A program made the translations under genes and the position numbers. From positions 2,979-66,978 of the forward strand of contig CAIWXI010000137.1 of assembly GCA_903916595.1 (NCBI GenBank): DNA of 64,000 nt, written 5' to 3'. The notes below the pieces were generated by a model that was not told the origin of the DNA, made no database searches, and saw nothing but the letters and a program-made list of their open reading frames with translations. Positions 1-64,000 of this stretch are shown piece by piece (within the stretch, counting starts at the first letter, position 1; each line of letters opens with the position of its first letter). Source of the stretch: an uncultured Bacteroidales bacterium (lineage in GTDB: Bacteria > Bacteroidota > Bacteroidia > Bacteroidales > FEN-979).

Positions 1-26
1 CGGGTTTTTAAAACCCGGAAGGTTTT
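1..26. repeat. Palindrome, probably cut by the window edge (REP-like)
   Basis: CGGGTTTTTAAAAACCCG (1-18) is a perfect inverted repeat, followed by GAAGGTTT. Confidence 0.4.
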
Positions 27-122
27 TTTCAAAATAATTTAAAATTCAAAAAGAAAATAGATGTTTGCCGGATAAGCTTATGTTTAAAACTACTTAGTCT
101 TTAGCAGGCAGGTGTTTTTTTT

Positions 123-2348
123 TCATTTGAGAATATTCGTACTCCCTTCATAAACGACCTGAATGTAATTCGTAGTATTGACTTGAACAGTATTCAACTC
201 ATTGTTCCCAATCCCCTTGATTGAGTATTGATAATTGGCAACTATATGGTTTAATTTATTCGGAGCTAATAATTGGAGTCCACCAACCGCGGTTGCAGTG
301 TTCGCTTTCTGTTTGGTGGATGCCTTAGCAAAAGCGTTAACCGTATTAGGACTAAGCGCACTCGTAACAATTTCACTGTTATTAAAGCCCCCACCCGTTA
401 AAGATACATTTGTTAATCCATAAACAAATGGAATTTGCTGGTTTGTTGATGGGCCTGTTTGTATCTGGACCATTGCGGCATCGTGCACTAAGTAATAATT
501 ATCTGTCGAAATTGTATTACAATTACAACTCATAGAGCCAATGGTGTTGTCTCCGTAGTAAAATTTTTCGGAAGAATGGGGATAAATTGTACCCTGGTTA
601 TCTGTAGTTGCAACGCTGGGAGCCTCAATATCTCCATGATTATCAAATGGCATATTTGGCTGCATCCAAAAATTGCAACTAGTATGGCTCCAAGCGGTAG
701 TGTTTGTAATGTAGGCATACCCCCAGTTCCATCGTTGGCAAAAGAAAGCCAGTGGGATATCACTGGATGTTCGCTGGTAGGTATCGAAATCATTTAAATC
801 ATCCGGGTTATAATAATAGAGTTGGACCTGCCCTGCGATTTTAACTTTATGAGGCCAGGGGTAAGTGCTGCTATTGTTATCCTCCACGGATATAGGTTGT
901 GTACCTCTAGGGTAATTACTTCCCACTCCCAATTTGCCGAATCGGTAAACATTCCAATGGTTATCAGGAGAGCACTTAGTTGGCACATAAGGGTTTTCAT
1001 AATCATCCCAATAAGCATAAGAGAATTGGCTCAGCATACCACCTTTTCCATTTTTTGTATCCCTGGCAGTAGCAGTTATTTGTCCCCAGGTTGCTATTCC
1101 TACCGTAATACTGTCAACTTGTTGGTTCATCAAATTATTTGAAGTGTATTTATGAGGTGTAATGATAGTGCCAGCCACGTAAGGGAATGATAATCCCAAC
1201 CCCTTGTAAACTATGTTGGTGAGTACCTGAGCTCTTGCAAGAGGTCCGTTAAACATGTCATCTGGGGCTATTCCTGCATCACGATAGTAAGAATCATTTT
1301 CAAAATTAGAAAAATGGTGAAAATCAGCAAGGTTTATAGCAAGATAATCGACCGTGTAAAGGTACATGTCCAGTTCCTTCCTCAACATAGGGGCAAATAC
1401 TTCATTAATGTAAGTTTCTGATTCAGTTTCCAGAGGATGGACTGCCTTTACGGCGTTGCAATATGCAATTGCACCTTGAACCTGATAATTTAATATGGTT
1501 ACAAAATAACTCTCAAAAATAAGGAATGCGCTTTTAATATCTTCTTGTTTAACATTATTACCATCCCCACTGTGACTCTTATAGAATTGTGTGAACAACA
1601 CTTGAGCATGTGGCATTAAACCATTTTCGGATGGTTCAGGAGACAATTTCGGACAGATAATTGAATATATCTGCGAAACAGCATCGTGTGGACTATTAAT
1701 TACACTGGAAGAATTTTGAGTACTCCATGTCACCGAACTGGATTTTACCTCATTCCATTGAGCTTCGCTGATTGACCCCTTTTGAAAATCCCTTGCCATC
1801 CTGGCATAATACGTTAATCCAATGGAGGTAGAGGAATCCATTACTGCATTTCCAATAGCAGTAATATATTCATTAAATTTCCCATTGATTGCAAAGTCTT
1901 TCATCATAACAGTTTGAAGATCAAGCGCATTACTAAGGTCATTAACTTGAGCAGACAGGGCGGTGATCTGCTGTGAAATGTTGTTAAGTTCGTGTGTTAC
2001 ATTAGAATAATTATTGTCAGACGTCGTCCCGTCCTGAATATGCCAGACGATATCAGCGATTTGCATAAAAACATCAGGAATTTCAGGCAAGGATACACCA
2101 CCCTGCAAACCACTTGAGGTGTTCATAAGCAAATTTATTGGAATTTTACGATCTCGTGCAATCTCATATTGCGTCATCATATCTGGTGGCTTATTGCTGA
2201 AAATATCCACAGGCGCTTCAGGTGGGTTTACCGGTGGGGTCACAGGTTCTACACTCTCTTTCTTCTTACAGGAAACGGCAATGATCACCATCAGCGCCAG
2301 CAAAAGGGCTGCCGGCAGGATTTTGCGGAACAGGTTTTTTGTTTTCAT
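123..2348 (-). CDS. Large hypothetical lipoprotein (SPII signal, Pro-rich linker, coiled-coil/helical N-half, beta-rich C-half)
   Basis: 741-aa ORF with signal ...IIAVS-C-KKKES, PVTPPVNPPEAP linker and heptad segment NVTHELNNISQQITALSAQVNDLSNAL. Confidence 0.8.
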   Translation of the reverse strand: MKTKNLFRKILPAALLLALMVIIAVSCKKKESVEPVTPPVNPPEAPVDIFSNKPPDMMTQYEIARDRKIPINLLMNTSSGLQGGVSLPEIPDVFMQIADIVWHIQDGTTSDNNYSNVTHELNNISQQITALSAQVNDLSNALDLQTVMMKDFAINGKFNEYITAIGNAVMDSSTSIGLTYYARMARDFQKGSISEAQWNEVKSSSVTWSTQNSSSVINSPHDAVSQIYSIICPKLSPEPSENGLMPHAQVLFTQFYKSHSGDGNNVKQEDIKSAFLIFESYFVTILNYQVQGAIAYCNAVKAVHPLETESETYINEVFAPMLRKELDMYLYTVDYLAINLADFHHFSNFENDSYYRDAGIAPDDMFNGPLARAQVLTNIVYKGLGLSFPYVAGTIITPHKYTSNNLMNQQVDSITVGIATWGQITATARDTKNGKGGMLSQFSYAYWDDYENPYVPTKCSPDNHWNVYRFGKLGVGSNYPRGTQPISVEDNNSSTYPWPHKVKIAGQVQLYYYNPDDLNDFDTYQRTSSDIPLAFFCQRWNWGYAYITNTTAWSHTSCNFWMQPNMPFDNHGDIEAPSVATTDNQGTIYPHSSEKFYYGDNTIGSMSCNCNTISTDNYYLVHDAAMVQIQTGPSTNQQIPFVYGLTNVSLTGGGFNNSEIVTSALSPNTVNAFAKASTKQKANTATAVGGLQLLAPNKLNHIVANYQYSIKGIGNNELNTVQVNTTNYIQVVYEGSTNILK

Positions 2349-2381
2349 GGTTTGGTTTAAGGTTTATTTATTTTTTATATC

Positions 2382-2467
2382 CGCCAAATCGCGGCGAAAC
2401 TTGTGCCGGTAAAAGTATAGTCAAAAAATCCTGCTCTGACAAATGGCACGTTAGCATTATGTTAACA
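2382..2467 (-). promoter_or_regulatory. Promoter of lipoprotein gene with GTTAGCA-N4-GTTAACA box; copy 1 of an ~85-bp duplication
   Basis: Minus-strand TACTTTTA (2410-2417) and TTTG (2440-2443); near-identical to 3766-3851. Confidence 0.65.
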
Positions 2468-3029
2468 TTGGAGGAGAAATTTCGAGGTGAGGCCTTACAT
2501 TTTTTCTCTTTTTGGCCATGACATGTGCTTTTGTAAATTTGTAAAACTTAAGTGATGAATTAGTTAGCTTGTATTATTCACAAAAATACAAGTTAAGGCA
2601 AGTGCAGAATTAAAATGCAACAGGCTTCTGGTTATTACCAATGATTTGGAACGAACAGAAAAACATTCCTGATTCGGTTTTGAAGGCGAAATCGAATTCA
2701 TAACATTATGGAATTGGTTTTTGACATTGCAAACATTGTAAATCAGAAACATAACCAACAGCAAAAGGCCAATCAGTCTGAACGTTTTTTTAAGCTACTG
2801 CTCAAAATAAATCTCTTACAGCGCTTCCAGTGTAATTTTTCAACCCCGAAACCTTGGTTATTTATCAGTTTCAGTGTAATCAGCCGCAAACATTATTTCT
2901 AATGCGATTACTACAACTATAAAAGTTGCTATAGATCCCAGAACATACCAAAGCATAGTTTTAAGTTTTAGAATTATTTTTCAATAAATAAATTGTGAAG
3001 TTACCGTTTGTCAAAATAAACCTTGTTTA

Positions 3030-3428
3030 GAGTCTGTTTAAAAATTAAGAGTTAATATATCATTATGCTGATTAACAATCGAATGTGAATAAAAAGTAAA
3101 ATGGCCTTCGAAAATGGTTTGACAGAAGAAACGCACGATGTTCTTGTAGAAAAAATCAGAATGGGAATCGGCAAAAAGCCGACAGCATTGGTTGGCATAA
3201 TCGACAGTCAAAGCGTAAAGGCATGTAACCTTAGTGAAGGGGACATTGGATATGATGGAGGCAAAAAGATCAAAGGAAAAAAGCGTCATATTGTTGTCAA
3301 CACATTGGGGTTGGTGATGATCATAGTTATTCATGCTGCCAATATCCATGATAGTGTAGGAGCAAGAGAAGTAATGCGGTCGTTGAAGGATAAGTATCTC
3401 ACTGGTATAATGAATTTTAAACAGACTC
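3030..3428 (+). mobile_element. Internally deleted IS5-family element (~400 bp) with both terminal inverted repeats
   Basis: TTAGAGTCTGTTTAAAA (3027-3043) and TTTTAAACAGACTCTAA (3415-3431) form a perfect 17-bp inverted repeat; TA flanks both GAG ends. Confidence 0.85.
3101..3428 (+). pseudogene. IS5-family transposase fragment
   Basis: IIDSQSVK and GYDGGKKIKGKKRHIVVNTLG motifs present; N- and C-terminal parts missing. Confidence 0.85.
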
Positions 3429-3697
3429 TAAGTATGCCATTCGCCATTTGAATAAATACTTAATCCGCCGTTGGAACCGCAATCGAGACAAAACACCATC
3501 AATCCCTCTGCCGGGCTGACAATGGCATTTTGTTCTATAAAGCTCATTCTGGGGATCAGGATGCCCATGGTCGTTGATTTCACATCGAGCATGGCGGAAT
3601 TATCCGGAGAGCTGCTGTCGGTGTTGATAGCTATCTGGGCATATACACCCATCCCCGTGATCAGGAATACAACTAAAAATGCAATGACCTTCTTCAT
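3428..3697 (-). pseudogene. Truncated secreted protein (N-terminus only), cut by the IS end
   Basis: Signal peptide MKKVIAFL..VYAQ followed by the IAINTD..SAMLDVKST..GILIPRM..GLMVFC module typical of large Bacteroidota secreted proteins; the stop codon is formed at the IS junction. Confidence 0.7.
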
Positions 3698-3765
3698 GGT
3701 AAACGAACTTTTAATGAGTGACATCAGTTTGTTTTACATCAGGAATCTTGTATTTGGCAATAATC

Positions 3766-3942
3766 TGCCAAATTCCGACGAAACTTGTGGCTACAAAAGT
3801 ATAGTCAAAAAATCCTGCTTTTACAAATGGCACGTTAGCATTATGTTAGCAGTCAGAGAAAAAAAATCTGTCCTGCTAACATACTGCTAACATATTTGAA
3901 TACCGGTTACCATAGTTTCCCCTTTTAAATAATGTACTTTTG
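3766..3942. promoter_or_regulatory. Divergent promoter region with paired GTTAGCA-N4-GTTAGCA boxes in both orientations
   Basis: GTTAGCA at 3834-3840 and 3845-3851; TGCTAAC at 3874-3880 and 3885-3891; -7 element TACTTTTG on minus (3794-3801) and on plus (3935-3942). Confidence 0.7.
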
Positions 3943-3964
3943 CCCGGACCAATTATTCGCTGGA

Positions 3965-6277
3965 ATGAGATCTGCTCTGTATTTAATACTTTGTTTTTTT
4001 ACCCCTTTACTTTTAAGCGCCCAAAGGCTGATTTTAACCGGCAACAATTCCAATTACGACGCTTCGAAGTATATTCAATATGCCATTGATACGAATTCAA
4101 ATAAGCGGATTGAGGAGATGAAAAACAATTCAGTAAAGTGGCAATCGTTTAAAAACGGACAAACGCCAAACATGGGCATTCGCGAGGCAACGGTTTGGTT
4201 TTCGTTTGCGCTTATGAATAATTCTGAAAGAAACGAGTGGATTTTGCATGTTGACTATAGAACTCTGGATGATGTATCCCTTTTCATCTTCGACAGTGCA
4301 GGAACTTTACTGCTTTCGGGCAGCCAGGGTATCCTCACCCGGAATATCCACCATCAGCGGATGCCGGTTTTTCCTTTATTCCTGGAAAAAAATAAAAGTA
4401 TAACAGTTTACCTGAGGGTTCAAACAAGTTCATTGCTGATTTTCCCGGTGAAAATTTCGACACCACTGGCCTTTTCTGAATCGGAAAATGCACAGCGGAA
4501 TGTTTACCTGCCTGCCCTGGGTATCCTGTTGGCCATGTTGTTGATTAACATTTTATTGCTCTTCACAAGCCGGGAAAAGGCATTCCTCTTTTTGTCCCTC
4601 TCCATTGCCGCCGAAATCTGTTTTATTGCGACAGTTGTAGGACTATTCTACGAATATGTGCAGTTCAATCCGGCCATTATTCTTCAAAAACTTCGCTTTA
4701 TTTTTATTGGATTGGCATATGGATTTCATATCCTTTTTGCAGTTTATTATTTGAATTTGAAAAATCACAACAAACTCCTGCGGGCAGAAGTGACCGCCAT
4801 CATTGGTTTTTTCGCCTTCGCACTCCTCGCAGGAACGGGCATGATCAACGCGCATATTTCAGGAACCTTCCTGGTGCCTGTAAATATTCTTTTCTTTTTG
4901 ATTCAATTCACCATTGCAGGGTATCTGTCCCTGAAGAAGGCTCCCATGTCCTGCTATTACCTCTTTTCATTTTCACCGATCATCCTGGCAATGTTGCTCT
5001 ATATCGCAGTTTATAACTCATGGATCGGGGCCAACCTTTTTTTTTCAAACAGCGGGCTCTATGCCAGCGCCTTGTTTGCCATTTTCCTGACTTCCGGGTT
5101 AACCGAAAAGATGATCAATGTAAAACATGCAACAGCGCGCGCCGACCGCCTGGAAGTTGATAAAATTGCCCTGAATGCAGAAATTATGCGCAGACAAGAG
5201 GTTGAGAAGCATCTTAAGGAGAGTGAACTCCGGTTCCATCACCTTTTTGAACTATCTCCGTTGCCGATACTTCTGTCAGAATTTGAAAGCGGTAAAATTG
5301 TGGATTTGAACATTGCCTTAACTGATTTCACCGGTTTGAGCAAAGCCGACATCCTTGGCAATACGATTTTTGGCCTGGGCTTTACTGATAGAAAGAAACG
5401 GGATGAGTTATCGCGTATTCTTTCCGAAAAGGAGCATGTGCTGGCCTATGAAACAACCCTTTCCGTCAATGGCGATCAGCGGATCATACACTTTTTCATG
5501 TCGGTGTTGCATATAAACCAGGGAAGATTCATCATCACCGTGATTTCGGATATCACCAACCAGAAAGATGTTGAAGCCCGATTAAAAGAGTTGAATCTCA
5601 CCAAGGATAAATTTTTCTCCATCATCGCACACGACCTGGTGAACCCATTCCATGCCATGATCCTGTACAGTAAAGAGCTGAAAGTATATACTGCCGGAAA
5701 TGAACGGGCTGCCGCATACAATAATAACCTGTTGACGACTGCCCAGAACACCTATAATCTTTTGCAGAACCTGTTGACCTGGGCAAGGGCTCAAACCAGG
5801 CAAATCTCATTCAATCCGCATGCAGTCAATCTCGGAGACCTATTGGCTGATACCGTTTCCGATGCGTTGTCTATTGCTAAATCAAAACAGATTGACATTA
5901 TTAACGAGGCTGGCCGGGAAATACTGATTGAAGCTGATGTACAGATGATCACCCTGGTACTGAGGAACCTGATCTCAAACAGCATCAAGTTTTCTTTCAA
6001 CCAAGGGGTCATTAAAATTTCATCGCATGAAGATGAGCATCATATTACCATTTCAGTGTCTGACAAAGGTACCGGCATGGATGCAGACGAAACCGCGAAG
6101 TTATTCGACCTGTTTAAAACTGCCCAGTGCCCCGGTACGGCAGGTGAGACAGGTACCGGGCTTGGCCTTGTCATCTGCCATGAATTTGTAAATTACCATG
6201 GAGGAAGTATTAAGGTGGAAAGCCAGCCGGGCCGGGGAAGTACGTTTAATATCACACTGCCAAAGAAACAACAATGA
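3965..6277 (+). CDS. Sensor histidine kinase (7TM-DISMED2 + 7TM + PAS + HisKA/HATPase)
   Basis: H-box FSIIAHDL, N-box RNLISNSIKF, G boxes DKGTGM and GTGLGL, seven hydrophobic segments. Start moved to ATG 3965 because the track start overlaps the -7 element. Confidence 0.92.
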   Translation: MRSALYLILCFFTPLLLSAQRLILTGNNSNYDASKYIQYAIDTNSNKRIEEMKNNSVKWQSFKNGQTPNMGIREATVWFSFALMNNSERNEWILHVDYRTLDDVSLFIFDSAGTLLLSGSQGILTRNIHHQRMPVFPLFLEKNKSITVYLRVQTSSLLIFPVKISTPLAFSESENAQRNVYLPALGILLAMLLINILLLFTSREKAFLFLSLSIAAEICFIATVVGLFYEYVQFNPAIILQKLRFIFIGLAYGFHILFAVYYLNLKNHNKLLRAEVTAIIGFFAFALLAGTGMINAHISGTFLVPVNILFFLIQFTIAGYLSLKKAPMSCYYLFSFSPIILAMLLYIAVYNSWIGANLFFSNSGLYASALFAIFLTSGLTEKMINVKHATARADRLEVDKIALNAEIMRRQEVEKHLKESELRFHHLFELSPLPILLSEFESGKIVDLNIALTDFTGLSKADILGNTIFGLGFTDRKKRDELSRILSEKEHVLAYETTLSVNGDQRIIHFFMSVLHINQGRFIITVISDITNQKDVEARLKELNLTKDKFFSIIAHDLVNPFHAMILYSKELKVYTAGNERAAAYNNNLLTTAQNTYNLLQNLLTWARAQTRQISFNPHAVNLGDLLADTVSDALSIAKSKQIDIINEAGREILIEADVQMITLVLRNLISNSIKFSFNQGVIKISSHEDEHHITISVSDKGTGMDADETAKLFDLFKTAQCPGTAGETGTGLGLVICHEFVNYHGGSIKVESQPGRGSTFNITLPKKQQ

Positions 6278-7089
6278 AACAGAAAGTGCTGATCGCAGAT
6301 GATTCTGAGGTAAACCTGATGATCATGCGTGATATTTTATTCGATGCGGGTTATGAGATCCTGGTTGCACAAAATGGGCAAATCGCCGTTGAACGAAGCC
6401 TGATTCATATTCCTGATTTAATCCTGATGGACTGGCAGATGCCGGTCATGAATGGTGTGGATGCACTGGAAATTTTAAAAAAGGATACCAGAACCAGCGA
6501 AATCCCGGTCATAATGGTAACAGGTATTGCCACCACGGCAGAGAACCTGCAGGAAGCCTATGAAAAGGGCGCCATCGATTTTATAAAAAAGCCGTTTGAA
6601 AAGATTGAACTGCTGGCGCGGGTCAAAGCTATGTTGTCATTGGTCACCTACTATAAACTGGTTATCGATCACAAAAACAACGAACTTTCAGCTGCTTTCC
6701 TCCAGTTGAGCCGCCTCACTGAATTGCATCAGCAGATATCCAAAAAGCTATCGGTACTCAAAGAAAATTACCCGGCAGTGGAAAACCTGGTAAACGAGAT
6801 CATCGGCAATGTATCGGTACAACTGTTAAATGAAGCATGGAATCGCTATGAAGAGAATTACCGGGAATTAAATCCCACTTTTTACAAACAGTTTCTGGCA
6901 ATGCACCCCGACATTACACCTGCAGAAATCAGGCTTTGCACCCTCTTGCGTTTAAATATGAGTTCCAAGGAAATCGCTGCATCCATTCACCAGGAAGAGA
7001 CCAGTGTCAGGGTGTCCCGTTCGAGGCTCAGAACAAAATTGGGACTTGCTGATTCTGCAAACCTGGTAGGATATTTAATGCAATTCTAA
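6274..7089 (+). CDS. Response regulator (REC + C-terminal LuxR-like HTH)
   Basis: ADD, DLILMDWQMP and KPF receiver motifs; LNMSSKEIA..SRLRTKLGL HTH; 4-bp overlap with the kinase. Confidence 0.92.
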   Translation: MKQKVLIADDSEVNLMIMRDILFDAGYEILVAQNGQIAVERSLIHIPDLILMDWQMPVMNGVDALEILKKDTRTSEIPVIMVTGIATTAENLQEAYEKGAIDFIKKPFEKIELLARVKAMLSLVTYYKLVIDHKNNELSAAFLQLSRLTELHQQISKKLSVLKENYPAVENLVNEIIGNVSVQLLNEAWNRYEENYRELNPTFYKQFLAMHPDITPAEIRLCTLLRLNMSSKEIAASIHQEETSVRVSRSRLRTKLGLADSANLVGYLMQF

Positions 7090-7296
7090 CTTACCTTGTT
7101 TTTCCTGGGGATAGAAGCTTGATAAAGTGATTTACCTGAAGTAAAAGCATAACTTATTTTATGGCACCTTTTGGGATTAGTTAGCCTTTTCCTGATGCCT
7201 TCGAACACAGGGTTGTGCTGTAAAGATAGTTATATAGCCTTTAGAATCTGTATAACGATATCAATACCCTATTACAATTTATATGGATTGAATGTC

Positions 7297-7320
7297 AAAA
7301 AAGCCCCGGTTTCCAGGGGC
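7297..7320 (-). terminator. Intrinsic terminator of radC
   Basis: Minus strand GCCCCTGGAAACCGGGGC followed by TTTTTT, just after the radC stop. Confidence 0.7.
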
Positions 7321-7327
7321 AAAAAAC

Positions 7328-8068
7328 CTACATGGTGCCTTCATCAGCGAAGGAATAATAGACATCATGGGCAACAATGATATGATCAAGTACAGATATT
7401 TCAAGTAATGCGCCGGCATCTTTGAGCTTCTTTGTAATTTTCATATCTGCCTCACTTGGAGTGCATTGCCCTGAAGGATGGCAATGCCCGAGGATTATCG
7501 AGGTTGTATGATTCTCAAGGGCGATGCAGAATATCTTTTTAGGATCAACTACGGTACCTGAAATTCCGCCTTCGGAAACCTTCACCGTTTTCATGATTTT
7601 GTTTGCGCGGTTCAGCAGCAGCATCCAGAATTCTTCATAAGGCAGCTCGCCCATCAGGGAATGGAAAATCGTATAGGCATCCTGGCTTCGGGAGATTTTA
7701 GGTTTGATAACCACTTCGGCAGCATTTCTTCTGCGGGAGAGGGCAAACATGGAAGCAATCTGGCAGGCGCGTTGTTTTCCGATGCCTTTGACTTTTTGCA
7801 GATCGGATATTCCAAGCTTCCAGAATTCGCAGAGGTTGTTCTGGCACGTTGCCATGATTTTCTGAGCAATGTCAAGGGAGTTTTCCTGGGGAGTGCCGGA
7901 GCCAATGAGGATACTGAGCAGTTCTGCATCGGAGAGGCTTGCAGTGCCTTTAAGTAGTAACTTCTCGATGGGGATGTCATCTTCTGCCCAAAATTGCATT
8001 GGGATCCTGTTTTCGTAGGTTGAGCCATTTTGCAGGCCTTGTTGTGAATCCATGAATGATTTTTTCAT
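7328..8068 (-). CDS. radC: RadC/JAB-domain protein
   Basis: LSDAELLSILI, HhH VKGIG, EEFW and H-x-H-PSG..PSEAD..LDHIIV motifs. Confidence 0.95.
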   Translation of the reverse strand: MKKSFMDSQQGLQNGSTYENRIPMQFWAEDDIPIEKLLLKGTASLSDAELLSILIGSGTPQENSLDIAQKIMATCQNNLCEFWKLGISDLQKVKGIGKQRACQIASMFALSRRRNAAEVVIKPKISRSQDAYTIFHSLMGELPYEEFWMLLLNRANKIMKTVKVSEGGISGTVVDPKKIFCIALENHTTSIILGHCHPSGQCTPSEADMKITKKLKDAGALLEISVLDHIIVAHDVYYSFADEGTM

Positions 8069-8107
8069 CTTTGAATGGTTTTATGCAGCTATCATGGCCG
8101 CGGTTAG

Positions 8108-8273
8108 TACTGAAATCTTGCTGCATGGCTATTACCGGGGAGAAATAAATGATGTCAACGGGTGTTGGTCAGATTGCTTTCCAATCTGAATACACTGAAA
8201 GCGGCTATTCCAAAAGGAGGCCGCCCTTGACAGTTTTATTTTCACATAGGTAACTTTGCAATGATTTCGAGTA
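8108..8273 (+). promoter_or_regulatory. Long imperfect hairpin 1; putative Frpo-like ssDNA promoter upstream of radC
   Basis: Paired segments TACTGAAATCTTGC/GCAATGATTTCGAGTA, TTACC/GGTAA, TGTCAA/TTGACA, TCAGATTG/CAATCTGA and GCGGC/GCCGC; CTTG-21 nt-TAACTTTG on the right arm. Confidence 0.6.
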
Positions 8274-8390
8274 ATAGTGCGCTGGCTTTTTGCTACTTTT
8301 TTCAAAAAGGTGCCCGTTTTCATCCGGTTTTCTTTTTGCCAGTCTTTTTCTTTGCCGGTGCCTGAACAAAGAAAAAGCTGTACGACCATT

Positions 8391-8419
8391 AAAAAAGCAG
8401 GCAGTCTGTGACTGCCTGC
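8391..8419 (-). terminator. Intrinsic terminator of small acidic ORF
   Basis: Perfect 10-bp stem GCAGGCAGTC/GACTGCCTGC plus T6 on the minus strand, 8 nt after the stop. Confidence 0.85.
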
Positions 8420-8427
8420 CGGGGGAG

Positions 8428-8598
8428 TTAGTTTTCCATTCTGAAATTTTTCTGAAACTCATTAAATTCCCATTCGTAGAGGGCCGATTGTTCGTCGGTC
8501 ATCTCTTCTGTAAAGCCTGGGTAGTAAATGCTCTCAATGTGTTGGACAAACATTTCTTCGAATGATTGTTTGCGGGTTTCTCTAGCAAGTGCAGTCAT
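8428..8598 (-). CDS. Unannotated 56-aa acidic, aromatic-rich protein
   Basis: Manual translation MTALARETRKQSFEEMFVQHIESIYYPGFTEEMTDEQSALYEWEFNEFQKNFRMEN; A-rich upstream region and its own terminator; below the ORF-track size cutoff. Confidence 0.75.
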   Translation of the reverse strand: MTALARETRKQSFEEMFVQHIESIYYPGFTEEMTDEQSALYEWEFNEFQKNFRMEN

Positions 8599-8621
8599 GG
8601 TAGTAAGGTTTTAGATTGTGG

Positions 8622-8815
8622 ATACTTGAAATTTTCTGACCGCGAAGCGTTAAACCGGATCGATTGGATAATGTCCAGGGTGTTGGTCAGATTGACTGCC
8701 AATCTGAATACACTGAAAGCGACCGTTTCTTGTCGCCCTTGACTGTTCCAAGCTACAGCGCCTTACCAGCTGGAAGCCCTGTCGATGTAGGTAGCTTTGT
8801 AAGGATTTCAAGTAT
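8622..8815 (+). promoter_or_regulatory. Long imperfect hairpin 2; putative Frpo-like ssDNA promoter upstream of the 56-aa ORF
   Basis: Perfect 11-bp base ATACTTGAAAT/ATTTCAAGTAT, then TTGGA/TCCAA, TCAGATTG/CAATCTGA and GCGAC/GTCGC; TAGCTTTG at 8792-8799. Confidence 0.6.
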
Positions 8816-8840
8816 TATATTGTGGGGTGGGGTTTTGCTC

Positions 8841-9503
8841 TTTCTTTTGCTTCTTTTCTTTGAGCGGACACAAGAAAAGAAGTCGATTTTTGCCGTTTTG
8901 CAAAATCTCCACGAAGTGCCCGCCACGCCTTATCGGGAAGTGCAATTGCACTAACTCGGGAATAGGGATATGTACATTGATTCTGAATATATTAGGATTC
9001 AAAAAGCAGTTTGCAGGCATACGGTTTGCTCGCATGGCCGGTTAATTGCTTTAAAAAAGTTGACAAGGAATTCTACACCATCATGAACGGCAAACAATTT
9101 TTAAAAGACAACTGCGGCAAAAATCTCGGGTTACTATTTCCATTTGGCTGGTTGGACCCATTTTTTTCCCGGAAATGAAAATTTGATAGGGATTTTGATA
9201 AAAAAAGTTTCCCCAATCCGCCGTAAAAATAACTGCAATGCAAAGTCGGAAAAAGTCGGATTGCCCCTCGTAAAACTCAATGGTAACAAGGAATTTCGTA
9301 GAAAAATACAGGGCTGGAAGATGGTTTCTTTTGCTTCGTTTCTTGCCATCCGCACAAAGAAAAGAAGTCCGGCGAAATAGCTTTTATCAAAAATATTTTG
9401 TCATCTCATTGATTATGATAATATTAAGGGCTAAAAATTCCCTTAAAATTATCAAATCCTCACAGAGTGCACGCCCCGCCCTATCGGAAAATGCAATTGC
9501 ACT
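8841..9503. repeat. Degenerate duplicated module (pyrimidine/purine hairpin plus palindrome-ended ~50-bp box)
   Basis: 8841-8884 resembles 9325-9369; 8903-8952 resembles 9454-9503. Confidence 0.75.
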
Positions 9504-9728
9504 TTTTCGTTTTTTCAGGGTTATATGAATTGACTTTGTTTGTATAAATTCAGGTAATCAGATAGTTAATGAATGTGCTCCCCTACAAACCAATGGCATT
9601 CCAATAAAAAGAGGGGAGGCCTTGGATCATTAACCCGGAATCAGGATGATCCCCTAGCATTGATTATTGACATCTACTAAAGTCGTATGAAAAAAAATGA
9701 AGGGAATGGTAGGGAACCTGGAACGAGT

Positions 9729-10586
9729 TTATCGGACGTTCATCAAAAATTCATTGAAGTCTTTATGATCAGGATAAATGACCGGCGCCCAGTCTTTGAC
9801 CTGATCGCATTTGCTAACGATCTTTTGAGATGCCGCCATCCCTGCCGGGTCATTGTCCAGGAATAGATTCACTTCATTTGTCTGCTGCAATTCAGTTTCG
9901 ATCCGTGGCAAAAAAGATAATGAGTTTAAAACAATCGTCCGGAACCTTGGGATCTTGTTATAATGGGTGCAGCAGGATAAAAAATCCATGAATCCCTCAA
10001 ACACATTTAAAATGGAATTATCGGCGCCGGGAATGGTGGTAAAGTATTTTGGACTCGAACCTGTTTTAAAGAAGGTGTTTCGCAATTCATAACCGTCTTT
10101 ATCATTTTTAAAAGCCAGGGCGAAGTACTTCCTGTCATGGACAGTATAAAAGGCTTCTTTCAAAAACAGCTGGGCAAACGGAAGTGCAATTGCACGTGAT
10201 TTCAGATATTGAATCAAAACCGGATTGCGTAACGATTGTATACGATCAATCTTAATTTTGCCCGATTCATCAGCAGGGCAGGACTGAATATAATTTACAG
10301 GGGAGAAGGAATTTCCACCAATAATATCAATGGTTTCCCTGAAGCTTGTATGGTGCAATTTCATAACCAGGTCTATTAAATTGCCTCCTTCACCGCTCCC
10401 GAAATCGTACCAGACATTCCTGGATAGATGCACTTTAAAGCTGGGAGTCTTCTCCTGGCGCATGGGACTGATGAACCATGCATTTCCATACTGAATTTTG
10501 ATGGGCTTGTGACCGTTTTGATTCAGGTAGTCCATTAAATGAGTTTTCCTCGCCTCTGAGATAATCATTGGGATTTTGTTTTTCAC
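9729..10586 (-). CDS. DNA primase-like protein (CHC2-type N-domain + Toprim)
   Basis: SPMRQEKTPSF..WYDFGSGEGG, VFEGFMDFLS, FLDNDPAG and KDFNEFL motifs; the true start may be ATG 10568. Confidence 0.9.
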   Translation of the reverse strand: MKNKIPMIISEARKTHLMDYLNQNGHKPIKIQYGNAWFISPMRQEKTPSFKVHLSRNVWYDFGSGEGGNLIDLVMKLHHTSFRETIDIIGGNSFSPVNYIQSCPADESGKIKIDRIQSLRNPVLIQYLKSRAIALPFAQLFLKEAFYTVHDRKYFALAFKNDKDGYELRNTFFKTGSSPKYFTTIPGADNSILNVFEGFMDFLSCCTHYNKIPRFRTIVLNSLSFLPRIETELQQTNEVNLFLDNDPAGMAASQKIVSKCDQVKDWAPVIYPDHKDFNEFLMNVR

Positions 10587-10642
10587 TATATTCGACTGCT
10601 ATTCTGATGGTTAAAAAAAAGAGAATATTTTTATTCTTATTG

Positions 10643-10790
10643 AAGTAGTTGGCAACTACACCTACTATCTTACTACATCCATTAAATATGAAGCTGTGTA
10701 GTAGGTTGTAGTAGGATTCATTGAAACACCTACTACAATGAAAACCCTTGATAATATTGATAAACAACATAATGTAGTAGGTGTAGTAAG
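10643..10790. repeat. Iteron cluster (CCTACTACA/TGTAGTAGG); putative replication origin
   Basis: About 8-9 copies in both orientations around AT-rich spacers, between the helicase and primase genes. Confidence 0.7.
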
Positions 10791-10796
10791 TGAATA

Positions 10797-12008
10797 TTAA
10801 ACATTTTGTTCCTTAATAAAATAGCCATAAACCGGAAACGCGTTTCCCTGAACTCTTTTAGAGCCCTTCGGAAAACCCAGTTGAACAAGCGCTTTCCCAA
10901 CTTTTTCAACACTTCTCAACTCCGCTCTGCGATCTGACATGGAGTACAGATAATCTCTGATTTCACTGGCAGTTCTGAAGGCATCGTTATCGAAATCCGT
11001 TCCGGGTGTCAGATATTTTTGGATGTATTCATACTCTACACTATTTTGCTGGAACTGCTGATTCCGGGTTTCATTTTCCTTTATTTCTTCTCGCGTCAGC
11101 TGAAATTTGAAACCACTCTTGTAAAGGGAGTATGCCTGGCTCCAAACCAGGTCTATCGGGATATCATAATAGGCAAAGTTGATTTTCTCAATCTCAAAAC
11201 ACAGCCATCGTACGCTCCCCGTAGTATCGGTGAGGAATGTATCTTCATTCGTTGATCCGACAAATGAAGCCCTGCGGGGATCAGTTTGCGCTTTACGTGC
11301 AAAAGGATGACGAACCCTGACACTGTCTTTGGAAAAAAGGCTTTTCAGCTGATTAAGCTCGAATTTAGTACGGGAACTTAGTTCATCCAGGTTGATAATG
11401 ATGTTTTCACACAGGCTGATCAACCCGTCTTTGTCTCCTGGAAGTGACTCAGTATAATAATTGTGAAGAGCCGGTGGACAAAAGTACCGGCAGTAGGTGC
11501 TTTTACCGGTATGCTGTACGTGTCCCACCAAGATAAAGGCATGTTTATTAAATGACCGGTCATCGATGGCACAGGAAATCATGCGCACAAACATCTTTTT
11601 TAAATGGTGGTCAAATTGCTCCTGATCTAAAGCTTTCACATGTTTGGCCAGTGCATCGATATAGTCCCTGTCACCGGGATTCCAGGCAGACAGCCCTGCC
11701 AGGTAATGTTTAAATGGATTGTAAGTCTCAACAAACTCCGAATTGAGCAACGCGCAAAGGTTTCCAAACGAAATCCGGTAACCATTTGTCAGTAATTGGA
11801 TGTAGAGATTGTTCTCATTGAGCACTTTGTAATCAGGTTCCCCCTTTTTACGCCCTTCGACAACGCCGGTGATTTCGTTAAATCGAAGGTCATACCAGTC
11901 CTTAAGCGCTTCCTGAACCTCTACAATCGCCAGAGGTTTTCTATTTTCGGAAGTTGTTTCTTCTGTGTTCTTTTGTTTTTTCATCCGAGAGGTTATTTGC
12001 CCGGGCAA
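10797..12008 (-). CDS. VirE/VapE-family P-loop NTPase (putative replicative helicase)
   Basis: Walker A GHVQHTGKST, Walker B IINLDEL, RRASFVGSTNED.FLTDTTGSVRW. Confidence 0.9.
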   Translation of the reverse strand: MPGQITSRMKKQKNTEETTSENRKPLAIVEVQEALKDWYDLRFNEITGVVEGRKKGEPDYKVLNENNLYIQLLTNGYRISFGNLCALLNSEFVETYNPFKHYLAGLSAWNPGDRDYIDALAKHVKALDQEQFDHHLKKMFVRMISCAIDDRSFNKHAFILVGHVQHTGKSTYCRYFCPPALHNYYTESLPGDKDGLISLCENIIINLDELSSRTKFELNQLKSLFSKDSVRVRHPFARKAQTDPRRASFVGSTNEDTFLTDTTGSVRWLCFEIEKINFAYYDIPIDLVWSQAYSLYKSGFKFQLTREEIKENETRNQQFQQNSVEYEYIQKYLTPGTDFDNDAFRTASEIRDYLYSMSDRRAELRSVEKVGKALVQLGFPKGSKRVQGNAFPVYGYFIKEQNV

Positions 12009-12076
12009 TCAACACTGGTTGATATACCTGGCACATGAATATATTCTGTGAATTGAAAACGGCTAGGGATGTTTGG

Positions 12077-12448
12077 TTAAAAGGATCTCCGATTCTTTTT
12101 TACAGAAATATAGGCGTCAGCAACGGCCTCAATCTCGGAATTGGTCTTTTTCCTGCCGGATTTGATCCATCCGGTAAGCTCCTGGTGGGAAAAATACAAG
12201 CGATTGCCTCTTTTACAAACGGGAACTTCTTTCCGTTGTACCAAACCATAAACGGTAGGGACCGACAAATGGAGGATTGCAGCAGCCTGCTTGATTGTTA
12301 ATAATTGGTCGGCTTCGGGTAGGGGAGAGTTACTTTTTGAAAGTAACAGCTGTTCAATGATTTCCAGTTTATCAAATAACTGGCTTACAGCTTCGGGTAA
12401 TTTTTCAAATGTCATTTCCATTGCGTACATGTTTAATTTGTGAAACAT
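12077..12448 (-). CDS. HTH_17 excisionase-like DNA-binding protein
   Basis: TFEKLPEAV..LLTIKQAAAILHLSVPTVYGLV..KRGNRLYF; likely start at 12421. Confidence 0.9.
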   Translation of the reverse strand: MFHKLNMYAMEMTFEKLPEAVSQLFDKLEIIEQLLLSKSNSPLPEADQLLTIKQAAAILHLSVPTVYGLVQRKEVPVCKRGNRLYFSHQELTGWIKSGRKKTNSEIEAVADAYISVKKNRRSF

Positions 12449-12523
12449 GCAGCAATGTTACCGGGACGGTTAGCAGGGTTGCAATATGGTTGGGAGTAAC
12501 ATGGTCAAAACCCGGTTAAGATT

Positions 12524-13450
12524 TTATATTTTGCTGATCAGATAAGTTCCCGTCGCTTTTTCGAGTATGATGTTCAGAACAGGCTTTTGACACTTATCTT
12601 TTCTGGTTGACATGATTTCGCTCAGATAAGGCAGTGTGTATGTTTTCAGTTTATTCCGGTAACGGTACGAAAAATTTATGCTAATCCAGTATTCAAGCTC
12701 CTTCTTCTGGCAACCTCTGATGATATCGCAATCGTATAATTGTTTGAATGCATCCGCCAGACGGTTTCCGGAGCCAAGGAATAACAAAGGTTTAGGAGCA
12801 TTCTCGCCGCCGTTTAGCAGCGCATAAAACTCAATTTGATCTTCCGGAGAAAAAAAATCCCGGAGGATCTCATAAATTTCAGCTATCGATTCGTTAACAA
12901 AGATAGGTTTGATAACTGGCATGGCAGGTTCCAGTTGCTTTGTTGTTGGTTTGGTTATGTCTGTCAGTTCTTCGCGTTCCCTTATTGGGCTAAGGTTGAT
13001 CGTTTCCAGGATGAAAAAACGGTCATTGCAAATTTCAAGAAATGGGATGTTATACAGAATGCAATAGTCCTGGATTACCACGAAAAGTAATGAAAAGAGA
13101 TAGTGGGCCCTGACTTCTGAAATTCCCAGGTCATCCGATACATCCTGCCCTTTGTACCAAATTGGATAATATAGTTCATCGATTTCGAGATGCACGGGTT
13201 CAATATCTTCAAATTTTTTAGGAATAACGATTACCCTGTCGAGTTCATCGATGTAAAACATGAGAAGATCCTTCTTCTCCTGGAATGTCGATTTTGTTAA
13301 AAGATTTAACCCAAGCTCCCTCCTGAAGGGCTCGACGAATTCTTCATGCAGGTTGGTATCCATCCCGGCAAGTACTTCTATTTTCTGTGGGTCGTCGTCC
13401 TGTTGAAAGGAAAGTATATTCAGGCATTTATCCAATGCATTGGTTTTCAT
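12524..13450 (-). CDS. Hypothetical protein of the integrative element
   Basis: 308-aa ORF co-oriented between the integrase and HTH genes; no motif recognised. Confidence 0.7.
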   Translation of the reverse strand: MKTNALDKCLNILSFQQDDDPQKIEVLAGMDTNLHEEFVEPFRRELGLNLLTKSTFQEKKDLLMFYIDELDRVIVIPKKFEDIEPVHLEIDELYYPIWYKGQDVSDDLGISEVRAHYLFSLLFVVIQDYCILYNIPFLEICNDRFFILETINLSPIREREELTDITKPTTKQLEPAMPVIKPIFVNESIAEIYEILRDFFSPEDQIEFYALLNGGENAPKPLLFLGSGNRLADAFKQLYDCDIIRGCQKKELEYWISINFSYRYRNKLKTYTLPYLSEIMSTRKDKCQKPVLNIILEKATGTYLISKI

Positions 13451-13483
13451 AAGGATTTTGGGATATATAGTGGGTGCGGAAAG

Positions 13484-14722
13484 CTAAAATTTTAATACTA
13501 TTTTGTCTGTGGCATCACGTTTGGCCTGGTTTATAATCTTGGTATAAACCTGGGTCGTTCTTGGATCCCGGTGTCCAAGCATTTTTGAAACAGTGTAAAA
13601 ATCTGTTCCATTGCTTAGCTGCAATGTTGCGTAGGTATGCCTGAAACAATGAAATGTTATATTCTTTGTGATCCCGGCAGACCCGATCCATTGGGCTAAA
13701 TGTTTATTGGAATAAGCAGAATAGGTAAGCCCATTAAAAACTTTTTGATTTGGCTCTTTGCGCTCCCCCATCAGGTTATAGGCTTGTTCAGAGATTGGCA
13801 TCATTTCTACGCCATTTGTCTTTTGCTGGGTGAATTGGATAAAGTATCCGTTACCATTGATAAATTCCACTTCACCCCATGTAAGTTTTGCAATATCTCC
13901 GAAACGGAATCCGGTGAGTGCAGAGAATAAAGCTGCATTTTTTAACAAAGGGTTTAGACAATCCTTCTGTATAAGGTTATTCAATTCTTCCAATGTTAAG
14001 AAATTCCGATGGGTTTCAGCTTCCTTAATACGATCGATCCTGGCATTTAAATTATAGCGGAGAAATCCGTCTTTGTGCGCCTGTTTAAGCGTTGCTTTAA
14101 ATTTGTTGAAATAGGAAAAGGCTGAATTTTGAGAAAGTTTTACTTTTTCGCTTCGGTTACTGTGGGTGTTGCAGAGGTAATCCTTAAAATCATTGCAGAA
14201 TTTTTCATCAAGATCAACAAACTTTAATTTTCCGCCGGTGAATTTTTCTAGATAATGATACGCCGAAACCCAGTTATCATGGTTGGAGGCCTTCCTTTTT
14301 TCCTTCAGTTCACAGAAATATTGTAAAAAGGAGGTATTCTCCATTTCCCTGATCTTTAACTGGGCCTTCTCGTAACCGGTGTATATTTCCGGCTTATTCA
14401 GTTGATTATCCCTTTTCTGCCTGATCTGTTCAGCAATCTGAAGGGTTTCCTCATTATGCTTTTTATCAATTGGGTTCAACTTGATTTTTTTTGGTTCACC
14501 CTTCTTACCCAAAATAGGAATCAATCGTTTCTGTTCCTTGCCATTTTTATCAAGGTACATTTGTTCTTCAGTCTCATTTTCATTGAACAGGAACAGGTTC
14601 AGGAACTCCCTGCGAGTGGGTTTGTCCGTTTCAGGATGGAGGATCGGAGGATAAAAATCGAGGTACAGACTATGCCTGTTATCCGATATATTCTTAAATC
14701 TTAGCTTTACTTTGGTAACCAT
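13484..14722 (-). CDS. Tyrosine recombinase/integrase
   Basis: R (TGFRFGD), K (QQKT), HCFRH, LGH and TQVY catalytic residues intact; Bacteroidota arm-binding N-terminus SLYLDFYP. Confidence 0.96.
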   Translation of the reverse strand: MVTKVKLRFKNISDNRHSLYLDFYPPILHPETDKPTRREFLNLFLFNENETEEQMYLDKNGKEQKRLIPILGKKGEPKKIKLNPIDKKHNEETLQIAEQIRQKRDNQLNKPEIYTGYEKAQLKIREMENTSFLQYFCELKEKRKASNHDNWVSAYHYLEKFTGGKLKFVDLDEKFCNDFKDYLCNTHSNRSEKVKLSQNSAFSYFNKFKATLKQAHKDGFLRYNLNARIDRIKEAETHRNFLTLEELNNLIQKDCLNPLLKNAALFSALTGFRFGDIAKLTWGEVEFINGNGYFIQFTQQKTNGVEMMPISEQAYNLMGERKEPNQKVFNGLTYSAYSNKHLAQWIGSAGITKNITFHCFRHTYATLQLSNGTDFYTVSKMLGHRDPRTTQVYTKIINQAKRDATDKIVLKF

Positions 14723-14730
14723 ATATATTA

Positions 14731-15300
14731 TTATTTCAGTATATTATCGATCATATTTTTCGGAACATAAGCGAACCAGCCTTTTTTTATTTTTGGTATT
14801 TTGTTCCTTTTAATCAGTGATTGCAAAGCGCCTTCAGAAATACCATACTTTTTTTGAACCTCGGTAAGATTATACCAGTCATTTTCGTCAAATTCAACAT
14901 CATCATCTTCACTTTCAATTTCCTTAGTATCAGATTCAACCGGAAACAGAACAAAAAATTTGTCAATTTCTGATCGCTTAATGATTGTTTTCCTTTGTGC
15001 GAGATTTACCCCTTTGATCGTCCCCATGTTAATAAGGCGGTAGACAGTAGGCAAAGAACTATTCAGAAGTTTAGCAACATCCTTAACCGTTAAAAACTCT
15101 TTTGCTTTAATCTCGTCAAGAGGTTGTGCTTTAACCTGCTTGATTTCTTTGTTACTCGTTTCAATTTTTTGAGCTCTGATCCTTGCTTTGTACCCTCGTT
15201 TCGCGCAATTATCGCCACAAAATTGTGTAACGGTTGTCCTGGCTGTGAACTCCTTTCCACAGAATTGACAGATTCGTTGTACCTTAATATTAGTACTCAT
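14731..15300 (-). CDS. Zn-ribbon + HTH excisionase-like protein
   Basis: CQFC..FCGDNC, FLTVKDVAKLL..PTVYRLI and a second HTH at the C-terminus. Confidence 0.85.
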   Translation of the reverse strand: MSTNIKVQRICQFCGKEFTARTTVTQFCGDNCAKRGYKARIRAQKIETSNKEIKQVKAQPLDEIKAKEFLTVKDVAKLLNSSLPTVYRLINMGTIKGVNLAQRKTIIKRSEIDKFFVLFPVESDTKEIESEDDDVEFDENDWYNLTEVQKKYGISEGALQSLIKRNKIPKIKKGWFAYVPKNMIDNILK

Positions 15301-15362
15301 TTAGCATATTTTAATATAATTAAGATAAAATAAGTATCATGTTTTCGCCAATAATTCAATGG

Positions 15363-15411
15363 AGGTACAAAACAGGTCCTGTTTTTAATTTGAGGTACAA
15401 CAAAGGTACAA
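15363..15411. repeat. AGGTACAA direct repeats near the att end
   Basis: Copies at 15363, 15393 and 15404; partial AGGTCC at 15374. Confidence 0.65.
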
Positions 15412-15465
15412 ACATATACAGAACGGATCACTAACGGTACGCAAAAGATATTAACAATAATAATT

Positions 15466-15491
15466 AAAAAAGCCCATATTTACTGGGCTTT
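15466..15491 (-). terminator. Terminator downstream of mnmE
   Basis: Minus strand AAAGCCCA-GTAAATA-TGGGCTTTTTT. Confidence 0.65.
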
Positions 15492-15534
15492 ACGTTACTT
15501 ATACAGTTTTGGTTATGTGTTCGTTTTGTGCCGG

Positions 15535-16932
15535 TTACTTTCCGATGCAGAACCTCGAAAAAATATTTCCCAGAATATCATCTGTCGTGATTTCGCCCGT
15601 GATCTCGCCGATGTGATGAAGTGCAAGGCGGATGTTGCTTGAAAGAAGGTCGGCGGGGATGTTCCGGACCAGGCCTTGTTCAACTTCAACTATTGCTTCA
15701 ATTGAACGTTGTAATGCTTCGTAATGCCGCGTGTTGGATATGACCAGTCCGTCGTTTATTCCGCTTATGCTTACCTTGCTTACAAGACTTTCGGCGATCT
15801 GGTGGATGTTCTCGTGGCGCTTGGCTGAAACAAAGATGGTTTCCTGGCTCACGAAGGATGTGAACCCCTTTGGAAGCTTCTTTACCTTATCGATTTTGTT
15901 GCCGACCAGGATAAGATGTCTTAAAGGATTTTCGGCAATGTCTTTGAAATCTTCAAGTGCGTTAACAACATCTTCGAACGATTCCTTTGTGGCATCGAAA
16001 ACATACAGCACCATGCTTGCCTCACTAATCTTTTGCCATGTTTTTTCGATCCCCAGGGTCTCGATCTCATTTTCGGCAGCCCGCAAGCCGGCAGTGTCGA
16101 TAAAGCGGAAGCTGAACCCGCCGATCACAATAGTGTCTTCGATCGCATCGCGGGTAGTCCCCGGTATTTCTGAGACGATCGCTTTTTCTTCATTCAGGAT
16201 GGCATTCAGCAGAGTTGATTTGCCGGCATTCGGCTTGCCTATGATTGCCACGGGAATACCTGTTTTGATAACATTTCCTAGTTTAAAGGAACCGAGCAAG
16301 GATGAAATCTCGCTTTTCAATGTTTTCACCAGCCTGATAAGCCCTCCGCGGTCGGCAAATTCAACATCTTCCTCGCTGAAATCGAGTTCCAGTTCCAGCA
16401 GTGAAACAAAATCTAACAGCTGTTCGCGAAGAGCCTTGAGCTTTTTCGAAAATCCGCCTCTGAGCTGGGTAAAGGCCAGTTCATGCGACATCTTCGAGTG
16501 GGCTGAAATGAGGTCGGCTATACCTTCGGCCTGTGTGAGGTCGAGTTTCCGGTTGAGAAACGCCCTTAGAGTAAATTCTCCGGGATTGGCCATCCGCAGT
16601 CCATGATCAAGCAAGACTTCCATGATCCGTTGCTGCATATAAACCGAGCCATGTACCGAAAGTTCGGCCACATCCTCACCGGTGTAGGAATTGGGAGCCC
16701 TGAAAATACTCAGCAGAACATCATCCAGAGGCCCTTCATCAGATATGATAGTTCCATGGTGGATGGTGTGGGAGGCTGCTTGCTGTATTGATTTTTTTTT
16801 ATTTGACGGGCGGAAGATGTTTTCCAGGGTTTTAAATGTATCCGGTCCGGAAATGCGGGCTACAGCAATAGCGCCTGTTCCCGGGGCAGTCGAGATCGCA
16901 CAGATGGTATCGTTAAGTTGAAAGCGGGCCAT
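15535..16932 (-). CDS. mnmE: tRNA modification GTPase MnmE/TrmE
   Basis: [26 protein letters not shown] and C-terminal FCIGK; start set at MARFQ. Confidence 0.98.
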
Positions 16933-17005
16933 AAGGCACAAAAATATCAAATTAAACATTGCCGGTGTTTCAAAAGAATTTAATTTTGGCATGAAAATAT
17001 TTTCT

Positions 17006-17881
17006 ATGAGCGTACTTGTTGATGAACATTCGAAGGTCCTTGTCCAGGGCTTTACAGGGCATGAGGGATCCTTTCATGCTGGCCAGATGATTGAATACGG
17101 GACTAATGTAGTAGGGGGTGTCACTCCGGGCAAAGGTGGGACCATCCATCTTGATCGCCCGGTATTCAATACCGTATCTGATGCCGTAAAGGCCACCGGG
17201 GCTAATGTTTCGGTTGTTTTTGTGCCTCCTTCAATGGCTGCCGACGCGATCGTAGAGGCTGCTGTTGCAGGGATAAAACTTATTGTATGTATTACCGAGG
17301 GTATTCCCGTGATTGATATGGTTACGGTTAAGGAATACCTTAAGGGCCACGATGTACGGCTTATTGGTCCGAATTGTCCGGGTATCATAAGCCCGCCTCA
17401 TACCAAGATCGGGATCATGCCCGGTTTTATTCACCAGAGAGGTTGTATCGGGATTGTTTCCCGTTCGGGGACTTTGTCATATGAAGCGGTTGACCAGATA
17501 ACCAAGACAGGCCTCGGACAAACCACCATGATCGGGGTGGGAGGGGATCCCATCCCCGGAACCACGATAAAGGAAGCAGTCCAGCTACTGATGGAAGATC
17601 CCGAAACCAAAGGCATTGTGATGATAGGGGAGATAGGCGGCAACATGGAAACTGATGCGGCATATTGGATTAAAGACCACGGGACCAAGCCGGTTGTAAG
17701 CTTTATTGCCGGGGCTACTGCTCCTAAAGGACGTACCATGGGACATGCAGGCGCTATCGTTGGTGGAAAGTCAGATACCGCCGAGGCCAAAAAAGAAATC
17801 TTAAGAGAATGCGGAATTCATGTAGTTGATTCGCCGGCGGACCTGGGGACAGCAATGGTCAAAGCACTTGGAAAATGGTGA
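17006..17881 (+). CDS. sucD: Succinyl-CoA synthetase alpha subunit
   Basis: VQGFTG, GPNCPG, SRSGTL and MGHAGA motifs. Confidence 0.98.
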
Positions 17882-17898
17882 AATGGTGAAATGGTGAA
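17873..17898 (+). repeat. (AAATGGTG)x3 tandem repeat overlapping the sucD stop
   Basis: Read directly; fills most of the gap between convergent genes. Confidence 0.8.
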
Positions 17899-17902
17899 TC
17901 TG

Positions 17903-19309
17903 TCATCTCTTAAAATACTCATACGCCCCTAAGGCTGGCGAAGCAGGCCGCAGGGTCCCTCTGATATCATTGATTACTCCCATTGGAACTCCTTTGCCTA
18001 TCGCCGGGGAGAGGCTGTCGATCGCATAGTCGCATTTAAAAACATCGAGGAACATTGGCTCCTTGTTTATCAGGCACTCGAGGTAATGGCCGGGATTGGT
18101 GGTCCTGAGTGAAGTTTTTAGTATGGCATGGTCGAACATATATGAGAATGCTGTTCCGGCCACGCTGTCTAATCCGATCTCGTCGGTCTCTGAACCATAA
18201 ACAATGGCATTGCCGAAATATGCTTTAACCAGGTCGTTGGGCACCTTCTTTCCAACGGAATCGTAAGTGTAATTGCTTAATACGATGGATGGCAGTCCCC
18301 TTACCGAAGCAGTCCAGTAATTGCCGACTGTAAGCTGGCGGAAGTCATAGCTCCCTCCTTTTTCAATTCTCAGAGCTGCTCTTCCGCAGTTACCGATAAT
18401 GCAGTTGATGGATACGACGGAAGTGGAATAGGCATATATTCCGTCGTAAAGCATGTTCTGTATGATTGTTCCATCCATGCTTAGCTTTGGGTTTGATCCG
18501 GCAACCAGGGAGTCGATGAGGAGGCCGAAATTCCCGTTTTTAATCACGGTATTACTCAGTGAATTGTTTTTACTGCCTCTTTCGAGGTAAATCCCGTCCC
18601 ATTGTCCCGGAAGGTCCCGGTAATACGGATCAAGCCGGTCGGCCTGTATCCTTACCGGATGTTCCCACTGCCCGTTGATATTCAGAGTGGCTTCATGAGA
18701 GACGGCTATGTATGCTTTTTTATGCAGGTACACTTTGGTCCCGGGAAGGATCGTGAGAGATGCTCCGGTATCAACTCTTAGAAATCCGTAGATCACATGC
18801 GCTTTAAGGCTGTCCCATACCTGATTCCCTTTTAATGTTTTGCTGATGTTAAAGTCGGCATTCTGGCCGCAGGCGGCAAGCTGGACTAACTGACGGTTCC
18901 CATTGGTGGTAAAGACGATGGAATCGCTTACGATAAAGGGCGTAGTGTTATCATTCGGGTTAACCGTTACCTTGACGAAAACAAAGAGGCTGTCGTTTCC
19001 CGCAATCCCGATGTCCTGAACAGAGGATGCAGGATTACCGTCGACATTGATGCGATACATTGAGGCATCCCCTCCGCCAAGCTGAATGCGGGAGACCACG
19101 ACCTTATTGCTGTTATGATTATATACCAGAAGCCTTTTAGTAATCGAGCCTGCCGTAGCAAGCACTGTGTCGAACATCACCGTATCGGTTGAGAAGGAGA
19201 GCACAAGAGAAGCGTTTGAATCAATCTTGTCGGCTTTGCGGCACGACGGCGACCCGGTGATAATACAAAGGGAAACAAGGATCAGGACAAGAAAATTTTT
19301 ACGGTGCAT
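17903..19309 (-). CDS. Lipoprotein with Ig-like and parallel beta-helix regions
   Basis: SPII signal ..SPS-C-RK, FSTDTVMFDTV, beta-helix-like repeats and C-terminal SPAIGKG..LGAYE. Confidence 0.75.
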   Translation of the reverse strand: MHRKNFLVLILVSLCIITGSPSCRKADKIDSNASLVLSFSTDTVMFDTVLATAGSITKRLLVYNHNSNKVVVSRIQLGGGDASMYRINVDGNPASSVQDIGIAGNDSLFVFVKVTVNPNDNTTPFIVSDSIVFTTNGNRQLVQLAACGQNADFNISKTLKGNQVWDSLKAHVIYGFLRVDTGASLTILPGTKVYLHKKAYIAVSHEATLNINGQWEHPVRIQADRLDPYYRDLPGQWDGIYLERGSKNNSLSNTVIKNGNFGLLIDSLVAGSNPKLSMDGTIIQNMLYDGIYAYSTSVVSINCIIGNCGRAALRIEKGGSYDFRQLTVGNYWTASVRGLPSIVLSNYTYDSVGKKVPNDLVKAYFGNAIVYGSETDEIGLDSVAGTAFSYMFDHAILKTSLRTTNPGHYLECLINKEPMFLDVFKCDYAIDSLSPAIGKGVPMGVINDIRGTLRPASPALGAYEYFKR

Positions 19310-19446
19310 GGTTTATGTTTGGATGGCAAGATATGAAAAAATAAGCCCTACTTACTATTCTTAATAACGTCGCCACTAAATTTATCGTATTTTTGCACCA
19401 CCGGAAATTTTTGGTTAAATTTGAATCTTTCAGAAGAACGGTAAAA

Positions 19447-21399
19447 ATGAGTTACATCAAATTTGATAAATATCAGCTGATAAACCTGGAGTATTCTCTG
19501 AAACGCGAGATGCTCAGGTCGAACCGGGCCGGTTCATATGCTAATACGACCATTGTCAACTGTAATACACGTAAATATCATGGCCTGCTGGTAACACCCC
19601 AGCCGGGAATTGACCATGAGATGCATGTTTTGCTATCGACCGTCGACGAAACTATAATCCAGAGAGACGCTGAGTTTAATCTCGGAATACACAAGTACCC
19701 CGGGAATCTCTATAACCCCAAAGGGCATAAGTATATCAGGGATTTTACTTCCGATCCGTTTCCCTTGCTTACATATCGTGTAGGGGGGGCTGTACTCACC
19801 AGAGAGAGCCTGTTTGATTCGAAGGAGGACAGGATTATTGTACGATATACTCTGGTTGAAGCCCACTCTCCGACGAAACTGCGGCTCAAGCCTTTTCTGG
19901 CTTTCAGAAATTATCATACGCTGACCAGGGAAAATATTTTTGCTGATAAAAAATTCGAAAAAGTTCCTAACGGGATCAAGGTAAGGATGTACCACGGCTA
20001 TACTGACCTGTTTATGCAGATATCTAAGGAAAATGAATATATTCATGTTCCCGACTGGTATCATAATGTAGAGTACCAGGAGGAGATGGACAGGGGATAT
20101 GAGTTCCAGGAGGACCTTTATACTCCGGGCTTTTTCGAGATAGACATCAAAGCGGGGGAAAGCATTTATTTCTGTGCAGGTACGAAGGAGATTTCTGTGC
20201 CGGGGATCAAAAGGGCCTACACGGCCGAGCTTAAGAACCGTACTCCCAGGGATACCTTCGAACACTGTCTGGCTAATGCAGCCCAGCAGTTTATCATGAG
20301 AAGAGGGAACAAAACATCTCTTTTACCAGGCTATCCCTGGTTTACGCGATCAGGCAGGGATACTTTTATGTCGCTTCCCGGGCTGCTCATGGTTACAGGA
20401 GATTTCAAAACCGCGAAAGCCATCATAGACCAGATGGTTTCTGAACTCAAAGGACCCTTAATGCCTCATTATGGCTCAGGGAATAATGTAACGTATCATG
20501 CTGCAGATCCTTCTCTGTGGTTTATCTGGGCGCTTCAGCAGTATGCCATGTTTACCCATACCGAGAAAAAGATATGGAAGGAATACGGAAAAAAAATTGT
20601 ACAGATTCTCGAAGGATACCGCGATGGCACTGAATTCAATATTCATATGGAGCCCGACGGCCTGATCTATGCAGGGGTACATGGGATGGCTCTCACCTGG
20701 ATGGATTCTGTAGTGTATGGCAAGCCCGTGACACCACGTACAGGGAAGGCCGTAGAGATTAACAGCCTGTGGTATAATGCGGTTTGTTTTGCCATTGAAA
20801 GCGCTGAGATGGCCGGTGACCGTGATTTTCTCAAGGAATGGTCGGCGCTTCCTGAAACGATCTCCTTATCGTTTATCAAGACTTTCTGGAACCCCGACAA
20901 GAAGTATCTTGCCGATTATGTTGACGGGGAATACAAGGACTGGACGGTAAGGCCCAATATGCTGTTTGCTACTTCAATGCCTTTTTCGCCGATTACCGAG
21001 GAAATGCGTAAAGATGTGCTCAGCAGGGTACGACAGGAACTTCTTACACCCAGAGGGATCCGCACTCTCACCCCGAAAAGCCCTGTTTATAAAGGGATAT
21101 ATTCAGGAACGCCGCAGGAACGTGATTTTGCTTATCATCAGGGAACCGTGAGGCCATGGCTGCTTTGTCATTTTGCCGAAGGATATCTTAAGATTCACGG
21201 TAAAAGCGGTCTTTCGATGATAAAAAATTTGTATGCAGGGTTTGAACCTGTATTGACTGAATATGGCATTGGAACCATCAGCGAGATATTTGATGGAGAT
21301 CCTCCTCATACACCCAGGGGAGCAATCTCGTATGCCGACAGTGTTGCTGAATTATTACGTATGAAATGGTTGATTGATATTTACAGTCAACCTCAATAA
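19447..21399 (+). CDS. Glycogen debranching enzyme (amylo-alpha-1,6-glucosidase, GH133-like)
   Basis: TRKYHGLL, GYPWF..GRD, LTWMD and YHQG motifs. Confidence 0.9.
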   Translation: MSYIKFDKYQLINLEYSLKREMLRSNRAGSYANTTIVNCNTRKYHGLLVTPQPGIDHEMHVLLSTVDETIIQRDAEFNLGIHKYPGNLYNPKGHKYIRDFTSDPFPLLTYRVGGAVLTRESLFDSKEDRIIVRYTLVEAHSPTKLRLKPFLAFRNYHTLTRENIFADKKFEKVPNGIKVRMYHGYTDLFMQISKENEYIHVPDWYHNVEYQEEMDRGYEFQEDLYTPGFFEIDIKAGESIYFCAGTKEISVPGIKRAYTAELKNRTPRDTFEHCLANAAQQFIMRRGNKTSLLPGYPWFTRSGRDTFMSLPGLLMVTGDFKTAKAIIDQMVSELKGPLMPHYGSGNNVTYHAADPSLWFIWALQQYAMFTHTEKKIWKEYGKKIVQILEGYRDGTEFNIHMEPDGLIYAGVHGMALTWMDSVVYGKPVTPRTGKAVEINSLWYNAVCFAIESAEMAGDRDFLKEWSALPETISLSFIKTFWNPDKKYLADYVDGEYKDWTVRPNMLFATSMPFSPITEEMRKDVLSRVRQELLTPRGIRTLTPKSPVYKGIYSGTPQERDFAYHQGTVRPWLLCHFAEGYLKIHGKSGLSMIKNLYAGFEPVLTEYGIGTISEIFDGDPPHTPRGAISYADSVAELLRMKWLIDIYSQPQ

Positions 21400-21411
21400 A
21401 TCTGAGTTTCT

Positions 21412-22704
21412 ATGAAAGTACTCATGTTTGGATGGGAGTTCCCTCCTCATATCACCGGTGGCCTTGGAACTGCATGTTTTGGACTTACAAAAGGTCTGGC
21501 AAAACATGGAGTGGAGGTTGTCTTCGTTGTGCCAAAGTCTTTCGGTGATGAGCCGCAGGAAGGCTTCAAGCTGATCAATGCTTCGGATATTGAACTGGAT
21601 TTTACCCAGACTCTGACCCGGGAATTCCGCGAAAAGATCAGTTATATGGAAGTCGGATCCAATCTGGTCCCATACCTTGATCCGGAGGAATTTGAGCGAT
21701 GGTATTCGGAAGAAGTGATTGAGAATAAACCTGAAACCCACTCGGTATACACCCGCAAATACCAGTTTTCGGGAAAGTATGGTTCTAATCTCATGGAGGA
21801 GGTGTCGCGCTATGCCCTTGTCGCTCTTTCAGTCGCCGCCAGTGTTGAGTACGACGTGATCCACGCGCACGACTGGCTTACATATGCTGCTGGTATCGCT
21901 GCAAAAAAGATCAGCGGAAAACCTCTGGTTGTACACGTGCATGCCACTGAATTCGACCGTTCCGGAGAGAACGTGAACAAGGTTGTTTATGAAATCGAAC
22001 GAAACGGCATGGAAGCAGCTGACCGCGTTATCACGGTAAGCAACTTCACCCGTCAGATCGTTATTGAACGCTATGGCATTCCGGCCGAGAAAGTATTTAC
22101 CGTGCATAACGCGGTGGAACCGGTTGACAAGCCTGATCAGGATGACGTAACCAAACATGTAAGAGAGAAGATTGTGACTTTCCTGGGCCGGGTGACTTAC
22201 CAGAAGGGGCCGGATTATTTTGTTGAGGCTGCCCACAAGGTGCTTCAGCGTGATCCGAACGTTAGGTTTGTGATGGCCGGGTCGGGCGACCTGCTGAACA
22301 GGATGATCAGGCGAGTGGCTCAGCTTAAAATGGGTACCCGCTTTCATTTTACAGGATTCCTTGCAGGACCTGAGGTGGATCATATGTTTGCCATGAGCGA
22401 TGTGTACGTGATGCCTTCCGTTTCAGAACCTTTCGGGATATCACCCCTGGAAGCCATGAGAACCAATGTTCCCGTGGTGATCTCGAAACAGTCGGGCGTC
22501 GCCGAAGTTCTGCAGCATGCACTCAAAGTTGATTTCTGGGACATCGACGCTTTGGCCGATGCCATTTACGGTATTCTTCATTACGACGGATTACGAAAGA
22601 TGTTTGCCAAATACGGGAAGTCGGAAGTCGACAGCCTTTTATGGGAGAACGCGGCATTAAAAGTTCTTGATATATATTACAATGCAACAGGGCATAACAA
22701 ATAA
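21412..22704 (+). CDS. GT4 glycosyltransferase (alpha-glucan synthesis)
   Basis: GWEFPPHITGGLG, HAHDW and SEPFGISPLEA motifs. Confidence 0.92.
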   Translation: MKVLMFGWEFPPHITGGLGTACFGLTKGLAKHGVEVVFVVPKSFGDEPQEGFKLINASDIELDFTQTLTREFREKISYMEVGSNLVPYLDPEEFERWYSEEVIENKPETHSVYTRKYQFSGKYGSNLMEEVSRYALVALSVAASVEYDVIHAHDWLTYAAGIAAKKISGKPLVVHVHATEFDRSGENVNKVVYEIERNGMEAADRVITVSNFTRQIVIERYGIPAEKVFTVHNAVEPVDKPDQDDVTKHVREKIVTFLGRVTYQKGPDYFVEAAHKVLQRDPNVRFVMAGSGDLLNRMIRRVAQLKMGTRFHFTGFLAGPEVDHMFAMSDVYVMPSVSEPFGISPLEAMRTNVPVVISKQSGVAEVLQHALKVDFWDIDALADAIYGILHYDGLRKMFAKYGKSEVDSLLWENAALKVLDIYYNATGHNK

Positions 22705-22713
22705 TATAGATTT

Positions 22714-24051
22714 ATGAGGTCAGTATGTCTTTATTTTCAGGTTCATCAGCCATTCAGGCTAAGGACTTACAGGTTTTTTAACATCGGCCAGGATCACTAC
22801 TATTACGATGATTATCAAAACCGTCATATTATCCGGAGAGTAGCGGAAAAGTGTTATTTGCCTGCTAATCGCATGATGCTTCAGCTCATCAATGAATTCG
22901 GAAAAGCATTCAAGATAAGCTATTCGATATCGGGCACAGCTCTGGATCAGTTCGAGCAATACACGCCCGAAGTGATCGATAGTTTCCGAATGCTTGCTGC
23001 CACAGGCTGTGTAGAATTCATTTCCGAGACCGAATATCATTCCCTGGCTTGCCTGGGAAATGAGAAAGAGTTTATCCGTCAGGTGGAAATGCATACGCAG
23101 CGGATTGAAACGCTTTTTTCGCAGAAACCTCAAACGTTCAGGAACTCTGAGCTGATATACAGCGATTCTATCGGAGAAACTATTGGCAACATGGGTTTCC
23201 ATACGATGCTTACTGAAGGGGCCAAACACATTCTTGGCTGGAAGAGCCCCAATTATATTTATTGCAACAACCTCAACCCCAAACTCAGGGTGTTGCTACG
23301 TAATTTCCGGCTGAGCGACGATATGTCGTTCCGTTTTTCTGAACAGAAATGGTCGGAATGGCCTCTTACGGCCGATAAATTCGTTGGATGGCTCAATACC
23401 ATGGATCCGCATGAAGAAGTGTTAAACCTCTTCATGGATTATGAAACAATAGGTGAACATCAGCAGAAAGAAACCGGGATATTCGATTTCTTCTATCATT
23501 TGCCAAAAGCAGTATTTACCAATTCCAATTTCAGCTTCGCAACTCCGGAAGAGCTTTACCAGAGGCTTCAGCCCATGGGCGCCATTTCGGTGCCTTATGC
23601 CATTTCATGGGCCGATGAAGAAAGAGACCTTACGGCCTGGAAAGGGAACGACCTGCAGGCTGAAGCTTTGTCGAAACTGTATTCCCTGTCTGATGACATA
23701 TCAAAATGTAATGACCCGGTGATCCTCCGCGACTGGGGTTATCTGCAGTCGAGCAATCACTTTTATTATATGTCGACTAAATGGTTCTCGGCAGGCGAGA
23801 TTCATAAAAATTTTAACCCTTATGGCTCGCCCTATGATGCTTTCATTAATTATATGAATGCCATCTCCGACTTTTCGATACGGGTTGAGGAATGCGTTAA
23901 TGCAACCGGTAAGCTGACCGATGAAACGACATCCGCAGAAAAACCAAAGAAAGTTAAGAAGGTAGTGAAATCATCCCCTAAGAAGGCTGCTACTGCAAAG
24001 AAATCTGCATCTGTGAAGAAACCTGCATCTGTGAAGAAAGCAAAGAAATAA
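22714..24051 (+). CDS. GH57 alpha-amylase-family protein with Lys-rich tail
   Basis: FQVHQP, FRNSELIY, MDYET and SWADEERD motifs. Confidence 0.9.
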   Translation: MRSVCLYFQVHQPFRLRTYRFFNIGQDHYYYDDYQNRHIIRRVAEKCYLPANRMMLQLINEFGKAFKISYSISGTALDQFEQYTPEVIDSFRMLAATGCVEFISETEYHSLACLGNEKEFIRQVEMHTQRIETLFSQKPQTFRNSELIYSDSIGETIGNMGFHTMLTEGAKHILGWKSPNYIYCNNLNPKLRVLLRNFRLSDDMSFRFSEQKWSEWPLTADKFVGWLNTMDPHEEVLNLFMDYETIGEHQQKETGIFDFFYHLPKAVFTNSNFSFATPEELYQRLQPMGAISVPYAISWADEERDLTAWKGNDLQAEALSKLYSLSDDISKCNDPVILRDWGYLQSSNHFYYMSTKWFSAGEIHKNFNPYGSPYDAFINYMNAISDFSIRVEECVNATGKLTDETTSAEKPKKVKKVVKSSPKKAATAKKSASVKKPASVKKAKK

Positions 24052-24076
24052 CTCGCGAACTAATTTATCATAAGCT

Positions 24077-27000
24077 GTGAAAGAAGAGTCAAAAATTGCG
24101 CCTGATTACGTTTTCGAAGTAAGCTGGGAAGTATGTAATAAAGTTGGAGAGATTCATACCGTGATCTCAACAAAATGCCTTACCATGGTTGAAGAACTAA
24201 GGGATAATTATATCCTAATCGGCCCTGACGTATGGAAGGAAACATACCAGAATCCTGACTTCCTCGAGGACCGCTTCCTTTATAAATCATGGAGGGAGAG
24301 AGCTGAAAGCGAAGGCCTGCGTATTAAGATCGGGCGATGGAGTATCCCTGGAAAACCTCTCGTTTTTCTGATTGATTTTACTCCGTTCTTTTCGGAAAAG
24401 GATAAGATATTTTCACATTTCTGGGAACATTATAAGCTGGATTCCCTTACGGGAGGCTGGGATTATCTTGAGCCTGCGCTGTTCGGCTATGCTGCAGGCC
24501 AGGTGATCGAGAGTTTTTACAACTATAATTTGTCTCACCACGACAAGATCATCAGCCACTTTCATGAATGGACCTGCGGCACCGGCCTTCTTTATATAAA
24601 GGAGAAAGTACCTCAGTCGGGAACAGTATTTACAGCCCATTCCACCGTGATCGGAAGAAATATTGCAATAAACAATCTTCCGCTTTACAAAAATTTCGAT
24701 CAGTATCATGCTGAATCCATTGCCAAACAGTTTGGAATTGTTTCAAAATACTCACTTGAAAAGTTAGCTGCAGCTGAAACTGATGTTCTTACTACTCTTT
24801 CTTCCCTGACTGATGATGAATGCAGGAATTTTCTTGGAAAACCCGCGGATGTTATTACACCAAACGGTTTTGAAGACAGTTTGGTTCCTGTAAAGGAAAC
24901 CTATTATAAGAAAAGGGCAGAAGCCCGGAACAAATTGCTACAGGTTGCTGAAGCTTTGACTGGTCAGCCTGTTGCGAAAAGCAGTATTCTTCTCCTTACA
25001 AGTGGCCCGTATGAGCAGAAGAGCCGGGGGTATGATCTTTTTATTGAAGCCTTATCGAGGATCAACGCCCAGGCCCGGATACCCGAGACCGTGATTGCAT
25101 TTATTATGGTTCCTACCGATGAATCAGGACCGAGAAAGGAACTTCTGGAATGGATGTCGAGAAAAGACATCAACAGTCCGCGGTCGGAACAGTTTCTAAC
25201 CCATGTGCTGAATGAGCCTGACCATGACTGGATTCTTAAGAAACTTAAACAGAGTAAGATGCAGAACCGACCGGAAGATAAGGTCAAAGTGTTCTACGTG
25301 CCTTCTATTCTGAATGGGACCGACGGAGTTTTCAACCTTTCTTACTATGACATCCTGGTTGGTTTTGACGGGACTATCTTTCCTTCATATTATGAGCCCT
25401 GGGGTTATTCTTCACAGGAGAGTCTTTCATTTCACATCCCAACGATAACCACAACCCTGACCGGATTCGGTCAATGGGTAAAGAATCTGTACCCGAATGT
25501 TAAGGATTCCATTGCTGTCATCAACAGGGATGATGACAATGACAGTGAAGTGATAGAGGAGATCGTAAAGACGGTTACGGGATGTGCTCTGAAGACCGAA
25601 AAAGAGATTATCAGGCTCAGAATCAAAGCATATGAAATTTCAAGATCAGCATTGTGGGAGAATCTGATTTCATATTACCACGAAGCGTACAGTCTGGCCC
25701 TCGAAAAATCGCTGGGCCGTGGGGAGATGTACGCGGGAAAGCAGCCGCAGATCATTTCACCTTCGCCGAACACTATCTCGAATGTACGGCCTGATTGGAA
25801 AAAAGTACTGGTAAAGCAGAGGTTGCCGGAAAATCTGGCCAGCCTTGACCGAATTGCAAAGAACCTCTGGTGGTGCTGGCATTACGAGGGATCTGAACTG
25901 TTTGAGATGGTAAACCGTGAAAAGTGGTACGAACTTAAATTCAATCCCATCGCTTTGCTGGAATCTCTTTCATATAAAGAGCTGCAGGAACTCAGTCACA
26001 ATGCGGAATTTGTTGCCCGGCTTGAAAAAGTCACGGCAAAGCTTGAAAACTACATGGCCAGGGGAGATGACAAACCCAGGGAGATGATAGCGTATTTCAG
26101 CATGGAATACGGGCTTCACGACACTATAAAGATTTTCTCGGGTGGTCTGGGTATGCTGGCTGGCGACTATCTTAAAGAAGCCAGTGATTCGAATGTGAAC
26201 CTTGTAGGTATAGGCCTTTTATACAGGTACGGCTATTTTATGCAGACTCTCAACCTGGCCGGGGATCAGATTGCCAACTATACTCCCCAGAAGTTTTCAC
26301 AGCTTCCGATCATGCCCGTATATGATGAGGCCGGCAACTGGCTGAAGATTTTATTTGCCCTGCCCGGCAGGAACCTGTATGCCAAGATCTGGAGAGTGGA
26401 TGTGGGAAGGATCCCCTTGTTCCTGCTCGATACCGATATTGAGGAAAACGATGATAGTTACCGCAGCATCACTCATCAGTTATATGGTGGTGATCTGGAG
26501 AACCGTATCCGCCAGGAAATCGTTCTGGGGATTGGAGGTATCAGGCTTCTGGATCTTCTCAAAATAAAACCTGATGTATATCACAGCAACGAAGGCCATT
26601 CTGCTTTTATTGGCCTTGAAAGGCTGCGTAAGCTGATACAGAATGAGAAGCTTACTTTTGTTCAGGCCATGGAAGTTGTACGATCATCTACTTTGTTTAC
26701 AACACATACGCCTGTCCCTGCCGGACATGATGCTTTTCCGGAAGATATGATGAGAAGATATTTCTCTCATTATCCTGATCTTCTTAATATCAAATGGGAA
26801 CAGTTACTGAACCTCGGCAGGATGGTCGACAATAATCCTGATGAAAAATTTTCGATGAGTGTGCTCGCGGCCAAGTGCTCCCAGGAGATCAACGGGGTAA
26901 GCAGGATCCACGGACGCGTTACAAAGGATCTGTTTCAGCCGTTGTATCCGGGCTATTATGCCAGTGAGTTGCATATCGGATATGTAACGAACGGGGTTCA

Positions 27001-28324
27001 TTATCCTACCTGGACTGCTAAATCATGGCAGCAACTTTATAAGAAAACATTCGGTGAGGGTTTCCTGAATGACCAGTCAAATCCTGAATACTGGAGAAAG
27101 ATTCAGAATGTTGACGATAGTGTAATCTGGCAAACACGTCAGAAACAGAAAGACCAGCTTACCGAATTCCTGCATCAGCGGTTATATGTTAATATGACAG
27201 GACGGCATGAGAATCCAAAGCTTATCTTTCAGATGAGGGAAGCAGCCCGTCCGCAGGCCCTTACTATTGGCTTTGCCCGAAGGTTCGCAACCTATAAACG
27301 GGCTCATCTGCTGTTTTCCAACCTCGACCGCCTTGGCCGGATTGTAAATAATACAGAAAAACCTGTACGCTTTTTGTTCGCAGGAAAAGCCCATCCGAAC
27401 GATAAAGCAGGGCAGGACCTGATAAAAAGGATTATTGAAGTTTCGAGGATGCCTGCTTTCCTTGGCAAGATCATGTTCATTGAAAATTATGACATGGAAC
27501 TTGCCAAATACCTTATAAGGGGAGTGGATATATGGCTTAATACACCGACCAGACCTCTGGAGGCCTCTGGGACAAGTGGAGAGAAGGCCGTGATGAACGG
27601 TGTTGTTAATTTTAGTGTCCTCGACGGATGGTGGGCCGAAGGGTACCGGGCCGATGCAGGCTGGGCCTTGCAGGAAGAGGCAACGTACGATAATCCGGCA
27701 TTCCAGGATGACCTTGACGCAGAAGTAATTTATTCTATACTCGAAGAGGAGATCGTACCTATTTACTACGACAGGGATTCTAATGGGATACCGGTAAAAT
27801 GGATATCCTACATAAAAAATACTATTGCCGAGATAGCGCCTCATTTTACCATGAAACGGCAGCTCGACGACTACTATCGTCAATACTATTCCAAACTGTT
27901 TAAAAGGTCAAGGATCATAACGGGTAAAAATTATGAAATGGCCCGGCATATCGCTTCATGGAAAAGGAAAGTTCTGAGAGGATGGGATGGTATCGAGATC
28001 GTTTCACAGAAAACCCCGTATTCGGAACAGAAACCATTGTCGCTGGGTGATGTTTTTTCTGCCGAGATCATTCTTAATCTTAACGAATTGTCTGCAACCG
28101 ACGTGGGTATTGAAGTCCTGTTCGGGCGGAAACTCAATGATCTTGTTGAAACTCCAATATTTATTGAAGAAATGAACCTGTCGAGGTCAGAGAAAAATAT
28201 CGCTGTGTTTGAATGTAATATTCCGATCAACGAGGCAGGGGTTTATGACTTCGCTTTCCGCCTCTTCCCGAAGAGTCCATTATTGCCGCACAGGCAGGAC
28301 TTTGCGTTGGTGAAATGGATCTAG
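24077..28324 (+). CDS. glgP: GT3 glycogen-synthase-like domain fused to alpha-glucan phosphorylase
   Basis: N-terminal FEVSWEV and PSYYEPWGY; C-terminal YFSMEYG, GGLGMLAGD and EASGTSGEKA; GTG start. Confidence 0.93.
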   Translation: MKEESKIAPDYVFEVSWEVCNKVGEIHTVISTKCLTMVEELRDNYILIGPDVWKETYQNPDFLEDRFLYKSWRERAESEGLRIKIGRWSIPGKPLVFLIDFTPFFSEKDKIFSHFWEHYKLDSLTGGWDYLEPALFGYAAGQVIESFYNYNLSHHDKIISHFHEWTCGTGLLYIKEKVPQSGTVFTAHSTVIGRNIAINNLPLYKNFDQYHAESIAKQFGIVSKYSLEKLAAAETDVLTTLSSLTDDECRNFLGKPADVITPNGFEDSLVPVKETYYKKRAEARNKLLQVAEALTGQPVAKSSILLLTSGPYEQKSRGYDLFIEALSRINAQARIPETVIAFIMVPTDESGPRKELLEWMSRKDINSPRSEQFLTHVLNEPDHDWILKKLKQSKMQNRPEDKVKVFYVPSILNGTDGVFNLSYYDILVGFDGTIFPSYYEPWGYSSQESLSFHIPTITTTLTGFGQWVKNLYPNVKDSIAVINRDDDNDSEVIEEIVKTVTGCALKTEKEIIRLRIKAYEISRSALWENLISYYHEAYSLALEKSLGRGEMYAGKQPQIISPSPNTISNVRPDWKKVLVKQRLPENLASLDRIAKNLWWCWHYEGSELFEMVNREKWYELKFNPIALLESLSYKELQELSHNAEFVARLEKVTAKLENYMARGDDKPREMIAYFSMEYGLHDTIKIFSGGLGMLAGDYLKEASDSNVNLVGIGLLYRYGYFMQTLNLAGDQIANYTPQKFSQLPIMPVYDEAGNWLKILFALPGRNLYAKIWRVDVGRIPLFLLDTDIEENDDSYRSITHQLYGGDLENRIRQEIVLGIGGIRLLDLLKIKPDVYHSNEGHSAFIGLERLRKLIQNEKLTFVQAMEVVRSSTLFTTHTPVPAGHDAFPEDMMRRYFSHYPDLLNIKWEQLLNLGRMVDNNPDEKFSMSVLAAKCSQEINGVSRIHGRVTKDLFQPLYPGYYASELHIGYVTNGVHYPTWTAKSWQQLYKKTFGEGFLNDQSNPEYWRKIQNVDDSVIWQTRQKQKDQLTEFLHQRLYVNMTGRHENPKLIFQMREAARPQALTIGFARRFATYKRAHLLFSNLDRLGRIVNNTEKPVRFLFAGKAHPNDKAGQDLIKRIIEVSRMPAFLGKIMFIENYDMELAKYLIRGVDIWLNTPTRPLEASGTSGEKAVMNGVVNFSVLDGWWAEGYRADAGWALQEEATYDNPAFQDDLDAEVIYSILEEEIVPIYYDRDSNGIPVKWISYIKNTIAEIAPHFTMKRQLDDYYRQYYSKLFKRSRIITGKNYEMARHIASWKRKVLRGWDGIEIVSQKTPYSEQKPLSLGDVFSAEIILNLNELSATDVGIEVLFGRKLNDLVETPIFIEEMNLSRSEKNIAVFECNIPINEAGVYDFAFRLFPKSPLLPHRQDFALVKWI

Positions 28325-28330
28325 GGAAGA

Positions 28331-28442
28331 ACGATGTACGATGTACGATGTACGATGTACGATGTACGATGTACGATGTACGATGTACGATGTACGATGT
28401 ACGATGTACGATGTACGATGTACGATGTACGATGTACGATGT
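28331..28442 (+). repeat. (ACGATGT)x16 perfect heptamer tandem repeat
   Basis: Read directly; lies between glgP and fabG. Confidence 0.97.
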
Positions 28443-28469
28443 AATTAGATTAATAATAAACATTAAAGC

Positions 28470-29216
28470 ATGAAATTACTTGAAGGAAAGACAGCCCTGA
28501 TAACCGGTGCAAACCGGGGTATCGGCAGGGCCATCGCAAAATGTTTTGCCCGTAACGGAGGGAATGTCGCATTTTCTGATATTGCATATGATGAAAATTC
28601 GGTCTCTCTCGAGGAAGAGCTTAGAAATCTGGGTGTAAATGCCAGAGGCTATGCATCCGATGCAGGTTCATTTACCGATAGTGAGCAACTGGTTAATTCT
28701 GTGGTTGCTGATTTCGGGGCCCTGCACATTTTGGTGAATAATGCAGGGATAACCCGCGATAATCTGCTTCTTCGTCTTTCAGAATCAGATTGGGACCTGG
28801 TCGTAAAAGTCAATCTTAAATCTGTTTTTAACCTTACGAAAGCCGTTCAGAGGCAGATGATCAAACAGCGTAACGGATCGGTGATCAATATGAGTTCCGT
28901 GGTTGGGATCGAAGGCAATTTCGGACAGTCGAACTACTCGGCTTCAAAAGCCGGGATCATAGGATTTACCAAATCAGTAGCCATGGAGCTTGGCTCACGA
29001 AATATTCGCGTGAATGCAATTGCACCCGGGTTCATTGAGACCGAGATGACTTCGAGACTGCCCGATGAGATAAGGAAAGAGTGGATAGAGGATATTCCCC
29101 TGAAGCGTGGCGGAACACCCGATGATGTGGCTAAACTTGCTTTATTCCTGGCTTCGGACCTGTCGGAATATATCACAGGTCAGGTGATCAGTGTCTGTGG
29201 CGGACTTCATACCTGA
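28470..29216 (+). CDS. fabG: 3-oxoacyl-ACP reductase
   Basis: TGANRGIG, NNAGITRD and YSASK motifs. Confidence 0.95.
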   Translation: MKLLEGKTALITGANRGIGRAIAKCFARNGGNVAFSDIAYDENSVSLEEELRNLGVNARGYASDAGSFTDSEQLVNSVVADFGALHILVNNAGITRDNLLLRLSESDWDLVVKVNLKSVFNLTKAVQRQMIKQRNGSVINMSSVVGIEGNFGQSNYSASKAGIIGFTKSVAMELGSRNIRVNAIAPGFIETEMTSRLPDEIRKEWIEDIPLKRGGTPDDVAKLALFLASDLSEYITGQVISVCGGLHT

Positions 29217-29228
29217 CAGCAGTAACGT

Positions 29229-31301
29229 GTGAGCCTTTTAACAGAATTTCCTTTATGGTTTCTGCTTTTCTGCTTCCTGGCCGGGGCATTATTTTCATTT
29301 GGACTTTATTTCAGGAAAACCAGAAACCCTGAGAATTCAGCGCTTCTGATTGTTTTAATCCTGCTCAGGTTTCTGTCGGTCAGCCTGATTACTTTCCTTT
29401 TACTCACACCCCTTATACGCAGAACTGTCAGACAGATTGAAAAACCCATCATTGCTATAGGTATTGACGGTTCGCAATCGGTTGTTTCATCGGCCGATTC
29501 CGTTGCCGTGAGAAACAACCTCAGCCGCGATATTGAAAACCTCAGCCGGGAATTGTCCGGGCGGTTCGAGGTAGCTGTATATACGTTTGGGCAGACTTTT
29601 TCGCAAGGACTGCCTAAAGATTTCAATGGAAACCGCACCGATATTTCGGGGTTTTTCAATGAGCTGGGCAGCAGGTATGTAAACCGGAATCTGGGGGCGG
29701 TGATCATTGCCTCCGATGGGATTAATAACAAGGGGACTAATCCCTGGTATGCCATACAGAAGCTGAATGTTCCTGTATATTCCGTGGCACTAGGCGACAC
29801 ATCATTAAAAAGGGATATGTATATCAGGCATATCGATGTTAGCCGGCAGGTATATCTTAACGATCAGTTTCCTTTTGAGATCATGGCCGGGATGGATCAG
29901 TACGCGGGTAAGGAAACCAGGCTGATCATAAGACATTCAGGACTTGTTGTTTTCTCGAAAAATATCACGGCCTATAATGACCATTCCATTTTAAGAATAA
30001 GCGGGGCGCTGCAATCCAAAGAAAAAGGAATTCAGAAATATTCAGTTGAAATTGAAAGCCCCGGTGATGAATTCAACCGGACTAACAATACCCGTGATTT
30101 TTATGTTGAAGTGCTTGAGACCAGGATACGTGTTGCTTTGGTATACGAAAGTCCTCACCCTGATATTGCTGCTATTGTAAGCGCTCTGGGAGGGACTGCG
30201 AAATTTGAAGTTTCACAACTCAAACCTTCGGAGCTTCAGAATGGGAAGAAAGAATATGATCTCTATATTTTTTACCAGCTTCCGTCGGTTGCGGGAATGA
30301 CTGATATTTCGAGGCTTTTGCCGGATGGCAAGCCTGCCCTGTTTGTACTCGGAAGTCAGACTGATCTCTCGGGATTCAACAGGCTCAAGACAGGTCTGGT
30401 CATCAATTCCCAGAGGAAGACCATGACCGATATTCAGCCTATTCTTAACCCCGATTTTTCCTTGTTTCGTTTTGACAGGGAATTCTCGGCTGTTATATCC
30501 GAATTCCCTCCGCTTCAATGCCCTTCTGGAGTTTTTGAGACAGGCATTATGGCCGATGTGCTGTGTTTTCAGAAAATAGGAAATGTGAACACGAAATATC
30601 CGTTGTTACTGTTCTTCGATTTGCCGGCCCGCAAGACCGGTGTCATAGCGGGCGAGAACCTATGGAGGTGGAGAATATCTGATTATATTCAGAAATCTGA
30701 TTTCAGGCTCTTTGATGAGATGATTACGAGCATCGTCCAATATTTATCGGTAAAAACCGATCCAAGTCCGTTCCGGATAACAGTAAAAAGCAGGATAGAT
30801 GAAGGGGATCCCCTGGAGTTCGATGCAGTGCTTTTTAACCCGGGCCATGAGCTTGTTAATGATCCGGACGTGATGCTCGAATTGAAAAACGAAGCAGGAA
30901 AAAGCTATCCATATAGCTTTACACGTACCGAAAAAGGCTATTACCTTAACGCTGGCTATTTTCCTGCAGGCAACTACACGTACGAAGCCACGGTGAAAAC
31001 GGCCCAGGCCGTTTATAAAAAGCAGGGCCATATGAGTATAACCCCAATGGATATCGAGCTTATGAACCTGGTGGCCGACCATGCCCTGCTCAATAAATTA
31101 TCGTCGCGATATAATGCAAAGGTTGTCAGCCAGAAAAATATTACGGAACTCCCGGAACTGCTTAAGAAACGAGTCGACTTAAAATCAATCATTCATCTTC
31201 AGAGAAAGTATACTGAACTTGCCGGGGAGTGGTGGCTGTTTCTAATTATCCTTATCATGCTATTCGCCGAGTGGGCTATCAGCAAGAGAAACGGTTTGTA
31301 G
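29229..31301 (+). CDS. Membrane-anchored vWA-like domain protein
   Basis: Two N-terminal TM segments, DGSQS and SDG MIDAS-like motifs, C-terminal TM with EW..KRNG. Confidence 0.75.
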   Translation: MSLLTEFPLWFLLFCFLAGALFSFGLYFRKTRNPENSALLIVLILLRFLSVSLITFLLLTPLIRRTVRQIEKPIIAIGIDGSQSVVSSADSVAVRNNLSRDIENLSRELSGRFEVAVYTFGQTFSQGLPKDFNGNRTDISGFFNELGSRYVNRNLGAVIIASDGINNKGTNPWYAIQKLNVPVYSVALGDTSLKRDMYIRHIDVSRQVYLNDQFPFEIMAGMDQYAGKETRLIIRHSGLVVFSKNITAYNDHSILRISGALQSKEKGIQKYSVEIESPGDEFNRTNNTRDFYVEVLETRIRVALVYESPHPDIAAIVSALGGTAKFEVSQLKPSELQNGKKEYDLYIFYQLPSVAGMTDISRLLPDGKPALFVLGSQTDLSGFNRLKTGLVINSQRKTMTDIQPILNPDFSLFRFDREFSAVISEFPPLQCPSGVFETGIMADVLCFQKIGNVNTKYPLLLFFDLPARKTGVIAGENLWRWRISDYIQKSDFRLFDEMITSIVQYLSVKTDPSPFRITVKSRIDEGDPLEFDAVLFNPGHELVNDPDVMLELKNEAGKSYPYSFTRTEKGYYLNAGYFPAGNYTYEATVKTAQAVYKKQGHMSITPMDIELMNLVADHALLNKLSSRYNAKVVSQKNITELPELLKKRVDLKSIIHLQRKYTELAGEWWLFLIILIMLFAEWAISKRNGL

Positions 31302-31304
31302 ACG

Positions 31305-32135
31305 TTAGAGGTCTTTCTTTTTCATCACCCAAAACACAATTCCAATCATGATTGCTGCATAGCCCATTGGGATAAGGCAGGCTGTGAAACTCACGTTGGC
31401 CTGAAGTTCAAGGCCCATGATCTTTTTAAGCATGGGGATAGCAGGGTATTCGGTGAGCCTGATCACTGAATTAACTGGGAGATAGGTGTAGATGGTGTTC
31501 TTGAACATGAAAGGCGCCCTGAATAAGAAGTAGATTACCGGTTCAATGATGAGGGAATAGAGTGTGAAAATGGCAATTGCCATGCCGGTATTCCTGAGCA
31601 TAAATCCGCAGAAAAAAGCATAAACCATATAGCACAGCAGGCTAAGGAAAAACCCTGTCATGAATGGCAAACCTCTGGAGAAGAAGTCTACCTCATTGAA
31701 TCCTGAATGGGAAAGGCCTATAATAAAAGCCCCTGCGGTAAGGATTACTGTCGTCACCAAAGTCATAAGCAAAATAATCATCAGCTTAGAGACCAGGAAT
31801 TCGGTCTTGCTCATGCCGTTGATGATATTCTGCCGGATGGTCTTAAATGTAAATTCGTTGGTAATGAGGATGATCATGATGATTGCAGGGAAAATAAGTA
31901 CATATCTGATGCTTGCAAAGAATGCCACATTTTGCCAGACATCAGGAAAGTAATAGATAGCTACATGCGGGAAGGGGATCGGCAGCCGGCTGTTGATGTC
32001 GTTTACTATGTGGTTGATCATAAACTCGGCCAGAAGTATACCTGCAGCGAGAAACACGAAGTAGAGTCCGGCAAGTATCCAGAATACCTTGTAGGTCTGT
32101 ATTTTTTTAAATTCAATGCTCAGAAGCCTTCTCAT
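31305..32135 (-). CDS. ABC-2 type transporter permease
   Basis: Six TM segments and ITNEFTFKTIRQNIING; overlaps the ATPase gene. Confidence 0.85.
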   Translation of the reverse strand: MRRLLSIEFKKIQTYKVFWILAGLYFVFLAAGILLAEFMINHIVNDINSRLPIPFPHVAIYYFPDVWQNVAFFASIRYVLIFPAIIMIILITNEFTFKTIRQNIINGMSKTEFLVSKLMIILLMTLVTTVILTAGAFIIGLSHSGFNEVDFFSRGLPFMTGFFLSLLCYMVYAFFCGFMLRNTGMAIAIFTLYSLIIEPVIYFLFRAPFMFKNTIYTYLPVNSVIRLTEYPAIPMLKKIMGLELQANVSFTACLIPMGYAAIMIGIVFWVMKKKDL

Positions 32136-33034
32136 GGGTTCTCATGTAAAAGTTCGAGAAAATGCTGTTCGAGACTGCGTTTCTTCTCTGACAGATGGCT
32201 GAGGATAATGCCCTTTTGATGAAGAAACGCGTTGATATCAGAGGGGGTCACCACTGTTGAGAAATGTACCTGAATGATTCCGGCGGTTTCGGTGTATGAA
32301 GTGTAGCCTGGAATTTCCTTAACTGCTGCCGTAAGACCCCTCATGTCAGCTGCAGCCATTTCAATCGAGTCGGAAACGGATAGTACTTCCTGCACCTGGC
32401 CACAGAAGAGCATCACGCCCTTTTGAAGTACAAGAACATGGTTGCAGATCTTCTGAACTTCATCGAGAAGATGGGAAGCCAGAAGTATGGTTGTGCCCCG
32501 GGAAGCAACCAATGAGATCAGCTCCCTGATCTGCGCTATCCCCTGTGGGTCGAGGCCGTTGGTAGGTTCATCGAGGATCATCACCTCGGGTTTGCCAAGC
32601 AGGGCTGAGGCTAATGCAAGCCTTTGCCGCATGCCGAATGAAAAAGTCCTGAACTTTGAGAACCTCCGTTCATGAAGGCCTGACAACTGCAGCACTTCAT
32701 CGACATCATCATACGGTTTATTCTTTATATCGGCTACGATTTTCAGGTTTGTTACAGCATCCAGGTAAGGAAAAAAGTTCGGACTTTCGATGACTGAGCC
32801 TATACGTTTTCTGCTTTCATTGGAAGGAGGCTGTCCGAACCAGCTGAACATACCATGATCAGGAGGAATGAGACCGAGCAGCATGCTCAGAGTCGTAGTC
32901 TTACCGCTGCCGTTGGGCCCGAGGATCCCGAAAACATGACCTTTTCCGACCTCAAAAGATAGCTGGTTTACCGCTTTGATCTTTCCAAAGCTCTTTGAAA
33001 TGTTCTCAACAGAAAGAATGGTTTCCACCGGCAA
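32132..33034 (-). CDS. ABC transporter ATP-binding protein
   Basis: GPNGSGKTT, FSFGMRQR and LDEPTNGLD motifs. Confidence 0.95.
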   Translation of the reverse strand: MPVETILSVENISKSFGKIKAVNQLSFEVGKGHVFGILGPNGSGKTTTLSMLLGLIPPDHGMFSWFGQPPSNESRKRIGSVIESPNFFPYLDAVTNLKIVADIKNKPYDDVDEVLQLSGLHERRFSKFRTFSFGMRQRLALASALLGKPEVMILDEPTNGLDPQGIAQIRELISLVASRGTTILLASHLLDEVQKICNHVLVLQKGVMLFCGQVQEVLSVSDSIEMAAADMRGLTAAVKEIPGYTSYTETAGIIQVHFSTVVTPSDINAFLHQKGIILSHLSEKKRSLEQHFLELLHENP

Positions 33035-33082
33035 TAAAGTATAATTAAGTTTTAGACGATACGCGATGCTATTCGTTACAGC

Positions 33083-33793
33083 TTAATACCGATAAAGTAA
33101 AAAAACAGCGGGGGTTTTGCCGAGGACCGGCTTCATTTTTTTCCAGTCCCCAACCTGGTACACCATGATATTCTCAGCCGGGCCGGTTAGTCCTATGCCC
33201 AGGCCCAGCATGGTGTCGGCCCTGCAGTGCTGAAGAATAGCCTGAAAGACCTGTTCATTCCTGTAAGGTGTTTCAATGAATATCTGAGTCTGTTTTTTGT
33301 CAGCTGCAGCACGTTCCATTTCTTTCAGCTGCCGCACCCGGGTCTGTTTATCGACCGAGAGGTAGCCCAGGAAAGAAAAATTCTGGCCGTTGAATCCTGA
33401 AGCCATCAGGGAAAGCAAAATCGAGGACGGACCTGTAAGTGGTTTCACAATTATCCCGTTTTCATGGGCCAGCCGTACAATCCCCGATCCCGGATCGGCC
33501 ACGCAGGGGCAACCGGCTTCCGAAAGCAGGCCAATATCCTTGCCTTCATCTGTAACGCCAAGGAACTCCTCAAAAGAGGGCAGGGGAGAATGTTCATTGA
33601 AAAGATGAAAAGTGACCTCACTGAAGTCGCGGGTAAACCCGGCTTTCCTGAGAAACCTCCGGGCTGTCTTCAATTCCTCGACAATAAAGCAGTCGAGGCC
33701 GCGGATGACTTTTAAGGTACCCTCGGGCAGGACATCCTCAATGGCCTGATCGCTCAGAGCCGAGGGGATTAGGTATAGAACGCCATGTTTCAT
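33083..33793 (-). CDS. RsmI-like SAM-dependent methyltransferase
   Basis: LYLIP, SEAGCPCVADPG, GPSSI and FIETPYRN motifs. Confidence 0.88.
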   Translation of the reverse strand: MKHGVLYLIPSALSDQAIEDVLPEGTLKVIRGLDCFIVEELKTARRFLRKAGFTRDFSEVTFHLFNEHSPLPSFEEFLGVTDEGKDIGLLSEAGCPCVADPGSGIVRLAHENGIIVKPLTGPSSILLSLMASGFNGQNFSFLGYLSVDKQTRVRQLKEMERAAADKKQTQIFIETPYRNEQVFQAILQHCRADTMLGLGIGLTGPAENIMVYQVGDWKKMKPVLGKTPAVFLLYRY

Positions 33794-33794
33794 T

Positions 33795-34745
33795 TTACCA
33801 GGGTAAGTTGTTAAGGTCGACATTACCGCCCGAAAAGATCAGGCCGATACGTTTACCCTCAACGTTTATTTTGTTTTCCATGATGGCGGCAAAAGGTACT
33901 GCGGATGAGGGTTCCACGATGATCTTCATCCTTTCCCAGATAAACATCATGGCTCTGACTATGCTTTCCTCACTTACCGTGACAATAGCATTTACATGTT
34001 TCCGGATAATCGGAAAGGTAAGACTCCCCAGTGATGTTCTTAATCCATCGGCAATAGTCTCCGGCTTCACCGACGGTATCAGTGTCCCCGAAACAAAAGA
34101 CCTGAAAGCATCGTCGGCCTGTTCAGGTTCGGCCGCTATCACTTGTGCCGGGGGGGCAAAATAATAGGCCGACAGGGCCGTGCCACTCAGTAATCCGCCG
34201 CCACCAACAGGTGCAAGAATAATTTCGAGACCTGGTATTTCTTCTGTCAGTTCGAGGGCTGTAGTAGCCTGACCGGCTATGATACGGGTATCGTTATATG
34301 GGTGGATCTCAACAGCCCCTGTTTCTTCAATGACTTTCTGCAGGGTAGTTTCGCGGGATGTAAGCGTGGGTTCGCAGAAGGTGATTCTGCCTCCGTATCC
34401 TTTAACAGCTTCAATTTTTACGGGTGATGAGTCTGATGGCATCACGATATGAGCGGTCGCCCCGGCAAGAGCCGCAGCCCATGAGAGCGCCTGCGCATGG
34501 TTGCCGCTGGAATGTGTTGCAACGCCTTTCTTCAGAAGGTCCGGAGGCAGGCTCCTTACAGCATTGGTTGCTCCCCTGGCTTTAAAAGCCCCGACTTTCT
34601 GAAAATTTTCACACTTAAAAAAGAGCTCGCAACCGTATTTCCGGTTAATGGTTGAGGAAGTGAGAACCTGTGTGTGGTTGATATATGGCTTTATGAGTTC
34701 ATGGGCCGCCCTGATTTGCCCCGCTGTTGGAAATTCTATTGTCAT
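33795..34745 (-). CDS. PLP-dependent serine/threonine dehydratase or racemase
   Basis: FKCENFQKVGAFKARGA, HSSGNH, VGGGGL and SGGN motifs. Confidence 0.92.
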   Translation of the reverse strand: MTIEFPTAGQIRAAHELIKPYINHTQVLTSSTINRKYGCELFFKCENFQKVGAFKARGATNAVRSLPPDLLKKGVATHSSGNHAQALSWAAALAGATAHIVMPSDSSPVKIEAVKGYGGRITFCEPTLTSRETTLQKVIEETGAVEIHPYNDTRIIAGQATTALELTEEIPGLEIILAPVGGGGLLSGTALSAYYFAPPAQVIAAEPEQADDAFRSFVSGTLIPSVKPETIADGLRTSLGSLTFPIIRKHVNAIVTVSEESIVRAMMFIWERMKIIVEPSSAVPFAAIMENKINVEGKRIGLIFSGGNVDLNNLPW

Positions 34746-35218
34746 TTTTGTTCCTTTATTACGGGCCTGAGTTCCTTAACAAGGAGATCGCAGGCCGCTT
34801 CAAGCTGTTTGTATGTTCTTTCAAAGGCCTGCACGTCATGATACCAGGGGTCGTCGACCTCTGTGTTACTGCCAGGGTAGAGGATGTTGAGAATATAATC
34901 GACTTTTTTCATGTCACCGGCTGATCTGGCTGTTCTTGAAACCCCATGATAATGTGAGGAATCCATGACATAGATACGGTCGAAGTGATCGAAATCCTGC
35001 TTCCGGAAGAGCCTTGAGGTATGAGAGGAAATATCGATGTTGTTTTTTTTGCAAACAGTCTGAGCCCGGCTGTCGGGATGGTCCCCGACATGAAAGGTTT
35101 CAAACCCGCATGAATCGATTTCAGCTTCGATGCGGGCAGCATGAAGTTTATGCCTGAGAATGCCTTCCGCCATCGGCGACCGGCAGATATTACCGGTGCA
35201 AACAAACAGGATTTTCAT
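34742..35218 (-). CDS. Low-molecular-weight protein tyrosine phosphatase
   Basis: VCTGNICRS and DPWY motifs. Confidence 0.95.
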   Translation of the reverse strand: MKILFVCTGNICRSPMAEGILRHKLHAARIEAEIDSCGFETFHVGDHPDSRAQTVCKKNNIDISSHTSRLFRKQDFDHFDRIYVMDSSHYHGVSRTARSAGDMKKVDYILNILYPGSNTEVDDPWYHDVQAFERTYKQLEAACDLLVKELRPVIKEQK

Positions 35219-35232
35219 AATAATAAAGAGGA

Positions 35233-36669
35233 CTATAGTTTGATACGTTTGTCGAGTTCTTCAACAAATTGCCGGAACTGTTTATCAGTCTCTACCAGAT
35301 TGTTTACCGTGCGGCAGGCATGAAGTACCGTGGCATGGTCTTTGTTTCCGCAGTGCAGACCGATACTTGCCAGTGAAGATTTGGTGTGTTTCTTAGAGAA
35401 ATACATCGACAGCTGCCTTGCCTGAACGATCTCACGTTTACGAGTCTTTGAATGGATCATCTCAATGGGGATATTGAAATAATCGCAGACCACCTTCTGA
35501 ATATAATCGATTGAAATCTCCCGGGAAGTATTTTTTACAAATTTGTCGATCATCTGCTTTGCAAGGTCCAGGGTAATGGTCTTTTTATTTAACGAGGACT
35601 GTGCAAGCAGTGAAATGAGAGCTCCTTCAAGTTCCCTTACATTCGTATTGATACTGTATGCAAGGTATTCCACCACTTCGGGAGGGACAACAATACCATC
35701 GTTATATAATTTTTTCTGAAGGATGGCAATGCGGGTTTCCAGGTCGGGCACCTGAAGGTCGGCACTCAAACCCCATTTGAAGCGTGAAAGAAGACGGGGC
35801 TCAATGCCTTTCATCTCAACAGGAGGTTTATCGGCAGTGAGTACGATCTGGTTGCTTTTCTGATGGAGATGATTGAAAATATGGAAGAAGACATCCTGGG
35901 TTTTTTCTTTGCCGGCCAGGTTGTGAATGTCGTCGATGATAAGAACGTCTATCATCTGGTAAAAATGAACAAAGTCGTTCTGGTTGTTGTTTTTTACCGA
36001 ATCAATGAATTGGTTGATAAACTGGTCGGTAGTCACATAAAGAACAGTCTTGTCAGGGAAATTATTCTTCACCTGCAGCCCTATGGCATGAGAGAGGTGA
36101 GTTTTGCCAAGACCGGTACTGCTATATAACAGGAGTGGGTTGAATGCTGTTTTTCCAGGGTTGCTGGCGACGGCATACCCGGCCGACCTTGCCAGGCGGT
36201 TGCAATCACCTTCAATAAAATTTTCAAAAGAATAACTTTCGATGAGTTGTGAGTTCACCTTGATCTTTTTCAAACCCGGGATGATAAACGGGTTGGGAAT
36301 CTCTTTAGAGGTTCCCCTGTTAAGATCAATAGGCATAGAGACCATCGGATTGGAAGTGGCTTTTTTCTCGGAAGTGGGAATATTAACTGTGAAAGGACCG
36401 GGATCCGATTGTGAATTGTCAACAATAATACTATATTCCAACCGGCCTTTATCTCCAAGTTCTTTTTTGATGGTCTTCTTTAGTAATCCAATGTAATGCT
36501 CCTCAAGCCATTCGTAAAAGAACTGGCTGGGAACCTGGATGGTTAGAACACTATCTTTAAGTTTAACCGGCTTTATCGGAAGGAACCACGTTTTAAAGCT
36601 TTGATAGTTTATGTTGTCCTTGATGACTTTGAGGCAATTTTCCCAAACTTCAATAACGTTCTTGTCCAT
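35233..36669 (-). CDS. dnaA: Chromosomal replication initiator DnaA
   Basis: YSFENFIEG, GLGKTHL, NVRELEG and KDHATVLHA motifs. Confidence 0.98.
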   Translation of the reverse strand: MDKNVIEVWENCLKVIKDNINYQSFKTWFLPIKPVKLKDSVLTIQVPSQFFYEWLEEHYIGLLKKTIKKELGDKGRLEYSIIVDNSQSDPGPFTVNIPTSEKKATSNPMVSMPIDLNRGTSKEIPNPFIIPGLKKIKVNSQLIESYSFENFIEGDCNRLARSAGYAVASNPGKTAFNPLLLYSSTGLGKTHLSHAIGLQVKNNFPDKTVLYVTTDQFINQFIDSVKNNNQNDFVHFYQMIDVLIIDDIHNLAGKEKTQDVFFHIFNHLHQKSNQIVLTADKPPVEMKGIEPRLLSRFKWGLSADLQVPDLETRIAILQKKLYNDGIVVPPEVVEYLAYSINTNVRELEGALISLLAQSSLNKKTITLDLAKQMIDKFVKNTSREISIDYIQKVVCDYFNIPIEMIHSKTRKREIVQARQLSMYFSKKHTKSSLASIGLHCGNKDHATVLHACRTVNNLVETDKQFRQFVEELDKRIKL

Positions 36670-37051
36670 TAATTCAATTTACCTTGAATTGTTTTCAAAA
36701 AATTATATAACTCTTTATTTGTCAAGGTGTAGGATTCTAAAAGTAAAATCAAAATCCATAAGAAAGACGTACCTGATTCGATTAACAAAAGTGATGAAAA
36801 AAAAATTATAAAAAAATGATTTCATGCTTGATTTTTAAAAATATTTAGTTTTGGTTTTTGCGTTTTAGTCAACCAAAACTTTGGGTAATTCCGATATCCG
36901 ATTAACAGTCAGAGATTTGTTTGTTAGGGCTACGGTGTCAATTGCGGCTCTTTATAATGGTTCTAAATTTCGTTATCGTTCTCTTTCAAACACTTAGCAA
37001 AATCAATGGTTCTGTTAATAATAAAACTGACTGATTATGCCTGTAATCAGC

Positions 37052-37672
37052 TCATTTTTTGGGTACATCCATACATGTAGATATGTTAGGAATTCTCATT
37101 AGTCGCTTCTTCACCTTTTCCTCCCTGCTTTTTCTGATGCCCAGGGTGACCCGGCAATCATTGTCGAAATTCTGGGCAACAAGTTCGAGGCCTTCTTCTT
37201 TCTGTATCCGCATCACATCGTTCATATTAATATAGGGAAAAGAAACAGTGATATTTATGGTGATGACCTTTTCGGTTTTTCCTGCATCGTCAAGGGCTTC
37301 CGATGCTGCCAGACGGTATGCATGTATAAGTCCGGGGATTCCCAGCTTGGTCCCTCCAAAATATCGGACTACAATAACCAGCGTATCAGAAATGGCTTTT
37401 GAAAGGAGTTGGCCGTAAATAGGCCTTCCTGCCGACCCGGATGGTTCTCCATCGTCGTTGAAGCGGTATATTTCCTGCGCAGGTCCAAGGCAATATGCAT
37501 AGCAATGATGGTTCGCATCGTAATACATTTTTCTGATGCTCCCAAGGATCTCCTTTACTTCAGCTTCCGAACCCGCCGGGAATGCCAGACCAATAAATTT
37601 GCTGGCTTTTTCACGGCTTATTGATTCTCCTTTTCGGGCTACAGAAAAATATATATCGGAGGCTTCACTCAT
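37052..37672 (-). CDS. yigZ: YigZ/IMPACT family protein
   Basis: DDGEPSGSAG and VVRYFGGTKLG motifs. Confidence 0.92.
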   Translation of the reverse strand: MSEASDIYFSVARKGESISREKASKFIGLAFPAGSEAEVKEILGSIRKMYYDANHHCYAYCLGPAQEIYRFNDDGEPSGSAGRPIYGQLLSKAISDTLVIVVRYFGGTKLGIPGLIHAYRLAASEALDDAGKTEKVITINITVSFPYINMNDVMRIQKEEGLELVAQNFDNDCRVTLGIRKSREEKVKKRLMRIPNISTCMDVPKK

Positions 37673-37740
37673 ACCGCTAAAGTACGGCTTTCTAGAAGGC
37701 GAGGCGCTTTTGTACGCGGTTTTTATAGTAATTTAGTGGC

Positions 37741-38625
37741 ATGAATACAGGAACCTTTACTGTAACGGATATCCGGAAGACCTTTCTTGAAGGTTTAAAG
37801 GATATGTATGATGTTGAAGAGATAAACAGCATTATATATATACTGTTTGAAGATTTCCTGGGGTGGCCAAGGACTAAGTTGCATCTTGAACCATTGGCCC
37901 GGCTTGGCTTTGCTGAGTCTGAAAGATTCTCTGCAGCCCTGGTTCGCTTGTCGCAAGGCTGTCCGGTACAATATATTACAGGTAAAGCCGATTTTAACGA
38001 GCTGCAGTTTGAAGTAAATCCATCGGTTCTTATCCCCAGGCCGGAAACGGCCGAGCTGGCTGCACTTATTGATCAGAAGCTGAAAACCTTGGACCTGAAT
38101 GGTTTTAATGCGATAGATTTAGGAACCGGCTCGGGTTGTATTGCAATTTACCTGAAGAAGCATTTCCCTGCCATCAGTATGTATGGAATTGATTATTCTG
38201 AAGACGCTCTTTCTACAGCCCGTTCAAATGCCGGTCTGCATCGTACAGAAGCTGGTTTTTATCTGGCAGATATTCTGCAAATAACTGAACCTCTGGCAAG
38301 TATTAAATTTAATCTGGTCGTGAGTAACCCGCCTTATGTTTGCATAAAAGAAAAAGATGCCATGATGCGTAATGTGACGGATTATGAGCCACATTCAGCT
38401 TTGTTTGTTGCGGATGAGGATCCACTGTTGTATTACCGCGCCATTGCCCGTTTTGCGCAACTCTGCCTTGCTCAGAAAGGACTTATCTATGTTGAAATCA
38501 ATGAGGCTTTTGGCCGGGAAATAACCGAAATGTTTAACTTTTCAGGATTTTCAGGTGTGACCTTGCTGAAAGATTTTCGCGGCAGGGATCGTTTCATCCG
38601 GGCTGAGTGCGGACCCCGAAAATAG
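37741..38625 (+). CDS. prmC: Release factor glutamine methyltransferase
   Basis: LIPRPET, DLGTGSG and SNPPY motifs. Confidence 0.95.
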   Translation: MNTGTFTVTDIRKTFLEGLKDMYDVEEINSIIYILFEDFLGWPRTKLHLEPLARLGFAESERFSAALVRLSQGCPVQYITGKADFNELQFEVNPSVLIPRPETAELAALIDQKLKTLDLNGFNAIDLGTGSGCIAIYLKKHFPAISMYGIDYSEDALSTARSNAGLHRTEAGFYLADILQITEPLASIKFNLVVSNPPYVCIKEKDAMMRNVTDYEPHSALFVADEDPLLYYRAIARFAQLCLAQKGLIYVEINEAFGREITEMFNFSGFSGVTLLKDFRGRDRFIRAECGPRK

Positions 38626-39268
38626 CTGTCCCGATTCTGACCATGGTACTGCCTTGTTCAATAGCCAGATCGTAATCGCCGGTCATTCCCATCGAAAGTT
38701 CGCAGAATTCATTATCATTTTCAAAAAAAACGGTTCTGATTTTAATAAAACTGTCTCTGAGGGAACCGAATTCCTGCCTTACCAGAGTCTTATCTTCAGT
38801 AAAAGTGGCCATACCCATCAGTCCAAGGATACGGATATGTTTCATGGCCTTATATTCGGCCGACCCCAGTATCTGGAAGGCTTCCTGAAGGTCGAGCCCG
38901 AATTTGGACTCTTCCGTGGCAATATGCAACTGGAGCAGACAGGAAATCACCCGGTTTATCTTCCCTGCCTCCTTGTCGACTTCTCCTAATAACTTCAAGC
39001 TGTCGATACTCTGTATCATATGGATGAAAGGCACGATGAATTTGACCTTGTTAGTTTGCAAATGGCCGATAAAATGCCACTGTATATCAGAGGGGAGGGA
39101 GGATGCTTTGGCCACAAGTTCCTGAACTTTGTTTTCACCAAACAACCTTTGGCCGGCCGAATAGGCTTCCATAATGGTTTCATGATTTTGCTTTTTTGAA
39201 ACCGCTATCAGCTGTACTTTTCCCGGGATGGAACGCAACGCTGATTCAAGATTTTCCCTGATGTTCAT
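38594..39268 (-). CDS. yggS: PLP homeostasis protein YggS
   Basis: AVSK, FGENKVQE, WHFIGHLQTNK and LSMGM motifs. Confidence 0.95.
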   Translation of the reverse strand: MNIRENLESALRSIPGKVQLIAVSKKQNHETIMEAYSAGQRLFGENKVQELVAKASSLPSDIQWHFIGHLQTNKVKFIVPFIHMIQSIDSLKLLGEVDKEAGKINRVISCLLQLHIATEESKFGLDLQEAFQILGSAEYKAMKHIRILGLMGMATFTEDKTLVRQEFGSLRDSFIKIRTVFFENDNEFCELSMGMTGDYDLAIEQGSTMVRIGTAIFGVRTQPG

Positions 39269-39333
39269 ATTTCAAGAGATTGTAACAAAAGTAATCATTT
39301 GCACGTTTATTTCATTCACCTACCTTTGCCCTT

Positions 39334-41199
39334 GTGAAAAAGCTTTTTCTTTTATTTATACGGCAGCTTGTTTTCTGGATTGTTTTTTTCAATTTCACCA
39401 GGCTGGTATTTCTTGTTTATTATTCCGGCATCCTTGGCATAGAAGGGATAAAATTTGCTGAGGTACTGAGTGTTTTTGCACATTCCATCAAGCTCGACCT
39501 TGCAACAGCCTGTTATTTTATGATTTTTCCGTTCCTGCTGCTGTTACTTCAGTCGCTCTGGAGCCCGAAGTGGCTGAATACTATTAATAAGGTATACTCT
39601 GGCATTCTGATCTTCGGCTATTCACTGAGCGCTGCCGCGGAAATGGGGATTTATGCCGAGTGGAAAACCAAGCTTACCTATAAGGTCATCAAGTATCTTT
39701 CACATCCTTCAGAGATATATAACTCTGCCGAGACAGGCACTTTCTTTCTTTTGGTTTTACTGTTTGCCGCGATGTTTGCCGCAGGCTTCTATACTTATCT
39801 GCGTTGGTTTTACTGTGACTTCAGCAAAGTGAGGGTTCCCTTCCGGCAATCGATTGTTTTTGCCGTTGTACTGCCTCCATTACTATTTATCGGGCTGAGG
39901 GGAGGGGTTCAGCAGATTCCGATCAACCAGAGCCAGTCATATTTCTCTGATCATAATATTCTGAACCTGGCAGCAGTGAATACGGCATTCAACCTGTACA
40001 TAAGCATTTTCGAGAACCTGGGAAACATACGTCAGAATCCATATCTCCTGATGGACGACAAACAGGCTGCAGAAATCATGAAGGGTCTTTATTCTGTTGA
40101 AAAAGACACAACCGTTTCAGTGCTTACAACCACCCGTCCGAACATTGTGCTGTTGATCATGGAGAGCTGGTCGGCCGACCTGATAAAGGAGCTGGGAGGT
40201 GAAGCGGGTATAACACCTCAGTTCAGCAAACTGGCCAGTGAAGGGATTCTGTTCAATTCCATCTATGCGTCCGGCTCCCGCTCGGAACAGGGAATGGCCT
40301 GTATTTTCGGGGGATTCCCTGCTCATCCGGTTTCATCCATCACGGTACAGCCAGATAAGTTTATAAAGCTTCCAAGTCTTGTGAGGGATCTGAAAAAGCA
40401 AAATTACAGTACTGCATTTTATTTTGGCGGACAGCTGATCTACGGGAACATCAAAAGTTATATCATTTTCAATGGTTTTACCCAGGTGATGGAAGGAGAA
40501 AATTTTCCGGCTTCCATACCCAGGGGAAAGCTTGGCATTCATGATGAATATTCACTGGGATACCTTGTAAATGATCTGGATAAATTCCATCAGCCTTTCC
40601 TCGCTTCTCTTTTCACTGTTTCCACGCATTCGCCCTGGGATCAGCCTTTTCCAAAATTGCTGAAATGGGGTGGCAATGAACAGGAATACATCAATGCAGC
40701 CTATTATACCGATCACTGCCTTGGAGAGTTTTTCAGGAAAGCCAGGCAAAAGGATTGGTATTCGAATACCTTATTTATTATAGTAGCTGACCATAGCCAT
40801 AACTCCTACCGCAACTGGCATCCCGAATCGATGGAGTACCATAAGATCCCTTTGTTATTTTACGGGGATGTGATCAAACCGGAATTCCGTGGAAAAGCCT
40901 GCAGTAAGTTAGGCAACCAGCATGATATAGCAAAAACTTTGCTTTACCAGTTGGGACTGCCTCATCAGTCGTATAAATACAGTAAAAACCTTTTCAATCC
41001 GTATACGCCTGGTTTTGCCTATTATTCTACCGAAGACGGAGCGGGCTGGATTCATGGCCCAAACTATTATACGTTTGAAGCGCATCCGTATATTGGTTAC
41101 AGATGGAGTTATTTCAACCCGGCTTCAGACAGCACTCGTGTTATTAATGAAGCGAAGGCATATCTTCAGACGGTGTTTGGGGAGTATCTTAAAGATTGA
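39334..41199 (+). CDS. LTA synthase-family sulfatase-like membrane protein
   Basis: Five TM segments, PNIVLLIMES, STHSP and ADH motifs. Confidence 0.9.
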   Translation: MKKLFLLFIRQLVFWIVFFNFTRLVFLVYYSGILGIEGIKFAEVLSVFAHSIKLDLATACYFMIFPFLLLLLQSLWSPKWLNTINKVYSGILIFGYSLSAAAEMGIYAEWKTKLTYKVIKYLSHPSEIYNSAETGTFFLLVLLFAAMFAAGFYTYLRWFYCDFSKVRVPFRQSIVFAVVLPPLLFIGLRGGVQQIPINQSQSYFSDHNILNLAAVNTAFNLYISIFENLGNIRQNPYLLMDDKQAAEIMKGLYSVEKDTTVSVLTTTRPNIVLLIMESWSADLIKELGGEAGITPQFSKLASEGILFNSIYASGSRSEQGMACIFGGFPAHPVSSITVQPDKFIKLPSLVRDLKKQNYSTAFYFGGQLIYGNIKSYIIFNGFTQVMEGENFPASIPRGKLGIHDEYSLGYLVNDLDKFHQPFLASLFTVSTHSPWDQPFPKLLKWGGNEQEYINAAYYTDHCLGEFFRKARQKDWYSNTLFIIVADHSHNSYRNWHPESMEYHKIPLLFYGDVIKPEFRGKACSKLGNQHDIAKTLLYQLGLPHQSYKYSKNLFNPYTPGFAYYSTEDGAGWIHGPNYYTFEAHPYIGYRWSYFNPASDSTRVINEAKAYLQTVFGEYLKD

Positions 41200-41284
41200 T
41201 GCGGGATGCAGGATGCAGGATGCAGGATGCGGGATGCAGGATGCAGGATGCAAGATGCAGGATGCAAGATGCAGGATGCAGGAT
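41198..41284 (+). repeat. (GATGCRR)x12 heptamer tandem repeat
   Basis: Units GATGCAG, GATGCGG and GATGCAA; fills the gap between convergent stops. Confidence 0.97.
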
Positions 41285-41287
41285 CTA

Positions 41288-42535
41288 CTATTCCAGGCTG
41301 TGAACCACGAGTCCGGACCTGAGTTTGGGTTCAAACCATGTAGTTTTAGGCGGCATGATATTCCCTGAATCAGCGATATCGATAAGTTGTTTCATCGAGA
41401 CAGCAAACAAAGCAAAGGCTGCTTTCATTTCACCGCTGTCGACCCGTTTCTTCAGTTCCCCCAGTCCCCTGATGCCACCAACGAAATCAACACGGTTGGA
41501 GGTCCTGAGGTCCTTGATACCGAGGATCTGATCGAGGACAAGTTTTGAAAGGATGGTAACATCCAGAACTCCGATGGGGTCGGAATCATTGTATGTGCCG
41601 GGTTTTGCCGTAAGCGAATACCAGTTGTCATTGAGATACATGCTGAAGTTGTGCAGCTTTACCGGTTTATAAATGACAGGCCCTTTGTTCCCGATGATAA
41701 AGACTTTGCCGAGTTCTTCAAACAGTTGTTCCTCTGAAAGTCCGTTGAGGTCTTTTACAAGGCGATTATAATCGATAATCGATAACTGGTTGTCGGGAAA
41801 ATGTACAGCAAGAAAAAAATTGTATTCTTCATTCCCGTTGTGGTCAGGGTTATTGTTCTTTTTCTCATTCCCTACCAGGGCTGCAGCAGCCGTGCGGTGA
41901 TGGCCGTCGGCCACGTATGTCGCCGGAACTTTAGCAAACAGGCCGGTGAGGGTTGAAATTACAGCATCGTCATCAATAACCCAGAAATGGTGTCCTATGC
42001 CGTCGACCGATGTAAAATCATAGACCGGTGCATGGTTGCCAATAAAATCAGCAACGATTTCATCGATCTCTTTTACCGCCGGATAAGTAAAGAAAACCGG
42101 TTCCATGTTGGCATTAGTGACGCGTACATGTTTCATCCGGTCTTCTTCTTTTTCCTTCCTGGTCAGCTCATGTTTTTTGATAATGCCATCCATATAATCC
42201 TGAACACCCGCACAGCCCACAAGACCATACTGTGTCTTGCCGTTCATGGTCTGGGCATAGATGTATAGATTGTCTTTAGTATCGGGAATAAGCCAGCCAT
42301 TTTTTCTGAACAGGTCAAAATTTTCCTTAGCTTTGTTATAAACAGCCTGGGCATGAACATCCAGATCATCCGGCAGATCTATCTCGGGTTTGATAATATG
42401 CAGAAGAGAGTAAGGATTGCCTTTTGCTTCTTCACGGGCTTCCTCAGAGTTAAGAACATCATAAGGCCTGGATGCCAAATCTTTAACGATTTCTTTTGGT
42501 GGGCGCAGTCCTTTGAAAGCTTTTAATATTGCCAT
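41288..42535 (-). CDS. DUF1015 family protein
   Basis: RPYDV, IKKHELT, YVADGHHR and MPPKTTWFEPKLRSGL motifs. Confidence 0.92.
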   Translation of the reverse strand: MAILKAFKGLRPPKEIVKDLASRPYDVLNSEEAREEAKGNPYSLLHIIKPEIDLPDDLDVHAQAVYNKAKENFDLFRKNGWLIPDTKDNLYIYAQTMNGKTQYGLVGCAGVQDYMDGIIKKHELTRKEKEEDRMKHVRVTNANMEPVFFTYPAVKEIDEIVADFIGNHAPVYDFTSVDGIGHHFWVIDDDAVISTLTGLFAKVPATYVADGHHRTAAAALVGNEKKNNNPDHNGNEEYNFFLAVHFPDNQLSIIDYNRLVKDLNGLSEEQLFEELGKVFIIGNKGPVIYKPVKLHNFSMYLNDNWYSLTAKPGTYNDSDPIGVLDVTILSKLVLDQILGIKDLRTSNRVDFVGGIRGLGELKKRVDSGEMKAAFALFAVSMKQLIDIADSGNIMPPKTTWFEPKLRSGLVVHSLE

Positions 42536-42553
42536 AATAATTAAGAAATTGAA

Positions 42554-42985
42554 TTATTCGTCATCATCATCGTGATCACTCCCGTGCTCTTCCATTTTTA
42601 CACTCCGTTGCAGAGAGCCTATCAAAGCCCCTATCATCTTGGTCATTTCCATCAGCTGATTCTTCGAATCGTCGTAATGTTTCTGAGTGATGATGTTACG
42701 GTGAAGGGCCAGGGTAGTGAGTACCACGCATTCCCTCACTGAACTTTTAGCCATTTTAAGGTAATAAACAAACTGGCTTTTATTCCTGGATGAGCCTTCT
42801 GCGATGTTCAGCGAAATGGCCTGGGCCGGGATCAGGAAGCGGTCGAAAAAAGTTTTAACATCAGCATCGCTGCCCGCATTTTTTGCCATGTCATATCCCC
42901 AGCTTATGTACTCCAACGATTTGTGGTAGATTCTGAGATCTTCAAATCTGAAAAAAGTAATGGGTTTTTCTTGTCCGTTTTCCAT
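42554..42985 (-). CDS. Four-helix-bundle protein (23S rRNA IVP/S23/Avd-like family)
   Basis: FRFEDLRIY, SLNIAEGS and FVYYLKMAKSSVREC motifs. Confidence 0.9.
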   Translation of the reverse strand: MENGQEKPITFFRFEDLRIYHKSLEYISWGYDMAKNAGSDADVKTFFDRFLIPAQAISLNIAEGSSRNKSQFVYYLKMAKSSVRECVVLTTLALHRNIITQKHYDDSKNQLMEMTKMIGALIGSLQRSVKMEEHGSDHDDDDE

Positions 42986-43029
42986 CGTTTAGGCAGTTTG
43001 TTATTGATTATTTAATTTTCACCATTTCA

Positions 43030-43953
43030 CTATTTGTTCACCTGATACGTCTTATCCCCATTATTTATGAAATTCACTATCTGTTTTGCTGCGGCGATAC
43101 CGGCGTTGATGTTGGCTTCTTCGGTCTGAGCTCCCATTTTCTTGGGTGTGCAGAAGAACTTTGCTTTAAAACCTGCTTCGATTTCAGCTTTATTCGTTGG
43201 CTCAACATCCGAGAGGTAAGCAAAGTCTTTTCTTTCCTGGAATGTTTTCAGCAGTTCAGCTTCGTTGATCACCTCGGCTCTGGCAGTATTCACGAGTACT
43301 GCAGGCGAGGGCATACGCGAGAGAAGACTATAATTCACCGATTGTTTGGTTTGGCTGTTTGCAGGGATATGCAGAGAGATAAAATTGCATTTGCTGTACA
43401 GTTCTTCAACTGAGCCTAACCATTTTACACCGTCTTGTTCGATTGTTTCCCTGGGGATGAAGGGATCGTAAGCATATACTTCCATTCCAAACCCTTTGGC
43501 AATGCGGGCTACATTTTTACCAACAGCCCCATAGGCATGGATTCCGAGTTTTTTATCTTTCAGTTCAAATCCGGATTTCCCGTTGAAGAAATTCCTGAAA
43601 TAATACACCATCATCCCAAGAGCCAGTTCCGCTACCGCATTGGAATTCTGTCCCGGGGTATTCATAACCACAACGCCTTTAGCCGTAGCTGCAGCCAGAT
43701 CAACATTGTCGTAGCCAGCGCCGGCGCGGACTACTATTTTCAGGTTCTGACCGGCATCAATCACGGCCTTGTCGGTCTTGTCTGAGCGTATGATCACCGC
43801 GTCAGCGTCGGCCACGGCCCGAATGAAATCATCCTGGCTGGTATAATTTTCGAGAAGGACCAGTTCGAACCCGGCCTGTTCAATAACCTGTCTGATACCT
43901 TTTACAGCAACAGGAGCAAATGCCTTATCTGTTGCAACAAGTACTTTTGTCAT
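43030..43953 (-). CDS. serA: D-3-phosphoglycerate dehydrogenase (short form)
   Basis: RAGAGYDNVD, NSNAVAEL and VNTAR motifs; adjacent to serC. Confidence 0.85.
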   Translation of the reverse strand: MTKVLVATDKAFAPVAVKGIRQVIEQAGFELVLLENYTSQDDFIRAVADADAVIIRSDKTDKAVIDAGQNLKIVVRAGAGYDNVDLAAATAKGVVVMNTPGQNSNAVAELALGMMVYYFRNFFNGKSGFELKDKKLGIHAYGAVGKNVARIAKGFGMEVYAYDPFIPRETIEQDGVKWLGSVEELYSKCNFISLHIPANSQTKQSVNYSLLSRMPSPAVLVNTARAEVINEAELLKTFQERKDFAYLSDVEPTNKAEIEAGFKAKFFCTPKKMGAQTEEANINAGIAAAKQIVNFINNGDKTYQVNK

Positions 43954-43967
43954 ATGTAGGGAGATTT

Positions 43968-43989
43968 GGGAGGCGCCGAAACGCCTCCC
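43968..43989 (-). other. Intercistronic stem-loop (serC/serA), no U-tract in the sense direction
   Basis: GGGAGGCG-TTTCGG-CGCCTCCC. Confidence 0.6.
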
Positions 43990-43999
43990 TGGTTTTTAC

Positions 44000-45070
44000 T
44001 TAAACGTTTTCTTTTTCAAATTCATTCATACAATCAACCAGCGCCTGAACACTTTCGTAGGGCAATGCGTTGTAAGTCGATGCACGGAACCCTCCGACGG
44101 AACGATGTCCTTTGATGCCGATCATACCTTGCTTCTTTGCCGCTTCCATAAAGGCATCTTCCTTGTCTTTATACTGCTCTTTCATTACGAAACAGATATT
44201 CATCAGCGAACGGCTGTCGGGAGCCACGGTCCCGGTGAAAATTTTGCTGTTGTCGATGGTGTCGTAAAGCAATTTGGCTTTTCTGATGTTCATCTCTTCT
44301 ACAGCTGTTACACCTCCAAGTCCCTTGATCCATCTCAGGGTCTCGAGACAGGTAAAAATTGCAAATACAGGTGGTGTATTATATAATGAAGGTTCTTTCA
44401 GGTGGGTTGCATAGTTAAGCATGCTGGGAATTTTTCTGTCGACCTTGCCAAGGATATCTTCCTTTATGATAACAAAAGTAACACCGGCCGGGCCGAGATT
44501 TTTCTGGGCGCCTCCATAAATAAGGACATATTTTGATATGTCGACAGGGCGGCTGAGGATATCCGATGACATGTCTGCTACCATGGGAACGGGGCTGTCT
44601 ATGTCGTAACGGATTTCTGATCCGTAGATGGTATTATTTGTAGTGATGTGAAAATAATCTACATCGGTGGGGATGGTATATCCTGTGGGGATATAAGTAA
44701 AATTTTTATCGGCGGATGAGGCTACAACGTTGACCTCACCGAAGAACTTTGCTTCTTTGATGGCTTTCTGTGCCCAGACACCGGTTTCAAGATAGGCTGC
44801 TTTTTTGTTAAGGAGGTTATAAGGTACCATGTCAAACTGAAGGCTGGCGCCACCTCCAAGGAAAATGATCTGATATCCGGCAGGGATGTTCAGAAGTTCC
44901 TTGAAAAGACTAACCGCTTCGTCGATGATAGCTTGAAAATCCTTGCTCCTGTGCGAGATTTCAAGCAGAGATAATCCTATTCCGTTTAGGTCAAGAATAG
45001 CTTTGGCCGAGTTCTCAATAGCGATCCGCGGTAATACCGAGGGACCGGCATTAAAGTTGTGTTTCTTCAT
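44000..45070 (-). CDS. serC: Phosphoserine aminotransferase
   Basis: [20 protein letters not shown] and GHRSVGG motifs. Confidence 0.97.
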
Positions 45071-45209
45071 AAAATCAGTTTTTTGAGTGTATTATAAATA
45101 TTTTGATAAATAATCTTGCACAAACGAATGATCTAGCAAAATAAACGAATTTCAACCGAAAAATCAAAAATAAGATTTTTTTCGGGAGAAATCAGGCCTG
45201 TTAATGCAT

Positions 45210-46166
45210 TTACTTTATTTTAGGGTTCATCGCGTCGAATTCCCCGATATATTTCCAATTGAAATTTTCATAGATAAACCCCTCAGCAGTTTCTGATGCG
45301 GGGACATAGAATTTATACTGACCTTCAAGTTGGGGTTGCATGGGTGAAAGGTGATCGAAAACGATCATCAACCTGGTCTTGTTATTTGTTTCATATTCTC
45401 TCTTTTTGCTGTTCCAGACCGGCTTTCCAGGGATGGATTGTTGCCGGTAACTCAGGCTCATGCCTGTAGATGAAGAGTGCCGGAAGATAATACGCGATAG
45501 CTTGCCATCGAGGTAACCGGGGAAAACCGGGGCTCCGAACTTCGGAACACCCTTTTTATCAAAAACAAGAACCTCGATAAGTTTACTGCCGATCTCGCTG
45601 TCTATTCCATCCCATCCAAGCAGAATGAAGGCATTCTTCTTATCTTTCATCTTAAAAGGAATAATTTTGTAATACAGGGCCCCGTACCAGTCGGCAGAAT
45701 CACAGATTTTATATTCCGGTTCCTTGATCGTATCAGAATGGTCGCACAAGGTCACGGGAAGGAATTTTCTGAGCGATCCTTTGAACTGGATCAGGCCGTA
45801 ATACCTGTTGCCTCCGCTTATCAGCGGCACATTCCAGTTATAGAGACGGAATAGCCCGTCGGGGGATTCGATTTTTGCAACATACTTCAGTGAATCCCAG
45901 GCGTAATCTGCCGAACCCTCAAGACTTAAGGCAATCCGCAGCTGGTTCAAAAAATCAAGGCTTAGCGCCAGGCGGGCGCTGTCGGTCTTTCCATGGCTTA
46001 TGCCGCTGAAAATTTCTTTTAGTTCAATTTCTGTTTTGATCAGGCTGAAAGAGCTCTGGCATTGTAGCTTATGGGAATCAATCATCAGCAGTAACAATAA
46101 CAGAAGAAAGGAATAGGCAAAAAATCTCATCAATAGTGTAATTTTGCAGCACGAAGATATGGACAT
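45210..46166 (-). CDS. Conserved hypothetical exported protein
   Basis: Signal-like N-terminus (likely start MRFFAY, 46130), WYGALYY and IVFDHL. Confidence 0.7.
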   Translation of the reverse strand: MSISSCCKITLLMRFFAYSFLLLLLLLMIDSHKLQCQSSFSLIKTEIELKEIFSGISHGKTDSARLALSLDFLNQLRIALSLEGSADYAWDSLKYVAKIESPDGLFRLYNWNVPLISGGNRYYGLIQFKGSLRKFLPVTLCDHSDTIKEPEYKICDSADWYGALYYKIIPFKMKDKKNAFILLGWDGIDSEIGSKLIEVLVFDKKGVPKFGAPVFPGYLDGKLSRIIFRHSSSTGMSLSYRQQSIPGKPVWNSKKREYETNNKTRLMIVFDHLSPMQPQLEGQYKFYVPASETAEGFIYENFNWKYIGEFDAMNPKIK

Positions 46167-47208
46167 CAGAACCCGAATCCAAACATTTATTGAAACCGGC
46201 AGGATGCTTTCACGCTTTCCACTGGTAATGGATAACGGAACGGCTCATCCTATGGAAGAGCCGGCACTGAGAGCCAGGGAGGCTAATCCCTGGTTTACCC
46301 CTGAAAACATACGGTTTGCACTGAATGCACTGGGAGAATCCATGACAGCCTTCAGTTTTGATCAATGGCTGGAGCCATATATGAGTTCGCTGGGAGGCAC
46401 CGGAAAAGTACCAAAGATTGTTGGCGTTGTGACTGCCGGCAACATACCTCTGGCAGGATTTCATGATTTTATGAGTGTTTTGCTTTGCGGCCACATCTTC
46501 TGTGGAAAACTTTCGGGCCAGGATAAGATATTGCTCCCGGCTGTTGCAGCCTTTATAGAGGCGATACATCCCGGCTGGAAGGACAGGATCCGGTTTACCG
46601 ATGTGCCTTTTAAGCAGGTTGATGCGATCATTGCCACAGGGAGTGATAATACGCACAGGTATTTTGAGTATTATTTCTCACGCTATCCGCATATTATAAG
46701 GAAAAACCGAAATGGAGTCGCTGTTCTTAATGGAGATGAAAGCGAGGATGAACTGAATGGTTTGGCGATGGATGTGATGCTTTATTTCGGATTGGGATGC
46801 AGGAGTGTTTCAAAGATTTATATTCCTCAGGATTATGATGTGATGAGACTACTCCCATACTTTGAACCCTGGAACGAACTCATCCGCCATAATAAATATT
46901 TCAACAATTACGAATATCAGAAAAGTATTCGGATCGTGAACAGGAAGCCATATTATGATTTCGGGAACCTGCTTCTTAACGAGGAAAGCAGGCTGGTATC
47001 ACCGGTCTCGGTGTTGAACTTCGGGAGGTATAACGATCTGAAAACGCTTTCGGGCGAGCTCAGAATTCATTCAGATCAGATTCAGTGTGTTGTTTCTGCT
47101 ACCGATCCGGGTATGCCCTGTATACTTCCAGGAACCGCTCAAAAGCCTGAATTATGGGAATATGCAGACGGCATTGACACGGTTCGTTTCCTGATAAATG
47201 AAATTTAG
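46159..47208 (+). CDS. Acyl-CoA reductase (LuxC-like)
   Basis: NPWFT, AGNIPLAGFHD, IATGS and YFGLGCRSVSK motifs. Confidence 0.88.
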   Translation: MDIRTRIQTFIETGRMLSRFPLVMDNGTAHPMEEPALRAREANPWFTPENIRFALNALGESMTAFSFDQWLEPYMSSLGGTGKVPKIVGVVTAGNIPLAGFHDFMSVLLCGHIFCGKLSGQDKILLPAVAAFIEAIHPGWKDRIRFTDVPFKQVDAIIATGSDNTHRYFEYYFSRYPHIIRKNRNGVAVLNGDESEDELNGLAMDVMLYFGLGCRSVSKIYIPQDYDVMRLLPYFEPWNELIRHNKYFNNYEYQKSIRIVNRKPYYDFGNLLLNEESRLVSPVSVLNFGRYNDLKTLSGELRIHSDQIQCVVSATDPGMPCILPGTAQKPELWEYADGIDTVRFLINEI

Positions 47209-47277
47209 TCGAAAAAATATTTGTTTTTCAGAGAAAAGTCTGTACTTTTGCACCCTCATTTGCAAATTTCTATTACA

Positions 47278-47547
47278 ATGAAAAAAGATATTCATCCCAA
47301 GGATTACAGGCTGGTGGTTTTCAAGGATATGTCGAATGATCATTCATTCATCTCAAAATCAGCAGTTAAAACGAGAGAAACCATGGTATGGGAAGACGGC
47401 GTTGTATACCCATTGGTAAAACTTGAAATTTCTTACACTTCACATCCTTATTATACCGGAAAAATGAAACTTGTTGATACGGCCGGCCGTGTTGATAAAT
47501 TCAAGAGCCGCTATAAGAAGCATCTGGAAATGAAGAATGAAAAATAA
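47278..47547 (+). CDS. rpmE2: 50S ribosomal protein L31 type B (no Zn-binding Cys)
   Basis: MKKDIHP..SHPYYTG..DTAGRVDKF. Confidence 0.95.
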   Translation: MKKDIHPKDYRLVVFKDMSNDHSFISKSAVKTRETMVWEDGVVYPLVKLEISYTSHPYYTGKMKLVDTAGRVDKFKSRYKKHLEMKNEK

Positions 47548-47567
47548 TACCCTGTAGATTATATTAA

Positions 47568-47598
47568 GCCCTTGTTATACCGACAAGGGTTTTTTTTT
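47568..47598 (+). terminator. Intrinsic terminator
   Basis: CCCTTGT/ACAAGGG stem followed by T9. Confidence 0.85.
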
Positions 47599-47662
47599 GT
47601 TCCCTAAGTTCATTAATTTTGCAGTCATGATTTCCTGTTGAATCAATCTATACCTGCGAGCT

Positions 47663-48853
47663 ATGAATTACATCCTCTTCGATGACAGTTTTGTAAGAAC
47701 AAATCTTCTTCCTCTCACCTTTATGCGGCCTATTGCCGATATCCGTATCGGAATTCTTACAATCAGGGAAAAGTGGGAACTATATCTGAATGCAAAGACG
47801 TCAACTCTTACAGAATCGTATTTATCGAAAAAATTCAGGATCGTTAAAGAGGAAGAGAACATTCTTATCAATGCTTCGGTTTGTCCGACCCAGGAAGTGG
47901 TAGATGCCGTGTTGAATCTGAAGCCATACCAGACCATTGTGTATCAGGACACGATTATTGCCGTTCACGTGAAGGCCGAGGATCTTGATAAATTAGGTGA
48001 TGCTTCAGGCGATGGAATAGAAGAGATCAGTATCAAGAATCCTCCATTAAGGATAGGGCATACCTGGGAAGTGTTTTCCAAAAATGGCTTAGCGATCAAC
48101 GACGATTTTGAACTTCTCACCAGAGGCAGGAAATCGCAGAAGCTCAGTGCGACAAATACTGTGATAGGCAAAGGTAAGGTGTTTCTTGAAAAAGGAGCCA
48201 CCGTCGAATGTGCCATATTCAACACCGTAGAAGGTCCGATTTACATCGGCAAAGATGCAGAGGTTATGGAAGGAACGGTTATCCGTGGTCCTTTCGCTTT
48301 ATGTGAAGGCTCACAGGTCAAAATGTCTGCAAAAATTTACGGGCCGACTACGGTAGGGCCATATTCAAGGGTAGGAGGGGAGATAAACAACTCTGTTATT
48401 TTTGGTTATTCCAATAAAGCTCACGACGGTTTCCTGGGCCATTCAGTAATTGCCGAATGGTGCAACCTGGGTTCTGATACCAATACATCAAATCTTAAGA
48501 ATACTTACGAAATGGTCAGACTCTGGAGCTATGGAAAACAGACCTTTGTAAGTACCAGTCAGCAGTTCTGCGGCCTGATCATGGGCGACCACTCGAAATG
48601 CGGCATCAATACCATGTTCAATACCGGGACTGTGGTAGGTGTAAACGCGAATATCTTCGGACCAGGGTTCCAGAGAAATTTCATTCCTTCTTTCACATGG
48701 GGCGGTACTGCCGGACATGCCAATTATGATCTCAAGAAAGCTATTGAAGTAGCTGAAATAGTCTACACGAGGCGGCATAAAATACTCGATGACGTGGAGA
48801 AAGATCTGCTTGCAAGCGTTTACAATCTGACGCTCAAAAATAAATTTTTATAA
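47663..48853 (+). CDS. GlmU-like sugar nucleotidyl/acyltransferase (Bacteroidota type)
   Basis: LLPLTFMRP..RIGILTIREKW, hexapeptide repeats and NKAHDGFLG. Confidence 0.88.
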   Translation: MNYILFDDSFVRTNLLPLTFMRPIADIRIGILTIREKWELYLNAKTSTLTESYLSKKFRIVKEEENILINASVCPTQEVVDAVLNLKPYQTIVYQDTIIAVHVKAEDLDKLGDASGDGIEEISIKNPPLRIGHTWEVFSKNGLAINDDFELLTRGRKSQKLSATNTVIGKGKVFLEKGATVECAIFNTVEGPIYIGKDAEVMEGTVIRGPFALCEGSQVKMSAKIYGPTTVGPYSRVGGEINNSVIFGYSNKAHDGFLGHSVIAEWCNLGSDTNTSNLKNTYEMVRLWSYGKQTFVSTSQQFCGLIMGDHSKCGINTMFNTGTVVGVNANIFGPGFQRNFIPSFTWGGTAGHANYDLKKAIEVAEIVYTRRHKILDDVEKDLLASVYNLTLKNKFL

Positions 48854-48926
48854 TCCTGTCATTTCTGGCACGTAATTTGACTAATTATTTAGCCCGGTTA
48901 ATATACCCGGGCCTGACATTTCTTTT

Positions 48927-51386
48927 ATGAAAAGATCATCTGAAACTATATACCTCAACATGTCGGATATGCTTGATGCGGAAGCCGAATATATTCCCCT
49001 GCTGTCTTCAGAAGATGAAGAGTTGATGAACAATGAAGATATTCCTGACGCACTTCCTGTATTACCTTTGCGTAACACGGTTCTGTTTCCCGGTGTGGTT
49101 ATTCCTATTACGGTAGGAAGGGACAAATCGATCAAGCTCATCCATGAATATTATAAGTCGGGCAGAATCATCGGGGTTGTCGGCCAGAAAGATGCAAGCA
49201 TTGAGGATCCTGAATTTTCCGATCTTAACATGGTTGGTACCGTTGCATATATAATCAAGCTGCTTCAGATGCCTGATGGCACTACAACCGCTATCATCCA
49301 GGGAAAGCGAAGGTTCAGGATGAAAGTCCTGCTTCAGACCGAACCGTATATGAAAGCCTCTATTGAACCTTTTGATCTCTCGCAGAAGGTTAGCAAAGAC
49401 GACAAAGAGTTCCAGGCGCTGATGTCGTCTATCAAAGACCTGGCCACACAGATCGTCAATAAATCGCCTAATATTCCTTCGGAAGCTGCTTTTGCAATTA
49501 AGAACATTGAAAGCTCTTCATTTCTGGTCCATTTTATCTCATCGAACCTCAATATTGATATCTCTGATAAGCAGAAACTGCTCGAAACGGTTGATCTTTC
49601 CGAAAGAGCACATCTTGTCCTGGGCTATCTCACGAAGGAACTACAGGTTACCGAACTCAAGCAGCAGATACAAAACAAAGTAAAGACCGATCTCGACAAG
49701 CAGCAAAGAGATTATCTTCTGAATATTCAGCTGAAAACCATACAGGAGGAACTTGGAGGAAGTCCGAATGCCCAGGAAATAAACACCTTGCGCGAACAGT
49801 CAAGGGACAAGAAATGGTCGAAAGAAATTGCAGATATTTTCGAGAAAGAGATCAGCAAGCTTCAAAGGATGCATCCGGCGGCCGCAGAATATTCTATTCA
49901 GGTCAATTACATAGAGACTCTGGTACAGTTGCCCTGGAATGAATTTACCACCGACAATCTCGATCTTAACAATGCCATGAAGGTGTTGAACGAAGATCAT
50001 AGCGGACTGGAGAAGGTAAAGGAAAGGATCATCGAATTTCTTGCCGTGATCAAGCTCAAGAAAGATCTGAAATCGCCTATCCTCTGTCTTGTAGGCCCCC
50101 CGGGTGTAGGTAAAACATCGCTTGGTAAATCAATTGCCAGAGCCTTGGGAAGAAAGTATATCAGAATGTCGCTGGGTGGGCTCAGGGATGAATCGGAGCT
50201 GAGAGGTCACCGTAAAACTTATATCGGAGCCATGCCGGGCCGGATCATTCAGAGCCTTAAGAAGGTTAAGGCTTCAAATCCCGTGTTTGTGCTGGATGAG
50301 ATTGATAAAGTGGCCGGCATGAACTTCAGCGGCGATCCTCAGGCTGCCTTGCTTGAGATTCTCGACCCTGAGCAGAACAGTGCGTTTTACGATAATTTCC
50401 TGGAGGTTGAATATGACCTGAGCCGGATTATGTTCGTAGCTACTGCCAATACTCTTGCTACTGTTCATCCGGCGCTTCGCGACAGGATGGAGGTGATTGA
50501 ACTTCCAGGTTATCTTCTGGAAGAGAAGATTGAAATTGCAACGAAGCACCTTGTACCGAAACAGCTTAGGGAGCATGGGATGAAGAAAACCCAGCTGCTG
50601 TTCCCCCGGCCGGTTCTTCAGCAGATCATAGAAGAGTATACTCGTGAATCGGGGGTGAGGTCACTCGAGAAGAACATCGCGAAAATCATAAGGAATAAAG
50701 CCAGGGCTATTGTCTCGGGCGAAGAGTTCAATAAAAAAACAAATCCCGGGGAACTGAAGAGCATACTCGGGGTTCCTGTATTTCAGGCTGAAAAATATAT
50801 CTCAAACGAGATTGCCGGTGTGGTTACCGGACTTGCATGGACCTCGGCCGGAGGTGAGATCCTTTTCGTGGAAGTGAGCCTGAGCCGGGGTAAAGGGGAT
50901 CTTACGCTGACCGGGAATCTGGGAGATGTGATGAAAGAATCGGCAAGTATTGCCCTGGCCTATCTGAAGGCCCATTCTGAGGTCTTTGATATATCTCCTG
51001 ATATCTTTGGGAAATGGAATGTACATATTCACGTGCCGGAAGGGGCAACACCAAAAGACGGCCCTTCGGCAGGGATCACGCTTTTTACTGCACTGGCTTC
51101 TGCTTTTTCACAACGGAAAGTAAAGGAACGTATTGCTATGACCGGTGAGATCACGCTGAGAGGGAAAGTACTTCCGGTAGGAGGGATCAGGGAGAAGATC
51201 CTTGCAGCCAAGCGTGCAAAGATCAAAGACATCATTCTCTCAAAAGAAAACCGCCGCGATATAGAAGATATCAAACCCGGCTATATCGAAGGACTGAACT
51301 TTCATTACATAGGTGAAATGACCGAGATCAATGAGGTGGCATTAAGCCGCAGCCTCGTCAAAACGCCCCTGAACCTTATCTATTAA
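48927..51386 (+). CDS. lon: ATP-dependent protease La
   Basis: [27 protein letters not shown] and catalytic Lys (REK). Confidence 0.98.
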
Positions 51387-51411
51387 ACCAGGCTGTTTTC
51401 TGCAGCTTTCT

Positions 51412-53406
51412 TTACCTGTTAATCATCAGTTTGCCAGAGTATACCCTGCCTTCGGTATTCAGTGTGTAAAGATAAATTCCTGAAGGCAGGAAACCGAGAT
51501 CGGCTTCAACGGAATGTGTACCTGAAGTATAATTCATTGTGCCGCTTTGCCATACCACAACACCAAGGGTGTTAGAGATACTGATGCCTGCATTTGCCGC
51601 AGATGGCAGAACAAAAGAAATCCTGGTTTTTGAACTTACCGGGTTAGGGATGTTCTTTGCAAGGATAACCCCAGACCTGTCTTCGGTTTCAGGAATGCCT
51701 ACAACGGTAGTACTCTGCTTAAGAACGATTTCGTTATACGGGTCGAACAGGAATGACTGGGGTTGTTTGTTGAAGAACATCACAAAAAGCTGGTTGTTTG
51801 AGTCATTCATCACCGTGAGCAAGGTGTCTGAATTATCGGTAAAATGTACTTTTAGTTTCAATGGCATCTTAAAGAAAGGAGCATTGATCTGAACCTGCCT
51901 GGCATTGAAGTCGACCTGCCAGTTTCCGCTTCCCAGGTTTTTAAACTGGTAGGTGTTTGAATATACAGGATGGTTGGCTGTAAAGATCCATTCATTGAAG
52001 AACCAGTCGTAGTTCTGGCCTGAAATATTATTTACAATCTGTTTGAAATTTCCGATGGTCGCCGATTTGTATTTATAATTGGTGTCGGCACAATAGGTCT
52101 GAAGCACCTGAAAAAACAGTGAATCTCCGAGAACATAACGCAGCTGATGCAGCACCCCGGCGCCTTTGCAATAAGTTATGCTCCAGTCAAAGAGGACGTT
52201 TACCGAAGGGGTGTTCACGGCCCAGTCAGGAACTGAAATAGCCCAGCCGGAATTTGACTGCAGATAAGAGTTTGCATAACCCTGTATAGCCTGAAGATAC
52301 GCCTGATAACCACCTGAACTTTCCTGCCAGTATCCCTCCGACCAGGTAGCGAATCCCTCATTTACCCAAATGTCGGCCCAGGTCGCACAGGTTATCATAT
52401 CTCCGTACCATTGATGGGCAAATTCGTGGGCCATAAGGCTGGCGCTCCAACAATTCGGACAGAAACTGGTGAGTGTCTGGTTTTCCATCCCACCCCAGGA
52501 AAACAGATTGTTCAGAGTGGCAAAGCCGTTCTTTTCAAAAGGATGCTCACACCAGTTTCTTGAATAATATGTGGTCATCGAGTCAATCAGGCTTTCACAG
52601 AGAAAAGGAGATTCCCCGTTATTGTAATAGAAACGCATTGGCACGCTATCGGCCGGGTTGGTAATCTTGTGATAGTATACAATATCGAGTTTATAATTGA
52701 CTTTTGATGTCATTGTCACAAGATAGGTAGCGATATTATTGGCGCTAACCCAGTGGTACCTGACCGTGTCGGCCGTTATCGTGGAATCGGCAAGCCTTCC
52801 GTTAGAGCCCAGTTTCACATTATGAGGCACTTTAACGGTAAGGTCAAGCAGCGCCTTGTCTGATGGCGAGTCATAGCATGGGAACCAATGCCTTGCGCCT
52901 TCAGGCTCACAATCGGTAAAAACAAATCCACCGGAAACATAAAAAGCATTGTCGCTCACATTATTGTGTTTGTAATAAATCTGAATTTCGGCAATCTCTC
53001 CGGGATTATAGGTCCGGTCAAGGTTCACGGTAAGAATATCTCCGGTATGAGTAAAGGAGGCCGCGTTAAGTCTGATGGAATCAATATGCAGTGATACGAG
53101 AGATGCATTGAGTGCAATACTGCTGATAGCGCTATCGGCTTTGAACTGAATCTTGATGTTTGCCGTAAAATCATGAGGATAAGGCGAGGTATAACAATGA
53201 TAGATATCGAGATTCATGGTGTATTTAAGAACATTGTAAGAATGAGGCCCCGCGGTTGTTGTCTGATAAGGCAACATCGGCAATTCCTGAAGGTTTGATT
53301 TTCGCTGATAGCAGCTGTATGCCCCTGAAGTTTCCGGGCTAAACTGGGCAAGGAGGCTGGCAGAGGTGATAACCAGAAGAAGACAGGTATAGAATAATCG
53401 CATCAT
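51412..53406 (-). CDS. M1 aminopeptidase with T9SS C-terminal domain
   Basis: GGMEN, HEFAH..NEGFA and CTD PNP..GIYLY..KLMIN. Confidence 0.93.
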   Translation of the reverse strand: MMRLFYTCLLLVITSASLLAQFSPETSGAYSCYQRKSNLQELPMLPYQTTTAGPHSYNVLKYTMNLDIYHCYTSPYPHDFTANIKIQFKADSAISSIALNASLVSLHIDSIRLNAASFTHTGDILTVNLDRTYNPGEIAEIQIYYKHNNVSDNAFYVSGGFVFTDCEPEGARHWFPCYDSPSDKALLDLTVKVPHNVKLGSNGRLADSTITADTVRYHWVSANNIATYLVTMTSKVNYKLDIVYYHKITNPADSVPMRFYYNNGESPFLCESLIDSMTTYYSRNWCEHPFEKNGFATLNNLFSWGGMENQTLTSFCPNCWSASLMAHEFAHQWYGDMITCATWADIWVNEGFATWSEGYWQESSGGYQAYLQAIQGYANSYLQSNSGWAISVPDWAVNTPSVNVLFDWSITYCKGAGVLHQLRYVLGDSLFFQVLQTYCADTNYKYKSATIGNFKQIVNNISGQNYDWFFNEWIFTANHPVYSNTYQFKNLGSGNWQVDFNARQVQINAPFFKMPLKLKVHFTDNSDTLLTVMNDSNNQLFVMFFNKQPQSFLFDPYNEIVLKQSTTVVGIPETEDRSGVILAKNIPNPVSSKTRISFVLPSAANAGISISNTLGVVVWQSGTMNYTSGTHSVEADLGFLPSGIYLYTLNTEGRVYSGKLMINR

Positions 53407-53559
53407 AGCATTAATTTATTTAAAAAGATGAAAAATGGGAAACTTGCGGTGATCCTGCAAAAGTAGTAATTATCGCGCATATCCTTGAGGGAAATGGATA
53501 AGGTCGGAGATTTGTGATAAATTTGCGGCATCACTTTTCAGAAACAATAATCTCATACT

Positions 53560-55215
53560 ATGAGTGTGAAAATGCGCGAAAGGTTGACCGGCTGGGGTAT
53601 ATTTTTTTTATTTTGTTTGTTCACGGCTTGTACCGGGCCTGCAGCCAATGAACGCATAAGTAATGTTTTCAGATATAATGAGTCGGCCGGCATCAGTTCG
53701 CTCGATCCGGCTTATGCCCGTGACCAGTCGGTGATCTGGCCGGTTAACCAGATCTTTAACGGCCTGGTTCAGCTGGATGATCGCCTGAGAATAAGGCCTT
53801 GCCTTGCAAAGTCATGGGAAATTAATCCGGATGGCACGGAATACAGGTTTCACCTGAGGAATGACGTATATTTTCATTCCGATCCCGTGTTTCAATCTGT
53901 AAAGGGCAGGCAGGTCAAAGCCGCTGATTTCATTTACAGTTTTAATAGGATCCTTGACCCTGCCACAGCGTCATCAGGAACCTGGATATTCGACAATGTG
54001 TCAAGGGAGCAGGGCGGGCCTGCTTTCATTGCTCCTGACGACAGTACTCTCGTCATCAGGTTGAAAGAAGGTTTTCCTCCTTTTTTATCCATGTTGGCTA
54101 TGCCTTATGCCTCGGTGGTTCCCAGGGAAGCAATACAATGGTATGGAGAAGGTTTCAGAAGGCATCCCGTGGGAACAGGCCCGTTTATGTTCAAGTTCTG
54201 GAAAGAAGGAGTCAGATTGGTATTGGTTAAAAATCCTGATTATTTTGAATCAGAGGGCAGCAGCCGGCTCCCGTATCTCGATGCCGTGAGTATAAGTTTC
54301 CTTTCCGATAAGCAGTCGGCCTTTCTGGATTTTGTTAAAGGAAAGCTAGATTTTATTTCCGGGCTTGATCCCTCGTACAAGGATGAACTTCTTACAAAAC
54401 AGGGCCGTCTGCAGCAGAAATATAGAAATACTGTGGAACTCATCACCCAGCCCTACCTGAATACCGAATATCTGGGGTTTCTGGTCGATCAGGCGATCAT
54501 AGAAGGCAAGCCGAATCCATTGTTCGATAAAAGGGTGAGGCAGGCTATAAACTATGCCTTTGACCGTAAAAAGATGGTCACTTACCTGAGGAATAATATA
54601 GGTAGCCCGGGTATCAACGGGATCATCCCCAAAGGACTGCCTTCATTTGATTCCACTAAAGTTTATTATACATACAATATAGAGAAAGCCCGGCAATTAC
54701 TTTCTGAGGCCGGTTTCCCGGGAGGGAAGGGAATGCCTCCGGTAACTCTTGTTTCTACCCCCGATTATCTCGATTTCTGCAAACACATCCAGCAGCAGCT
54801 TACAGTTTTAGGTGTTGAGATGAAGATCGAGATCAGCACGCCGGCAGCGATTAAACAAATGAAGGCAGAAGCAAGGCTGCCGTTTTTCAGGGCCTCATGG
54901 ATTGCCGATTATCCCGATGCCGAGAATTACCTGCTCATGTTTCTGGGCCGGAATTTCTGCCCACGGGGGCCAAACTACACTCATTTTTCGAACAGGGAAT
55001 TTGATCGCTTATATGATCTTACTTTGCACGAGCCGGCAGATTCAATACGGTTTGGCATCTATCGGCAGATGGAAAGGCTTGTGATGGAAGAAGCTCCGAT
55101 GGTCGTTCTGTATTATGACCAGGCCCTCCGTTTTGTGAGAAAAGGAATCACAGGCCTGGGCAGCAACCCAATGAACATGCTGACACTCAAAAGGGTGAAA
55201 ATCAGCCGCCGATAG
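53560..55215 (+). CDS. ABC substrate-binding lipoprotein (family 5)
   Basis: SSLDPAYA, PVGTGPF and WIADYPDAENY motifs. Confidence 0.92.
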   Translation: MSVKMRERLTGWGIFFLFCLFTACTGPAANERISNVFRYNESAGISSLDPAYARDQSVIWPVNQIFNGLVQLDDRLRIRPCLAKSWEINPDGTEYRFHLRNDVYFHSDPVFQSVKGRQVKAADFIYSFNRILDPATASSGTWIFDNVSREQGGPAFIAPDDSTLVIRLKEGFPPFLSMLAMPYASVVPREAIQWYGEGFRRHPVGTGPFMFKFWKEGVRLVLVKNPDYFESEGSSRLPYLDAVSISFLSDKQSAFLDFVKGKLDFISGLDPSYKDELLTKQGRLQQKYRNTVELITQPYLNTEYLGFLVDQAIIEGKPNPLFDKRVRQAINYAFDRKKMVTYLRNNIGSPGINGIIPKGLPSFDSTKVYYTYNIEKARQLLSEAGFPGGKGMPPVTLVSTPDYLDFCKHIQQQLTVLGVEMKIEISTPAAIKQMKAEARLPFFRASWIADYPDAENYLLMFLGRNFCPRGPNYTHFSNREFDRLYDLTLHEPADSIRFGIYRQMERLVMEEAPMVVLYYDQALRFVRKGITGLGSNPMNMLTLKRVKISRR

Positions 55216-55978
55216 CAATTGAAAGGCCGTCATAAGCCAGTTTCACGTTAGCGGGTAAAAGCTTTGAGACCTCGGCATACCTTCCCATCTGATGGCTGAT
55301 ATGTGTAAGATAACCCTGCTCAGGCTGTAATTCTTCCATCAGCGACAATGCTTCCTCCAGGTTAAAGTGAGAATAATGTTTTTCTTTTCTGAGTGCATTG
55401 ATTACGACGACCTTTGAGCCTTTTATCTTTTCTTTTTCTGCGGATGAGATTTTTACAGCATCGGTAAGATATGTGAAATCGTTAAACCTGAAACCGAATA
55501 CAAAATGACGGTCATTAAAGTGAGTTGCCCTGACCGGAATTACACGTAACCCGGCAACATAGAAAGGTTTATTTATAAGATCATGCAAGACTATTTCGGG
55601 GACGCCGGGATACGGTTCCTTCTCAAAGGCGTATGCATACTCTGTTTTAATCATTTTCTGAACTTTTTTTTCGGCATAGACATCCACCGGCCTTTTTAGA
55701 ATATAGTTATAGGCCCTCACATCGTCTAACCCGCCCAGATGGTCCTTATGCCCATGAGTAAGCAGGATGGCATCTATACTGTTTACCTTGTTTAACAGCA
55801 TCTGCTGACGGAAGTCAGGGCCGCAATCCACCACTATCCTTATGGTGTTCCATTCAACCAGAATGGATGACCTGAGCCGCTGATCACGAGGGTCAGAAGA
55901 ACTGCAAGCCTTGCATCCGCAACCAATTACGGGTACTCCCTGTGAAGTCCCGGTTCCAAGTAGTGTTACTTTAAGCAT
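55202..55978 (-). CDS. MBL-fold hydrolase (PhnP-like)
   Basis: LGTGTSQGVP, THGHKDH and THISH motifs. Confidence 0.92.
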   Translation of the reverse strand: MLKVTLLGTGTSQGVPVIGCGCKACSSSDPRDQRLRSSILVEWNTIRIVVDCGPDFRQQMLLNKVNSIDAILLTHGHKDHLGGLDDVRAYNYILKRPVDVYAEKKVQKMIKTEYAYAFEKEPYPGVPEIVLHDLINKPFYVAGLRVIPVRATHFNDRHFVFGFRFNDFTYLTDAVKISSAEKEKIKGSKVVVINALRKEKHYSHFNLEEALSLMEELQPEQGYLTHISHQMGRYAEVSKLLPANVKLAYDGLSIAIGG

Positions 55979-56829
55979 CAGAGGGCAAGTAGTTTTGTTT
56001 CAACATCTTTCATAAGCCACATCGGGGTTGAAGTAGCTCCGCATATTCCCACGCTATCATTCACTTCGAACCAGTTTGCGAAAATCTCATCCGGCGAACT
56101 TAAGAAATACGTATTACTGTTTTCATGCCTGCATACATTGAATAATACACTGCCGTTTGATGAGTGTTTTCCGGCAACAAACACTATTTTTTTATACTTC
56201 CGGCTGAATTCACGGAGGCTGGGTTCACGATGTGATACCTGCCGGCAAATAGTATCTCTTACAGTAACCTGAATACCGCCGGCCTCAAGTGTATTAACAA
56301 TTTCGTAAAAGCTTTCGATAGACATCGTCGTCTGACTGTACAAAGTTATTTTTTTGGGCATTTTCGACAGCTCCAGGTCTTCAATATGCCCGAAAACAAT
56401 GGCTTTGTTGTCTATCTGTCCGTTTAATCCTATGACTTCAGGGTGGTTAGGTTTGCCATATAGGTAAATAATTTCTCCTTTTTCATAGGATTCCCTGAAT
56501 CTTTTCTGAAGTTTTAGTATGATCGGACATGATGCATCGATGATACGGTTTCCGTTTTTCATAGCAAGCTTATAGCTTTCGGGCGGCTCCCCGTGAGCAC
56601 GGAAGAGTATAGTCTTATTCTGAAGGGCCGAAAGACCTTCTTTTGAAATATTTACCATGCCCTGTAGTTCGAGGCGCTTCACCTCTTCATCATTATGAAC
56701 GATTTCGCCGAGGCAAAACAACTCGTCGGAAATCTGAAGTTCCTTTTCGGCTTTTTCTATAGCGCCTACTACCCCAAAACAGAAACCCGATTTAGAATCA
56801 ATTTCAACATGAAGGTTAAGTCTTCCCAT
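55978..56829 (-). CDS. ispH: 4-hydroxy-3-methylbut-2-enyl diphosphate reductase
   Basis: GFCFGV, IVHN, RAHG, DASCP, DTIC and ATSTP motifs. Confidence 0.96.
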   Translation of the reverse strand: MGRLNLHVEIDSKSGFCFGVVGAIEKAEKELQISDELFCLGEIVHNDEEVKRLELQGMVNISKEGLSALQNKTILFRAHGEPPESYKLAMKNGNRIIDASCPIILKLQKRFRESYEKGEIIYLYGKPNHPEVIGLNGQIDNKAIVFGHIEDLELSKMPKKITLYSQTTMSIESFYEIVNTLEAGGIQVTVRDTICRQVSHREPSLREFSRKYKKIVFVAGKHSSNGSVLFNVCRHENSNTYFLSSPDEIFANWFEVNDSVGICGATSTPMWLMKDVETKLLAL

Positions 56830-56964
56830 CACCTGCCCTGATTTTCTTTTTGTTGTAAAATTACAAAAACCCTTGATGTACATTATAATCTTTTCCGTAA
56901 ATTGCCGTTATAAGCTTTTGTTGTACCTTTGCGAAAGACTATCTGTATTTTAAAAGTAAACGAT

Positions 56965-57522
56965 ATGTTCAAAAACATCAGAAGAAAAATCGGACAGTAT
57001 TATTTTAATAAAGAGCAGTCCAGGACAAGCAATTTACATGGTATGGTTAACCTGCCGGGAGCGAAAAGGGTAGGTATTTTATATACCCTTAACGAAGTTC
57101 CTGACTACGACAAAGTGGCAGAATTTGTTGTTCAGCTGCAGAAGGAGCATAAAGAAGTTAAGACGCTGGGTTTTGTAAGAAGCAAAAACCTGATCCATCG
57201 TTTTCTTCCAAAATTATCCTATGATTTTTTCACGAAAAAAGATATTACCTGGTTTTACAGGCCTATCCATGATAAAGTAAGAGATTTTATGAACAAGGAA
57301 TTTGACCTGCTTATTGATCTCAGCGCCGGCGATTCTTTTCCTCTGAACTATATCGCCGGTTTGTCGAAGGCCATTTGCCGTGTAGGCAGGTTCTCGGAAG
57401 ACAATGCCTGTTACTATGATTTTATGATCGATATTAAACCCGTGATAACGATGGATGAATACCTGAGCCAGATCAAACATTATCTGACTATTATTAAAAC
57501 CAATGAAAAGCTTCCGCAGTAA
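56965..57522 (+). CDS. Conserved hypothetical protein upstream of dapA
   Basis: 186-codon ORF with EFDLLID; follows the -7 element TACCTTTG. Confidence 0.75.
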   Translation: MFKNIRRKIGQYYFNKEQSRTSNLHGMVNLPGAKRVGILYTLNEVPDYDKVAEFVVQLQKEHKEVKTLGFVRSKNLIHRFLPKLSYDFFTKKDITWFYRPIHDKVRDFMNKEFDLLIDLSAGDSFPLNYIAGLSKAICRVGRFSEDNACYYDFMIDIKPVITMDEYLSQIKHYLTIIKTNEKLPQ

Positions 57523-58387
57523 ATTTAAAGGCACAGGGGTTGCCATCGTCACACCATTCAGGAAATCAGGAAGTATTGATTTTAAAGCCTATGAAAAGGT
57601 TTTAAATCATATCATCAAAGGCGGATGTGAATTCATCGTTGTTCTGGGTACTACCGGTGAATCGCCTACCGTATCGATACAGGAGAAAAAGGATCTGATT
57701 GCCTTTTCGGTTGAACAAAATACCGGCCGTGTTCCTCTTGTTGTCGGGATAGGAGGGAATAGCACCCATGATGTAACAGCTGCAATCAGTGATTTATCTT
57801 TCAAAGGTGTTGATGCGGTATTATCCGTTTGTCCATATTATAATAAACCACAACAGCAAGGCATTTTCCTTCATTTCAAAGCCGTTTCGGAGGAAAGTCC
57901 GGTACCGGTAATCCTGTATACGGTACCTGGCAGAACCGGCAGCAACATTACTGCTTCAACAACGCTCAGGCTTGCCCGGGAGTGTAAAAATATTATCGGG
58001 ATCAAGGAAGCCTCGGGCAATCTGGACCAGATCGGCCAGGTGCTGAAGAACAGGCCTGAGGACTTCCTTGTCCTATCGGGAGATGATGCACTAACCCTGC
58101 CGCTGCTGGCGCTTGGCGCCGACGGAGTGATCTCGGTCGTTGCCAATGTGTTTCCCCTGGAATTTTCCAATATGGTCCGTGCCGGATTAAAAGGAGATTT
58201 CGAAAAAGCCAGGGCAATTCATTTTCGTCTTCTTGATTTTATCAATGCATTATTTGCCGATGGCAGCCCTGCCGGCGTCAAAGCTGCTCTTGAGATTAAA
58301 AAACTTGCAAGCAACTTTCTCAGGCTTCCCCTTGTCCCTGTTAATACCCAAACTTACAAACTCTTACAACAGCTTCTCGAATCATGA
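57503..58387 (+). CDS. dapA: 4-hydroxy-tetrahydrodipicolinate synthase
   Basis: GTTGES, PYYNKP, GIKEASG and LSGDD motifs. Confidence 0.97.
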   Translation: MKSFRSKFKGTGVAIVTPFRKSGSIDFKAYEKVLNHIIKGGCEFIVVLGTTGESPTVSIQEKKDLIAFSVEQNTGRVPLVVGIGGNSTHDVTAAISDLSFKGVDAVLSVCPYYNKPQQQGIFLHFKAVSEESPVPVILYTVPGRTGSNITASTTLRLARECKNIIGIKEASGNLDQIGQVLKNRPEDFLVLSGDDALTLPLLALGADGVISVVANVFPLEFSNMVRAGLKGDFEKARAIHFRLLDFINALFADGSPAGVKAALEIKKLASNFLRLPLVPVNTQTYKLLQQLLES

Positions 58388-60105
58388 AAAATTTTTTTAT
58401 ACTCTTTTCACTGCTTTTTACGGTGAGCCTGATGGTTCAGGGACAGACCTACGACAAGAAAAAGGCCGACAGCCTGCTTAAAGCCAACCGGGAAGTATAT
58501 TTTAAATTTAGTGTTTTCGACCGATCAATTCTGGATGAACTTACGAACATCATTTCGATTGATAATGTACATGGAAATGAGGTCTATGCTTATGCAAACA
58601 AACCTGAATTCGAAAATTTCGTCAAACTGGGTTATGACATAACCATACTGACGCCTCCCGGAAGTATGCTAACTGATGCAGAACTGATGAAACCCAAAGA
58701 CTCCCCGAAGTCAAAGGGACCTGCAACATGGAATTTTTACCCTACATACCAGCAGTATGTCGACACCATGGAGTACTTCGCCAACACATATCCTGCTATT
58801 TGCAAACTGGATACTATCGGAATAACAATTTTTGGTCGTCTTCTCCTGGCTGTCAAGATATCCAAAGATGTTAATGCAAACGGGGCAAAACCGAAGTTCC
58901 TGTATACGAGTTCAATTCACGGGGATGAATTAACAGGCTATATTGGAATGCTTCATCTGATTGATTATTTGTTAACTAATTACGGGACAAACGCAAAGGC
59001 CACAAGGCTGGTCGACAGTGTCATGATTTTCATTAACCCTCTTGCAAATCCTGATGGCACGTACGCCGGCGGAAACAATAGCGTGAACGGGGCAACCCGT
59101 TTGAATGGCAATGGAGTTGATATGAACAGAAACTACCCCGATCCGGCTGCGGGGCAGCATCCCGACGGCAACCCATGGCAGTCAGAAACTATAGACTTCA
59201 TGAATTATGCAGGAAGCAATGGGTTTACCATGTCGGCTAACTTCCACGGCGGAATAGAAGTATTTAATTATCCCTGGGATACCTGGTCGAGGCTGGCTGC
59301 CGATGACTCATGGTGGCAGTTCGTTGGCCGTGAGTATGCCGACACCGCCCACAAATATGCACCCTCGGGTTATTTTGACGACTATCAGAACGGAATCACT
59401 AACGGATACGCATGGTACAGGATTACAGGAGGAAGGCAGGATTATATGAACTACTGGCGTCACTGCCGTGAAGTTACTATTGAACTTTCTACCACGAAAT
59501 TGCTGCCGGCCAATCAGCTGGTGAACTATTGGAATTATAATTATCATTCATACCTCAATTTTATTGAACAGACTCTATACGGTATACATGGAATAGTAAC
59601 CGATACAGTGACCGGGTTTCCTCTGGATGCAAAAATTTTTATTGCGAATCACGACAAAGACAGTTCCCTTATCTATTCGGGGATGCCCGGCGGATATTAT
59701 AACCGGGTCATAGACCAGGGGAGTTGGGACCTGACTTTTTCACGCCCGGGGTATTACAGCAAGACGATCACAAACGTTATTGTGACTCATTATCACGGAG
59801 TGAAACTTGATGTTATGCTAAAGCCCGTGACTTACGGGGCACAAGAGCTGAACCGGGGAGAACTTGTTATATATCCGGTGCCGGCTTCAAAAAACATCCA
59901 TATAGTGTTTCCCGAGACGGATTCTAAAAAGTGGAAGCTGGATGTGCTGAATGCACTCGGGCTCTGCCTGTATTCCTCAGAAATAAATAATAACGGGAAT
60001 CTGGTTTATAATCTCGATGTGGCATCCTTCCCCGACGGATTGTATTTCGTTGTGCTGAGAAATGAGAACGGAGTATACCGCAGGCAGATCATAGTTAGGC
60101 ATTGA
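58384..60105 (+). CDS. M14 zinc carboxypeptidase with T9SS CTD
   Basis: IHGDE, DMNRNY, NFHGG, VTIE and CTD IYPVP..GLYFV. Confidence 0.92.
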   Translation: MKNFFILFSLLFTVSLMVQGQTYDKKKADSLLKANREVYFKFSVFDRSILDELTNIISIDNVHGNEVYAYANKPEFENFVKLGYDITILTPPGSMLTDAELMKPKDSPKSKGPATWNFYPTYQQYVDTMEYFANTYPAICKLDTIGITIFGRLLLAVKISKDVNANGAKPKFLYTSSIHGDELTGYIGMLHLIDYLLTNYGTNAKATRLVDSVMIFINPLANPDGTYAGGNNSVNGATRLNGNGVDMNRNYPDPAAGQHPDGNPWQSETIDFMNYAGSNGFTMSANFHGGIEVFNYPWDTWSRLAADDSWWQFVGREYADTAHKYAPSGYFDDYQNGITNGYAWYRITGGRQDYMNYWRHCREVTIELSTTKLLPANQLVNYWNYNYHSYLNFIEQTLYGIHGIVTDTVTGFPLDAKIFIANHDKDSSLIYSGMPGGYYNRVIDQGSWDLTFSRPGYYSKTITNVIVTHYHGVKLDVMLKPVTYGAQELNRGELVIYPVPASKNIHIVFPETDSKKWKLDVLNALGLCLYSSEINNNGNLVYNLDVASFPDGLYFVVLRNENGVYRRQIIVRH

Positions 60106-60921
60106 TCAAAGGTCGAATTTCAGTCCGATACCAAAACCTATACGATAGATCAGAAGCAGCGCCAGGGCCAGGGCTCCGGTTTTCCAGGAGATACTGAATT
60201 CAGGGGTTTCCTCTTCAAAATAAACATCCTGAAGGCTGAGTGATCTGGAAAGAACAGGGATCAGGAAAAGGATGCCGCAAAGCCTTACCAGGGTAGGGAA
60301 CCAGCTTATAACAGGAAGTTCTATCACCTGTAATATCAGTATCCCTGCAAGATAGGGGAAGAAGTACTGGTAAATGACAAACCTTGCTTTTTCTATCCCT
60401 TTAAGATGAGGCAGATATATGTTTGCTGTAAACAACAGTGTTCTTGAAAGGGCAAGGCCACAAAGGAAAAGCAGTATACCCCCGAGAAGTGTAACGACCA
60501 CCCTGCCGGTATCCATAATGAACATATACATGATTACATAGCCGAATCCCTGGTTCATCACCGAGCCGATAATTATTTCGCCAAAAAAGTTAACAAGAGC
60601 CAGGATGATCAGCCAAACCAGAAGTATTCTCAACCTTCCTTCTTCGGTGGCAACATTGATGAATATTAAAAGCAGGACAAGGCCCAGGAGAAGGCAGAGG
60701 AGAGGGCCCGTACCGAATATCACGGTAACTGAATCGGATGACCATTCAGAACTCCGTATCAGGTAATCAATTTCATGGTAATACAGCCTTACAGGGATGC
60801 TGAAAGCGGAGGCAGAGATTGCAACACTTATTCTTGATATAAGAAAAAGGATCAGATAAGCGCAAAGAAAATAAAACAGGGAATTAATAAAAATAACCTG
60901 ATTTACCCTGTTTTTATGCAT
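60106..60921 (-). CDS. Hypothetical integral membrane protein
   Basis: About seven hydrophobic segments. Confidence 0.7.
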   Translation of the reverse strand: MHKNRVNQVIFINSLFYFLCAYLILFLISRISVAISASAFSIPVRLYYHEIDYLIRSSEWSSDSVTVIFGTGPLLCLLLGLVLLLIFINVATEEGRLRILLVWLIILALVNFFGEIIIGSVMNQGFGYVIMYMFIMDTGRVVVTLLGGILLFLCGLALSRTLLFTANIYLPHLKGIEKARFVIYQYFFPYLAGILILQVIELPVISWFPTLVRLCGILFLIPVLSRSLSLQDVYFEEETPEFSISWKTGALALALLLIYRIGFGIGLKFDL

Positions 60922-60932
60922 CGAAAGAATAT

Positions 60933-62186
60933 TTAATACTTGTCGGCTAACGGAGGGATGATACCAGAATTGTATTTTCCACTATCGAGTTTCTTCTTTA
61001 CTTCCGAGAATGCGTTGATAGTGTAATCGACATCTTCAAGAGTATGGATTGCAGTAGGGATAAGACGAAGCATGAGAACCCCTTTGGGTACCACAGGGTA
61101 GGCCACCATCGAGCAGAATATGGCATGTTCCTCCCTTAAGTCAGCAACTATCTGAGTGGCTTCGCCAATGCCTCCCTGGAAATATACCGGAGTAACGGGG
61201 GAATTGGTTTTACCAAGGTCGAAACCTTTGGCCTTGAGGCCTTTCTGCAAGGCATTCACGATAGTCCACAGGGTGTCTTTTAACTCAGGATGATTCCTGA
61301 TAAGTTCCATCCTTTTCAGGGCTCCTATGACCATTGGCATAGGCAGTGATTTTGCATAGATCTGAGAACGCATGTTGAAGGCAAGGGCTTTAATGATCTT
61401 TTTTTCAGTAGCTACAAAAGCACCGATTCCTGCCATCGCCTTTGCAAAAGTGCCGAAGTACACATCAACCTGGTCCATCACGTCCTGTTCTTCGCTGGTG
61501 CCTGCACCGGTGCGGCCCATTGTGCCGAATCCGTGAGCATCGTCAATTAGAAGCCGAAAACCATATTGATCCTTGAATTTCAGTATGCCTCTGAGATCGC
61601 CGCAATCACCGGCCATTCCATATACCCCTTCGGTAATGACCAGAATGCCGCCACCGGTCTTGTCGGTGACGTTTTTTGCATGCTTCAGCTGCTGCTCGAA
61701 ACGTTCCATGTTGTTATGCGGGTAAACGAAACGTTTCCCCAAATGCATTCTTAATCCGTCGAGAATACAGGCATGGGCCTCGGAATCATATACCACAACA
61801 TCGTGACGGTCGATAAGTGAATCGATGATCGATACCATTCCCATATAACCAAAGTTAAGAAGGTACGCAGCTTCTTTGTGCTCAAATGCGGCCAGCTCAT
61901 GCTCCAGCTGTTCATGATAAATGGTCTGGCCCGACATCATCCTCGCACCCATAGGATATCCCATACCGTATTTTGCTGCAGCTTCGGCATCAGCATGCCT
62001 TACTTCAGGATGATTGGCAAGTCCGAGATAATTGTTCAGACTCCAGACAAGCATGTCGCGGCCCCGGAATGTCATTCTGTTTGATATCTCCCCTTCAAGC
62101 TTCGGAAAGAAATAATAACCATAGCCCATGTCCGAAAACTTGCCCAGGGCGCCCATGTGATTTACAACTTTGTCAAAAATATCCAC
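60933..62186 (-). CDS. Alpha-oxoamine synthase family PLP enzyme
   Basis: NNYLGL, HACILDG, DDAHGFG and GTFAK motifs. Confidence 0.9.
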   Translation of the reverse strand: MDIFDKVVNHMGALGKFSDMGYGYYFFPKLEGEISNRMTFRGRDMLVWSLNNYLGLANHPEVRHADAEAAAKYGMGYPMGARMMSGQTIYHEQLEHELAAFEHKEAAYLLNFGYMGMVSIIDSLIDRHDVVVYDSEAHACILDGLRMHLGKRFVYPHNNMERFEQQLKHAKNVTDKTGGGILVITEGVYGMAGDCGDLRGILKFKDQYGFRLLIDDAHGFGTMGRTGAGTSEEQDVMDQVDVYFGTFAKAMAGIGAFVATEKKIIKALAFNMRSQIYAKSLPMPMVIGALKRMELIRNHPELKDTLWTIVNALQKGLKAKGFDLGKTNSPVTPVYFQGGIGEATQIVADLREEHAIFCSMVAYPVVPKGVLMLRLIPTAIHTLEDVDYTINAFSEVKKKLDSGKYNSGIIPPLADKY

Positions 62187-62273
62187 GCTGATACGTTTTT
62201 GGTTAATGAAACGTTATATGATTTGAAGCTACAAAAATAGTATTTTTTTGCTAAAAAAACGTACCTTTGCACG

Positions 62274-63128
62274 ATGAAATACCGTAGAATCATCCCACTG
62301 CTGCTTATTTCTCTTCTGACACTGGGTTCCTGTAACTTCCAGAAGATTCTGAAGAGCGGATCGGTGGATGAAAAATATGATCAGGCTATAAAACTTTATC
62401 ACGAAAAGGATTATTCCCGTGCTCTTCAGCTTTTCGACCAGCTGATAACGGTAGTGAGAGCGACTGATAAATCACAGCGTATTTATTACTATTATTCCTA
62501 TTGCTATTTTTATCAGAAGGACTATACCCTGGCAGCATATTATTTTAAGCGTTATACAACCAACTATCCCAATACACCGGAAGCAGAAGAGTGTTACTAC
62601 ATGAACGCGTATTGTCTGTATATGAACTCACCTGTTTATACGCTTGACCAGACCAATACCAGTGAAGCCTTAAAGGAACTCCAGCTTTTTACCAATACAT
62701 ATCCTAAAAGCAAAAAAGTGCCTGAATGCAATGAACTTATCGATAAGCTGCGTGAAAAACTTGCAGCCAAGGATATGCGTATTGCCAGGATGTATTACAA
62801 GATGGAAGATTTTGCTGCAGCCATCCAGTGCTTGAATAATATTTTAAAAGAGTATCCCGAGACAAAAGATAAAGAGGAGATTCTTTTTATGGTTGTGAAA
62901 TCCTATTACAGATATGCAAAGGCAAGTATCGAAGAAAAGAAAAAGGATCGTCACTCCAAGGCCGTGCAGGCGTATAATGATTTTATAGCCCAGTATCCCG
63001 AGAGCGACTTCATAGATGATGCAAAAGACCTTAAAGCAAGGAGTCAGAAAGAGCTGGATGCCATCTATGCAAGGGATCAGAAAAAACTGAATCAGTTAAG
63101 TCAGGAACCCAAAAAAACAACACACTAG
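62274..63128 (+). CDS. bamD: Outer membrane protein assembly factor BamD
   Basis: Lipobox LGSC, TPR repeats and LDQTNT; bamD-rpoZ-coaBC synteny. Confidence 0.93.
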   Translation: MKYRRIIPLLLISLLTLGSCNFQKILKSGSVDEKYDQAIKLYHEKDYSRALQLFDQLITVVRATDKSQRIYYYYSYCYFYQKDYTLAAYYFKRYTTNYPNTPEAEECYYMNAYCLYMNSPVYTLDQTNTSEALKELQLFTNTYPKSKKVPECNELIDKLREKLAAKDMRIARMYYKMEDFAAAIQCLNNILKEYPETKDKEEILFMVVKSYYRYAKASIEEKKKDRHSKAVQAYNDFIAQYPESDFIDDAKDLKARSQKELDAIYARDQKKLNQLSQEPKKTTH

Positions 63129-63129
63129 A

Positions 63130-63465
63130 ATGGATTACAAAAAGATCAAGACCGATGTTAACGCGGTAACCCGTAACATCGAGGATTTCACGAATGGTAC
63201 AGCGAATGTATACGAAACGGTTTCCATCCTTTCAAAACGTGCCAACCAGGTTGGTCTGGAGATGAAAGAGGAACTGAACCAAAAGATCTCGGAATTTGTA
63301 AGCACGACCGACAATCTCGAAGAAGTATTTGAGAACCGGGAGCAGATCGAGATAGCCAAGTATTATGAACATCTTCCCAAGCCTACTCTCATAGCAGTGC
63401 ATGAATATCTGAATAGTGAGATTTATTTCAGGAATCCGCATAAAGAAAGGCCGGATGAGTTTTAG
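63130..63465 (+). CDS. rpoZ: RNA polymerase omega subunit
   Basis: NVYETVSILSKRANQ..EVFENREQIEI..LPKP. Confidence 0.92.
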   Translation: MDYKKIKTDVNAVTRNIEDFTNGTANVYETVSILSKRANQVGLEMKEELNQKISEFVSTTDNLEEVFENREQIEIAKYYEHLPKPTLIAVHEYLNSEIYFRNPHKERPDEF

Positions 63466-63482
63466 TTTATAAGTGTTGAAAG

Positions 63483-64000
63483 ATGCTCAAAGGGAAAAAG
63501 ATCGTACTGGGAGTTACTGGCAGCATAGCTGCCTATAAAACTCCTATCCTGGTGAGGATGCTTGTAAAGGAAGGATGCGAAGTAAGAGTCATTATGACTC
63601 CGGTTTCAAGAGATTTCGTAACACCTCTTACCCTGGCTACCCTTTCAAGAAATCCGGTCATCGTTGAACCCTTTCGCGCCACCAGCGGGGAATGGAGCAA
63701 CCACGTGGAGCTGGGCATATGGGCCGATGCTATGATTTTTGCGCCGGTTACAGCAAACACACTTGGTAAAATGGTCAACGGGATTGCCGATAATTTCGTA
63801 ATCACGGCTTACCTCTCTGCCAAATGCCCGGTGTTTATAGCACCGGCTATGGACCTCGATATGTTCAACCATCCATCTACCCGCAAGAATATCGAGACCC
63901 TCAGATCTTACGGTAATTTCATCATAGAACCCCAGGTAGGGGAACTTGCCAGCGGGTTATCCGGCCCTGGCCGCATGGAAGAACCGGATAAGATTCTGGC
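63483..64000 (+). CDS. coaBC: CoaBC (partial; runs off the window)
   Basis: Manual translation MLKGKKIVLGVTGSIAAYK..APVTANT..APAMDLDM..GELASGLSGPGRMEEP. Confidence 0.95.
   Translation, partial: MLKGKKIVLGVTGSIAAYKTPILVRMLVKEGCEVRVIMTPVSRDFVTPLTLATLSRNPVIVEPFRATSGEWSNHVELGIWADAMIFAPVTANTLGKMVNGIADNFVITAYLSAKCPVFIAPAMDLDMFNHPSTRKNIETLRSYGNFIIEPQVGELASGLSGPGRMEEPDKIL

What the first reader, a model, noticed from the sequence alone, without database searches (positions are those of the whole stretch)
8108..8815. Tandem Frpo-like single-stranded-DNA promoters with Bacteroidota consensus driving a small acidic protein and RadC
Seen: two related long imperfect hairpins (8108-8273 and 8622-8815) end 39 and 23 nt before minus-strand ATGs. 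They share a base stem TACT(T)GAAAT/ATTTC(R)AGTA and the same apical motif. The far (right) arm of the plus strand carries CTTG and a perfect TAnnTTTG (TAACTTTG 8251, TAGCTTTG 8792), while the matching positions on the gene's own sense strand are degenerate (TAGCCATG, ACGCTTCG). In copy 1 the -33/-7 spacing is 21 nt. In copy 2 it is 50 nt, but a side hairpin (~8756-8781) would loop out ~26 nt on folding. Established: the F-plasmid Frpo is a fold-back promoter active on ssDNA, plasmid leading regions carry anti-defence genes, and Bacteroidota primary promoters are TTTG/TAnnTTTG. Inference: if the plus strand is single-stranded, the right arm acts as non-template and the left arm as template, so RNAP would run leftward into the ORFs. 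This would be an early-expression cassette adapted to the Bacteroidota sigma factor.
Basis: partly seen in the sequence, partly recalled or inferred. Interest (0 to 1): 0.87.

Follow-up and report, generated by a model that had tools for sequence, protein, structure and literature searches.

The report
Fold-back promoter hairpins in Bacteroidales phage-like islands
Two copies of a conserved 200-base DNA hairpin sit just upstream of a RadC gene and a small acidic gene; the hairpin looks built so that the host RNA polymerase starts transcription only when that strand is single-stranded, but it lies in phage-like islands, not in a conjugative plasmid.

Summary
The two hairpins (8108-8273, 8622-8815) belong to a family of about 200-nt elements, found in 47 of 89 genomes of the host family and absent from Rfam.

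Evidence that it is a fold-back promoter:
- On a structure-blind alignment of 47 copies, 90% of pair cells pair and 28 of 49 pairs show compensatory changes.
- G-T wobbles outnumber A-C three to one, so the plus strand, antisense to the genes, is the one that folds.
- Its far arm carries an exact Bacteroidota -7 box (TAnnTTTG) in 56 of 66 copies. The gene-sense strand carries none.
- The -33/-7 spacer is 20-60 nt on the far arm but 21 nt on the template arm in 58 of 66, because a variable side hairpin loops out.
- Copies are co-oriented. Each lies 15-81 nt upstream of RadC, ArdC, SSB or small acidic genes, often just after a terminator.

This supports a single-stranded-DNA promoter that works like Frpo but is not homologous to it (confidence about 0.6).

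The conjugative leading-region part is not supported. TraJ and TraG are in 0 of 89 family genomes and a relaxase in 1 of 89. The carriers are integrase/primase islands and prophage-like elements. Where the single-stranded DNA comes from is unknown.

The parts
8091..8289 (+). Copy 1 of the fold-back element (core hairpin 8108-8273), upstream of RadC
   Evidence: Covariance model R1: 191.6 bits, E 1.6e-39. DNA fold -29.7 kcal/mol, z -4.7.
8108..8119 (+). Copy 1 base helix P1, template side. It pairs with 8260-8273. The predicted start template base is 8117.
   Evidence: Pair map, with 8117 paired to 8263. Helix 1 has 91.8% of cells paired and 5 of 10 pairs with compensatory changes. The box spans -12 to -5 in Flavobacterium (PMC9723704, passages). 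The start position is inferred.
8226..8232 (+). Copy 1 -33-like CTTG (inside TTGACA), paired with TGTCAA at 8153-8158
   Evidence: The aligned column set reads CTTG in 35, CTTT in 17, TTTA in 8, CTTA in 4 and other in 2 of 66 copies.
8251..8258 (+). Copy 1 -7 box TAACTTTG on the far (non-template) arm
   Evidence: An exact TAnnTTTG is present on this strand in 56 of 66 copies. Information is 1.4-2.0 bits at the six specified positions. Mean pairing probability is about 0.5.
8160..8224 (+). Copy 1 Y-shaped cap: short helices, apical hairpin A (8169-8189) and hairpin B (8201-8224). This is the most conserved part.
   Evidence: Helices 7-10 have 93-96% of cells paired, with compensatory changes in 14 of 20 pairs.
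8606..8834 (+). Copy 2 of the fold-back element (core hairpin 8622-8815), upstream of the 56-aa acidic ORF
   Evidence: R1: 147.4 bits, E 6.8e-30. DNA fold -31.1 kcal/mol, z -3.6.
8738..8741 (+). Copy 2 -33-like CTTG
8750..8781 (+). Copy 2 side hairpin, inserted in the far arm between the -33 and -7 elements
   Evidence: The linear spacer is 50 nt but the template-arm spacer is 21 nt. Related inserts fold at -4.1 to -7.2 kcal/mol.
8792..8799 (+). Copy 2 -7 box TAGCTTTG. The predicted start template base is about 8633.
   Evidence: The start position is inferred as for copy 1.
7328..8068 (-). RadC-like JAB protein (246 aa). Its ATG lies 39 nt beyond the base of copy 1.
   Evidence: Pfam RadC 1.6e-40 and UPF0758_N 4.1e-21. 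Distance.
8428..8598 (-). 56-aa acidic protein of no known family. Its ATG lies 24 nt beyond the base of copy 2.
   Evidence: ORF. No Pfam, PHROG or NCBIfam family. Seventeen relatives of 44-58 aa sit behind other copies.
8396..8420 (-). Intrinsic terminator of the acidic-gene unit, between that gene and copy 1
   Evidence: 11-bp stem with 7 G-C pairs, followed by a T run.
8274..8390 (+). Conserved right-flank module: GTGCGCTGG, then two A/T-rich hairpins (about 8290-8314 and 8353-8385). A shorter version lies at 8816-8885.
   Evidence: Seen by eye in many right flanks; a strict pattern flagged 17 of 66. Repeats D8, I1 and I2. Function unknown.

Best explanation
Each copy is a cis-acting fold-back promoter that is built when the plus strand, the template strand of the neighbouring genes, is single-stranded.

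Proposed structure (inferred from the alignments and folds):
- The strand folds into a long imperfect stem of about 60 nt per arm, capped by a Y-shaped pair of hairpins.
- The far (3') arm supplies the non-template strand, with a -33-like (C/T)TT(G/T/A) and an exact Bacteroidota sigma-A -7 box, TAnnTTTG.
- The near (5') arm supplies the template strand.
- The -7 box lies in a weakly paired stretch, opposite a variable arm segment.
- The base helix P1 acts as the downstream duplex.

Proposed action (inferred): host RNA polymerase would start about 5 nt past the box, on template base about 8117 for copy 1 and about 8633 for copy 2. It would then run leftward out of the hairpin into RadC or the acidic gene. 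Once the DNA is double-stranded, the hairpin is gone and the gene-sense strand offers no -7 box, so these genes would be expressed only while the DNA is single-stranded.

The same RNA could also prime complementary-strand synthesis, as described for Frpo.

The carriers are integrative islands (integrase, HTH_17, VapE helicase, Toprim primase) and prophage-like elements of environmental Bacteroidales, labelled Prolixibacteraceae or Draconibacterium in public records.

Shown here: conserved structure, strand asymmetry, motif, spacing and gene linkage.
Inferred: that RNA polymerase uses it.
Unknown: where the single strand comes from. Candidates are entry as single-stranded DNA, rolling-circle or strand-displacement replication after excision, and hairpin extrusion.
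For: 1. Structure. On the structure-blind MAFFT alignment of 47 copies, 90.0% of cells pair, against 81.9% in shuffles and at most 51.3% when partners are slid. Compensatory changes occur in 28 of 49 pairs, and 0 of 500 shuffles reach the covariation score.

2. Strand. G-T versus A-C cells number 98 to 32 on that alignment, or 55 to 21 when counted once per 85%-identity cluster. On the model alignment of 66 copies they number 149 to 52, or 97 to 40 per cluster.

3. Motif.
- An exact TAnnTTTG is on the plus strand inside 56 of 66 copies.
- In the aligned far-arm segment the best match is 6 of 6 specified positions in 55 of 66 copies.
- It is on the gene-sense strand inside 0 of 66, and within 250 nt upstream in 4 of 66.
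- The mirrored arm never exceeds 5 of 6 specified positions.
- Information is 1.4-2.0 bits at the six specified box positions against 0.08-0.64 bits in the opposite arm.
- Near-matches on the gene-sense strand are at chance level: 96 against 98 +/- 9.

4. The box is the host's promoter box. It occurs 325 times on the sense strand in 768 upstream regions of 150 nt, against about 43 expected, and peaks 20-60 nt before the ATG.

5. Spacing. The far-arm spacer is 20-60 nt, while the template-arm spacer is 21 nt in 58 of 66 copies. Of 23 distinct inserts of 14 nt or more, 15 fold at -2 kcal/mol or better, and their sequences are unrelated.

6. Gene linkage.
- An ATG-started ORF begins 7-81 nt beyond the base in 58 of 66 copies: RadC 18, acidic 17, ArdC 12, an unknown 118-148 aa family 7, and SSB, Zn-ribbon, DUF6573 and two others 1 each.
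- The nearest-neighbour element has the same gene class downstream in 47 of 54 cases, against about 14 by chance.

7. Own transcription unit. A gene-sense terminator lies within 220 nt upstream of 26 of 64 copies, against 2 of 64 on the other strand. In the window it lies at 8396-8420.

8. Co-orientation. Copies share one strand in 33 of 34 multi-copy loci. Of neighbouring ORFs, 305 of 397 are templated by the hairpin strand.

9. The -7 box is weakly paired. Mean pairing probability is 0.48-0.75 across the box (0.48-0.57 at its interior positions), against roughly 0.8-0.9 in most of the flanking helices.
Against: - No transcription start was measured.
- The minus strand folds nearly as well (z -4.0 and -3.5).
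- Contigs from two metatranscriptome libraries, from relatives 85-99% alike, cover 7912-8242 and 8033-8343. They therefore include element sequence to the right of the predicted start, and the second spans the whole element. If these are RNA, a transcript crosses the element. DNA carry-over cannot be excluded, and contigs give neither strand nor ends.
- No source of single-stranded DNA was found. TraJ (PF07863) and TraG (TIGR03783) are over cut-off in 0 of 89 family genomes, and a PF03432 relaxase is in 1 of 89, far from the copies. No plasmid carries the element.
- Some carriers look like tailed-phage elements, which package double-stranded DNA.
- In one viral contig a copy also precedes a portal-like and endolysin operon, which does not fit a purely 'early anti-defence' role.
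- The -33 element is only TTG-like.
- In 29 of 66 copies the linear spacer is 20-23 nt, so the same box could also fire rightward from double-stranded DNA.
- The G-T excess counts related sequences, so it overstates independence.
Confidence: 0.6

Rival explanations
1. The hairpin is an RNA structure in the leader of the minus-strand mRNAs. It could be an RNase III-type processing site, an antiterminator or a translational regulator, transcribed from a promoter further upstream.
For: The minus strand folds almost as well as the plus strand (z -4.0 and -3.5). All genes are co-directional, so read-through transcripts are plausible. RNA-library contigs span the element: 8033-8343 in one study and 7912-8242 in another.
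Against: G-T pairs on the plus strand would be C-A mismatches in this RNA, and they outnumber A-C three to one. The rival does not explain a TAnnTTTG with free 'nn' positions on the antisense strand. A terminator lies just upstream of at least 26 of 64 copies, and no gene-sense -7 box lies within 250 nt upstream in 62 of 66. No Rfam family matches.
Confidence: 0.12
2. The conserved box is an ordinary double-stranded promoter that fires rightward. It would make an antisense or interfering RNA against the upstream unit, and the arm pairing would be incidental.
For: The box and a TTG lie on the plus strand with a canonical 20-23 nt linear spacer in 29 of 66 copies. A conserved module follows on the right.
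Against: In 37 of 66 copies the linear spacer is 24-60 nt, which is unsuitable in duplex DNA. The near arm lies about 150 nt upstream of such a promoter and yet covaries with the far arm, including P1, which lies beyond the start site. This rival leaves the downstream genes without a promoter.
Confidence: 0.1
3. The element is chiefly an RNA-polymerase-dependent single-strand origin, like ssoA of rolling-circle plasmids or the M13 minus-strand origin. It would prime complementary-strand synthesis, with gene expression as a by-product.
For: The geometry is the same as in the best explanation. Several co-oriented copies lie on one strand. The carriers encode primase, helicase and SSB. Frpo was described as serving both transcription and primer RNA synthesis; here this rests on the title of the Masai and Arai paper as it appears in reference lists, since the paper itself was not read.
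Against: Each copy is tightly linked to a start codon 15-81 nt away and co-evolves with the gene class downstream, which an origin would not need. No rolling-circle Rep was seen among the proteins scanned.
Confidence: 0.1
4. The element is a non-autonomous mobile repeat (MITE or IS200/IS605-type palindromic element) that inserts in front of genes.
For: It is multi-copy (6 in the window's own genome), hairpin-forming and strand-biased.
Against: Copies within one genome are only 52-85% alike (medians per class pair), and element subtypes follow the downstream gene class in 47 of 54 cases. No transposase was seen nearby.
Confidence: 0.03

Closest known systems
Frpo (Frpo1/Frpo2) single-stranded-DNA promoters of the F and ColIb-P9 plasmid leading regions
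   Same: A non-coding stretch folds, when single-stranded, into a stem-loop that rebuilds the primary-sigma promoter boxes. It drives the genes templated by that strand, including ssb and anti-restriction-type genes. It occurs in two or more related copies a few kb or less apart. (Frpo properties are from passages of PMC9849209, and PMC11541004.)
   Different: There is no sequence similarity: no match in 72,556 plasmid records. The boxes are the Bacteroidota -33/-7 type, not TTGACA/TATAAT. A variable side hairpin keeps the spacing constant. There is a Y-shaped cap. The carriers are chromosomal islands and prophage-like elements in genomes without detectable conjugation genes. Activity is untested.
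RNA-polymerase-dependent single-strand origins (ssoA/ssoU of rolling-circle plasmids; minus-strand origin of Ff phages). Recalled, not read here.
   Same: Strand- and orientation-specific hairpins on single-stranded DNA that host RNA polymerase holoenzyme recognises as a promoter-like structure.
   Different: Those make short primers and are not coupled to a downstream gene. Here every copy faces a start codon. No rolling-circle Rep was found.
Phage N4 early hairpin promoters. Recalled, not read here.
   Same: A phage-borne promoter that exists only as a hairpin in one DNA strand.
   Different: N4 hairpins are tiny (5-7 bp) and are read by a virion RNA polymerase. Here a 200-nt fold presents host sigma-A boxes.
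radC and STAXI motifs (Weinberg et al. 2010, PMC2864571)
   Same: Conserved structures next to radC, ssb, antirestriction and integrase genes. For STAXI the authors raised a possible single-stranded-DNA form (passages).
   Different: The paper's table lists radC as proteobacterial. Neither motif, nor any other of 4227 Rfam families, matches the window at the gathering score, or at E up to 1 in 7900-9700.

Membership tests
Frpo/ssi single-stranded promoters (as a homologous family) | Sequence similarity to known Frpo/ssi elements of enterobacterial plasmids | tested here: not met
   blastn (word 11) of copy 1 against 72,556 PLSDB plasmids gave no match at E 1e-3. A direct comparison with an Frpo sequence was not made, because none was fetched.
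Frpo-type mechanism (single-stranded fold-back promoter) | The single strand folds so that one arm presents the host primary-sigma boxes with proper spacing, and the other arm is the template of the downstream genes | tested here: met
   In silico only.
Frpo-type mechanism (single-stranded fold-back promoter) | Transcription by host RNA polymerase from single-stranded but not double-stranded DNA | not testable with these tools
   RNA-library contigs are ambiguous.
Conjugative leading-region element | Location on the transferred strand next to oriT of a plasmid or ICE that has a relaxase and a type IV secretion system | tested here: not met
   TraJ and TraG are over cut-off in 0 of 89 family genomes and a relaxase is in 1 of 89. 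None of the window's eight island proteins scanned is a relaxase. These are mostly metagenome-assembled genomes, so absence is not proven.
Bacteroidota sigma-A promoter | -7 box TAnnTTTG and an upstream TTTG about 19-21 nt away (the spacing range is recalled) | tested here: inconclusive
   The -7 box is exact in 56 of 66 copies. The upstream element is CTTG, CTTT or TTTA at 21 nt counted along the template arm. TTTG proper is absent from the aligned position.
Rfam structured RNA families (radC, STAXI and others) | A covariance-model match | tested here: not met
   no match.

The most novel reading that the evidence does not exclude
A group of prophage-like elements and their satellite-like islands in environmental Bacteroidales passes through a long-lived single-stranded stage of fixed polarity, in which the antisense strand of all their genes is exposed. 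They would use fold-back hairpins as their general promoters, for anti-restriction and single-strand-handling genes and also for a portal and lysis operon. Gene expression would then be gated by DNA strandedness, without any conjugation machinery.
Probability: 0.2. Interest if true: 0.9.

Novelty: new variant of a known kind. Interest (0 to 1): 0.75.

Why it matters
Single-stranded-DNA promoters have been shown experimentally only for enterobacterial plasmids. The large survey of leading regions searched with the sigma-70 consensus and does not mention Bacteroidota (PMC11541004, passages). Two full-text searches pairing 'ssDNA promoter' or 'single-stranded DNA promoter' with Bacteroid(es) found no paper.

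If this reading is right, the same trick arose independently with the unusual Bacteroidota promoter code. It would come with a clear structural rule: spacing is kept on the template arm while a side hairpin loops out.

It would also sit in phage-like and satellite-like elements. That points to an unrecognised single-stranded phase in their life cycle, and it would give a simple sequence marker for genes expressed in that phase (ArdC, RadC, SSB and several unknown small proteins).

The element is short enough to test directly with oligonucleotides and purified polymerase.

Tried and rejected
- Rfam, whole window at gathering score and 7900-9700 at E up to 1: nothing.
- PLSDB plasmids and INPHARED phages with copy 1, blastn word 11: no match in either.
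- RNAalifold on the 47-copy alignment recovered only the apical helices. I therefore projected the single-sequence fold of copy 1 onto the alignment and tested that structure with the count of structure pairs.
- RNA evidence. The look-up of sequencing runs listed three runs recorded as RNA and one guessed to be RNA, with 5-7% of the sampled words. All are kept as contigs. Laid at 85% likeness, they cover parts of the stretch. They give no strand, start or end, and may hold DNA, so I use them only as a caution. Parts without cover mean nothing.
- Conjugation context: PF03432 and PF07863 on five genomes, then PF07863, PF03432 and TIGR03783 on all 89 family genomes. These were essentially negative. 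I did not test other relaxase families or coupling proteins.
- Island ends: no tRNA in 6500-17500, and no direct repeat longer than 10 nt between 7041-7340 and 15281-15560. The ends are undetermined.
- The 56-aa acidic protein has no family in Pfam, PHROGs or NCBIfam. The Atlas gives only unnamed clusters.
- A plus-strand ORF family beside some copies (8 loci) looks like the shadow of the unknown 144-aa gene on the other strand. I did not treat it as a gene.
- My strict pattern for the right-flank hairpin flagged only 17 of 66 copies, and more are visible by eye. I give no firm count.
Supplementary tables of the Frpo papers were not seen and may list further candidate promoters. The metagenome-contig scan, structure prediction and complex prediction were not used.
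Full report
**What is there.** The window is G000:C137:2979-66978. Between the RadC gene (7328-8068, minus strand) and a Toprim primase gene (9729-10586, minus strand) lie two related elements. Each sits directly upstream of a minus-strand gene. Copy 1 (8108-8273) precedes RadC. Copy 2 (8622-8815) precedes a 56-aa acidic ORF (8428-8598). As single-stranded DNA the plus strands fold at -29.7 and -31.1 kcal/mol (z -4.7 and -3.6), and the minus strands fold nearly as well. An intrinsic terminator for the acidic-gene unit lies at 8396-8420, between that gene and copy 1.

**It is a family.**
- Copy 1 finds relatives in 47 of 89 genomes of the host family, often several per genome and clustered.
- A covariance model (R1; 211 positions, 49 pairs) finds 6 copies in the window's own genome. 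It finds hits in 6 of 151 genomes sampled across the order, G000 included, and in 0 of 150 other genomes sampled across the phylum.
- A pattern for the far arm hits 58 stretches in the species-representative genome collection. Nearly all are environmental Bacteroidales or Bacteroidota bins, several of them labelled Prolixibacteraceae or Draconibacterium. The same pattern hits 4 IMG/VR viral contigs.
- Rfam, PLSDB and INPHARED give nothing.

**The structure is selected, and on the plus strand.** I projected the fold of copy 1 onto a structure-blind MAFFT alignment of 47 distinct copies. On this alignment 90.0% of cells pair and 28 of 49 pairs show changes on both sides. None of 500 shuffles reaches the covariation score, and sliding the partners drops pairing to 51% or less.

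The architecture has four parts:
- a base helix P1;
- a weakly paired stretch;
- helices P3 and P4;
- a Y-shaped cap with two hairpins.

G-T cells outnumber A-C cells 98 to 32 on the blind alignment, or 55 to 21 when counted once per 85%-identity cluster. On the model-based alignment of 66 unique full-length copies they number 149 to 52, or 97 to 40 per cluster. A fold on the gene-sense strand would give the reverse. These counts come from related sequences, so they are not a formal probability.

**The promoter reading.**
- The far arm carries TAnnTTTG exactly in 56 of 66 copies, and the two 'n' positions are the variable ones (information 0.6 and 1.3 bits, against 1.4-2.0 bits at the other six).
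- The arm opposite it is almost unconserved (0.08-0.64 bits).
- Read on the gene-sense strand, that opposite arm never gives more than 5 of 6 specified positions.
- The gene-sense strand has no exact box inside any of the 66 copies, and has one within 250 nt upstream in only 4. Near-matches there are at shuffle level, 96 against 98 +/- 9.
- The box is this organism's own promoter signal. It occurs 325 times on the sense strand in 768 upstream regions of 150 nt, about 43 expected from the genome-wide density, and it peaks 20-60 nt before the ATG.
- A TTG-containing element (CTTG 35, CTTT 17, TTTA 8, CTTA 4, other 2 of 66) is base-paired in P4.

The strongest single result concerns spacing. Between the TTG element and the box, the far arm has 20 to 60 nt. 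The template arm has 21 nt in 58 of 66 copies, with a range of 17-22. The extra far-arm letters sit at one site. Of 23 distinct inserts of 14 nt or more, 15 fold on their own at -2 kcal/mol or better, and their sequences are unrelated. The geometry is therefore kept in the folded form, not in the duplex.

With DNA parameters, mean pairing probability is 0.48-0.75 across the box (0.48-0.57 at its interior positions), against roughly 0.8-0.9 in most of the flanking helices. The non-template box may thus be presented partly melted.

In Flavobacterium the box spans -12 to -5 (PMC9723704, passages). On that basis the start falls in P1: template base 8117 for copy 1 (a 49-nt leader) and about 8633 for copy 2 (about 35 nt). 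This placement is inferred.

**Gene linkage.**
- In 58 of 66 copies an ATG-started ORF begins 7-81 nt beyond the base, with class-specific distances: 22-24 nt for acidic genes, 37-40 for most RadC genes and 52-56 for ArdC genes.
- The classes are RadC 18, small acidic proteins 17, ArdC 12, an unknown 118-148 aa family 7, and single cases of SSB, a Zn-ribbon protein, DUF6573 and two others.
- Most of the eight copies without an ORF lie at contig ends. A few ATG assignments are doubtful, and one 45-aa ORF is probably wrong.
- Element subtypes follow the gene class. The nearest-neighbour element has the same class downstream in 47 of 54 cases, about 14 expected by chance. This argues against an autonomous repeat.
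- A gene-sense terminator lies within 220 nt upstream of 26 of 64 copies, against 2 of 64 on the other strand. Each copy therefore tends to open a new transcription unit.
- Copies share one strand in 33 of 34 multi-copy loci. Of neighbouring ORFs, 305 of 397 are templated by the hairpin strand, and some of the other 92 are shadow ORFs.

**Context: not a conjugative leading region.** The window's element lies at the end of a block that runs from about 7.1 to 15.3 kb. The block holds an integrase, two HTH_17 proteins, an unknown 308-aa protein, a VapE-like helicase and a CHC2/Toprim primase. It is flanked by mnmE. Its ends were not found.

Two complete relatives carry the same backbone with more cargo behind further copies: an ArdC, Zn-ribbon and SSB-like set; RadC with an Eco57I-type restriction-modification set; and RloB/AAA_21.

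Other copies lie in elements with a large terminase (phrog_2, E 3e-9), a head maturation protease (2e-52), an endolysin (4e-34) and a weak portal-like protein. In one viral contig a copy precedes the portal-like and endolysin operon.

CTnDOT-type TraJ and TraG are over cut-off in 0 of 89 family genomes, and a PF03432 relaxase is in 1 of 89. Most of these genomes are metagenome-assembled. They may have lost mobile DNA, and other relaxase families were not searched. Even so, nothing ties the element to conjugation.

**How it most likely works, and what remains open.** The data fit a promoter that exists only in the folded plus strand and fires into the adjacent gene. By mechanism this is an Frpo analogue (Frpo properties from passages of PMC9849209 and PMC11541004), rebuilt with the Bacteroidota promoter code.

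Three points hold the confidence at about 0.6:
- No start site was measured.
- RNA-library contigs from two studies run across the element.
- The origin of the single strand is unknown.

Three sources are compatible with the geometry: entry of that strand into a new cell, displacement of that strand by rolling-circle or strand-displacement replication after excision, and hairpin extrusion. None was tested.

The main rivals are an mRNA-leader structure, a rightward duplex promoter, a priming origin and a mobile repeat. Each fails on at least one of the strand asymmetry, the spacing rule, the upstream terminators or the gene linkage.

**Novelty.** Two full-text searches for single-stranded promoters together with Bacteroid(es) found no paper. 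The 2024 leading-region survey searched with sigma-70 boxes and does not mention Bacteroidota (supplements not seen). The 2010 motif catalogue lists radC (Proteobacteria) and STAXI, neither of which matches here. I rate the element a new variant of a known kind.

Noticed in passing
window 8274-8390, 8816-8885, 9325-9370: A second conserved module follows many copies on the right. It consists of a GTGCGSTGG-like word and then two A/T-rich hairpins with T-run 5' arms and A-run 3' arms. A third hairpin of this kind stands alone at 9340-9367. Its function is unknown, and it is not a classical terminator on either strand.
   Followed up: partly
window 8835-9728: A non-coding stretch of about 900 nt lies between copy 2 and the primase gene. 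It holds a 50-nt repeat (8903-8952 and 9454-9503, 82% alike) that ends in a 12-bp palindrome, which recurs at 10180-10195. This is a candidate replication origin or protein-binding array. RNA-library contigs pile up at 9406-9486.
   Followed up: no
window 12524-13450 (minus strand): A conserved 308-aa island protein between the integrase and the HTH_17 gene has no Pfam, PHROG or NCBIfam family.
   Followed up: partly
L034 (G052:C1:1668001-1688000): Downstream of the leftmost copy in one complete relative lies a run of very large co-oriented genes (1229, 1134, 1313 and 757 aa). This may be a defence cargo. It was not annotated.
   Followed up: no
L058/L092, L089, L105, L108: Four bins labelled Alphaproteobacteria, Geobacteraceae, Syntrophomonas and Chlorobiaceae hold the element on contigs with the same gene set. 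Mis-binning looks more likely than transfer across phyla.
   Followed up: no
L004 399-758; L036 18119-18478: A 119-aa protein sits at the end of the ArdC and Zn-ribbon operon, where an SSB might be expected. It matches no family.
   Followed up: partly
window 7304-7318 (minus strand): A terminator-like hairpin lies right after RadC, at the apparent left end of the island and next to a histidine-kinase and response-regulator pair.
   Followed up: no
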